A stretch of 32,000 nucleotides of DNA from an uncultured Actinomycetes bacterium. GTDB taxonomy: Bacteria > Actinomycetota > Actinomycetes > S36-B12 > CAIYMF01. Under the pieces are notes generated by a model. That model was not told the DNA's origin. It saw nothing but the letters and a program-made list of their open reading frames with translations, and made no database searches. This document shows, in pieces, positions 1-32,000 of the stretch. The stretch covers positions 2,340,001-2,372,000 of the forward strand of contig CAWJMG010000003.1 of assembly GCA_963843975.1 (NCBI GenBank). Reading direction: 5' to 3'. The position numbers were made by a program, and so were the translations under genes. Numbering within the stretch: the stretch's first letter is position 1; the number at the start of each line of letters is the position of its first letter.

Positions 1-233
1 GTCGTCGCGGCAAGGCCGACGGAGACGGCGGCTGCAGTCACGACGATCCACCAGGCGCGGACGATCTCACGGAGCACCGCCCACTGGGCGAGACCGACGA
101 CACCCCCGACGAGCGCGCCGCCGACCAGCCCCGCGACGACCGAGTCGACCGGGCCGACGACCGCGCGGGCCACGAGGCCGGCCGGCGGGAACGCCAGGAA
201 CGTCAGGGTGAAGAGCCAGGGCCTGCTGATCAT
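1..233 (-). CDS. Hypothetical integral membrane protein (partial, runs off left edge)
   Basis: My own translation from ATG at 233 on the minus strand gives MISRPWLFTLTFLAFPPAGLVARAVVGPVDSVVAGLVGGALVGGVVGLAQWAVLREIVRAWWIVVTAAAVSVGLAATT. Strong GC3 bias and hydrophobic helices. Absent from the ORF track because it has no end in the window. Divergent from the TetR gene. Confidence 0.6.
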   Translation of the reverse strand, partial: MISRPWLFTLTFLAFPPAGLVARAVVGPVDSVVAGLVGGALVGGVVGLAQWAVLREIVRAWWIVVTAAAVSVGLAAT

Positions 234-253
234 GTCGAGCTCCTTCGAATTCG

Positions 254-272
254 ATGTGTACGGCGTACACAT
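254..272. promoter_or_regulatory. Perfect 19-bp palindrome ATGTGTACG-G-CGTACACAT, candidate TetR operator 1
   Basis: Read directly. 9-nt arms around a central G, lying in the 74-bp divergent intergenic region between the membrane gene (start 233) and the TetR gene (start 308). Confidence 0.6.
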
Positions 273-292
273 TCACCTGCGGCGAGTGTGAG

Positions 293-307
293 GTGTACGG
301 TGTACAC
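293..307. promoter_or_regulatory. 15-bp palindrome GTGTAC-GGT-GTACAC, candidate TetR operator 2, abutting the TetR start codon
   Basis: Same GTGTAC/GTACAC core as operator 1. It contains TACGGT (296-301), a TANNNT -10-like hexamer ending 7 nt before ATG 308, which is compatible with a leaderless, autoregulated tetR mRNA. Confidence 0.5.
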
Positions 308-949
308 ATGTCAAGCGCACCCCGGAAGACGAGGCCCACGCTGACGCGCGAGCGCGTCCTCGACGAGGCCTGGGAGCTCATCCGCGCCGAGGGCACCGAC
401 GGGCTGTCGATGCGCGCCCTGTCGCAGCGGCTCGGAGTCGTCCCGATGGCGCTGTACCGGCACGTGCAGGACAAGGACGACCTGCTCGACGGACTGCTCG
501 ACCGGCTCACCGCGCGCGTGCCGATCCCCGGACCTCGGGTGGCACCACGCACGGCCGTCGAGCGCATCGCGCGCGGCATCCGGGACGAGGTCGTCGACAA
601 CCCGGCCCTGGTGCCGGCCCTCGTCCTGCGGCCGTCGCTCGGACCCAGCGCCTACCGCATGGGCGAGCGCGTGCTGGGCGCGTTCGTCGCGCTCGGCCTC
701 GAGGTGGACGACGCCGTCCGCGCGTGGAACGCCGTGTCGGTCTACGCGCTCGGGTTCGGCGTCTTCGCCGCCCCGCGCCGCGTCGACGGCGGGTTCCCCG
801 GGAGCCTCGGCGCGTTCGCGGAGCGGGTCGCGCCCGACGCCGAGACCCTCGCTGCCGCAAGCGATGTCGGCCGGACCGAGTGGGTCAGCGACGCCCAGTT
901 CGACCTCGGCCTGCGCGCTCTGCTCGACGGCCTGCTGGCCGAGGCCTGA
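308..949 (+). CDS. TetR/AcrR family transcriptional regulator
   Basis: ORF 254..949, start moved to ATG 308 (MSSAPRKTRPTLTRERVLDEAWELIRAEGTDGLSMRALSQRLGVVPMALYRHV). This is the typical TetR N-terminal HTH. The upstream ATG 254 lies inside the operator palindrome. Confidence 0.85.
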   Translation: MSSAPRKTRPTLTRERVLDEAWELIRAEGTDGLSMRALSQRLGVVPMALYRHVQDKDDLLDGLLDRLTARVPIPGPRVAPRTAVERIARGIRDEVVDNPALVPALVLRPSLGPSAYRMGERVLGAFVALGLEVDDAVRAWNAVSVYALGFGVFAAPRRVDGGFPGSLGAFAERVAPDAETLAAASDVGRTEWVSDAQFDLGLRALLDGLLAEA

Positions 950-969
950 GCGCCCGGGCCGGGATCATC

Positions 970-1020
970 TGCAACTCGGGGGTTGCACTCTCCGGACCAG
1001 AGTGCAATCGTACGGTTGCA
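970..1020. promoter_or_regulatory. Array of overlapping TGCAAC/GTTGCA inverted repeats, candidate ArsR-family operator(s)
   Basis: Three inverted repeats: TGCAAC-N6-GTTGCA (970-987); TTGCACTCT-N7-AGAGTGCAA (983-1007, perfect 9-bp arms); TGCAATCGTACGGTTGCA (1003-1020, 16/18 palindromic). They lie 30-80 nt upstream of the SRPBCC-ArsR pair, in a patch of lower GC. Confidence 0.5.
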
Positions 1021-1048
1021 GGTGGCCGCGACGCGGCCCGACGAGAGG

Positions 1049-1534
1049 ATGACCATGACCGTCCAGCACAGCCAGCCGTCCGTCATCGACGCCGCGGCGT
1101 TCACCGTCCGGCGCACGATCTCTATCGCCGCCCCCGTCGAGAAGGTCTGGGCAGCGGTCACGGAGCCCGAGCACATCTCGCGCTGGTTCGGGAAGGCCAC
1201 CTTCGACGGGTCGGGCGCCGGCGCGATCGGCACGCTCTTCTGGGAGGGCTACGGCGCTGTTCCGGTGCGCATCGAGGAGATCGATCCGCTGCGGCTCGTC
1301 TCCTACCGCTGGAGCAACGACGACGCGGCGGGCAGCCTGCCAGCGGCCGTCGACGAGGCCACCTCGACGGTGTTCACGTTCACGCTCGAGCCGACGGCCG
1401 ACGGCACGCAGCTCACGGTCGTGGAGACGGGCTTCGACCGCACGTCCGACCCGATGGGCAACCTCGAGAGCCACCGCGAGGGCTGGGACGGCGAGCTCGA
1501 CAAGCTGATCGCGCTCGTCGAGGCCGCGGCGTGA
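1049..1534 (+). CDS. SRPBCC / AHSA1 (activator of Hsp90 ATPase homolog 1-like) domain protein
   Basis: ORF 983..1534. Start set at ATG 1049 after GAGAGG. FTVRRTISIAAPVEKVWAAVTEPEHISRWFG is typical of the SRPBCC/AHSA1 family. The usual partnership with a downstream ArsR gene is present. Confidence 0.75.
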   Translation: MTMTVQHSQPSVIDAAAFTVRRTISIAAPVEKVWAAVTEPEHISRWFGKATFDGSGAGAIGTLFWEGYGAVPVRIEEIDPLRLVSYRWSNDDAAGSLPAAVDEATSTVFTFTLEPTADGTQLTVVETGFDRTSDPMGNLESHREGWDGELDKLIALVEAAA

Positions 1535-1845
1535 CTCCAACCCTCGTCCCCGTGTTCGCCGCCCTCGGCGACGAGACGCGCTGGAGCATCCTCGCGGCGC
1601 TGGGCGAGGGCGAGGCCTCGGCGTCGGCGCTCGCCGGCCGTCTGCCGGTGTCCCGCCAGGCGATCGCCCGGCACCTTGCCGTGCTGCACGAGGTCGGTCT
1701 CGTCGAGCCGGTGCGGTCCGGCCGCGAGGTGCAGTACCGCGTGCTCGGCAGCAGGCTCAGCGCCACGGCCCGGCGGCTCGACGCGCTCGGCGCCGAGTGG
1801 GACCGCCGCCTCGCCGCCATCAAGGACCTCGCCGAGGGGCTCTAG
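1531..1845 (+). CDS. ArsR/SmtB family transcriptional regulator
   Basis: In-frame tail of ORF 724..1845. GTG 1531 overlaps the SRPBCC stop (GTGA). VFAALGDETRWSILAALGEGEASASALAGRLPVSRQAIARHLAVLHEVGLV is a winged-HTH of ArsR type. Confidence 0.85.
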   Translation: MTPTLVPVFAALGDETRWSILAALGEGEASASALAGRLPVSRQAIARHLAVLHEVGLVEPVRSGREVQYRVLGSRLSATARRLDALGAEWDRRLAAIKDLAEGL

Positions 1846-1849
1846 ACGC

Positions 1850-1879
1850 CGACGGGGCCGGCGCGCAGGCCGGCCCCGT
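1850..1879 (+). terminator. Stem-loop GACGGGGCCGG-N8-CCGGCCCCGTC after the ArsR gene
   Basis: Perfect 11-bp GC-rich stem starting 5 nt after the stop and followed by TCTCGTC. Read directly. Confidence 0.6.
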
Positions 1880-1954
1880 CTCGTCACCCATCGGTCACCT
1901 GTCCTTCAGCCGCGGGCTGCACGCAGGTCGTGGCGGTACGAGGGGATAGGGCAC

Positions 1955-3478
1955 GTGCTCGCCCGCCCCCGTCTCGCTGTCGTCGTGGTCGCCTGCGCGG
2001 TCGCGGTCCTGGCGCCCGTGGGGTTCGCGTCGGCCGGCACCGTCCCGACGCCGTCCGACACGTCCGCACTGACGCCGACCGCGGAACCGACGCCGAGCAG
2101 CGAGCCGACCCCGAGCGACACAGCGAGCGAGCCGGAACCCTCGCCCAGCAGCACCGACGCGACAACGCCCGCGCCGCCGCCCACCGTGCCCCTGCCCCTG
2201 CCCACAGCGTCGAGCGACGTCATCCCGGCGCCGAGCGCAGATCCTCCGCCGGCGCCCGACCGGGTCGAGCCGGTCGAGCCCAACGACGGCGTCCAGCCCG
2301 CCCTCGGGCAGGTCGACGAGTACCTCCGGCAGAGCGCGGCTCTCGAGGCCCTGCTCGCCGACGTGCAGAAGGCCAGGACCGCGGTGGCGTCGGCCGACCT
2401 CGCCGTCGTCGCCGCATCGCAGGTGGCCGTGCGCGCGAACCTCGACGCGGCGATCGCGCGGCAGCAGACGGCTGCCGCCGACGGCGACGCCACCGACGTC
2501 GTGCGCGAGCTCTACCAGCAGGGTGACTCCGGCGTCGCCAACCTCGCCACGGTCATGACCCTCGGCCCCGACGGCATGCTCGACCGCCTCTACAACCTCC
2601 GCGCCCTTCGTGGTGCGGCCACGGAGGTCGTGCGCAGCGCCGAGCAGGCGGCGCTGGACCTCGCCGTCGCTGAGATCGCGCGCACCACTGCCGTCGAGAA
2701 CCTCCGTGCCGCGATCGCCCAGCGCGACACTGCATCCGTGGCCTCGCGCCGGATCGAGCGCGAGATCGTCAACTCCCGCGCGCAGCTCGCCCGCCTCGGC
2801 CTCGTGGCACCACAGGTCGCCGTCGGGTCGGAGGGATGCCCGACCGTCGACGTGCCTGCCACCCTGCGCGACGGCTCCGAGGGGATCGGCGCCGCGAAGC
2901 TCTGCCGGTACGCCGTGAAGCGCGCCGCCACCCCGCAGGCCGCTCTCGCCATCACCTGGGCGTTCCAGCACCTCGGTGCTGCGTACGCGTGCGGCGGCGT
3001 CGGGCGCATGCTCCCCTACCGCGCCGACTGCTCGTCGTTCGTCTCGCGCGCGTACGCCGAGGGCGCAGGGCTCAACACCGCGGGCAGCACGTGGGCGCCG
3101 TCGACGCGCAACATGGTGCCGTGGGACGGCGTCGCGCTCGACCCGCACTACGCCTACGTCGCCACGAAGGCGCTGCGCCCGGGCGACCTCGTGCTCTACG
3201 ACACCTGCCCCCAGGGCGGCTGCCCCTACAAGCACGTGGTGATGTACCTCGGCGCTCCCGGTGGCGGCACGCCGTGGATGCTGCACACGAACTCCTGCGG
3301 CGACGTCGCCAAGGTGGAGCAGTTCTGGGGCTTCCCTACGACGGGTTCGCACACCTTCCTCGTCTCACGGCGGGTGCTGCCCGTCGCCGGCGAGAAGGTG
3401 CGCACGGCGAAGCCTGCGAAGGGCGTGCCGGCGTGGGCCGCCCAGGGCTCGACGTTCGCCGCGGGCTCCATCGGCTGA
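1955..3478 (+). CDS. Secreted NlpC/P60 peptidoglycan endopeptidase with Pro/Thr/Ser-rich linker and long coiled-coil (RipA-like architecture)
   Basis: ORF 1676..3478. Start moved to GTG 1955 (VLARPRLAVVVVACAVAVLAPVGFASAGT, a signal peptide). EPTPS-type low-complexity region, then an Ala/Leu/Gln-rich helical region. C-terminal catalytic Cys in YRADCSSFVSRAY and His in HVVMYLG. Confidence 0.85.
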   Translation: MLARPRLAVVVVACAVAVLAPVGFASAGTVPTPSDTSALTPTAEPTPSSEPTPSDTASEPEPSPSSTDATTPAPPPTVPLPLPTASSDVIPAPSADPPPAPDRVEPVEPNDGVQPALGQVDEYLRQSAALEALLADVQKARTAVASADLAVVAASQVAVRANLDAAIARQQTAAADGDATDVVRELYQQGDSGVANLATVMTLGPDGMLDRLYNLRALRGAATEVVRSAEQAALDLAVAEIARTTAVENLRAAIAQRDTASVASRRIEREIVNSRAQLARLGLVAPQVAVGSEGCPTVDVPATLRDGSEGIGAAKLCRYAVKRAATPQAALAITWAFQHLGAAYACGGVGRMLPYRADCSSFVSRAYAEGAGLNTAGSTWAPSTRNMVPWDGVALDPHYAYVATKALRPGDLVLYDTCPQGGCPYKHVVMYLGAPGGGTPWMLHTNSCGDVAKVEQFWGFPTTGSHTFLVSRRVLPVAGEKVRTAKPAKGVPAWAAQGSTFAAGSIG

Positions 3479-3511
3479 GCACGGCCCTCTCGTTCGTGGC
3501 AGCCTCAGCCC

Positions 3512-4756
3512 ATGACCGACGCCCCGACGCGCACGTACGCCGAGCACCTCGACGACACCGACCCGCTCGCCGGGTTCCGGCTGCGCTTCGAGATCCCGGA
3601 CCCGCGCGTCGTCTACCTCGACGGCAACTCCCTCGGCCGGATGCCGGCCGCCACCCCCGACGCAGTCGCCACGGTGCTGCACGAGGAGTGGGGCGACCGC
3701 CTCATCCGCTCGTGGAGCGAGGGCTGGATGGACCGGCCGTTCGAGGTCGGTGACCGCCTCGGTTCCGCACTTCTCGGCGCCGGTCCGGGCGAGACGGTCG
3801 TCTGCGACAACACGACCGTCAACCTGTACAAGGTCCTCGGCGCTGCGATGTCGCTGCGCCCTGGGCGGTCCACGATCGTTGCGCACCGAGGCGAGTTCCC
3901 CACCGACCGGTACGTCGCCTCCGAGGTCGCCCGCTCGCGCGGCGGCTCGGTCAAGTGGCTCGGTCCGCTCGATCCGGCCGCGCCCTGGCCGACCTCGCCG
4001 GTCACCGCGGGAGATGTCGCCGCGGCGATGCACGACGACGTCGCCGTCGTGCTGCTGTCGGTCGTCGACTACCGCTCCGCGGCTATCGCGGACGTCGTCG
4101 GCATCACCGCGACCGCGCACGAGTACGGCGCCCTCGTGGTCTGGGACTGCTCGCACGCAGGCGGCTCGGTGCCGCTCGACCTCCCCGGCGTGGGAGCCGA
4201 TTTCGCGGTCGGCTGCTCGTACAAGTTCATCAACGGCGGCCCCGGTGCCCCCGCCTGGATCTGGGCGGCGCCGCAGCACCACGAGTCGATGACCAACCCG
4301 ATCCCGGGGTGGATGGGCCACGAGGACGTGTTCGCTATGACCGGCGACTACGCGCCCGCGCCCGGCATCCGACGCTTCATGACGGGTACGCCGTCCGCGG
4401 TCGCGCTGGCCGCGGTCGATGCCGGCGTCGCACTGCTCGAGGACGCAGGCATGGACGCCGTGCGCGCCAAGTCGACCGCTCTCACGTCGTACTGCATCGA
4501 CCTCGCCGACTCGTGGCTCGCGGCGTACGGCGTCACCGTCGCCAGCCCGCGCGAGCCGGAGCTGCGCGGCGCGCACGTGACCCTCCGCCACCCGGAGGCG
4601 CTCGCGCTCACGCAGGCGCTCACCGATCGCGGCGTGATCCCCGACTTCCGCCACCCCGACGGCATCCGCGTGGGCCTGGCTCCGCTCACGACCCGCTTCA
4701 CCGACGTGCACGACGGCATGGCCTCGCTCCGGACGCTGCTCGAGGCACTCGGGTGA
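3512..4756 (+). CDS. kynU: Kynureninase
   Basis: 414 aa. N-terminal VYLDGNSLGRMP and the CSYKFINGGPGAPAW motif (PLP-Lys region) are characteristic of kynureninase within fold-type I PLP enzymes. Confidence 0.8.
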   Translation: MTDAPTRTYAEHLDDTDPLAGFRLRFEIPDPRVVYLDGNSLGRMPAATPDAVATVLHEEWGDRLIRSWSEGWMDRPFEVGDRLGSALLGAGPGETVVCDNTTVNLYKVLGAAMSLRPGRSTIVAHRGEFPTDRYVASEVARSRGGSVKWLGPLDPAAPWPTSPVTAGDVAAAMHDDVAVVLLSVVDYRSAAIADVVGITATAHEYGALVVWDCSHAGGSVPLDLPGVGADFAVGCSYKFINGGPGAPAWIWAAPQHHESMTNPIPGWMGHEDVFAMTGDYAPAPGIRRFMTGTPSAVALAAVDAGVALLEDAGMDAVRAKSTALTSYCIDLADSWLAAYGVTVASPREPELRGAHVTLRHPEALALTQALTDRGVIPDFRHPDGIRVGLAPLTTRFTDVHDGMASLRTLLEALG

Positions 4757-4864
4757 AGCACTGACCACAGAGCGTGAGATGCCTGTGCGTCATCCCACAC
4801 GCGCCCGCTCAGCGGTCACACCGGAGTTTGACCGCGCTGTGCGCGGGGCACCTACTGTCATGAG

Positions 4865-6322
4865 ATGACCGATTCCTACGACCTCCTCGTCGTCGCGAAC
4901 CGGCTGCCGGTGTCCGCGGACGAGCAGCCCGACGGCAGCACCGAATGGACCCGTTCTCCGGGCGGCCTCGTCAGCGCTCTCGAGCCCGTGCTGCGCGAGC
5001 ACGCTGCGGCCTGGATCGGATGGTCCGGCCGCTTCGCCCCCGACCCCTACTCGACCGACGACCTCGGCCGGGAGCTCGAGCCGATCCCCGACGGCGTGGG
5101 TCCGTGCGCGCTGCTCGAGGTCGAGCTGACGCGTGAGGAGCTGGAGGGCTACTACGAGGGGTTCAGCAACTCCACGATCTGGCCGCTCTATCACGACGCC
5201 ATCGCCACGCCGGTCTACCACCGGCACCACTGGGACCCGTACGTCGAGGTCAACCGTCGCTTCGCCCGACGGGCGGCCGACCTCGCCGCCGAGGGCGCGA
5301 CGGTGTGGGTGCACGACTACCAGCTGCAGCTCGTGCCTCAGATGCTGCGCGAGATGCGGCCCGACCTACGCATCGGCTTCTTCCTGCACATCCCGTTCCC
5401 GCCCGAGGAGCTGTTCCTTCAGCTGCCGTGGCGCAGGCAGATCCTCGAGGGGCTGCTCGGCTCGGACCTCATCGGCTTCCACACGCCGGGAGGCGCGGCG
5501 AACTTCCTGCGCATCGCAGGGCGCCTGCTGCACCTCGACTTCGACGAGACCGGCATCGACGTGCCGGACTCGTCGCGCGCCTCCGGCGTACGCCGGGTCA
5601 CCGTCGGCGCGTTCCCGATCTCGATCGACACGCGCGAGTACGACGCGATGGCCCGCACGGCCGAGATCCAGGACCGCGCCATCGAGCTGCGCGAGAAGCT
5701 GGGCAACCCCCGCTGGGTGCTGCTCGGCGTGGACCGCCTCGACTACACCAAGGGCATCGACATCCGCCTCAAGGCGTTCACCGAGCTGCTCGCGGGCGGC
5801 ACGATCGAGCCCGGCGAGGCCGTGTTCGTGCAGATCGCGACTCCGAGCCGCGAGAACGTCGAGGACTACCAGCGTCTGCGCGACGACATCGAGCTCATGG
5901 TCGGCCGCGCGCTCGGCGACCACGGCATCCTCGGACCGCCGCCGATCCAGTACCTCCACCAGCCGTTCGACCGCGAGACGCTCGTGTCGTTCTACCTGGC
6001 GGCCGACGTCATGCTCGTGACGCCTTACCGCGACGGCATGAACCTCGTGTGCAAGGAGTACGTCGCGTCGCGCGTCGACGGCACCGGCGCGCTCGTGCTG
6101 TCGGAGTTCGCCGGCGCCGCGGTCGAGCTGACCCAGGCGTTCCTCGTGAACCCGTACGACGCCGAGGGCATCAAGCAGGCGCTCGTTGACTCCATGCGCG
6201 GCGAGCCCGGCGACCTCGGCCTGCGGATGAAGGCGATGCGGGAGCACCTCTTCGAGTACGACGTCGCTCGCTGGGCGTCGTCCTTCCTCGGAGCCCTCGA
6301 GAAGTCAGGCACCGGCCGGTGA
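4865..6322 (+). CDS. otsA: Alpha,alpha-trehalose-phosphate synthase (GT20)
   Basis: 485 aa. LLVVANRLPV N-terminus, WVHDYQLQLVPQMLR, LGVDRLDYTKGI, and MLVTPYRDGMNLVCKEY are typical OtsA blocks. The stop overlaps the otsB start (GTGA at 6319-6322). Confidence 0.92.
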   Translation: MTDSYDLLVVANRLPVSADEQPDGSTEWTRSPGGLVSALEPVLREHAAAWIGWSGRFAPDPYSTDDLGRELEPIPDGVGPCALLEVELTREELEGYYEGFSNSTIWPLYHDAIATPVYHRHHWDPYVEVNRRFARRAADLAAEGATVWVHDYQLQLVPQMLREMRPDLRIGFFLHIPFPPEELFLQLPWRRQILEGLLGSDLIGFHTPGGAANFLRIAGRLLHLDFDETGIDVPDSSRASGVRRVTVGAFPISIDTREYDAMARTAEIQDRAIELREKLGNPRWVLLGVDRLDYTKGIDIRLKAFTELLAGGTIEPGEAVFVQIATPSRENVEDYQRLRDDIELMVGRALGDHGILGPPPIQYLHQPFDRETLVSFYLAADVMLVTPYRDGMNLVCKEYVASRVDGTGALVLSEFAGAAVELTQAFLVNPYDAEGIKQALVDSMRGEPGDLGLRMKAMREHLFEYDVARWASSFLGALEKSGTGR

Positions 6323-7093
6323 GCGCCGCTGCCGTGGAGCCTCTGCTGCGCGCGGCGCTGATCGCGGCGTCGCGGGCGCCGCAGCTTCTGGTGGCGTGCG
6401 ACTTCGACGGCACCCTCTCGCCGATCGTCGCGGACCGCGACGCTGCCCGCGCTCTGCCGGAGTCGCTCGACGCCCTCGGTGTGCTGACGGCCTTGCGCGA
6501 CACCACGGTCGCCGTCGTCTCAGGCCGCGCCCTGCGCGACCTCGCCACCGTGGCGCACCTGCCCGAGGGCGTCGTGCTCGTCGGCAGCCACGGCGCCGAG
6601 CTCGACGACGAGGAGCCGGACGCCGAGACGGCGAGCCGGCGCGAGGCGCTCATCGCGGCCGTGCGCGACGCCGTCGGGGACGTGACCGGCGTCGAGCTCG
6701 AGCTGAAGCCCGCCGGTGTCGCGGTGCACGTCCGGGCTGCGGCCCGGGCGGACGCGACCCGGGTGCTGGAGTCGCTGCGCAGCGGCCCGGCGGTGATGGC
6801 CGGTGTCGTGGCGATCGCCGGCAAGGAGGTGCTCGAGGCTCTCGGTCCTCAGCATCGACAAGGGTTCGGCGCTCGACGTCCTGCGCCGCCGTACCTCGGC
6901 CACGACCACCGTCTTCCTCGGCGACGACCTCACCGACGAGTCCGGCTTCGACCACCTGCTGCCCGGCGACCTCGGCGTGAAGGTCGGCCCCGGCGCCACC
7001 GGCGCCGAGCACCGCGTGCCCGACCCGGTCGTGGTGGCCGACGCCCTCGGGCTGCTCGCCACCGAGCGCGCCGCCTGGCTCGCGGGCACCTGA
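6319..7093 (+). pseudogene. otsB: Trehalose-phosphate phosphatase, reading frame broken by an apparent 1-nt insertion near 6838
   Basis: The N-terminal part is in the frame of ORF 6319..7551 (HAD motif I LVACDFDGTLSP, motif II VVSGR, ..IAGKEVLE). The C-terminal part is in the frame of ORF 6803..7093 (LSVLSIDKGSALDVL...FLGDDLTDESGF...GVKVG). Removing one G of GAGGCT (6835-6840) gives the continuous sequence GKEVLELSVLSIDKG. Total length is 775 nt = 3n+1. Confidence 0.8.
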
Positions 7094-7149
7094 CCGGCTG
7101 CCGTCTTCTGAGTGCTGCCGGATCGGCTCGATCCCTTCCGGAGACCCCG

Positions 7150-7161
7150 GTAACCGGTTAC
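7150..7161. promoter_or_regulatory. Perfect 12-bp palindrome GTAACCGGTTAC in the msiK leader/promoter region
   Basis: Read directly. 50% GC in a GC-rich background, 84 nt upstream of ATG 7245. Function unknown (operator or RNA element). Confidence 0.35.
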
Positions 7162-7244
7162 TGTGCGAGGGCCGGGCAACGGTCCGGCGTCCTTCCACTA
7201 CGGATCGTCCGGCACGTTCCTGCCGGTGAAGGGTTGGCTCTGCT

Positions 7245-8351
<1,107 letters not shown>

Positions 8352-8367
8352 CCGGCCCGAGCACCAC

Positions 8368-8405
8368 GGAGGGGGTGGCGGCGCACCAGCGCCGCCACCC
8401 CCTCC
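8368..8405 (+). terminator. Stem-loop GGAGGGGGTGGCGGCG-CACCAG-CGCCGCCACCCCCTCC after msiK
   Basis: Perfect 16-bp stem with a 6-nt loop, starting 17 nt after the stop. Read directly. Confidence 0.7.
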
Positions 8406-8434
8406 GCCGTCTGCGAAGAACCCGAAGGAGCAGC

Positions 8435-9724
8435 ATGGCGCTGCGCGTGACCGCTGCGGCAGGTGAGCACGACCTGCTGTTCCTGCCGTGGGACATCCCG
8501 CTCGAGGAGTGGCCGGAGTCGACTCTCGTCGCGCTCCCCCGGGGCATCTCGCGCCACATCGTGCGCTTCGTCCGCCTGTCCGGATCCGTGTACGCCGTGA
8601 AGGAGACCGTCGAGCCGATCGCGCGCCACGAGTACGACCAGCTCTTCGAGCTCGGCCGCCGCGACGTCCCGTGCGTCGACCCCGTCGGCATCGTGGCCGG
8701 GCGCACGTCGCCCGACGGCGAGGAGCTGCCCGCCGCGATCATCACGCGGCACCTGGAGTTCTCGCTCCCCTACCGTGCGCTCTTCTCCTCCACGCTGCGG
8801 CCCGACACGATGCACCGGCTCATCGACGCGCTCGCCGTCCTCATCGTGCGCCTCCATCTCGTCGGCTTCCTCTGGCGCGACTGCTCGCTGTCGAACACGC
8901 TCTTCCGCCGCGACGCCGGCGCCTTCGCGGCGTACCTCGTGGACGCCGAGACCGGCGAGATGCACGACAAGCTCTCCAACGGCCAGCGCGAGTACGACCT
9001 GCAGACCGCCGAGGTGAACGTGGCCGGCGAGCTGCTCGACGTCGAGGCCTCGGGCCGCCTGCACCCGAGCATCGACCCGATCGCGACGTCCGCCATCGTC
9101 CGTGAGCGCTACGAGACGCTGTGGCGCGAGGTCACCGGCCCCGTGTCCATCAGCCTCGGTGACCGGCACGCCCTCGACGCGCGGGTGCGGCGTCTCAACG
9201 ACCTCGGCTTCGACATCGCCGAGCTCTCGGTCGTGTCCGAGGACGCAGGCGACTGCGTCCGCGTCACGCCCAAGGTCGTGGACGTCGGCCACCACTCGCG
9301 CCGGCTCCTGCGCCTCACCGGGCTCGACGTCGAGGAGAACCAGGCCCGCCGCCTGCTCAACGACCTCGACACCTTCCGCGTCGAGGAGACCGTGACGGAC
9401 GACGGCGAGGAGGTGCTCGCCCACCGCTGGGTCGCCGAGCGGTTCGAGCCGATCACCGGGCTCGTCCCCACCGATCTGCGCGGCAAGCTCGAGCCCGCCG
9501 AGGTCTACCACGAGGTGCTCGAGCACCGGTGGTTCATGGGCGAGCGACTCCGCAAGGACGTCACGATCTGGGAAGCCGCCGAGGACTACGTGGCGAACGT
9601 CCTCGTCGACAAGCCCGACGAGCGCGCCGTCCTCGGGCAGCGTCTCGGGACTCCCAGCGTCACCCCCGGGCTGCGCTTCGAGGAGACCGCCGAGATGGAT
9701 CTCAGCGAGCTCGACCTGCCCTGA
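8435..9724 (+). CDS. DUF4032-type protein with N-terminal Kdo/RIO-like kinase fold (function unknown)
   Basis: ORF 8375..9724. Start set at ATG 8435 behind GAAGGAG. Kinase-like signatures: VYAVKE (beta3 Lys), FLWRDCSLSNTLF (compare HGDLSxxN catalytic loop), AYLVDAETGE (metal-binding Asp). The C-terminal HRWFMGERLRKDV region matches what I remember as DUF4032. Confidence 0.7.
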   Translation: MALRVTAAAGEHDLLFLPWDIPLEEWPESTLVALPRGISRHIVRFVRLSGSVYAVKETVEPIARHEYDQLFELGRRDVPCVDPVGIVAGRTSPDGEELPAAIITRHLEFSLPYRALFSSTLRPDTMHRLIDALAVLIVRLHLVGFLWRDCSLSNTLFRRDAGAFAAYLVDAETGEMHDKLSNGQREYDLQTAEVNVAGELLDVEASGRLHPSIDPIATSAIVRERYETLWREVTGPVSISLGDRHALDARVRRLNDLGFDIAELSVVSEDAGDCVRVTPKVVDVGHHSRRLLRLTGLDVEENQARRLLNDLDTFRVEETVTDDGEEVLAHRWVAERFEPITGLVPTDLRGKLEPAEVYHEVLEHRWFMGERLRKDVTIWEAAEDYVANVLVDKPDERAVLGQRLGTPSVTPGLRFEETAEMDLSELDLP

Positions 9725-9725
9725 G

Positions 9726-9743
9726 GCCGCACTCCGTTGCGGC
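9726..9743 (+). terminator. Short stem-loop GCCGCA-CTCCGT-TGCGGC after the DUF4032 gene
   Basis: 6-bp stem immediately after the stop, followed by GTAACGGTTTCG. Weak. Confidence 0.35.
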
Positions 9744-9869
9744 GTAACGGTTTCGCGTCACGCGCGCCTTCGCGATTCCGCTGCGGTGATCGGGCCACCG
9801 GCGTACGGCGCGGCAGCCGCTTCCCCTAGCCTTCGACCTGCACCGAACGCGCCCGACCGGAGGTATGCC

Positions 9870-11108
9870 GTGGACCTGCACTCCGCGACAGCACTGCTCG
9901 CGACCAGCGAGGCCCTGGGGACGAGCCTCCAGGACCTGCTGCTCATCGCTCTGGTCGCCGCCTCGGTGCCGTTGATCGTCGGGCTGCTCCGCCTGCGCAT
10001 CGCCGAGGTCGTCCTGCTGCTGGGCTCCGGCATCCTCCTCGGGCCGCACGTGCTGGGGTGGATCGAGATCACCGAGAGCATCCAGCTCATGAACGAGCTC
10101 GGTCTCGGGCTCCTCTTCTTCCTCGCCGGCTACGAGCTCGAGCAGAGCGCGATCCGCGGCAGGTCCGGCAAGCTCGCGGCGTCCGGATGGGTCACATCGC
10201 TCGCCCTCTCGCTCGCCGTCGTGTGGGGGCTGTGGCAGCTCGGGGTCGTCAAGGACCTGGTCGGCATCGCGATCGCACTCACGACCACCGCGATGGGCAC
10301 CCTGCTCCCCGTCGTGCGCGACCGCGGACAGCTGTCGACGCCGTTCGGCCAGTACTTCATGGGGGCCGGCGCGGCCGGCGAGTTCGGCCCGATCCTCGCG
10401 ATCGCGCTGCTGCTGGGCTCGAAGTCGATGGTGATCACGATCGTGGTCCTCGCCATCTTCGCCCTGCTCGCCTACCTGGTATGGCGCGCGCCCGGGCACC
10501 TGATGTCGGCACGCGTTCGCGAGCTCGTGGACCGAAGCCACCACACGAGCTCGCAGACCGCCGTCCGCTGGACCGTCGTCCTGCTGCTCTTCCTGCTGAC
10601 CATCGCCGCCGCCTTCGGCTTCGACGCCGTGCTGGGAGCGTTCGTCGCCGGCGTCATCCTGCGCCGCTACTCGCCGCCCGGTGCGACGAACCGCCTGCTG
10701 CCCAAGGTCGAGGCCATGGGCTTCGGCTTCTTCATCCCGTTGTTCTTCATCGTGAGCGGCGCCAACCTCGACATCCAGTCGATCGCCAAGAACCCCCTGC
10801 GGCTGCTGCTGTTCTTCGCCCTGCTGCTGCTCCTGCGCGGCATCCCGCAGTACGTGCTCTACCGCTTCGCTATCCCCGACGTCCGCGAGCGCTGGCAGTT
10901 CACGCTGTACGTCGCCACCGGTCTGCCCCTGCTCGTCGCCATCACGACGATCCAGGTGGGCGCGGGCGTCATGCTCCCGGAGAACGCCGCGGCGCTCGTC
11001 GGCGCAGGTGCGCTGTCGGTGCTGGTGTTCCCGCTGCTCGGCGACCGCATCAACCCGCGCCGCGCGACACCGCAGCACGACGAGGTCGAAGCCGCTCCCG
11101 CTCACTGA
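9870..11108 (+). CDS. Cation:proton antiporter (Na+/H+ exchanger family, CPA2/Kef-like)
   Basis: ORF 9786..11108. Start set at GTG 9870, 6 nt after GGAGG. About 12 hydrophobic helices. LLLGSGILLGPHVLGWIE...NELGLGLLFFLAGYELE is typical of the family. Confidence 0.8.
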   Translation: MDLHSATALLATSEALGTSLQDLLLIALVAASVPLIVGLLRLRIAEVVLLLGSGILLGPHVLGWIEITESIQLMNELGLGLLFFLAGYELEQSAIRGRSGKLAASGWVTSLALSLAVVWGLWQLGVVKDLVGIAIALTTTAMGTLLPVVRDRGQLSTPFGQYFMGAGAAGEFGPILAIALLLGSKSMVITIVVLAIFALLAYLVWRAPGHLMSARVRELVDRSHHTSSQTAVRWTVVLLLFLLTIAAAFGFDAVLGAFVAGVILRRYSPPGATNRLLPKVEAMGFGFFIPLFFIVSGANLDIQSIAKNPLRLLLFFALLLLLRGIPQYVLYRFAIPDVRERWQFTLYVATGLPLLVAITTIQVGAGVMLPENAAALVGAGALSVLVFPLLGDRINPRRATPQHDEVEAAPAH

Positions 11109-11133
11109 CGCGAGTGGCAGGACCCGTTGGGGC

Positions 11134-11358
11134 TCAGGGCTTCTGGCGGTCGGTCACATCGACCGGACGGGGGACGGGCGTCGAGGCGAGCACGTCGTCG
11201 ATCGCAGCAGAGAGCGACGCGTCGAGCCGCGTCTGCAGGTCGGAGGTCGGCCAGCCCTTGAAGAACGCGACGTCGAGACGGTGCACCAGGCAGTCCCACT
11301 CGTCGCAGCCCGGGGCGTACTCGCTGTATCCGCACGACGCGTGCTCCAGCCTGCCCAT
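11134..11358 (-). CDS. Small hypothetical protein (74 aa) with CX9CX5C cluster
   Basis: MGRLEHASCGYSEYAPGCDEWDCLVHRLDVAFFKGWPTSDL... Codon-by-codon reading shows strong GC3 bias (coding-like). No family recognised. Confidence 0.5.
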   Translation of the reverse strand: MGRLEHASCGYSEYAPGCDEWDCLVHRLDVAFFKGWPTSDLQTRLDASLSAAIDDVLASTPVPRPVDVTDRQKP

Positions 11359-11411
11359 GGGCCGAGTATGCGCTTCACCGCCGCGCGAGTCTCGTCAACA
11401 CCCGATGCTGA

Positions 11412-11462
11412 CACTGATCAATCCGTCGTTTCCCGGTGCGGGTGACGACGGATTGATCAGTG
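11412..11462 (-). terminator. Long hairpin CACTGATCAATCCGTCGT-N15-ACGACGGATTGATCAGTG, 14 nt downstream of the rlmB stop
   Basis: Perfect 18-bp arms at 50% GC. The loop holds an inner CCCG-GTG-CGGG hairpin. No U-tract. Lies 54 nt upstream of the small ORF start. Confidence 0.5.
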
Positions 11463-11475
11463 CGAGCGCATGGGG

Positions 11476-12476
11476 TCAGCGGGCTCGGCGCGCGTGGCTC
11501 ACGGCGTAGAGCGTGACGCCGGCCGCGACGCCGGCGTTCAGCGACTCGGTCGTGCTCGTCATCGGGATGCCGACGACGATGTCGCACGCCTCGGACACCA
11601 GTCGCGACAAGCCTTCTCCCTCGCTGCCGAGGACGATCACTATCGGCCCGGTCGAGATGTCGGGGTCGAGGTCGTCCAGCGAGGTCTCGCCCGCAGCCAG
11701 GCCGATGATGAAGCAGCCCACCTCGGCGTACGCCTTGAGCGCGCGCGTGAGGTTGGTGGCGCGGGCGACCGGCACCCGTGCGGCGGCGCCGGCCGAGGTC
11801 TTCCACGCGGAGGCCGTCATGCCGGCTGCCCGTCGCTCCGGGACGAGCACGCCGTGCGCACCGAAGGCGGCGGCGGAGCGCACGACCGCCCCGAGGTTGC
11901 GCGGATCGGTGATGCCGTCGAGCGCGACGATGAGCGGAGGCTCGCCTGCCGCGGCCGCGAGGTCGAGCAGGTCGGCGGCTTCGGCGTACTCGTACGGCGG
12001 CACCTCGAGCACGAGACCCTGGTGCACCGAGCCGTTGGTCATCTTGTCCAGGTGCGAGCGCTGCGCCTCGAGCATCGGCAGGTGCAGCTCGGCGGCGAGC
12101 TCGAAGGCCTCGCGCACGCGGTCGTCGCTCTCGAGGAACTGCTGCACGTAGAGGGCCTTGCCCGGCACGGCGGCGCGCAGGGCCTCGAGCACGGAGTTGC
12201 GGCCGAACACCATCTCGACGCCGTCCTTGCTGGCCCGGATGGACGTGCCGCCGCGGGCGCCCGAGCGAGGCGCCGGCGCCTTCTTGGCCTCGACCTCGGC
12301 CTTCTTCTCGACCGACCGCGCCTTGCGCGCCGCGGGGTGCTTCGTGCGCTCGGTGGCCTTGGGCGTCGGGCCCTTGGGCTCGAGGCCGCGACGGCGCTGG
12401 CCGCCGGAGCCGACGACCTGCCCCTTCTTGGTGCCGTCCTTGCGCATGGCGCCCTTGCGCTGGCTGTTGCCGGCCA

Positions 12477-12477
<1 letters not shown>
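11476..12477 (-). CDS. rlmB: 23S rRNA (guanosine-2'-O)-methyltransferase, SpoU/TrmH family
   Basis: The real start is ATG 12477 ([15 protein letters not shown]..., a basic N-terminal tail), overlapping the cysS stop (ATGA). Motifs [56 protein letters not shown]. The 614-aa track ORF is an artefactual upstream extension. Confidence 0.9.
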
Positions 12478-13898
<1,421 letters not shown>

Positions 13899-13954
13899 GG
13901 GCGCAAGCCTAACGGCGCCAGCAGGTCACCCCCGACCGCGCAGACGCCTCATCC

Positions 13955-13981
13955 CGTCGTTTCCGACGCCGGGAGACGACG
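13955..13981 (-). terminator. Hairpin CGTCGTTTCC-N7-GGAGACGACG between the PPOX stop and the cysS start
   Basis: 10-bp arms with one mismatch or wobble. Shares the string ATCC(C)GTCGTTTCC...GACGACG with the hairpin at 11412-11462. Confidence 0.45.
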
Positions 13982-14010
13982 CGCCGACCCGCCGGAGCGG
14001 AGCTGAGCGG

Positions 14011-14406
14011 TCAGTAGTGGACGACCTTGTCGGGCGAGATCCGCACGACGACGCGGACGTTGTCGGTGCCGTCGTCGCCGGGGTAGCGGTCGGTGCCGCG
14101 GTACTTGTGCGAGTGCGCCTCGATGAGCTCGCGGCCACCCTCGCGCGTCATGTCGGCAGTACCCCGGATCTCGACGTAGGTGTACGCCGACTCCTTCGGG
14201 TACAGCAGCACGGTGCACCGCGGGTCGGCGAGCAGGTTGCGGTGCTTGCGGCGCCCCTCGACGGTGGAGACGAGGATGTCGTCGCCGTCGCGGCTGACCC
14301 AGACCACCGACAGGTGGGGTCGCCCGTCGGGCTCGATCGTGGCGATGGTCGCGAACTCGGCGGAGTCGAACCACGCCTTCTCAACGTCCGTGAGTGAAGT
14401 CGGCAT
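14011..14406 (-). CDS. PPOX-class (pyridoxamine 5'-phosphate oxidase-like) probable F420-dependent enzyme
   Basis: ORF 14011..14442. Start set at ATG 14406 (MPTSLTDVEKAWFDSAEFATIATIEPDGRPHLSVVWVSRDGDDILVSTVEGRRKHRNLLADPR). Typical split-barrel PPOX family sequence. Confidence 0.8.
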   Translation of the reverse strand: MPTSLTDVEKAWFDSAEFATIATIEPDGRPHLSVVWVSRDGDDILVSTVEGRRKHRNLLADPRCTVLLYPKESAYTYVEIRGTADMTREGGRELIEAHSHKYRGTDRYPGDDGTDNVRVVVRISPDKVVHY

Positions 14407-14589
14407 GCGTTCCATCCTGTGCGAGGGGGTGCTCTCTCGCACCCACTTACCCCGATAACCGGCGGGTACGCGCCCGCGAGCCGGTGATCGACGTCACGCT
14501 GCGTCCGGGATGGGGTCGAATCCGTGCATATCTGCCAGATCCGGTCACTCTCCGCGATCGTCCTCGGTGTCACCGGGCGACCGCGTCCG

Positions 14590-15568
14590 TCAGGGAACGG
14601 GGAGTCCAGCCGCCCTCAAACCACGGAACGCCACCACACGGTCTCGCCACCGGCCGCCGAGGATCACGGCGCCGACCAGCAGGGCGACGGGCGGCACGAG
14701 GACTCCGACCGCGATCAGAAGCAGCAGGACCACGTCGGTGACCCCCCATCCATGACCGAGGCGCGAACGGAGCGGTCGCGGCATGGCCACCAGCGAGGCG
14801 ACCAGCCACGCGGCGCCCAGGACGGCCACCGCCACGGCGGCGACCGGGCTGATCCAACTCGCGAGCTTGCAGAACGCCACCACGAGGGCAAGTCGACCCT
14901 CGAGTACCCGACGGGCCGAGATCCCCGCCTGCACCAGCATTCCCCGGGCCTCGACCCACGCGGGGTCGAGGGCCACGGCTCGACCAAGGAGCATCGTGCC
15001 GCGCCGGAGGGCGCCGAGATCGACGAGTATCAGGCCGAGGTTCCCCAGGGCAACGTGATAGTCCGGTTGCGCATGCATCGCGCGCGCCCACCACACGATC
15101 GAGATGCCGGTGTCCTTCTCGAGGATCCCCGCGGTGTTCAGCACCATGGGATCGAGCGGGCTGAGCGACAGGGCGACGTCCAGGTGGGCGCGAGCCGCGT
15201 CGGGCTGGCCCAGCTCGTTGAGCGAGAGCGCCATGAGGTTCTGGCCCTGGACGTTGGACGGGTCGAGCTCGAAGCGCACGGCTCACCCACCGGTGCGTGT
15301 CCAACGAGTCACCGTTGCGCGAGGCGACCAGCCCGCACACGACCAGCACCTCTGGGTCGTCGGGGGCCGCGGCCGCAGCCCGCGCCAGCAGTGACCGAGC
15401 TGTCGCGATCTCCCCGGACTGCCGTGCCGCCTCGGCCGAGAGCACGAGCACCTCGCCGTCCTCCGGCCATCGCGCGAGGAGCGGGCCCAGGATCCGTCTG
15501 GCCTCCTCGGTCTTGCCGAGGTTCAGGGCATGCTCGGCTCGGCGCCGCTCCTTGTAGTCGTCGCTCAT
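14590..15568 (-). pseudogene. TPR-repeat protein with C-terminal multi-TM anchor, paralog of 15565..16602, interrupted by a +1 frame change near 15270-15282
   Basis: The N-terminal 96 aa (MSDDYKERRRAEHALNLGKTEEARRILGPLLARWPEDGEVL...DTHRWVSRA) are in the frame of ORF 14570..16117. The remainder (FELDPSNVQGQNLMALSLNELGQP...TM helices) is in the frame of ORF 14590..15279. Both parts align colinearly with the intact upstream paralog. Length is 979 nt = 3n+1. ATG 15568 overlaps the upstream stop (ATGA). Confidence 0.7.
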
Positions 15569-16602
15569 GCGGGTGGGAGGCGGACGCCGAGGGCTCGGAG
15601 GCGGCGATCGGCGCGGATGCGGTTCCAGGCGAGGCGCCCCGTGACGGTCAGCGCGAAGACCGCGATCCACAGGATGGCCGTGGTCGGGCGGGTCACCGGC
15701 ACGACGAGCCCGCTCGTCACGGCCATCGCGAGCACGGTCATCGCACCGACGAGAAGGTCCTGCGCGCCCATGGACGCGCCGAGCCGTCGGCGGGCCGGTG
15801 CCGGCAGCCGGGCCACGCCGACAACGGTCCACGCGAGCGCGAGCAGGATCAGGACCCACGCGCCAGGCAGCCCTAGATAGGCCAGAGCTGCCGCGATCAC
15901 CGTGCCGAGGCCGAGGCGGCTCATCAGCACACGGCGGGTCAGCGCCCCCACGATGTCGAGGTTGTCGCGCAGCAGCTCCATCCGCGGGTCCAGCGCCATC
16001 GCACGACCGAGCAGCCGGGACGCCCTGTGCAGGTCGCCGCACCTCAGCCGCACGGCCGCGAGGTCGTTCAGGGCGTAGACGTGCTCCGGCGCGACCTCCA
16101 GCGCGCGCACGTAGCACGCTGCGGCGTCGCCGAGCTGGCCGGCCGCGTCGAAGGCGATGCCCTGCGCGACGAGGAGGTCCGGGTCGAGCGGGCTGTGGCG
16201 CAGCGCCTCGTCGGCGTACACCAGCGCCTCGGAGCCCCGGCCCCTCTCGGCCTGGACGAGCGACATCACGTTGAGCGCGTGCGGGGAGTCAGGTGCGATC
16301 GCGAGCGCGCGCATCGCCCAGAAGTGCGCCGCCTCGAGGTCGTGCGACTCCCGGGCCACGCTCGCGCAGCCGACGAGGATGTCGAGATCGTCGGGGGCCG
16401 CCGCCGACGCGCTGCGGGTCAGCAGCTGCGCGCGGGCGAAGGCCTTCTCGTCGCAGCACGCGCGGGCCAGCAGCAGCAGGGCCTCGGCATCCTCGGGCGA
16501 GCGCGCGAGCACCTGCTCGAGGATCGTCCGTGCCTCGGCCGGACGCCGCAGCTCGAGCGCCGCCTCGGCCCGCGCCTTGGCGACCGTCGGCTCTAGGATC
16601 AC
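15565..16602 (-). CDS. TPR-repeat protein with C-terminal multi-TM anchor (function unknown)
   Basis: 345 aa. About 6 TPR-like helix pairs (..ARSPEDAEALLLLARACCDEKAFARAQ.., ..ALAIAPDSPHALNVMSLVQAERGRGSEAL.., ..ALEVAPEHVYALNDLAAVRL..), then about 4 hydrophobic helices (GLGTVIAAALAYLGLPGAWVLILLALAWTVVGV, LLVGAMTVLAMAVTSGLVV, AILWIAVFALTVTG). GTG 16602 overlaps the AAA+ stop (GTGA). Confidence 0.75.
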   Translation of the reverse strand: MILEPTVAKARAEAALELRRPAEARTILEQVLARSPEDAEALLLLARACCDEKAFARAQLLTRSASAAAPDDLDILVGCASVARESHDLEAAHFWAMRALAIAPDSPHALNVMSLVQAERGRGSEALVYADEALRHSPLDPDLLVAQGIAFDAAGQLGDAAACYVRALEVAPEHVYALNDLAAVRLRCGDLHRASRLLGRAMALDPRMELLRDNLDIVGALTRRVLMSRLGLGTVIAAALAYLGLPGAWVLILLALAWTVVGVARLPAPARRRLGASMGAQDLLVGAMTVLAMAVTSGLVVPVTRPTTAILWIAVFALTVTGRLAWNRIRADRRLRALGVRLPPA

Positions 16603-17831
16603 AGCAGCCGCCGCTGCTTCAGGTAGGCCTTGAGGTCGTCGTACTGCCCGCTGGCGTTGGCGAACTCGACGACGGTCTTAGCGGTCTCGAGCCACGGCAT
16701 CGCCGACGGACGCACCTCCGCCAGAGCAGCCCTGACGTCGTCCATGCCGATCAGGCGCACCGTGCCCGATCGCACCGAGTCGACCATGGCGCGCTCGGCA
16801 GCCGACTCGCACACGAGCGCGATGTCGGCGCCGGTGAGCCCGTCGCTCGACGCGGCGAGGGCCCCGACGTCGATACCGGTGACGGGTCGGTTCTTGAGGT
16901 GGTGGCGGAAGATCGCCTCGCGCGCCTCGAGATCCGGCGGCAGCACCGCGAGCATCCGGTCCAGCCTGCCCGGGCGGCGCAGCGCCTCGTCGACGTCCCA
17001 CGGGTGGTTGGTGGCGGCGAGGACGAAGACTCCCTCGTTGTTGTCCTCGACGCCGTCGAGCTCGTGCAGGAGCTGGTTGACCGAGTTGCGCGCGCCGGAG
17101 TTGCGGTTCTGGCTGCGCTTGAGGGCGAGAGCGTCGACCTCGTCGAGGAAGAGCACGCACGGCGCCTTGGCGCGAGCAGCCTGGAACACGTCGTGGATGT
17201 TGCGCTCGCTCGAGCCGACCCACATGTCGAGCACGTCTGAGAGGGCGACCGAGATGAACGCCGCGTCGAGCTCGCCGGCCACCGCACGCGCGAGGTACGT
17301 CTTGCCACATCCGGGCGGGCCGTAGAGCAGCAGGCCGCCGCGCAGCGACTTGCCGTACGCGGCACGGAGCTCGGGGTTGCGCATCGGCATCAGGAACGAG
17401 ACCTCGATGCGCTCCTTGACCTCCTTCATGCCTCCGACGTCGGTCAGCCGCAGGCTCGGGCGCATGACCTCGGTGGGGTAGCCGGTGGCGGGCGACGACT
17501 CGACGAACATGGGCTCGACGACGCCGGCCATGTCGGCGTCGGCCGCCTCCCAGTCGAACTCCGCGGCGGCCGCGACGCGGTACGGCACGGCCTCCGGAGC
17601 GACGTCGTCGTCGGTCGCGGCTGCGGGTTGCCGGCTCGACAGCGCCTCGGCCATGAGCGCCTGCGCGGCCGCGTCGTCCGGACGTGCTCCGAGGACGACC
17701 GCCGCGTGCGCCACGGCCTCGGTCGGCCGACCGGCGTCGAGCAGCAGCCTCGCCACGTGCAGGCGCAGGACCGCGTCGTCCGGGCTGGCCTCCACTGCGG
17801 CGAGCAGGCTCATGATGAGCGCGTCGTCCAC
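16599..17831 (-). CDS. Single-cassette AAA+ ATPase (classic clade) with N-terminal TPR/MIT-like helical domain and acidic linker
   Basis: 410 aa. Walker A LLLYGPPGCGKT, Walker B VLFLDEVD, SRH AATNHPWDVDEALRRPGRLDR. The GTG start sits 6 nt after AAGGGGGA and 30 nt after the ispF stop. Confidence 0.85.
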   Translation of the reverse strand: MDDALIMSLLAAVEASPDDAVLRLHVARLLLDAGRPTEAVAHAAVVLGARPDDAAAQALMAEALSSRQPAAATDDDVAPEAVPYRVAAAAEFDWEAADADMAGVVEPMFVESSPATGYPTEVMRPSLRLTDVGGMKEVKERIEVSFLMPMRNPELRAAYGKSLRGGLLLYGPPGCGKTYLARAVAGELDAAFISVALSDVLDMWVGSSERNIHDVFQAARAKAPCVLFLDEVDALALKRSQNRNSGARNSVNQLLHELDGVEDNNEGVFVLAATNHPWDVDEALRRPGRLDRMLAVLPPDLEAREAIFRHHLKNRPVTGIDVGALAASSDGLTGADIALVCESAAERAMVDSVRSGTVRLIGMDDVRAALAEVRPSAMPWLETAKTVVEFANASGQYDDLKAYLKQRRLL

Positions 17832-17861
17832 GTCGTCCCCCTTCGAATCCGTGGCGAGGTG

Positions 17862-18353
17862 TTAGAGGCGCACGACCAACGCCGTGGCGATCGCCGCGAG
17901 ACCCTCGCCGCGACCCGTGAGCCCCAGCCCGTCCGTGGTCGTGGCGGACACCGACACCGGTGCGCCCACGACCTCGCTCATGGCTGCCTCGGCAGCGTGC
18001 CGGCGCGGGCCGACCTTGGGCCGGTTGCCGATGATCTGGACGCTCACGTTGCCGATGGTCCAGCCGTCCTCGGCCAGCAGCCGCACGACCTCGGAGAGCA
18101 GTGCCGAGCCCGAGGCCCCGGCCCACTCCTCGCGGTCGGTGCCGAACACCGAGCCGAGGTCGCCGAGGCCGGCGGCCGAGAGGAGAGCGTCGCAGGCGGC
18201 GTGCGCGGCGACGTCGCCGTCGGAGTGCCCGGCCACACCGGTCTCACCGGGCCAGACGAGGCAGGCGAGCCAGAGCTCGCGCCCGGCCTCGAAGGGGTGG
18301 ACGTCGACGCCGATGCCGACGCGCGGCAGGTGCGGCAGGTCAGCTGACGACAC
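17862..18353 (-). CDS. ispF: 2-C-methyl-D-erythritol 2,4-cyclodiphosphate synthase
   Basis: 163 aa. [22 protein letters not shown], and the [16 protein letters not shown] motifs. The GTG start overlaps the ispD 3' end by 14 nt. Confidence 0.92.
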
Positions 18354-19065
18354 CGGCAGCCCTCCGTCGCGCGAGCACGGCCTCGGCCAGCACCAGGTCG
18401 ATCGGGCGCGTCACCTTGAACGCCTCCTCGTCTCCGGGCACCACGAGCACGGGGACGCCCTGGGCCTCGACGAGGCCGGCGTCGTCGGTCGCAGGCAGGT
18501 CGGGGTCGGATGCCGCGTGCGCCGCGGTGAGCACCTGGCGCGTGAAGCCTTGCGGCGTCTGGATCGCGCGCAGGGCAGAGCGGTCGAGCGTGGTGACGAC
18601 CGTGCCGTCGGCGTCCACCTGCTTGACCGTGTCGGCCACGGGGATCCCGGGGACGACGGCGGGCGCACCGGCGCGCACCGCAGCGGCCACGGCGTCGATC
18701 AGCGAGGTGGGCACGAGCGGGCGCGCGGCGTCGTGCACGAGGACGACGTCGACCTCGGTGGGCAAGGACACCAGGGCGCGCGCGACGGAGTCCTGCCGCG
18801 TCTCGCCGCCCGACACCACCATCGACGGCGCGACGCCGGGAGCCGAGTCGAGGAGGTTGTGCTCCGCGAGCAGGGCGACGACGTCGGCCACGCCGTCCTC
18901 GGGAGCCGCGATCACGACGAGGTCGACCGACCGCGCCGTGGCAAGCGCCCGGACGGCGTGCACGAGCATGGGGACGCCGCCGAGCAGCCGGAGCGCCTTC
19001 GGCGCACCCGGCCCGAGCCTCTCCCCACGCCCCGCCGCCGGGACGACCGCTGCGGTCAACGTCAC
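18340..19065 (-). CDS. ispD: 2-C-methyl-D-erythritol 4-phosphate cytidylyltransferase
   Basis: Start set at GTG 19065 ([18 protein letters not shown]...), overlapping the upstream stop (GTGA). [10 protein letters not shown] and IQTPQGF motifs. The track ORF 18340..19779 is over-extended. Confidence 0.9.
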
Positions 19066-20168
19066 CTGGCGGCGCCGCTGGTCACGGTCGGCTTGGCGAA
19101 CACGAGGCGGCCGTTGGCCGTCGTGAGCACGCTGGTCACCATCACACGCACATCCTGGCCCACGCGGTCGCGTGCGTGCTCGGTGACGACCATCGTGCCG
19201 TCGTCGAGGTAGCCCACGGCCTGGCCCTGCTCCTTGCCCGCCTTGAGCAGGTGGAGGTCGACCTCGTCGCCGACGACCACGAGCGGCCGGAGGGCGAGGG
19301 CGAGGCCGTGCAGGTTGAGGACCCGGACGCCCGCGATCGCGGCGGCCTTGGCGAGGTTGGTGTCGAAGGTCAGCAGGGCGCAGTTGCGGTCGATCGACAT
19401 GCGCACGAGCTTGGCGTCGACGTCGGTGACGGAGATGGCCTCGTCCGGGATCGTCTGGACGTCCACCCCCTGCTCGTGGCGCAGCGCCTCGAGCACGTCG
19501 AGGCCGCGACGGCCCTTGGCGCGGCGGTGCTCGTCGGAGGAGTCGGCCATGGCCTGCAGCTCGTCGAGGACGGGCTGCGGGACGAGGAAGCGGCCGTGGA
19601 GGAAGCCCGAGCGGACGACGTCGAGCACGCGCCCGTCGATGGCCACGGAGGTGTCCACGAGGCGCGGGAGGGTGACCGAGGCCGGCTTCACGGTCGCGAG
19701 GCCCGCGCGGCCGCCGACGGCCTGCATGACGGCGTCCCGGCGCGAACGCCCGACGCGGAAGCCGAAGAAGCTGACGCACGCCACGACGAACACGAAGACG
19801 GGCAGGACGATCAGCGGAGGTCCGAGCAGGAACAGCGGCCAGGTGATCACCGCGCCGAAGACCGCCCCGACCATGGCGCCGAACGCACCGGCGATGGCCT
19901 GCTCGGGCGAGAGGCCCTCGAGGACCCGCTCGCCGCGGTCGAGCGTGCGCACGGTCAGGCGCGCGACGACGCCGCCCAGGACGTACCCGAGCATCGCGCC
20001 GATGATCGCACCGAGCCAGAGCCCGGAGAAGGGCCCGAGGACCTCACCGGAGGGCTGCGCGCCCATCCGGTCGGCGACCTCGTAGCCGACACCGGCGCCG
20101 AACACGACGACCATGAGGCGTAGTGCCTCGACCATCACGCTGGGGACTCGCGAGAGCTTGAGGGCCAT
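19062..20168 (-). CDS. PIN/TRAM domain membrane protein (YacL-like)
   Basis: Start set at ATG 20168, 8 nt after GAGGAGGA. Four N-terminal TM helices, a PIN-like core (RLVDTSVAIDGRV...), and a C-terminal TRAM-like beta domain (VRVMVTSVLTTANGRLVFAKP). Same position relative to ispDF as B. subtilis yacL. Confidence 0.8.
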   Translation of the reverse strand: MALKLSRVPSVMVEALRLMVVVFGAGVGYEVADRMGAQPSGEVLGPFSGLWLGAIIGAMLGYVLGGVVARLTVRTLDRGERVLEGLSPEQAIAGAFGAMVGAVFGAVITWPLFLLGPPLIVLPVFVFVVACVSFFGFRVGRSRRDAVMQAVGGRAGLATVKPASVTLPRLVDTSVAIDGRVLDVVRSGFLHGRFLVPQPVLDELQAMADSSDEHRRAKGRRGLDVLEALRHEQGVDVQTIPDEAISVTDVDAKLVRMSIDRNCALLTFDTNLAKAAAIAGVRVLNLHGLALALRPLVVVGDEVDLHLLKAGKEQGQAVGYLDDGTMVVTEHARDRVGQDVRVMVTSVLTTANGRLVFAKPTVTSGAAR

Positions 20169-20237
20169 GCTGCCGTTCCTCCTCACGAGGACCGGGCAGT
20201 GGTGCCACCCCGGGGGGCGTCGACGCGGGCGCGCCGA

Positions 20238-20720
20238 TCAGGAGGCGAGAACCTCGTCGAGGATCGCCTCTGCCTTGTCCTCGTTTGTGTTCTCGGCAAG
20301 TGCGAGCTCCGACACAAGGATCTGGCGCGCCTTTGCGAGCATTCGCTTCTCGCCGGCGCTGAGGCCACGCTCACGCTCACGGCGCCAGAGATCGCGGACG
20401 ACCTCGGCCACCTTGATGACGTCGCCGCTGGCCAGCTTCTCGAGGTTGGCCTTGTAGCGGCGCGACCAGTTGGTCGGCTCCTCGGTGTAGGGCTGGCGCA
20501 GCACGTCGAAGACGCGGTCCAGGCCCTCCTGGTTGACCACGTCGCGCACGCCGACGAGGTCGACGTTGTCCGAAGGCACCCGAACCGTGAGATCGCCCTG
20601 GGCGACGCGCAGGACCAGATAGTCCCGCTCGACCCCCTTGATCACGCGCTTCTCGATGGCCTCAATGAGGGCTGCACCGTGGTGCGGGTAGACAACAGTG
20701 TCACCGACCGTGAACGTCAT
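20238..20720 (-). CDS. carD: CarD family RNA polymerase-binding transcriptional regulator
   Basis: 160 aa. [39 protein letters not shown] (RID/Tudor-like) plus a C-terminal helical domain. Synteny with ispDF as in mycobacteria. Confidence 0.93.
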
Positions 20721-20750
20721 AGGTGGAGATCCCCTTTCCAGGTACCGACG

Positions 20751-20759
20751 AGTTTACCA
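20751..20759 (-). promoter_or_regulatory. Candidate extended -10 (TGGTAAACT) for carD
   Basis: The minus strand reads GCGTGGTAAACTCGTCG. TAAACT fits TANNNT and is preceded by a TGN. The predicted TSS is about 24 nt upstream of ATG 20720, with AAAGGGGA as the SD. No convincing -35. Confidence 0.35.
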
Positions 20760-21094
20760 CGCTCCCAAGACCCGTCGGAGGGCGTTGTCGCAGGTCAGAG
20801 GCCTGATCGGGGCTTGACAAACGGCGACGGACGCGCATGGCCCGGCCGCTGCGGCGTGCCGGAACCGCCCGCGGCCGGGGCGCTCGCCCACGGTAGGCGG
20901 GGGCTCCGACGGTCGCCGGCGGACCTCGCGGGCACCACCCGGAGGGGTGGGCGACGGGGCCCGGACGGGGGGCCGCCGGGTGCGTCCCGGAGCATGCGGC
21001 GTCACTGCTCCGTCGCAGGTCACGGGCGGTGGCGGGGCGCTCATGCCCTAGGCTGGCCGAGCCCGATCCGACCGGTCCCGCTAGGAGCGCTCCC

Positions 21095-21616
21095 GTGCCT
21101 GCCACCCGCCGCACGCGCCACGTCGTCGCCGCCTCGGCGCTCACGCTGGCGCTGGTCTCCACGCTCTCCGGCTGCGCGAGCGGCTTCAACGCGGGCACGT
21201 CGCTGCAGAAGGCCTCGGGGAACGGCGCCAACGCCAACCTCGGCGACCTCCAGATCCGCGACATCACGATCGTGAAGGTCGATGGATCCACCGACGCCAC
21301 CCTCATCGGCACGATCGTGAACCGAGGCGGCGAGGACGACGCCCTGACCGCCGTGACGCTCCTCGACCCGACCGGCAAGGCCACGATCGGCGGCACCGCC
21401 GCCGTGGCCGGCGCGCTGCCGCTGAGCACGCTGTCGGCCACGCGCATCGGCTACGCCGCCGATGACCACGTCGACATCAGCGGCCTCACCGCCGCGCCCA
21501 CGCAGTACGTGACCGTCGAGCTCCAGTTCAAGCGCGCCGGCACCGTCCAGATGGACGTCATGGCCGTCCCGCCGACCGGCATCTACGAGGGCATCACCCC
21601 CCTCGCCGCCGGCTGA
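21095..21616 (+). CDS. Lipoprotein, LpqE-like by position (next to carD)
   Basis: ORF 21029..21616. Start set at GTG 21095, 7 nt after AGGAG. Signal peptide with lipobox LSGC (VPATRRTRHVVAASALTLALVSTLSGCAS). Beta-rich mature part. The relation to M. tuberculosis lpqE is inferred from synteny only. Confidence 0.7.
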   Translation: MPATRRTRHVVAASALTLALVSTLSGCASGFNAGTSLQKASGNGANANLGDLQIRDITIVKVDGSTDATLIGTIVNRGGEDDALTAVTLLDPTGKATIGGTAAVAGALPLSTLSATRIGYAADDHVDISGLTAAPTQYVTVELQFKRAGTVQMDVMAVPPTGIYEGITPLAAG

Positions 21617-21626
21617 GCACTCCCAC

Positions 21627-21674
21627 CCGTACGACGAAGGCCCCCGGAGCGATCCGGGGGCCTTCGTCGTACGG
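21627..21674. terminator. Bidirectional terminator: perfect 22-bp stem CCGTACGACGAAGGCCCCCGGA-GCGA-TCCGGGGGCCTTCGTCGTACGG
   Basis: Read directly. Lies between the convergent lipoprotein gene (stop 21616) and the response regulator gene (stop 21707). Confidence 0.8.
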
Positions 21675-21706
21675 AGTGACGCCGCCCTCGGGCGGCACCG
21701 GTCAGA

Positions 21707-22387
21707 TCACGGCTCGAACTTGTAGCCCAGGCCGCGGACGGTGACGAGGTGGCGCGGGGCGGCCGGGTCGGCCTCGATCTTGGCGCGCAGGCGCTTGACG
21801 TGGACGTCGAGCGTCTTGCCGTCGCCGACGTAGTCCGAGCCCCACACGCGGTCGATCAGCATGCCCCGGGTGAGGACGCGGCCGGCGTTGCGCAGCAGCA
21901 CCTCGAGCAGCTCGAACTCCTTGAGCGGCAGGGTCACGCCCTCGCCGCCGACCGTGACGACGTGGCGGTCGACGTCCATCCGGACGGGCCCGGCCTCGAG
22001 CGTCGGGGGCACGAGCTCCTCGGGCTCGGAGGCGCGTCGGAGCACCGCGCGGATGCGGGCGACGAGCTCGCGCGAGGAGAACGGCTTGGTCACGTAGTCG
22101 TCGGCGCCGAGCTCGAGGCCCACGACCTTGTCGACCTCGCCGTCCTTCGCCGTGACCATGATGATCGGCACGCTCGAACGCTGTCGGAGCGCGCGGCACA
22201 CCTCGGTGCCCGACATGCCCGGGAGCATGAGGTCGAGCAGCACGAGGTCGGCGCCGTTCTGGTCGAACATCGAGACGGCGTCGGTGCCGGTGGAGGCGAT
22301 CCCGACCTCGAAGCCCTCCTTGCGCAGCATGAAGGACAGGGCGTCGGAGAAGGACTCCTCGTCCTCCACGACGAGAACACGGGTCAC
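21707..22387 (-). CDS. regX3: OmpR/PhoB-family response regulator (RegX3/PhoP type)
   Basis: GTG 22387 overlaps the kinase stop (GTGA). VTRVLVVEDEESFSDALSFMLRKEGFEV..LVLLDLMLPGMSG..VTAKD (receiver) and LVTVRGLGYKFEP (winged helix). The track ORF 21707..23647 is an over-extension through the kinase gene. Confidence 0.9.
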   Translation of the reverse strand: MTRVLVVEDEESFSDALSFMLRKEGFEVGIASTGTDAVSMFDQNGADLVLLDLMLPGMSGTEVCRALRQRSSVPIIMVTAKDGEVDKVVGLELGADDYVTKPFSSRELVARIRAVLRRASEPEELVPPTLEAGPVRMDVDRHVVTVGGEGVTLPLKEFELLEVLLRNAGRVLTRGMLIDRVWGSDYVGDGKTLDVHVKRLRAKIEADPAAPRHLVTVRGLGYKFEP

Positions 22388-23574
22388 TGCGGGGTGTCTC
22401 CTTCGGTGGTGCCGGTGACGCCGGCGGTTGCCAGCGGGAGTCGGAGGGTGAACGTCGAGCCCTCGCCCTCGACGGACCAGACGGTGCATTCGCCGCCGTG
22501 GTTGACGCAGACGTGCTTGACGATGGCGAGGCCGAGGCCGGTGCCACCGGTGATGCGCGAGCGCGCCGGGTCGACCCGGTAGAAGCGCTCGAAGATGCGG
22601 GCCTGCTCGCTCTCGGGGATGCCGATTCCCTGGTCGGTGACGCCGATCTCCACGATCTGACCGTTGAGTCGGGCCGCCACGACCACGCGGGTGCCCGCGG
22701 GCGAGTAGGCGATGGCGTTGGTGAGGAGGTTGCGCAGCGCCATGACCAGCTGCGCCTCGTTGCCCATGATCTCGGCGTGCACGTGCGGGCCGACGACGAC
22801 GTCGATCTCGCGCGCACCCGCCGACATCTTGGTGGCGTCGACGGCTTCCGCCACGAGTCGGTCGACCTCGACGGGCTCGCTGCCCGCGACCTCGGCGCCC
22901 TGCAGTCGGGAGAGGTCGACGAGGTCGTTCATGAGGTTGGTGAGCCGGCGCGACTCGATCTGCATGCGAGCCGAGAACCGCTGCACGGCCTCGGGATCGT
23001 CGCTCGCGCTCTGGACGGCCTCGGCGAGCAGCGAGAGCGCCCCCACCGGGGTCTTGAGCTCGTGCGACACGTTGGCGACGAAGTCGCGGCGCACGGCGTC
23101 GAGGCGCAGTGCCTCGGACAGGTCCTCCACGATGACGAGCGCCGCCGTGGGCGACAGCGTCGCCACGCGCACCCGGGCATGGAGGACGCCCTTGCCGAGC
23201 GGGCCGCGGCGCAGCTCGACGTCCTCCTCGCGGATCACGCCGTCCCGGCGGACCGCGGCGACCAGCGCCCGGATCTCCGGGATGTCGAGGCGGCGGCCCT
23301 GGACCACTCCGAGCCCGGCGCTCTGAGTGGAGGCACGGAGGACGCCGTCGTCGGAGCCCACGACGAACGCGGCGCCGGGGAGGACGGCGAGGAGGCGGGA
23401 GAGTCCCTCGGGGACGTTCGGCGACGGGACGCCGTCGTCGACCGGGGTGTCCTGGACGGGTGCGGGGACGACGTCGACCCGGCGACGGGCGAGCACGCTC
23501 GCGACGCCGAAGCCGACGGCGAGGCCGACCACCAGGGCCGCGATGAGGCCGATCGCACCGTCCACGTGCACCAC
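22384..23574 (-). CDS. senX3: Sensor histidine kinase (SenX3/PhoR type); start codon uncertain
   Basis: H-box VSHELKTPVGAL, N-box LLTNAIAYSP, G-boxes DQGIGI and GGTGLGLAIV. I moved the start from track position 23685 to GTG 23574 or 23571 (VVHVDGAIGLIAALVVGLAVGF, which opens directly with the TM helix). The extension contains PHO-box-like repeats and a rare TTA codon. Confidence 0.85.
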   Translation of the reverse strand: MVHVDGAIGLIAALVVGLAVGFGVASVLARRRVDVVPAPVQDTPVDDGVPSPNVPEGLSRLLAVLPGAAFVVGSDDGVLRASTQSAGLGVVQGRRLDIPEIRALVAAVRRDGVIREEDVELRRGPLGKGVLHARVRVATLSPTAALVIVEDLSEALRLDAVRRDFVANVSHELKTPVGALSLLAEAVQSASDDPEAVQRFSARMQIESRRLTNLMNDLVDLSRLQGAEVAGSEPVEVDRLVAEAVDATKMSAGAREIDVVVGPHVHAEIMGNEAQLVMALRNLLTNAIAYSPAGTRVVVAARLNGQIVEIGVTDQGIGIPESEQARIFERFYRVDPARSRITGGTGLGLAIVKHVCVNHGGECTVWSVEGEGSTFTLRLPLATAGVTGTTEGDTPQ

Positions 23575-23637
23575 GATAGGGCCGTACGGGAGTGCTAACG
23601 AACGGCGAACGGCCTGGGGTAGAAGACTTCCGCAGGA

Positions 23638-23690
23638 GTTCACCCACGACACCGGATGTTCATCTGCGAGTCGGGCTTCGTTCACGCTCC
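23638..23690 (+). promoter_or_regulatory. PHO-box-like direct repeats GTTCACCCACG / GTTCATCTGCG / GTTCACGCTCC in the phoU-phoR divergent region
   Basis: GTTCA units begin at 23638, 23658 and 23680 (the last two are 22 nt, or 2 x 11, apart). The first two fit the Streptomyces PhoP consensus G(G/T)TCAYYYR(G/C)G exactly. Confidence 0.55.
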
Positions 23691-23794
23691 CGCACCGCCC
23701 GGTCCCCCCTCGGGCCTAGGCTGACCGTCACGACGTGAGAGCGGTGCCCCGGTGCACCGCGGATCGCCCTTCGGGGCGCGAGGCGAGGACACCC

Positions 23795-24472
23795 ATGCGC
23801 GAGGCGTACCACTCCCAGCTCGATCAGGTCAGCGACGACCTCGTCGAGATGACCCGGCTCGTCGGCTCGGCCATGAACAAGGCCACCCAGGCCCTGCTCG
23901 ACGCCGACCTCGCGCTCGCCGAGAGCGTCATCGCCGGCGACGAGGCGATCGACGCGATCGCCTCCAAGGTCGAGGCCGACTGCTTCCTGGTCTCGGCCCG
24001 CCAGCAGCCCGTGGCCACCGACCTGCGCATCATCGTCGCCTCGCTGCGCATCTCGGCCTCGCTCGAGCGCATGGGCGACCTCGCCGAGCACATCGCCAAG
24101 GCCGCGCGCCTGCGCTACCCGAACTCCGCCGTCCCGGCCCAGCTGCGCCCGACCTTCCAGGCCATGGGTGCGGTCGCCCAGAACGTCGTCGCCAAGACCG
24201 GCTCGGTCATCGCGACGAAGGACATCACCATGGCCGCCGACATCGCCCGCACGGACGAGGAGATGGACCGCCTCCACAAGGAGCTGTTCACGACCGTCCT
24301 CGCACCCACGTGGGACTTCGGCGTCGAGGCAGCCGTCGACGTCACGCTGCTCTCGCGCTTCTACGAGCGCTTCGCCGACCACGCCGTGACGATCGCCAAG
24401 CGCGTGGTCTACGTCGCCACCGGCGAGCCGTACGCCACGGTCGACCCCGAGGCCATCGTCGACAACCTCTGA
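23795..24472 (+). CDS. phoU: Phosphate signalling complex protein PhoU
   Basis: ORF 23735..24472. Start set at ATG 23795 after GAGGCGAGGA (MREAYHSQLDQVSDDLVEMTRLV...). Two PhoU repeats (..ERMGDLAEHIAK.. and ..ERFADHAVTIAK..). Confidence 0.92.
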   Translation: MREAYHSQLDQVSDDLVEMTRLVGSAMNKATQALLDADLALAESVIAGDEAIDAIASKVEADCFLVSARQQPVATDLRIIVASLRISASLERMGDLAEHIAKAARLRYPNSAVPAQLRPTFQAMGAVAQNVVAKTGSVIATKDITMAADIARTDEEMDRLHKELFTTVLAPTWDFGVEAAVDVTLLSRFYERFADHAVTIAKRVVYVATGEPYATVDPEAIVDNL

Positions 24473-24715
24473 GCACCCTCCGCACCACCCGTTCGGACGA
24501 CGCCCCCGACCGCCTCACCGGCGCCCGGGGGCGTCGCCGTTCCGGTGACGCTGCGCACGCTCCGTGCGTCGACGTGAGCGTGCGGTGACCCGGACATGAC
24601 CGATTCCTGACGTCTCGCCGGCTCCGTGGGCGCATCGGGCAGGAATGCGGGAGACTCGGGAGCCGTTCGACCAGGGAGGCCTGTCCCTGGCCCCAGTGAC
24701 GAGGAGGTGCGTGGC

Positions 24716-26062
24716 GTGGCCGTCGTGCCCCTCGAGCCCGAACCCCGTCATCTGCGCGCCGCGCCTCCGCTCGCGCGGCCGCCCGGCCCTCGTCCGTCGC
24801 CGCGACGCGTCGCGGTGCTCTCGGTGCACACCTCGCCGCTCGACCAGCCGGGCACGGGGGACGCCGGCGGCATGAACGTGTACGTCACCGAGGTCGCCAC
24901 GCGGCTCGCCCGCCGCGGCGTGGAGGTCGACGTCTTCACCCGCGCCACCTCGCGCGACCTCCCGGCCAGCGTCGAGATGGCCCCCGGCGTGACCGTGCGG
25001 CACGTGACCGCCGGCCCGTTCCAGGGCCTGGCCAAGGAGGACCTCCCGGGCCAGCTGTGCGCGGTCGCGAACGGCGTCCTGCGCGTCGAGGCCATGCAGC
25101 CCGAGGGCTACTACGACCTCGTGCAGTCGCACTACTGGCTCTCGGGGCAGGTCGGCTACCTCGCCGCCGAGCGGTGGAACGTGCCTCTGGTGCACGCCAT
25201 GCACACCATGGCGAAGGTCAAGAACCTCACCCTGGCGGAGGGCGACCGCCCCGAGCCCGAGGGCCGCATCATCGGCGAGCAGCAGGTCGTGGACGCCTCC
25301 GACCGCATCCTGGCCAACACCGAGTCCGAGGCCTGCCAGCTGATCGATCTGTACGGCGCCTCGCCGTCGCGCGTCGCCGTCGTGCACCCGGGCGTCGACC
25401 TCGACGTGTTCACGCCCGTCGGCCGGGATCAGGCCCGGGCCCGCGTGGGGCTCCGCGAGGACGCCATGGTGCTGCTGTTCGTGGGCCGCATCCAGCCGCT
25501 CAAGGCGCCGGACGTGCTCGTGCGCGCCGTCGCGGCGATGGTGGCGCGCACGCCGTCGCTTCGGTCGTCGCTGCAGGTCGTCGTGTGCGGCGGCCCGTCG
25601 GGCTCCGGCCTCGAGCACCCGCACGCGCTGCAGGAGCTCGCCGTCTCGCTCGGCGTCGACGACCTCGTCAGGTTCGTCCCGCCGGTCGACCGCGTGCGCC
25701 TCGCCGACTGGTACCGCGCGGCCGACATCTGCGTGGTGCCGTCGTACTCCGAGTCGTTCGGGCTCGTCGCGGTCGAGGCGCAGGCGTGCGGCACCCCGGT
25801 CGTCGCCGCCCGCGTGGGGGGCCTGCCCACCGCGGTGGCCGACGGCGTGAGCGGTGTCCTGGTCGACGGCCACGACCCGGAGGAGTGGGCGGCGCGCCTG
25901 TGCGCGACCGTGGCGGACCGCGAGGCACTGACGCGCATGTCGCAGGCCGCGGTGGGTCACGCGGCGCGCTTCGGGTGGGACGCCACGACCGACTCGACCC
26001 TCGAGGTCTACCGCGACGCCCTGGCCGCGCGCAGCGCCCGCCTCGTCGTCGCCGGCAGCTGA
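24716..26062 (+). CDS. mshA: D-inositol-3-phosphate glycosyltransferase (mycothiol biosynthesis)
   Basis: [28 protein letters not shown] is the hallmark MshA N-terminus. GT4 C-terminal [20 protein letters not shown]. Start uncertain: GTG 24716 lies 9 nt after GAGGAG, with an alternative at GTG 24707. Confidence 0.9.
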
Positions 26063-26073
26063 GCGGCCTCGCC

Positions 26074-26568
26074 ATGAGCGACGAGTCCTCGCCGGCGGAG
26101 GTCATCCGCGCGGTGCTCGCCGAGCACGAGCTCGAGGCCGAGGAGACCGCTCCGGGGCGCTTCGTCGTCGTCCTCCCGGGTGAGCGCAAGCAGAAGACCA
26201 CGTGCTCGCTCGTCGTCGGCGAGCACGCGCTCACCGTGCAGGCCTTCGTGGCACGGCACGTCGACGAGAACGCCGAGGCCGTCTACCGCTGGCTGCTCGA
26301 GCGCAACCTCGCGACGTACGGCGTCTCGTTCGCCGTCGACCACCTCGGCGACATCTACCTCACCGGCCGGCTCCCCCTCGGCTCGGTGACGCCGGACGAG
26401 GTCGACCGCATCCTCGGCTCGGTGCTGGAGTACGCCGACGGCTCGTTCAACACGATCCTCGAGATGGGCTTCGCGAGCGCCATCAAGCGCGAGCATGCGT
26501 GGCGCGTCAGCCGCGGCGAGTCCACCGCCAACCTGGCCGCCTTCACGAACCTGACCGACCACCCCTGA
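26074..26568 (+). CDS. YbjN-domain protein (Rv0487-like, conserved next to mshA)
   Basis: 164 aa from ATG 26074 (the in-frame tail of track ORF 25057..26568). ...[30 protein letters not shown]...YRWLLERNL... resembles the YbjN/putative sensory transduction family. Synteny supports the call. Confidence 0.7.
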
Positions 26569-26579
26569 CCTTCCGTTTT

Positions 26580-26635
26580 CGCCCCTTAGGGTCACAAAGC
26601 GCCCTTCAGGGGCACTTTCGCGTCCACAACTCCGG
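26580..26635 (+). repeat. 56-nt intergenic element, copy A (CGCCCCTTAGGGTCACAAAGCGCCCTTCAGGGGCACTTTCGCGTCCACAACTCCGG)
   Basis: Matches the reverse complement of 30890..30945 at 49/56 positions without gaps, including a perfect 17-mer CGCGTCCACAACTCCGG and a perfect 16-mer CGCCCCTTAGGGTCAC. Ends 52 nt upstream of the gpmA ATG and is co-oriented with it. Confidence 0.85.
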
Positions 26636-26686
26636 TTCTCTGACCAGCCTGACCGTGCGCCCACCGGCTGCGGCAGGATGGTGCTC

Positions 26687-27445
26687 ATGAGCGACGCGCC
26701 GTACACCCTGATCCTGCTCCGCCACGGCGAGAGCGAGTGGAACGCCAAGAACCTCTTCACCGGCTGGGTCGACGTCGACCTCAACGAGAAGGGCGAGCGC
26801 GAGGCCCTGCGCGGCGGCGAGCTCCTCAAGGAGTCAGGCCTGCTGCCCGACCTCGTCCACACGAGCCTCCTGCGCCGCGCGATCCGCACCAGCCAGATCG
26901 CGCTCGACGCCGCCGACCGCCACTGGATCCCGGTCACCCGCAACTGGCGCCTCAACGAGCGCCACTACGGCGCCCTGCAGGGCAAGGACAAGAAGGCCAC
27001 CCTCGCGGCGTACGGCGAGGAGCAGTTCATGCTGTGGCGCCGGTCGTACGACGTCCCGCCGCCCGCCATCGAGTCCGACGACGAGTTCGCGCAGACGCAC
27101 GACCCGCGCTACGCGTGGATGCCGCCGGAGATCCTGCCCGCGACCGAGTGCCTGAAGGACGTCGTCCACCGCCTGCTGCCGTACTGGGAGGACGTCATCG
27201 TCCCCGACCTGCGCACCGGCAAGGTCGTGCTCGTCGCCGCGCACGGCAACTCGCTGCGTGCGCTGGTGAAGCACCTCGACGGCATCTCGGACGCCGACAT
27301 CGCCGGCCTCAACATCCCCACCGGCATCCCGCTGGTGTACCGCCTCGACAGCAACCTCAAGCCGACCGTCCCCGGCGGCGAATACCTCGACCCGGAGGCT
27401 GCCGCGACCGCTGCCGCCGCAGTGGCCAACCAGGGCAAGGCCTGA
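26687..27445 (+). CDS. gpmA: 2,3-bisphosphoglycerate-dependent phosphoglycerate mutase
   Basis: [27 protein letters not shown] (RHGE motif), [19 protein letters not shown]. Start set at ATG 26687; track ATG 26678 is an alternative. Confidence 0.93.
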
Positions 27446-27457
27446 TCCAGCACGCGT

Positions 27458-27504
27458 ACGACGAGGGCCCGCGACCGCTCCGGCGGAACGCGGGCCCTCG
27501 TCGT
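27458..27504 (+). terminator. Stem-loop ACGACGAGGGCCCGCG-N15-CGCGGGCCCTCGTCGT after gpmA
   Basis: Perfect 16-bp stem starting 13 nt after the stop. Read directly. Confidence 0.7.
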
Positions 27505-27604
27505 CGCGTCCGATAGGTGACGACCTCCAGCATTCCCGCCGGAGGACGTCGCCACCGGAGGCCCGTCAGTGCCAAGGTGGGACCACCTACCTCGGGGAGT
27601 GGCC

Positions 27605-28819
27605 ATGCGCCGACTGTCGTTCGCTCTCGTGCCGGCGATGGTCGCCGGCCTCCTCGTGATCGGTGCGGGTCCCGCCTCCGCCGACACCACGATCGTGTCG
27701 AAGACCGGCCTGCCCGCAGGGTGGACCTTCACGAACTTCCGGTACGACGGCAAACCCGGCGACTCGACGTACCAGCACGTCGAAGGCCCGGCAGGCGTGC
27801 CCACCGGGATCGGCAGCCTCCAGCTGAACCACGGGCTGCACACCTTCAAGATGGACCTGCACTTCACGACGGGCGTCGCCACGCCCGCCGCCGACATGAC
27901 GACGTACGAGATCACCTACCGCTCGACGACGACGTTCAACGTCGACCTCGGCTTCACCGCGCCCGGCATGGACGCGTCGGCAGTGGCGAAGGTGGAGCTT
28001 CCCGCGAGCGACACCTGGACCACGGTCGACCTGCTCGCGGAGCCGATCCACGTGCTGGTCGATCCGCACTTCTCGGAGATCCCAGGAAGCCCCTTCACAT
28101 GGGCGGCCCTGAAGACGGCGTTCCCAGGCGGCTCCATGGGGTCGGGCACCATCGAGGTGTGGACTCAGAAGACCGACACGGTCTGGCTCGACACCGTCCG
28201 CTTCGGCTCGGCCGGCGCGGTCACGACGTGGGACTTCGACACCGACCTGATCCCCGTGATCACCTCCAGCACCGCCACGGTGTCGCTCAAGGCCGGCGCG
28301 TCGACACCCCTGTCGGGGCGCGTCAAGCGGCCGTCGGGCGACCCGATCGCGTCGCTGCCCGTGGACCTGTGGACCAAGGTCTGGGGCACCGGCACCTGGG
28401 TGAAGGCGCAGACGGTGCTGACCGGTGCGGACGGCGCGTTCACCACGACATTCACACCCGTGAAGCAGACCTACGTGCAGTGGCGGGTGAACCAGAGCGG
28501 CTACGCCGAGGCGATCTCAGCGACCCGACGCGTGGACGTCACGACCAAGATCTGGGCCACCCCCGCGGATACGACGGTGTCGCGCCCGGATCGCGTGCGC
28601 ATCTTCGGCAAGGTCGCACCGAACCTCGCCGGCACGACCGTCACGCTGCGCCGGGTCGGCTCGACGACCGCACTGGCGACGGCGACGATCAAGGCAGACT
28701 CGACGTACGGGGTCAGCGCGCTCCTGCCGCGCGGCACGTGGACCGTGTACGTGACCACGCAGTCCGGTGGAGGGCTGATCGGCGGCAAGTCCGCGGGCAT
28801 CAAGGTCGTCGTCAGCTGA
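27605..28819 (+). CDS. Secreted hypothetical protein with C-terminal tandem beta-sandwich (Ig/CarboxypepD_reg-like) repeats
   Basis: ORF 27569..28819. Start set at ATG 27605 after GGGGAG. Signal peptide MRRLSFALVPAMVAGLLVIGAGPASA. Thr/Val/Trp-rich beta-strand composition. No catalytic motif recognised. Confidence 0.65.
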   Translation: MRRLSFALVPAMVAGLLVIGAGPASADTTIVSKTGLPAGWTFTNFRYDGKPGDSTYQHVEGPAGVPTGIGSLQLNHGLHTFKMDLHFTTGVATPAADMTTYEITYRSTTTFNVDLGFTAPGMDASAVAKVELPASDTWTTVDLLAEPIHVLVDPHFSEIPGSPFTWAALKTAFPGGSMGSGTIEVWTQKTDTVWLDTVRFGSAGAVTTWDFDTDLIPVITSSTATVSLKAGASTPLSGRVKRPSGDPIASLPVDLWTKVWGTGTWVKAQTVLTGADGAFTTTFTPVKQTYVQWRVNQSGYAEAISATRRVDVTTKIWATPADTTVSRPDRVRIFGKVAPNLAGTTVTLRRVGSTTALATATIKADSTYGVSALLPRGTWTVYVTTQSGGGLIGGKSAGIKVVVS

Positions 28820-28867
28820 GACAACCGTGCACCTGCACTGCGGCCTGCGCGGCGGCAGGATGACGCC

Positions 28868-29584
28868 ATGACCGAGCGCCTCGACCTGGCCGACTCCACC
28901 CTGCGCGAGTGGGACGCCGTCGTCCTGGACTCCGACCGCGAGACGGGCATCGTGCTCGACCGCAGCGCCTTCTACCCGGGTGGCGGCGGCCAGCCGCCGG
29001 ACCACGGCGTGCTGCTGTGGGGAGGCGTCCAGACCCGCATCGTCGGTGCCCTGAAGGGCGACGACGTCCGCCTGGTCGCGCACGACGACGATCCGCTGCC
29101 GCCCGTCGGCACGGGGGTGCGCGGCGCGATCGAGGACGGCCGGCGTACGGCGCTGATGCGCACGCACTCGGGCCTGCACCTGCTGTCGGGCGTGGTCTTC
29201 CGCGACTTCGGCGCGCTCGTTACCGGCGGCAACATGGAGCCGCTCGAGGCTCGGCTCGACTTCAACCTCGAGAGCGTGCCCGAGGGCTTCCGCGACGCGA
29301 TCGAGGCGGCGTGCAACCTCGAGGTCGACGCCGACCGCGCGATCTCGGCGTACGAGCTGCCGCGCGAGGAGGCGTTCGCGATCCCCGACATCATCCGGAC
29401 GGCGACCAACCTGCTGCCGCCGACGATCGAGATCGTGCGGATCGTCGACATCTCGGGCCTCGACGTCCAGGCCGACGGCGGCACGCACGTGGCGTCGACG
29501 CGCCAGATCGGTGCGATGCGCGTGGTCAAGATCGAGAACAAGGGCAAGGGATTCCGCCGCATCCGCATCGCCCTCGAGCCCTGA
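28868..29584 (+). CDS. alaX: Alanyl-tRNA editing protein (AlaX-M type, tRNA_SAD domain)
   Basis: 238 aa. FYPGGGGQPPDHG, the zinc/editing motifs HSGLHLL and ADGGTHV, and VKIENKGKGFRRIRI. Resembles free-standing AlaRS editing domains. Confidence 0.8.
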   Translation: MTERLDLADSTLREWDAVVLDSDRETGIVLDRSAFYPGGGGQPPDHGVLLWGGVQTRIVGALKGDDVRLVAHDDDPLPPVGTGVRGAIEDGRRTALMRTHSGLHLLSGVVFRDFGALVTGGNMEPLEARLDFNLESVPEGFRDAIEAACNLEVDADRAISAYELPREEAFAIPDIIRTATNLLPPTIEIVRIVDISGLDVQADGGTHVASTRQIGAMRVVKIENKGKGFRRIRIALEP

Positions 29585-29630
29585 CCCGAACCGCACAGAT
29601 CTTCCCTTAGGGAAGGAAGGCGCAGTTCAA

Positions 29631-29665
29631 CTTCACGATTCCTCCCTAAGGGAAGAATCGTGAAG
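29631..29665. terminator. AT-rich hairpin CTTCACGATTC-N13-GAATCGTGAAG between the convergent alaX and GNAT genes
   Basis: Perfect 11-bp arms. The loop contains TCCCTAAGGGA. Lies 4 nt from the GNAT stop and 47 nt from the alaX stop. Confidence 0.55.
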
Positions 29666-29668
29666 CGG

Positions 29669-30208
29669 TCAGAGGCGCAGGACGTGGTCGATCAGCTCGG
29701 TGCCGTACCACTCGGTGGTCGGGCCCAGCCGGGTCATGCCGAGGCGGTCGCAGACGGCGAGGGACCGCGCGTTGTCGGCGTACACCACGGCGTGCACCTC
29801 GGTGAGGCCGTGAGTGCGCGCCTGGTCGAGCAGTGCGCGCGCAGCCTCCGTCGCGATGCCGAAGCCCCACGCGGCGGGGTGGAGATGCCAGCCCACCTCG
29901 AGCGCGTCGGAGCCCACGCCATCAGAGCGGGTGAGCGGAAGCAGCAGCACCGTCCCGCACGGCTGCGGCGAGATCCCCTGCACGCCAGGGGTTTCCACCG
30001 CCCAGAGACCGTCGAGCGGGGCGGTCGGAGGCGTGCTCCACCGCTGGATGCGGGCTCGCGCTGCATCGAGGTCGACGCACGGGGCGGGCGTCGCCCCGAG
30101 CCATCGGTAGACCTCCTCGCGCGAGTAGATGTCGAGGACGGCCTCGGCGTCGTCCTCGGTCCAGGACCGCAGCAGCAGGCGGTCGGTCGTGAGCGTGGGC
30201 GACGGCAT
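29669..30208 (-). CDS. GNAT family N-acetyltransferase (RimJ/RimL-like)
   Basis: Start set at ATG 30208 (MPSPTLTTDRLLLRSWTEDDAEAVLDIYS...). EVGWHLHPAAWGFGIATEAARALL is the acetyl-CoA binding region. The track ORF 29669..30676 is over-extended. Confidence 0.85.
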   Translation of the reverse strand: MPSPTLTTDRLLLRSWTEDDAEAVLDIYSREEVYRWLGATPAPCVDLDAARARIQRWSTPPTAPLDGLWAVETPGVQGISPQPCGTVLLLPLTRSDGVGSDALEVGWHLHPAAWGFGIATEAARALLDQARTHGLTEVHAVVYADNARSLAVCDRLGMTRLGPTTEWYGTELIDHVLRL

Positions 30209-30267
30209 GCGTCGATCTTGCGCCGTGCGCCGACCCAGCGTCAGGCGTTCGCGAGCACCGGCTCGCG

Positions 30268-30819
30268 TCAGCCCTTGGGGGCGTCGCCGGCGAGGTCGGC
30301 CACGGCCGTGCGGAACTCGGCGTCGACGTCGGCGCCGAACAGCACGAAGCGGATCACGTCGAACGCGTCCGGGTGCTCGCGCGCATAGGCGCGCGCCGCG
30401 CGTACGGCGACAGGTGCCGCCTCGGCAGCGGGATAGCCGAAGATGCCGCACGAGATCGCGGGAAAGGCGATGGTGCGCGCGCCGAGGTGGTGCGCGACCT
30501 CGAGCGAACGCCGGTGGCAGGAGGTCAGCTGCGTCTCCTCGTGGCCGTGCGGCTCTCGGTAGCGCGGCCCGACGGTGTGCACGACCCAGCGTGCAGGCAG
30601 TCGGCCGGCGGTCGTCACCACGGCTTCGCCGACGGGGAGGCCGTCCGGCCACGTCGTGCGCCGCACCTCCTCGCACGCGCGGAGGATGGCATCGCCACCA
30701 CGCGCGTGGATCGCACCGTCGACTCCCCCGCCGCCGAGCAAGGTGCTGTTGGCCGCGTTCACGATCACGTCGACGTGCTGCTCGGTGAGGTCACCGCGTT
30801 CGGTCTCGATGAGCGTCAT
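30268..30819 (-). CDS. Macro domain protein (O-acetyl-ADP-ribose deacetylase / MacroD-YmdB type)
   Basis: Start set at ATG 30819, 7 nt after GGAGG (MTLIETERGDLTEQHVDVIVNAANSTLLGGGGVDGAIHARGG...AFPAISCGIFGYP). Canonical macro domain motifs. Confidence 0.88.
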   Translation of the reverse strand: MTLIETERGDLTEQHVDVIVNAANSTLLGGGGVDGAIHARGGDAILRACEEVRRTTWPDGLPVGEAVVTTAGRLPARWVVHTVGPRYREPHGHEETQLTSCHRRSLEVAHHLGARTIAFPAISCGIFGYPAAEAAPVAVRAARAYAREHPDAFDVIRFVLFGADVDAEFRTAVADLAGDAPKG

Positions 30820-30889
30820 CGCCGTACCTCCTGCTCCCCGCCATCCTCGCGCGGGTGCGGCACAGATGGGTGGTCGATGCCGACGTCGG

Positions 30890-30945
30890 CCGGAGTTGTG
30901 GACGCGAGGAGTCCCTTGAAGGGCGCTTCGTGACCCTAAGGGGCG
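30890..30945 (-). repeat. 56-nt intergenic element, copy B (inverted relative to copy A)
   Basis: The reverse complement reads CGCCCCTTAGGGTCACGAAGCGCCCTTCAAGGGACTCCTCGCGTCCACAACTCCGG. It ends 71 nt upstream of the macro-domain ATG (30819) and is co-oriented with it. Its 5' 10 nt overlap the end of the methyltransferase CDS and supply that gene's TAG stop (30936-30938). Confidence 0.85.
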
Positions 30946-31742
30946 GAATCGGCCGGGGCGACGTGCGACCAGGGGATGGTCAGCTCGCCGAGGCGCCAGC
31001 GCGACGGGCCGTCGAGCAGGGGCACGCCGGCCTCGCGCAGGGAGCGCACCGCGGTGATCCACCGCTGCCGCACGCCGAAGGATCCCTGGGGCGCTGCCGC
31101 GGCCCAGGCCCGGTCGAGCTGCTGCAGGAACGCGTGCACCGGCTCGCCCGGCACGTTGCGGTGGATGAGCGCCTTGGGCAGCCGCTCGGCGAGGTCGGAC
31201 GGCCGCTCGAGCCCGGCGAGGCGGGTCGAGAGGGTCAGCGACTCGGGCACCGCGGCACCGGCGCGCAGCAGCACCCACCACGCGTGCCGGCCGAGCTCGT
31301 CGCAGGTGCCCTCGACGAGGGCGCCGTCCGGTGCGAGCCGAGCGGCCATCGTGCGCCAGGCGGCCGCGACCTCGCCCTCGTCGTACTGCCGCAGCACGTT
31401 GAACGCACGCAGCACGACGGGCGACCGTCCGTCGAGCGGCACCTCGAACCCGCCCCGCCGGAACGACAGCGTGCCGTCGGCGTACGGCGCGGCCGCGGCC
31501 ACGCGGGCAGGGTCGATCTCGATGCCGACCACCTCGACGTCGGGCCGCACGGCACGCAGACGATCGCGGAGGTCGAGCGGCGTCCACGCAGCAGCGCCGT
31601 AGCCGAGGTCGACGACGACGGGGTCGGCGGATGCGCGCAACGGTGCGGCCAGCGCATGCGCGATCCAACGGTCGACGCGGCGCAGCCGGTTGGGGTGGGT
31701 GGTGCCGCGCGTGATCGTGCCCAGCGGGCGCGGCGGCGTCAC
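30936..31742 (-). CDS. Class I SAM-dependent methyltransferase
   Basis: Motif I VVDLGYGAAAWT, then VVGIEIDP and ..AFNVLRQY.. Start set at GTG 31742 (just after the upstream gene stop). The track ORF start at 31850 would overlap the upstream membrane gene. Confidence 0.75.
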   Translation of the reverse strand: MTPPRPLGTITRGTTHPNRLRRVDRWIAHALAAPLRASADPVVVDLGYGAAAWTPLDLRDRLRAVRPDVEVVGIEIDPARVAAAAPYADGTLSFRRGGFEVPLDGRSPVVLRAFNVLRQYDEGEVAAAWRTMAARLAPDGALVEGTCDELGRHAWWVLLRAGAAVPESLTLSTRLAGLERPSDLAERLPKALIHRNVPGEPVHAFLQQLDRAWAAAAPQGSFGVRQRWITAVRSLREAGVPLLDGPSRWRLGELTIPWSHVAPADSAP

Positions 31743-31746
31743 GCGG

Positions 31747-32000
31747 TCAGTAGCGCGGGCCGCGCGTGACCTGCGCCAGCTTGGTGCGGGCGTCGACGAG
31801 GTAGACGATCGCGGCGACGATGCCGACGAGACCGAGGAAGCCGAGCGCACCGGCAGTCGGGAAGCCGATGAGCGCGAGCGCCCCGCCGCCGATCACCGGG
31901 AAGAGCAGCTGGGCAGCGAGACCGCCGCCGGTGATGCCGAGCCACTGCCCCTTGGTGAGGCGGCCGATGGCGGCGTACGCCTGCCTCGAGTAGCGCAGTG
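31747..32000 (-). CDS. Hypothetical membrane protein (partial, N-terminus beyond right edge)
   Basis: My own translation of the minus strand gives ..LRYSRQAYAAIGRLTKGQWLGITGGGLAAQLLFPVIGGGALALIGFPTAGALGFLGLVGIVAAIVYLVDARTKLAQVTRGPRY*. Strong GC3 bias and two hydrophobic helices. Not in the ORF track because there is no start in the window. Confidence 0.6.
   Translation of the reverse strand, partial: LRYSRQAYAAIGRLTKGQWLGITGGGLAAQLLFPVIGGGALALIGFPTAGALGFLGLVGIVAAIVYLVDARTKLAQVTRGPRY

What the first reader, a model, noticed from the sequence alone, without database searches (positions are those of the whole stretch)
14590..17831. Uncharacterised AAA+ / TPR-membrane three-gene module in a variable slot of the ispDF-cysS-rlmB block
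Three minus-strand genes make up the module:
- 17831->16599: AAA+ ATPase.
- 16602->15565 and 15568->14590: two paralogs, each with about 200 aa of TPR repeats followed by about 4 predicted TM helices.

The genes are chained by 4-nt GTGA/ATGA stop-start overlaps. The first begins only 30 nt after ispF behind its own SD. They therefore look co-transcribed with ispDF and translationally coupled.

From memory, M. tuberculosis has rlmB-like/cysS1/ispF/ispD/carD/lpqE (Rv3579c-Rv3584) with nothing between ispF and cysS, and B. subtilis has gltX-cysE in that position. This trio, plus the PPOX gene, therefore occupies a variable slot of a deeply conserved block.

No protease, nuclease or other effector domain is present, and I know of no characterised system with this composition. 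Working hypothesis: the membrane-anchored TPR proteins act as adaptors that recruit a soluble unfoldase/extractase to the membrane.
Basis: partly seen in the sequence, partly recalled or inferred. Interest (0 to 1): 0.7.

Follow-up and report, generated by a model that had tools for sequence, protein, structure and literature searches.

The report
AAA+ unfoldase with membrane TPR partners
Downstream of ispD-ispF this actinobacterium carries a soluble AAA+ protein-unfolding ATPase followed by two membrane-anchored TPR proteins (one frameshifted here); the ATPase-plus-TPR-membrane gene pair recurs across many bacterial phyla, has been mentioned once in the literature, and has never been studied experimentally.

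Summary
The genes are real, with one correction. The third gene is not an intact ORF. One extra base (C at 15271) shifts its frame, while close relatives carry it intact.

The AAA+ protein has two N-terminal TPR repeats and a single Cdc48-D2-like AAA domain. The next gene encodes 6 cytoplasmic TPRs plus 4 TM helices. The 4-nt overlaps and the 30-nt gap after ispF are confirmed.

The core is a two-gene unit. In about 70 of 82 loci from at least 8 phyla the ATPase sits next to a TPR-plus-multi-TM gene, usually with overlapping stop and start. No third gene is co-conserved.

Popp et al. 2024 noted this pair in one sentence as "MIT+Vps4-like AAA -> TPR+6TM" in other phyla. No experiment exists, and here MIT and Vps4_C domains are not detectable.

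Features not in that note:
- Actinobacterial members have 1-3 fast-diverging TPR-TM paralogs.
- They sit repeatedly beside MEP-pathway operons (ispDF, or dxr-rseP-ispG).
- Two Streptomyces fuse the ATPase to a trypsin-STAND-TPR protein.

Most likely it is a membrane-docked ATP-driven protein remodeller. Its substrate and biological role are unknown.

The parts
16599..17831 (-). AAA+ ATPase, 410 aa: N-terminal 2-TPR domain, disordered linker, conserved FDW/PMFV helix, single classical AAA domain, family-specific C-terminal helices
   Evidence: ORF. Pfam AAA 7e-44, TPR_19, AAA_lid_3. AF2 model pLDDT 77. Foldseek best hit is p97 D2, E 9e-25. 15-sequence alignment has 66% mean column identity.
17634..17831 (-). 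N-terminal TPR domain of the ATPase (residues 1-66; four helices 3-15, 20-32, 36-49, 54-65)
   Evidence: AF2 pLDDT 85-95. Pfam TPR_19 5e-7 and no MIT hit at E<=1. Best PDB sequence hit is the TPR protein PA4667.
17502..17558 (-). Conserved linker motif (residues 92-110: FDWeAAdadm...ePMFV) between the N-domain and the AAA core; candidate docking peptide
   Evidence: F92, W94, A97, P107, F109 and V110 are invariant or >=90% conserved within an otherwise variable linker. Helix 94-102 in the AF2 model. A docking role is inferred.
16767..17459 (-). AAA core: Walker A GPPGCGKT (171-178), pore loop DMWVG (202-206), Walker B FLDEVD (228-233), sensor-1 N275, SRH/Arg fingers RRPGRLDR (285-292), lid
   Evidence: The motifs are read directly from the translation. 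Their residues are invariant across the 15 aligned sequences, except Trp204 (Trp, Tyr or Phe, always aromatic) and Val232. dN/dS is 0-0.08 against L089.
16602..16766 (-). Family-specific C-terminal extension (residues 356-410: ...RPS..PWLETA..V..FAN.SG.YD.L..YL)
   Evidence: Conserved columns. Helices 363-372, 377-391 and 398-406. phmmer finds 205 50%-identity clusters, with the motif always at the C-terminus of ~400-470-aa proteins or fragments. No Vps4_C hit.
16599..16602 (-). GTGA stop/start overlap between the ATPase and TPR-TM gene 2
   Evidence: Sequence. The same 4-nt or 1-nt overlap occurs in 32 of 53 downstream partner genes in other loci. Independent gene calls agree.
15565..16602 (-). 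TPR-TM protein 'T2', 345 aa: 6 cytoplasmic TPRs (residues 5-204, nt 15988-16602) plus 4 TM helices (residues 212-338, nt 15589-15969), Arg-rich loop LPAPARRRLG and basic C-terminal tail
   Evidence: Pfam TPR families. AF2 pLDDT 86. The TM half has no Pfam-A model. Orthologue of the second TPR-TM gene of L001 (67% id). It is a divergence hot spot against L089: 73% aa identity, DNA identity down to 66%.
15565..15568 (-). ATGA stop/start overlap between T2 and T3
   Evidence: Sequence.
14590..15568 (-). TPR-TM paralog 'T3', disrupted: frame A runs 15568->~15272 (residues 1-99), frame B runs 15270->14590; repaired product is 325 aa
   Evidence: ORF list and sequence. Repaired protein gives Pfam TPR_14 3e-15 and TPR_19 1e-13. 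Intact in L089 and L090.
15271..15271 (-). Single extra base (C) causing the frameshift in T3
   Evidence: MAFFT alignment of the window gene with L089 and L090: a one-column gap in both relatives at GCGCTT[C]GAGCTC.
17832..17861 (-). 30-nt ispF-AAA intergenic spacer with Shine-Dalgarno-like GAAGGGGGA (17844-17836)
   Evidence: Sequence. No promoter-like or terminator-like site in 13800-20900, though that scan is uninformative for high-GC genomes.
17862..19059 (-). ispF (17862-18353) and ispD (18340-~19059), the upstream genes of the same transcription direction
   Evidence: Pfam YgbB 1.6e-54. IspD identified by synteny with Pfam-annotated L001 and L085 and by phmmer.

Best explanation
The unit is a membrane-proximal AAA+ remodelling machine made of two kinds of parts.

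**The two parts**
- The soluble ATPase is presumably a hexamer, like other classical AAA proteins. It has every motif needed to hydrolyse ATP and thread a polypeptide through an aromatic pore loop.
- The TPR-TM proteins are polytopic membrane proteins whose 6-TPR domain faces the cytoplasm.

**Proposed mechanism**
- The genes are made together through overlapping stop and start codons.
- I propose that the proteins form a complex in which the TPR-TM protein tethers the ATPase to the membrane and selects its targets. Candidate contacts are the ATPase's own 2-TPR N-domain and the conserved FDW/PMFV linker peptide.
- The ATPase would then unfold, extract or disassemble membrane or membrane-associated proteins. 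No peptidase is attached in this organism.
- The 1-3 fast-diverging TPR-TM paralogs would be alternative adaptors.

**What is shown and what is inferred**
- Shown: domain content, intact catalytic motifs, TPR topology, tight gene coupling, and co-conservation across phyla.
- Inferred: complex formation, hexamer, substrate threading, the adaptor role, and the biological process served.

In this window the module is expressed from the ispDF operon, and its second adaptor gene is frameshifted.
For: **Active unfoldase features**
- Walker A/B, the pore loop (M-W/Y/F-V/I-G), sensor-1 and the Arg fingers are conserved across the 15 aligned sequences.
- The core is under strong purifying selection, dN/dS 0-0.08.
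- The best sequence and structure matches are the threading unfoldases Cdc48/p97 D2, PAN and FtsH.

**Partnership**
- 68 of 82 loci have a same-strand adjacent TPR+multi-TM gene by phmmer. L018 and L038 were added by inspection.
- L016 and L066 have divergent or overlapping partners. Of the remaining loci, L058 and L081 are cut right after the AAA gene and L029 and L036 right before it. L043, L033, L067, L075, L078 and L080 have sequence on both sides but no TPR-TM gene.
- The next most frequent neighbour cluster occurs in only 9 loci.
- 32 of 53 downstream partners overlap the ATPase stop by 4 or 1 nt. Prodigal and PGAP calls agree.
- The phyla include Actinomycetota, Planctomycetota, Bacteroidota, Verrucomicrobiota, Cyanobacteria, Acidobacteriota, Myxococcota, Pseudomonadota and Bacillota.

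**Topology**
- The TPR domain starts at residue 5 with no signal or TM segment. Arg-rich segments follow TM2 and TM4.

**Adaptor-like evolution**
- The ATPase is 59-84% identical across lineages in which TPR-TM proteins are only 25-40% identical.
- Copy number varies from 1 to 3.
- The ATPase N-terminal 140 residues evolve faster (dN/dS 0.29-0.37) than the core.

**Independent literature**
- Popp et al. 2024 inferred a 'membrane-proximal complex' for the same pair.
Against: - There is no direct evidence of interaction. A partial Mantel (mirror-tree) test of the ATPase N-domain against the partner TPR gave r = 0.11, p = 0.04, which is too weak to count.
- No multimer prediction could be run.
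- The substrate is unknown, and no peptidase or other output domain is present in the window.
- A few loci lack a detectable partner: L033, L075, L078 and L080. L043 has a 4-TM partner without TPRs.
- The TPR-TM proteins could be the substrates rather than the adaptors.
- Genomic context ranges from housekeeping operons to plasmid ends and to fusion with a protease-STAND protein. The family may therefore not have one single role.
Confidence: 0.5

Rival explanations
1. ESCRT/Vps4-like cycle. The TPR-TM protein is not an adaptor but the working membrane element, taking the place of Snf7/ESCRT-III as Popp et al. suggest. It would oligomerise in the membrane, and the ATPase would be its dedicated disassembly or recycling factor, as Vps4 is for ESCRT-III or Pex1/6 for the TPR receptor Pex5.
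For: - Popp et al. classify the ATPase as VPS4-like and note that snf7 is 'displaced' by the TPR+6TM gene.
- The architecture resembles Vps4: a small helical N-domain, a flexible linker, one AAA domain and C-terminal helices.
- The one-to-one gene coupling fits a dedicated substrate.
Against: - MIT (PF04212) and Vps4_C (PF09336) are not detected at E<=1 in the window protein or in 7 members from other phyla.
- CdvC HMM scores (165-192 bits) are lower than CDC48, PAN and FtsH scores (194-231 bits).
- The C-terminal region matches Cdc48/Afg2 better than archaeal Vps4: E 1e-4 against 0.05.
- Nothing in the TPR-TM sequence indicates polymerisation.
Confidence: 0.15
2. Conflict or defence system. 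The fast-evolving TPR arrays would sense an invader. The TM domain, or a protease fused in some relatives, would be the effector. The AAA+ ATPase would activate or reset it. On this view the ispF-cysS slot is simply an insertion site.
For: - Two Streptomyces encode single ORFs of 1487 and 1467 aa, 40% identical end to end. Each joins Trypsin_2, a STAND NTPase, TPRs and this family's N-TPR and AAA domains, and is followed by a TPR+~7TM gene.
- Streptomyces copies lie near the ends of linear plasmids, beside TOPRIM, endonuclease and IS5 genes.
- The distribution is patchy across phyla.
- The partner is a divergence hot spot with mosaic dS, and partners undergo birth and death.
- T3 gives a weak TPR-S hit (PF20308, 8e-5, below cut-off).
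Against: - PADLOC finds no model for the TPR-TM proteins and only generic IetA/TRIP13 matches for the ATPase. IteA scores 143 bits against a 510-bit cut-off.
- In the window's clade the module sits in conserved synteny inside a housekeeping operon across deep branches, with 4-8 nt overlaps to neighbours.
- T2 has dN/dS 0.32, so there is no positive selection overall.
- No toxic effector domain is present in the window.
Confidence: 0.15
3. Isoprenoid- or envelope-specific role. In the window's actinobacterial clade the machine would act on MEP-pathway enzymes or on polyprenyl-phosphate-dependent membrane enzymes, controlling their quality, turnover or assembly. An alternative is that it works with the site-2 protease RseP/Rip1.
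For: - The module is recurrently placed beside the two separate MEP operons.
- It lies downstream of ispD-ispF in the window, L001, L006, L085, L086, L087, L089-91 and L094.
- It is divergent from dxr-rseP-ispG in L004, L088 and L096.
- ispF-linked members lie on several deep branches of the ATPase tree.
- My rough estimate, which is an inference, is that two independent placements next to MEP loci among ~30 contexts has p of order 0.004.
Against: - Most other members have unrelated neighbours: GGDEF, Maf, aldo-keto reductase, NMO, a TPP enzyme, Ffh, Ddl and RNase T. This covers Streptomyces, Mycolicibacterium, Nocardia, Micromonosporaceae, Acidimicrobiia and all non-actinobacterial phyla.
- The estimate is post hoc.
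- Vertical inheritance of one old insertion explains most of the ispF-linked cases.
Confidence: 0.1

Closest known systems
Bacterial 'MIT+Vps4-like AAA -> TPR+TM(s)' gene pair noted by Popp et al., mSystems 2024 (PMC11237479; example Oter_1429/ACB74714.1, Opitutus terrae)
   Same: - Both are a single-AAA ATPase with a small helical N-domain, followed on the same strand by a gene for TPRs plus a multi-TM domain.
- My set includes members from the same phyla, including an Opitutaceae MAG (L044). They are homologous to the window proteins over full length: ATPase 37-42% identical, partners at phmmer 1e-8 to 1e-24.
- The function is unknown in both.
   Different: - Actinobacteria were not listed in that paper.
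- The window partner has 4 TM helices, not 6, and there are 1-3 paralogs.
- The N-domain scores as TPR, and MIT is not detectable.
- The module is embedded in MEP-pathway operons.
- I could not retrieve ACB74714.1 itself to align it.
Vps4 / CdvC (ESCRT-IV)
   Same: - One classical AAA domain with a small alpha-helical N-domain on a flexible linker and C-terminal helices.
- It acts next to membranes.
   Different: - No MIT domain, no Vps4_C domain and no ESCRT-III/Snf7/PspA neighbour.
- HMM scores favour Cdc48, PAN and FtsH over CdvC.
Cdc48/p97 with membrane recruiters (Ubx2, Dfm1/derlin), Msp1/ATAD1, Pex1-Pex6 with Pex15/Pex26
   Same: - The D2-like AAA fold is the best sequence and structure match.
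- The concept is the same: a soluble or anchored AAA extractase brought to a membrane by an integral membrane partner. This comparison rests on established knowledge.
   Different: - It has a single AAA ring domain instead of two, and no double-psi barrel N-domain.
- The partner is a TPR+4TM protein unrelated to UBX/SHP, derlin or Pex15.
- No ubiquitin-like system is involved.
FtsH
   Same: - It is a classical AAA domain with similar HMM scores (206 bits) and has a membrane context.
   Different: - It has no TM anchor in cis and no M41 metalloprotease domain. The score of 206 bits is far below the 600-bit cut-off.
EccA (type VII secretion TPR-AAA ATPase)
   Same: - It has N-terminal TPRs followed by one AAA+ domain, occurs in Actinobacteria, and is associated with a membrane machine. 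This rests on established knowledge.
   Different: - EccA has a CbbX-type AAA domain. TIGR03922 scores only 34 bits against a 467-bit cut-off.
- There are no ESX genes nearby.
IetA of the Ietas defence system
   Same: - It is a single classical AAA ATPase. It gives PADLOC IetA 7e-40 and NCBIfam IteA 143 bits.
   Different: - The score is far below the 510-bit cut-off.
- The IetS subtilisin partner is absent and a TPR-TM partner is present instead.

Membership tests
Classical-clade AAA+ ATPase (active enzyme) | Walker A GxxGxGKT, Walker B hhhhDE, aromatic pore loop 1, sensor-1 Asn, SRH with Arg fingers, helical lid | tested here: met
   GPPGCGKT 171-178, FLDEVD 228-233, DMWVG 202-206, N275 and RRPGRLDR 285-292. 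The motif residues are invariant in the 15-sequence alignment except Trp204 (W/Y/F, always aromatic) and Val232. Pfam AAA 7e-44 and AAA_lid_3.
Bacterial Vps4-like AAA + TPR-TM dyad (Popp et al. 2024) | Same-strand adjacent gene encoding TPRs followed by a multi-TM domain | tested here: met
   Window genes 15565-16602 and 14590-15568. Same arrangement in ~70 of 82 loci.
Bacterial Vps4-like AAA + TPR-TM dyad (Popp et al. 2024) | Homology to the members in Verrucomicrobia, Bacteroidetes, Planctomycetes and Cyanobacteria | tested here: met
   tblastn covers residues 1-408 at 37-42% identity. Partner phmmer E 1e-8 to 1e-24. Joint alignment A2.
Bacterial Vps4-like AAA + TPR-TM dyad (Popp et al. 2024) | N-terminal MIT domain on the ATPase; 6TM domain on the partner | tested here: not met
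   No PF04212 hit at E<=1; TPR_19 instead. The window partner has 4 TM helices. Non-actinobacterial partners have 4-6 by hydropathy.
Vps4 / CdvC | MIT domain, Vps4_C helix/oligomerisation domain, neighbouring or cognate ESCRT-III (Snf7/CdvB) | tested here: not met
   MIT and Vps4_C absent at E<=1. NF041006 CdvC scores 168 bits against a 650-bit cut-off, below CDC48, FtsH and PAN. Neighbours are ispF and TPR-TM, with no Snf7/PspA.
Cdc48 / p97 / VAT | Two tandem AAA domains (D1, D2) and a double-psi-barrel N-domain | tested here: not met
   One AAA domain only. TIGR01243 scores 211 bits against an 803-bit cut-off, matching profile positions 446-682 (D2) only. The N-domain is TPR.
FtsH | N-terminal TM anchor and C-terminal M41 zinc protease | tested here: not met
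   No TM segment in the ATPase. No Peptidase_M41 hit. TIGR01241 scores 206 bits against a 600-bit cut-off.
Proteasomal ATPases (PAN / Mpa-ARC) | Coiled-coil/OB N-domain and C-terminal HbYX or GQYL tail for 20S docking | tested here: not met
   The C-terminus is ...YLKQRRLL. PRK03992 scores 201 bits against 500, and pup_AAA scores 131 against 505.
Ietas (IetA/IetS) anti-phage system | IetA ATPase at equivalog score plus adjacent IetS serine protease | tested here: not met
   NF042959 scores 143 bits against a 510-bit cut-off. No protease in the module.
EccA (T7SS) | CbbX-type AAA with a 6-TPR N-domain, in an ESX locus | tested here: not met
   TIGR03922 scores 34 bits against a 467-bit cut-off. 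No ESX genes in the window neighbourhood.
Membrane-tethered AAA-adaptor complex (functional class) | Physical binding of the ATPase to the TPR-TM protein | not testable with these tools
   No multimer prediction was available. The mirror-tree test was inconclusive (partial r 0.11, p 0.04).

The most novel reading that the evidence does not exclude
The pair is a previously unrecognised, widespread bacterial membrane-protein extraction and remodelling machine. Functionally it would be an analogue of Msp1, or of Cdc48 with derlin. The 4-6-TM bundle of the TPR-TM protein would provide the membrane site and client selection, and the Cdc48-D2-like ring would provide the pulling force. In the window's actinobacterial clade it would be wired to isoprenoid or polyprenyl-phosphate-dependent envelope biogenesis through co-transcription with ispDF.
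Probability: 0.15. Interest if true: 0.8.

Novelty: new variant of a known kind. Interest (0 to 1): 0.55.

Why it matters
Outside FtsH, bacteria have few known ATP-driven machines that act on proteins at the cytoplasmic face of the membrane. This gene pair is present in at least eight phyla and has no experimental data at all.

This window and its relatives add three concrete handles:
- **A testable physiological context.** The module lies in an operon with ispDF, or beside dxr-rseP-ispG.
- **Natural variation in adaptor number.** There are 1-3 paralogs, one of them broken here.
- **A Rosetta-stone fusion.** In two Streptomyces the ATPase is fused to a trypsin-STAND-TPR protein.

If the adaptor/extractase model holds, it would define a new branch of bacterial membrane proteostasis. 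If the conflict-system reading holds, it would be a new defence architecture. Either outcome is informative. On present evidence, however, it remains an uncharacterised combination of two very common domains.

Tried and rejected
1. **Characterised family by sequence.** Pfam, NCBIfam and PADLOC gave only generic AAA and TPR matches.
2. **Solved structures.** PDB sequence and Foldseek searches returned p97 D2 for the ATPase and generic TPR arrays (OGT, CTPR, IFIT, APC) for the partner. Nothing covered the TM half.
4. **Vps4 membership.** Rejected, because no MIT or Vps4_C domain was found and the CdvC score is lower.
5. **Third conserved gene.** All-against-all clustering of ORFs within 6 kb found none. 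The other large clusters are antisense ORFs of the ATPase.
6. **Mirror-tree co-evolution test.** Inconclusive.
7. **Family size from the 56-aa C-terminal signature.** Only 205 clusters were found. The query has low power and many hits are fragments.
8. **Promoter and terminator scan.** Nothing was found, which is uninformative at 72% GC.
9. **Exact-protein look-up of the window ATPase.** The closest named relatives are 'Candidatus Nanopelagicales' MAGs.
10. **Word-based search with T2 alone.** It found only 8 close homologues. The profile search was swamped by generic TPR proteins after about 30 true members, all named only 'tetratricopeptide repeat protein'.
11. **Literature.** Six full-text searches found only the one-sentence mention in Popp et al. 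and no follow-up.
12. **RseP link.** An M50 protease lies near the pair in L041 as well, but one case among ~45 non-actinobacterial loci is compatible with chance.

Full report
**1. What is in the window**

The window has 72% G+C. On the minus strand it carries carD (20238-20720), a yacL-like PIN/TRAM membrane protein (19062-20186), ispD and ispF (17862-18353). Next come the three genes of the finding, then an F420-type PPOX gene (14011-14442), cysS (12477-13898) and rlmB.

The GTGA overlap (16602-16599), the ATGA overlap (15568-15565) and the 30-nt spacer after the ispF stop are also confirmed. The spacer carries GAAGGGGGA 4 nt upstream of the GTG.

The third gene is not as described.
- 15568->14590 is 979 nt. 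The protein is split between two frames, with a TGA at 15285-15283 closing the second frame upstream.
- A close relative (L089) has an ATPase 90% identical and a third gene 95% identical in DNA. It and a second relative (L090) carry the gene intact, at 325 and 329 aa.
- The window differs from both by one extra C at 15271 in GCGCTT[C]GAGCTC.
- After repair the gene is 97% identical to L089 in protein, with dN/dS 0.155.
- The frameshift is therefore very recent or an assembly error. I cannot tell which.

**2. The proteins**

The ATPase:
- The AF2 model (pLDDT 77) gives four N-terminal helices, i.e. two TPR motifs (residues 3-65, pLDDT about 90).
- A disordered linker follows (67-90), then a short conserved helix carrying FDW and a PMFV motif.
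- Next come one AAA domain with lid and three family-specific C-terminal helices.
- All catalytic and pore-loop motifs are present. Their residues are invariant in a 15-sequence alignment spanning 59-100% identity, apart from two positions: the pore-loop Trp204 (Trp, Tyr or Phe, always aromatic) and Walker-B Val232.
- The best sequence and fold matches are the D2 domain of p97/Cdc48.
- NCBIfam scores are CDC48 211, FtsH 206, PAN 201 and CdvC 168 bits. All are far below the family cut-offs.

The partner (T2):
- The AF2 model (pLDDT 86, pTM 0.81) shows 6 TPRs (residues 5-204) and four hydrophobic helices.
- The TPR domain starts at the N-terminus without a signal or anchor. The loop after TM2 (LPAPARRRLG) and the C-terminal tail are Arg-rich.
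- The TPRs therefore face the cytoplasm. This is read from the sequence using the positive-inside rule.
- The TM half matches no Pfam-A family.

**3. The conserved unit is a pair, and it is widespread**

- More than 120 full-length homologues of the ATPase at 58-90% identity come from Nanopelagicales-like MAGs, Nocardioides, Acidimicrobiales and others.
- A pattern scan of one genome per species returned 80 loci from Actinomycetota, Planctomycetota, Bacteroidota, Verrucomicrobiota, Cyanobacteria, Acidobacteriota, Myxococcota, Pseudomonadota and Bacillota.
- I called ORFs in all loci and searched them with the window, L001 and L004 proteins.
- 68 of 82 loci have a same-strand adjacent TPR+multi-TM gene. 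Two more (L018, L038) were found by inspection.
- Two loci have a divergent or overlapping partner. Of the rest, L058 and L081 are cut right after the AAA gene and L029 and L036 right before it; L043, L033, L067, L075, L078 and L080 have no TPR-TM gene next to the ATPase.
- No other gene family is shared by more than 9 loci.
- In 32 of 53 downstream partners the start overlaps the ATPase stop by 4 or 1 nt. Public gene calls show the same.
- The ATPase is well conserved, but the partners are only 25-40% identical between lineages. They vary from 1 to 3 copies:
  - T-T-AAA-T in Nocardioides zeicaulis (L004).
  - AAA-T-T plus a C-terminal remnant of a third copy in L001.
  - AAA-T in L085.

**4. 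Literature**

Six full-text searches found one relevant source, Popp et al., mSystems 2024 (PMC11237479). [quoted passage not shown] Oter_1429). [quoted passage not shown]

That is the same pair as my non-actinobacterial loci, including an Opitutaceae MAG (L044). There is no experiment and no follow-up.

I tested the Vps4 label.
- MIT and Vps4_C are not detected at E<=1 in the window protein or in seven members from those phyla. The N-domains score as 2-4 TPRs.
- CdvC never outscores CDC48 or PAN.
- The C-terminal region matches Cdc48/Afg2 better than archaeal Vps4.

I therefore file it as 'works possibly like Vps4 or Cdc48', not as a Vps4 family member.

**5. Context**

- In the actinobacterial clade nearest the window the module is found downstream of ispD-ispF. 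This holds for the window, L001, L006, L085, L086, L087, L089-91 and L094. In L094 the ATPase start overlaps ispF by 8 nt.
- Alternatively it is divergent from dxr-rseP-ispG (L004, L088, L096).
- On an NJ tree of the ATPase core the ispF-linked members occupy several deep branches. That position is probably ancestral.
- Elsewhere the neighbours are unrelated.
- Streptomyces copies lie near the ends of linear plasmids, beside TOPRIM, endonuclease and IS genes.
- Two Streptomyces (L037, L040) encode uninterrupted ORFs of 1487 and 1467 aa that are 40% identical throughout. Each joins a trypsin-like peptidase, a STAND NTPase, a TPR array and this family's N-TPR and AAA domains. Each is followed by a longer TPR+~7TM partner.

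**6. Interpretation**

The shown facts are these: an enzymatically intact threading-type AAA+, cytoplasmic TPR domains on a polytopic membrane protein, tight translational coupling, co-conservation across phyla, and adaptor-like rapid evolution and copy-number change of the partner. They fit a membrane-docked AAA+ remodeller in which the TPR-TM protein tethers and targets the ATPase.

Complex formation, substrate and role are inferred and not shown. My only co-evolution test was inconclusive.

The rivals are:
- A Vps4-like cycle in which the TPR-TM protein is itself the substrate.
- A conflict or defence system. The Streptomyces fusions and plasmid contexts support it. Housekeeping-operon synteny, dN/dS below 1 and the absence of PADLOC hits argue against it.
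- A role tied to the MEP pathway, prenyl carriers or RseP. Recurrent linkage supports it, but only in one clade.

**7. Verdict**

The module is real, conserved and uncharacterised, but the pair was already noted in the literature and the 'trio' is lineage-specific.

It is a new variant of a known kind: an AAA+ unfoldase with a membrane partner. Interest is moderate. The MEP-operon linkage and the protease-STAND fusion are the most useful new leads.

Noticed in passing
L037 6752-11215 and L040 6473-10876 (two Streptomyces sp.): These are uninterrupted ORFs of 1487 and 1467 aa, 40% identical end to end. Each fuses a trypsin-like peptidase, a STAND NTPase (nSTAND5/AAA_16), a TPR array and this family's N-TPR and AAA domains. 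The next gene is a longer TPR + ~7TM partner.
   Followed up: partly
window 15565-16602 versus L089 1533-2576; whole operon 13700-18050: Divergence between two close relatives is mosaic. The background is ~90-93% DNA identity. T3 is 95-99% identical (dS 0.09). T2 is 66-86% identical (dS 0.54, 73% aa identity), lowest in its TM half. This suggests recombination or relaxed constraint on one adaptor gene.
   Followed up: partly
L001 11423-11755: Downstream of its two intact TPR-TM genes, the Nanopelagicales MAG keeps only a C-terminal (TM-region) remnant related to window T3 (34% identity over 111 aa). The TPR-TM paralogs therefore undergo birth and death.
   Followed up: partly
L094 5517-6008 / 6001-7203: In this Actinomycetes MAG the ATPase start overlaps the ispF stop by 8 nt. 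This is tighter coupling to ispDF than the 30-nt gap in the window.
   Followed up: no
L043 11287-11823: The gene overlapping the ATPase stop by 4 nt encodes a 178-aa protein with four TM segments and no TPR domain. It may be a partner reduced to the membrane part.
   Followed up: no
L034, L037, L039, L040 partner genes: Some actinobacterial partners are 490-540 aa with about 7 predicted TM segments instead of 4. L039 has two such genes in tandem.
   Followed up: no
L041 1989-3332 (Aureispira MAG); also L004, L088, L096: An RseP-type M50 site-2 protease lies within 2 kb upstream of the pair in a Bacteroidota MAG. It also lies next to the pair in the dxr-linked actinobacterial loci. This is probably chance, but it recurs.
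   Followed up: no
window 7182-7240 (+): Rfam msiK RNA motif (RF01747, 56 bits, E 2e-11). It is presumably the leader of the MsiK-type ABC ATPase gene seen at the syntenic position in relatives.
   Followed up: no
window 14011-14442 and the ispF-cysS interval in relatives: The F420-dependent PPOX-class gene (TIGR03618, 113 bits) is present between the module and cysS in the window, L001, L089-91 and L094. It is absent in L085 and L086, and cysS itself is missing from this position in L087. The slot really is variable.
   Followed up: yes
L092 (Streptomyces goshikiensis linear plasmid, 28 kb from the end): The pair is annotated only as 'ATP-binding protein' and 'hypothetical protein'. It lies among TOPRIM, ASCH, DNA/RNA endonuclease, IS5 transposase and trypsin-like protease genes.
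   Followed up: no

Follow-up and report, generated by a model that had tools for sequence, protein, structure and literature searches.

To our knowledge, REP-like repeat systems have been well studied solely in Proteobacteria, where they are maintained by a RAYT transposase, and TRIT is the one comparable actinobacterial motif of which we are aware, with no known mechanism of maintenance. The REP, BIME and REPIN elements of Proteobacteria have been described together with their RAYT transposases (PMC3116915, PMC3337134). TRIT, the 'Tuberculosis Rho-independent terminator' motif of Mycobacterium, has 147 copies in a narrow position at about -8 from the stop codon (PMC3152330). The 3' ends inside TRIT show an RNase III-like dual pattern, and the Correia elements of Neisseria, which lie in 3' UTRs, are RNase III substrates (PMC13714241).

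The window described here, a stretch of 32,000 nt from an uncultured Actinomycetes bacterium, carries two inverted copies, A and B, of a short palindromic sequence (Table 1). In all probability they are two separate members of a family of palindromic repeats that is young, specific to one lineage and dispersed over intergenic regions. We are similarly confident that this family is REP/BIME/TRIT-like, and comparable to both the proteobacterial REP/BIME/REPIN elements and the mycobacterial TRIT motif.

The repeat family and its copies in the window

An earlier sequence-only reading of the window had described A (nt 26580–26635, + strand) and B (nt 30890–30945, - strand) as identical at 49 of 56 ungapped positions, with the mismatches gathered in one patch, and alignment gave the same result. 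A repeat search of the window extended the pair to 63 nt at 86% identity (nt 26573–26635 and 30890–30952). This is the clearest inverted pair of the window, the runners-up being no longer than 55 nt at 70–78%, and in a blastn search of the whole genome copy A matches copy B at E = 1e-9. Two small palindromes and a TAGGGT hexamer had been noted within the element; all three (the palindromes as CCCT-T-AGGG and CCCTTC-AGGGG) are present in A and B, and are constant in every family copy rather than peculiar to these two sites.

The search for further copies that had been proposed was carried out with nhmmer, iterated to convergence, and recovered 29 loci genome-wide, including A and B. They are composed of modules X (CCCCTTAGGGTCAC), Y (GYGCCCTTCAAGGGCRC) and Z (GYGWCCACAACTCCGG), which occur in three architectures: X-Y-Z (n = 15, A and B included), Z'-Y-X-Y-Z (n = 7) and X-Y-X' (n = 7). 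A REP/MITE-like dispersed repeat had been among the roles suggested from the sequence, and this is the one supported by the 29 loci, their mosaic palindromic architecture and their presence/absence differences among close relatives.

The nearest kin of copy A is not B, but the copy at C3:2622860 (54/55 identical), and that of copy B is not A, but the copy at C3:236789. It had also been suggested that the two copies are scars of a local duplication or inversion of the 4.3-kb five-gene segment between them. Their inverted arrangement around a segment would fit such an event, as would the significant clustering of X-Y-Z copies in nearby pairs (five pairs lie less than 5 kb apart; Poisson p = 7e-6). 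Against this, the A-to-B segment is collinear, with the same gene order and orientation, in four relatives (G007, G020, G021 and G009), A and B are not mutual nearest copies, and 27 further loci lie elsewhere, all of which makes the scar hypothesis hardly credible.

Table 1. Coordinates of the repeat copies and adjoining features (nt positions within the window).
Feature	Position	Strand	Basis
YbjN-domain gene, stop codon directly before copy A	26074..26568	+	Pfam PF10722, E = 5e-22
Copy A, X-Y-Z ('type 1') unit	26573..26635	+	pairwise match, family alignment
T-rich head of copy A	26573-26580	+	
Module X of copy A, GCCCCTTAGGGTCAC	26581-26595	+	
Module Y of copy A, CGCCCTTCAGGGGCAC	26600-26615	+	
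Module Z of copy A, GCGTCCACAACTCCGG	26620-26635	+	
CAGGAT, nAnnnT hexamer 7 nt before gpmA ATG, outside repeat	26674..26679	+	conservation
gpmA (phosphoglycerate mutase, His_Phos_1), downstream of copy A	26687..27445	+	Pfam
Sister-family F2 doublet (CTTCCCTTAGGGAAG + GCAGTTCAACTKC)	29590..29665	.	C3:2369604 and C3:2369644
Macro-domain gene, downstream of copy B	30268..30819	-	Pfam PF01661, E = 8e-41
Copy B, X-Y-Z unit	30890..30952	-	pairwise match, family alignment
Modules of copy B	X 30944-30930, Y 30925-30911, Z 30905-30890	-	
TAG within module X of copy B, stop codon of ORF 30936-31850 (-)	30936..30938	-	

The genes next to the two copies were called with a codon-bias caller, so that start positions are approximate; the gpmA start is backed by genus-wide conservation of a start beginning ATGAGCGA. 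Pfam bore out the gpmA (His_Phos_1) and Macro identities, while the ORF behind which copy B lies, previously labelled a methyltransferase, gave no Pfam match at E <= 0.001. The segment between A and B also harbors a doublet of the sister family F2, located between convergent AlaX-like and GNAT genes. No relevant Rfam match was found by cmscan in nt 26300–31200.

Position relative to stop codons and gene starts

The constant feature of family sites is an upstream stop codon. The X end lies behind the stop of a co-oriented gene in 13 of the 15 X-Y-Z copies, at -9 to +25 nt from it in 12 and at 106 nt in one, and 26/29 loci are no more than 45 nt from a gene's 3' end. Copies are almost confined to the first ~25 nt past the stop codon and occasionally supply it, as two of them do for the adjoining gene. 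The TGA of the YbjN-like gene precedes the start of copy A by 5–12 nt, and copy B, as noted from the sequence alone, overlaps the last 10 nt of ORF 30936–31850 and is the source of its TAG. Convergent regions hold 12 of the 29 loci, tandem regions 14 and divergent regions 3, compared with expected shares of 12%, 56% and 32% (p = 2e-6), and in same-direction intergenic regions 7/7 copies share the direction of the genes (p = 0.008). The sister D family shows a weaker orientation bias in relatives (6–7 co-oriented vs 3 anti-oriented).

The sequence-only reading had instead given prominence to the gene starts, and proposed a shared promoter, operator or 5' leader co-regulating gpmA and the macro-domain gene. 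Its distances hold: the gpmA ATG is 51–52 nt past the end of copy A and the macro-domain ATG 71 nt past the end of copy B, both genes being co-oriented with their copies. A TANNNT-like hexamer and palindromes lie inside the element, and a co-oriented gene start is found 35–155 nt downstream in 7/15 X-Y-Z copies. However, such a start is absent in the other 8; six X-Y-Z copies lie between convergent genes, where they face a gene's 3' end and have no downstream start, and two are in divergent regions. The genes adjoining the copies are functionally unrelated, and at the orthologous site in G007, G020 and G021 the element is swapped for another variant. Relatives without the element retain the sequence directly upstream of gpmA, including an nAnnnT hexamer 7 nt before the ATG. 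A promoter scan found no sigma-70-like sites in the region, and the family does not display -35/-10 hexamers at a fixed distance to a gene start in most copies. Co-regulation from the repeat is largely refuted by the distribution of copies, and we consider it very improbable, which removes a tempting false lead, that of a common regulator of gpmA and the macro-domain gene. The -10 box of gpmA is probably the CAGGAT hexamer outside the repeat, which would serve a leaderless mRNA; its A and T positions and its spacing are conserved in relatives both with and without the repeat.

Hairpin structure and turnover among relatives

Modules X and Y represent one arm and the tip of a ~23 bp hairpin, with Z as a terminal tail. 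X-Y-X' and Z'-Y-X-Y-Z are complete palindromes; for the 14 copies of types 2 and 3, folding energies range from -44 to -63 kcal/mol, with z-scores of -6 to -7.6. A and B are both 'solo end' units (X-Y-Z), in which the 3' arm (GCGTCC) pairs poorly with the 5' arm (GGTCAC). The substitutions between A and B had been taken to argue against a conserved RNA fold. For these two copies that judgement stands (folding z = -2.4 and +0.5), but it fails for the wider family, where a covariation analysis strongly supports the long hairpin. Twelve of the 23 pairs are altered on both sides between the present family (F1) and D, and the covariation score is 0.328 vs 0.170 in shuffles (0/500 reach it) and at most 0.10 in slid controls; in a DNA palindrome, covariation of this kind fits equally an RNA hairpin, a single-stranded DNA hairpin or cruciform, or a symmetric protein-binding site.

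With regard to the last of these, the copies might be chromosomal double-stranded sites for a nucleoid protein or gyrase, in the style of BIMEs, with local pairs marking domain boundaries. The modules are palindromic, a symmetric dimer site would account for the covariation equally well, and both members of clustered pairs are conserved in relatives though the variant differs. This role is nonetheless judged unlikely: compensatory arm changes over ~17 bp suit a hairpin better than a short operator, 29 loci is a low number, and the sole known candidate binder is a wHTH-DUF559 protein (described below).

The arm pattern of F1 has 32 matches in the source genome (G000) and a single match in each of G007 and G005; the other 25 genomes of the genus have none. 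That of D matches 30 times in G007, 28 in G021, 3 in G020 and 0 in G000. The covariance model found nothing in 16 genomes of other genera, and an exact-pattern scan of 185,579 species returned just 3 stray matches; by these searches, F1 appears essentially confined to its source species. At 11 loci close relatives have clean empty sites, at which neither a target-site duplication nor a sharp insertion boundary was detected; family copies do have palindromic ends. At 8 orthologous loci, and at site B, relatives bear the D or H variant instead, and the sister variant shows compensatory arm changes. Since the family is essentially confined to one species, has empty sites and is replaced by sister variants, it is seen as young, and gained or lost between genomes. 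Copies are gained, lost and homogenised at the DNA level, and each genome has its own arm variant, the hairpin being preserved by compensatory changes.

Both window sites illustrate this turnover. At site A, G007 has an orthologous copy with intermediate arms. Site B is occupied by a D-variant copy in G007 and by an H-variant copy in G020/G021. The G007 ORF at this site stops at a TGA of its own, 9 nt short of the element, while in G000 that TGA is missing and the frame reads on to the TAG of the element (...WSHVAPADSAP*).

A selected function at mRNA 3' ends would overlap with the repeat-family explanation rather than exclude it. According to this proposal the copies are TRIT-like RNA elements kept by the host, whose transcript hairpins end the upstream mRNA, process it (e.g. 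through RNase III) or make it more stable; a factor reading the double-stranded motif would account for the uniform sequence, and mobility would be secondary. Consistent with it are the tight placement against stop codons, the co-orientation of X-Y-Z copies with transcription, the long hairpin with covariation, and the precedent of TRIT itself (PMC3152330; PMC13714241). Relatives also fill the same intergenic sites with unrelated strong palindromes, for instance at site A in G005/G006, G012 and G015, and at the C3:2623738 site, where the palindrome begins GAGTTACTGCCCAAA, and this suggests that some hairpin is wanted there. On the other hand, the G+C-rich hairpin followed by a U-tract that defines an intrinsic terminator was not found: neither strand has a T-run 3' of the hairpin, the T-run of the family lies 5' of it as part of the palindrome, and a terminator scan found none at the copies. 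At intrinsic terminators, a U-tract is required by the RNA polymerase of mycobacteria (PMC3993855). Furthermore, the window copies fold no better than shuffles, in several relatives the corresponding intergenic regions are short and empty, and three copies lie in divergent promoter regions. Host selection for a 3'-end element is, on balance, doubtful, and it is with the same reserve that we view the repeat as a 3'-UTR hairpin that putatively shapes or protects the 3' end of the upstream mRNA.

A candidate spreading agent and comparison with known systems

No Y1/RAYT transposase (PF01797) was found in the genome, whose assembly is 93% complete, although control genomes gave matches. The only gene-bearing relative of the repeats is a cassette of the sister families. 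In G000 it consists of a gene (C3:1681275–1682297) for a wHTH (AbiEi_4) + DUF559/PD-(D/E)xK nuclease protein, with inverted F2 copies on both sides; these have X outward and Z inward, as in the A/B pair. In G020, G006, G021 and G005 the orthologous gene lies between copies of the local repeat variant, which in G005 carries an F1-like Z tail. In G000, F1 copies themselves do not flank any transposase or nuclease gene, so that the connection of DUF559 to F1 is indirect, and runs through sister families and orthologues in other species.

From this arrangement, the wHTH + DUF559 nuclease could be the agent that spreads the repeats, a proposal for which the case is close to balanced, if leaning against. 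Its gene, placed between repeats, would resemble the RAYT genes placed between their REPs. A broader and somewhat more tentative model is that the CCCTNAGGG/TTCAA-loop palindromes of the genus (F1, F2, D, H and others) make up a replicator system of REP type, whose driver would be a domesticated nuclease, wHTH-DUF559 (Vsr-fold), in place of a RAYT tyrosine transposase. The enzyme and the arms of the repeats would evolve together so rapidly that sister species end up with mutually exclusive variants and compensatory arm changes, and X-Y-Z units such as A and B would be terminal repeats of the cassette, left as solo ends behind stop codons.

The family explains at once the hairpins behind stop codons, the repeat-supplied stop codon and the variable intergenic regions between close species. 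The genus offers a tractable case, with mutually exclusive arm variants at orthologous sites, a compensated hairpin and a single nuclease gene of a different fold, which the local variant brackets in all genomes examined. If the DUF559 link is true, it would mean that REP-type repeat populations can arise by a second enzymatic route, independent of the first, and would suggest a candidate explanation for TRIT-like motifs.

Among described elements, the Correia repeat-enclosed elements (Neisseria MITEs) are likewise small and non-autonomous with inverted ends, and differ in presence among close relatives, but they have defined terminal inverted repeats, a TA duplication, and promoter and IHF sites, none of which was seen here. 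The mycobacterial interspersed repetitive units (MIRUs) are also actinobacterial, intergenic and operon-oriented, and can overlap a flanking stop codon; unlike the single palindromic units of the present family, they are tandem direct repeats with small ORFs. TRIT is closer, being a sequence-conserved palindromic motif of Actinobacteria that is repeated at gene ends, restricted to a genus and devoid of a canonical U-tract. It shares the very narrow position relative to the stop codon, with occasional overlap of the coding sequence, but has another sequence and occurs in another genus, and the family described here is modular in architecture (X/Y/Z), with an asymmetric solo form.

Like REPs and REPINs, the family is short, imperfectly palindromic, extragenic, dispersed and present in many copies, which include singlets as well as inverted doublets forming long hairpins (the 14 type 2/3 copies). 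Its mosaic combination of unit types recalls BIMEs, and each species having its own variant, with populations inherited vertically at orthologous sites, recalls REPs. Di Nocera et al. are said to have described, in 2013, a conserved GTAG or CGTC head on REPs. The alignments here contain no such head, the family ends being TTTTCGCCCC... and ...CAACTCCGG. The copy number is low (29 loci) and the host is a high-G+C actinobacterium, in whose 93% complete assembly no Y1/RAYT (PF01797) was found and, with it, no cognate RAYT flanked by the repeats. As in REP/RAYT systems, a single-copy nuclease-type gene is flanked by repeats, here those of sister families, and the protein it encodes is a wHTH + DUF559 (PD-(D/E)xK) protein.

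A dispersed repeat family and its local pairs

The inverted 56-nt pair in the window (copies A and B) belongs to a family of dispersed palindromic repeats, F1, and is not a regulatory element common to two genes. The dispersed-repeat alternative offered by the sequence-only reading, which had proposed a genome search for further copies, was borne out: blastn and iterated nhmmer converged on 29 loci in the host genome (4.19 Mb, 71.5% G+C), of which the window represents C3:2340001-2372000. The copies are assembled from three modules in three arrangements (see table). An Rfam cmscan of window 26300-31200 gave nothing but a chance atpB match (E = 0.98).

Modules, copies and related features (positions without a contig prefix are those of the window; C1 and C3 are contigs of the host genome)
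Feature	Position (strand)	Description
Module X		CCCCTTAGGGTCAC
Module Y		GYGCCCTTCAAGGGCRC; hairpin, TTCAA loop
Module Z		GYGWCCAC(A/T)(A/T)CTCCGG
Type 1		X-Y-Z; about 60 nt; 15 copies incl. A and B
Type 2		Z'-Y-X-Y-Z; 89 nt, full palindrome; 7 copies
Type 3		X-Y-X'; about 52 nt, palindrome; 7 copies
Copy A	26580-26635 (+)	between YbjN-domain gene and gpmA
Copy B	30890-30945 (-)	between "methyltransferase" ORF and macro-domain gene
Hexamer CAGGAT	26674-26679 (region 26669-26689)	nAnnnT form; 7 nt before gpmA ATG
F2 doublet	29590-29665	CTTCCCTTAGGGAAG / GCAGTTCAACTTC / TCCCTAAGGGA; between convergent AlaX-like and GNAT genes, inside A/B segment
"Methyltransferase" ORF	30936 to about 31742-31850 (-)	
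End of this ORF	30936-30975 (-)	...WSHVAPADSAP*
F1 loci with D-type copy in relatives	C1:316970, C3:152385, C3:153595, C3:1992139, C3:1993388, C3:2025193, C3:1462483, C1:755382	
DUF559 gene	C3:732247-733218	flanking palindrome ATTTGGTAGTGCTA...
wHTH-DUF559 gene	C3:1681275-1682297 (-)	AbiEi_4 wHTH and DUF559/REase_MTES_1575 domains
F2-bracketed cassette	C3:1681100-1682420	outside window; inner motif GTGATCTTG/CAAGATCAC
ORFs homologous to DUF559-locus proteins of relatives	C3:2613906-2615384 (-); C3:1258562-1260559 (+)	

Of the 56 positions, 49 are identical in copies A and B, and the mismatches are confined to one patch, as originally described; an inverted-repeat search of the 32-kb window extends the match to 63 nt at 86%, and the runner-up inverted pairs reach at most 55 nt at 70-78%. 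The distances reported from A to the gpmA ATG (52 nt) and from B to the macro-domain ATG (71 nt) are correct, B does cover the final 10 nt, TAG included, of the ORF upstream of it, and Pfam confirms gpmA (His_Phos_1) and Macro and identifies the gene upstream of A as encoding a YbjN-domain protein. The ORF upstream of B, called a methyltransferase, has no Pfam match at E <= 0.001, and a VVDLGYG motif is its sole hint of a SAM-binding fold. One of the small palindromes pointed out earlier, CCCT-T-AGGG, is present in the window copies but is incidental, because the sister variant D, found in relatives, lacks it.

Neither copy is the nearest to the other, this being C3:2622860 for A (54/55 identical) and C3:236789 for B. 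The suggestion that the pair marks the scars of an inversion is not supported, because the A-to-B segment is collinear in the relatives G007, G020, G021 and G009. Close pairs of type 1 copies are over-represented (5 observed vs 0.25 expected; p = 7e-6), and in four of the five, including A/B, the X modules face outward and the Z modules inward, matching the geometry of the ends of the F2-bracketed cassette described below. A transposase or nuclease was sought as cargo and rejected, since all five pairs enclose ordinary genes (GNAT, DapD-like, SDR, gpmA and others). Both members of the local pairs are occupied in relatives too, by D copies.

Placement behind stop codons

F1 copies consistently neighbour a stop codon upstream of them rather than a gene start. 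Genes were taken from our own codon-bias caller, in which stops are exact and starts approximate. The X end lies behind the stop of a co-oriented gene in 13 of the 15 type 1 copies, at -9 to +25 nt in 12 and at 106 nt in one, and at two copies (B and C3:236789) the repeat itself supplies the stop codon. The palindromic copies are also close to a 3' end (8-44 nt in 12 or 13 of 14). Overall, 12 loci are convergent, 14 tandem and 3 divergent, against expected shares of 12%, 56% and 32% (p = 2e-6). Six type 1 copies lie between convergent genes, with no gene start downstream, and two in divergent regions; a consensus scan for promoters and terminators found nothing at F1 copies. The six copies and the lack of promoters argue against the shared promoter, operator or leader that had been considered for the two genes flanking the window pair. 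Neither strand has a T-run 3' of the hairpin; F1's T-rich stretch is located 5' of it and belongs to the palindrome.

In same-direction intergenic regions, all seven type 1 copies face the same way as the genes (p = 0.008). Replication strand was rejected as the cause, because neighbouring copies 1-4 kb apart are oppositely oriented. Stop-codon adjacency also holds for asymmetric D copies in two relatives (G021 and G007), where TGA often stands at the extreme 5' edge (e.g. TGAATTCACCCGC). In tandem regions, however, only 6-7 of these are co-oriented vs 3 anti-oriented, which makes co-orientation a tendency rather than a strict rule. Three D palindromes in G007 reach out to TGA...TCA, so that one such element between convergent genes could supply the stops of both.

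Upstream of gpmA, members of the genus retain the A and T of the hexamer CAGGAT at the same distance from the ATG, including those without the Shine-Dalgarno-like AGGA (CAGACT, GAGACT, CACAAT). This suggests the -10 box of a leaderless gpmA mRNA, which would place the true start at 26687 rather than 26678.

Lineage specificity and hairpin covariation

A sequence-only covariance model gave weak-to-strong matches in 6 of 24 same-genus genomes and zero in 16 genomes of other genera, and scanning 185,579 species for the exact pattern returned three stray matches. The F1 arm pattern AGGGTC-N7-GCCCNTNANGGGC occurs 32 times in the host genome, once each in G007 and G005, and in none of the remaining 25 congeneric genomes. 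The D pattern (AAGGAC-N7-...) has 30 matches in G007, 28 in G021, 3 in G020 and 0 in the host. The closest relative is G007, with 91% DNA identity around gpmA.

When all F1 loci were compared with G007, G020 and G021, the relatives showed clean empty sites at 11 loci, where no target-site duplications were seen, a D-type copy instead at eight (see table), and an unrelated palindrome (GAGTTACTGCCCAAA...) at one. Site A holds, in G007, an orthologous copy whose arm, CCCCCTAAGGTCAC, lies between the D and F1 forms; in G020 and G021, a third variant, H (CCCCTAGGGTCGATCA-GGCAGTTCRACTGCAC...); in G005/G006, G012, G015 and G010, unrelated palindromes; and in G009, G014, G016, G018, G003 and G002, a short empty spacer. 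At site B there is a D-type copy in G007 and variant H in G020 and G021. The G007 protein upstream of site B stops at its own TGA (...WSHVRPTG*); in the host counterpart this TGA is lost and the frame continues a few codons into the TAG of B. The family is young and lineage-specific, its copies being gained, lost or replaced at orthologous sites. The same positions behind stop codons, such as site A (G005, G006, G012, G015) and the C3:2623738 site (G007, G020, G021), are filled in congeneric species by strong palindromes of unrelated families (GAGTAACAGGTCGAATGGTCGC..., GAGTTACTGCCCAAA..., GATGAAGGGTCCAGGGGTTCGG...).

The earlier argument against a conserved fold stands for A and B, which fold no better than shuffled sequence (z = -2.4 and +0.5) and have the 3' arm GCGTCC where the pairing partner of GGTCAC would be GTGACC. 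It also stands for X-Y-Z units alone, for which a conserved RNA fold was rejected after RNAalifold found 8 invariant pairs and no covariation. It does not extend to the palindromes. Types 2 and 3 form very stable hairpins (-44 to -63 kcal/mol, z = -6 to -7.6), and the arms of F1 and D differ at 5 of 14 positions (CCCCTTAGGGTCAC vs CCCGCTAAGGACAG), all compensated on the opposite arm. The covariation analysis that had been called for, which aligned 6 F1 and 12 D palindromes without gaps, gave two-sided changes in 12 of 23 pairs, 83.6% paired cells and a score of 0.328, vs 0.170 for shuffles (0 of 500 reached the real score) and <=0.10 for slid-partner controls. The feature under conservation is the hairpin, and such covariation in a DNA palindrome is equally compatible with a hairpin, in RNA or in single-stranded DNA, and with a symmetric protein-binding site. 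As a 3'-UTR hairpin the element could affect the upstream mRNAs, though this is somewhat less likely than not.

A candidate nuclease and known repeat systems

No Y1/RAYT transposase was found in the host assembly (93% complete). One DUF559 gene was rejected as a candidate, its flanking palindrome being unrelated in sequence to F1. A second, which also encodes a wHTH domain, is bracketed by inverted copies of a sister family, F2 (CTTCCCTTAGGGAAG plus GTGCAGTTCAACTGCAC), in the layout X2-Y2-Z2-GATCTTG (gene) CAAGATC-Z2'-Y2'-X2'. F2, of which the host has about 30 intergenic copies, has in common with F1 a CCCTTAGGG palindrome and TTCAA-loop hairpin, and adjoins F1 at four loci. Orthologues of the wHTH-DUF559 gene in the four genomes examined are each bracketed by the local repeat variant, i.e. 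H in G020, an H-like variant in G006, D in G021 and, in G005 (frameshifted), a variant whose Y is of the GCCC type and whose Z tail, CTGACCACAAGCT, closely resembles that of F1. A phmmer search of six-frame ORFs found no F1-bracketed nuclease gene in the host, so the link between DUF559 and F1 is indirect, and it is tentatively that we consider F1 to be perhaps maintained by the wHTH-DUF559 nuclease. Literature searches on DUF559 with palindromic repeats found nothing connecting the two.

The closest actinobacterial analogue of F1 is TRIT, a genus-restricted palindromic motif whose 147 copies are narrowly positioned at about -8 relative to the stop (PMC3152330). Its 3' ends have recently been read as RNase III-like cleavage, not termination (PMC13714241). 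F1 is without the U-tract that mycobacterial RNA polymerase requires at intrinsic terminators (PMC3993855). Literature searches for actinobacterial REPs returned nothing relevant. REPs reportedly carry a conserved GTAG or CGTC head. The closest functional analogue of F1 is the REP/BIME/REPIN-RAYT system (PMC3116915, PMC3337134): F1 lacks two defining features of REPs that were tested, the RAYT and the GTAG/CGTC head, but has in common with the system its architecture, variants particular to each species, copies that persist at orthologous sites, and a single-copy gene flanked by repeats, here those of sister families.
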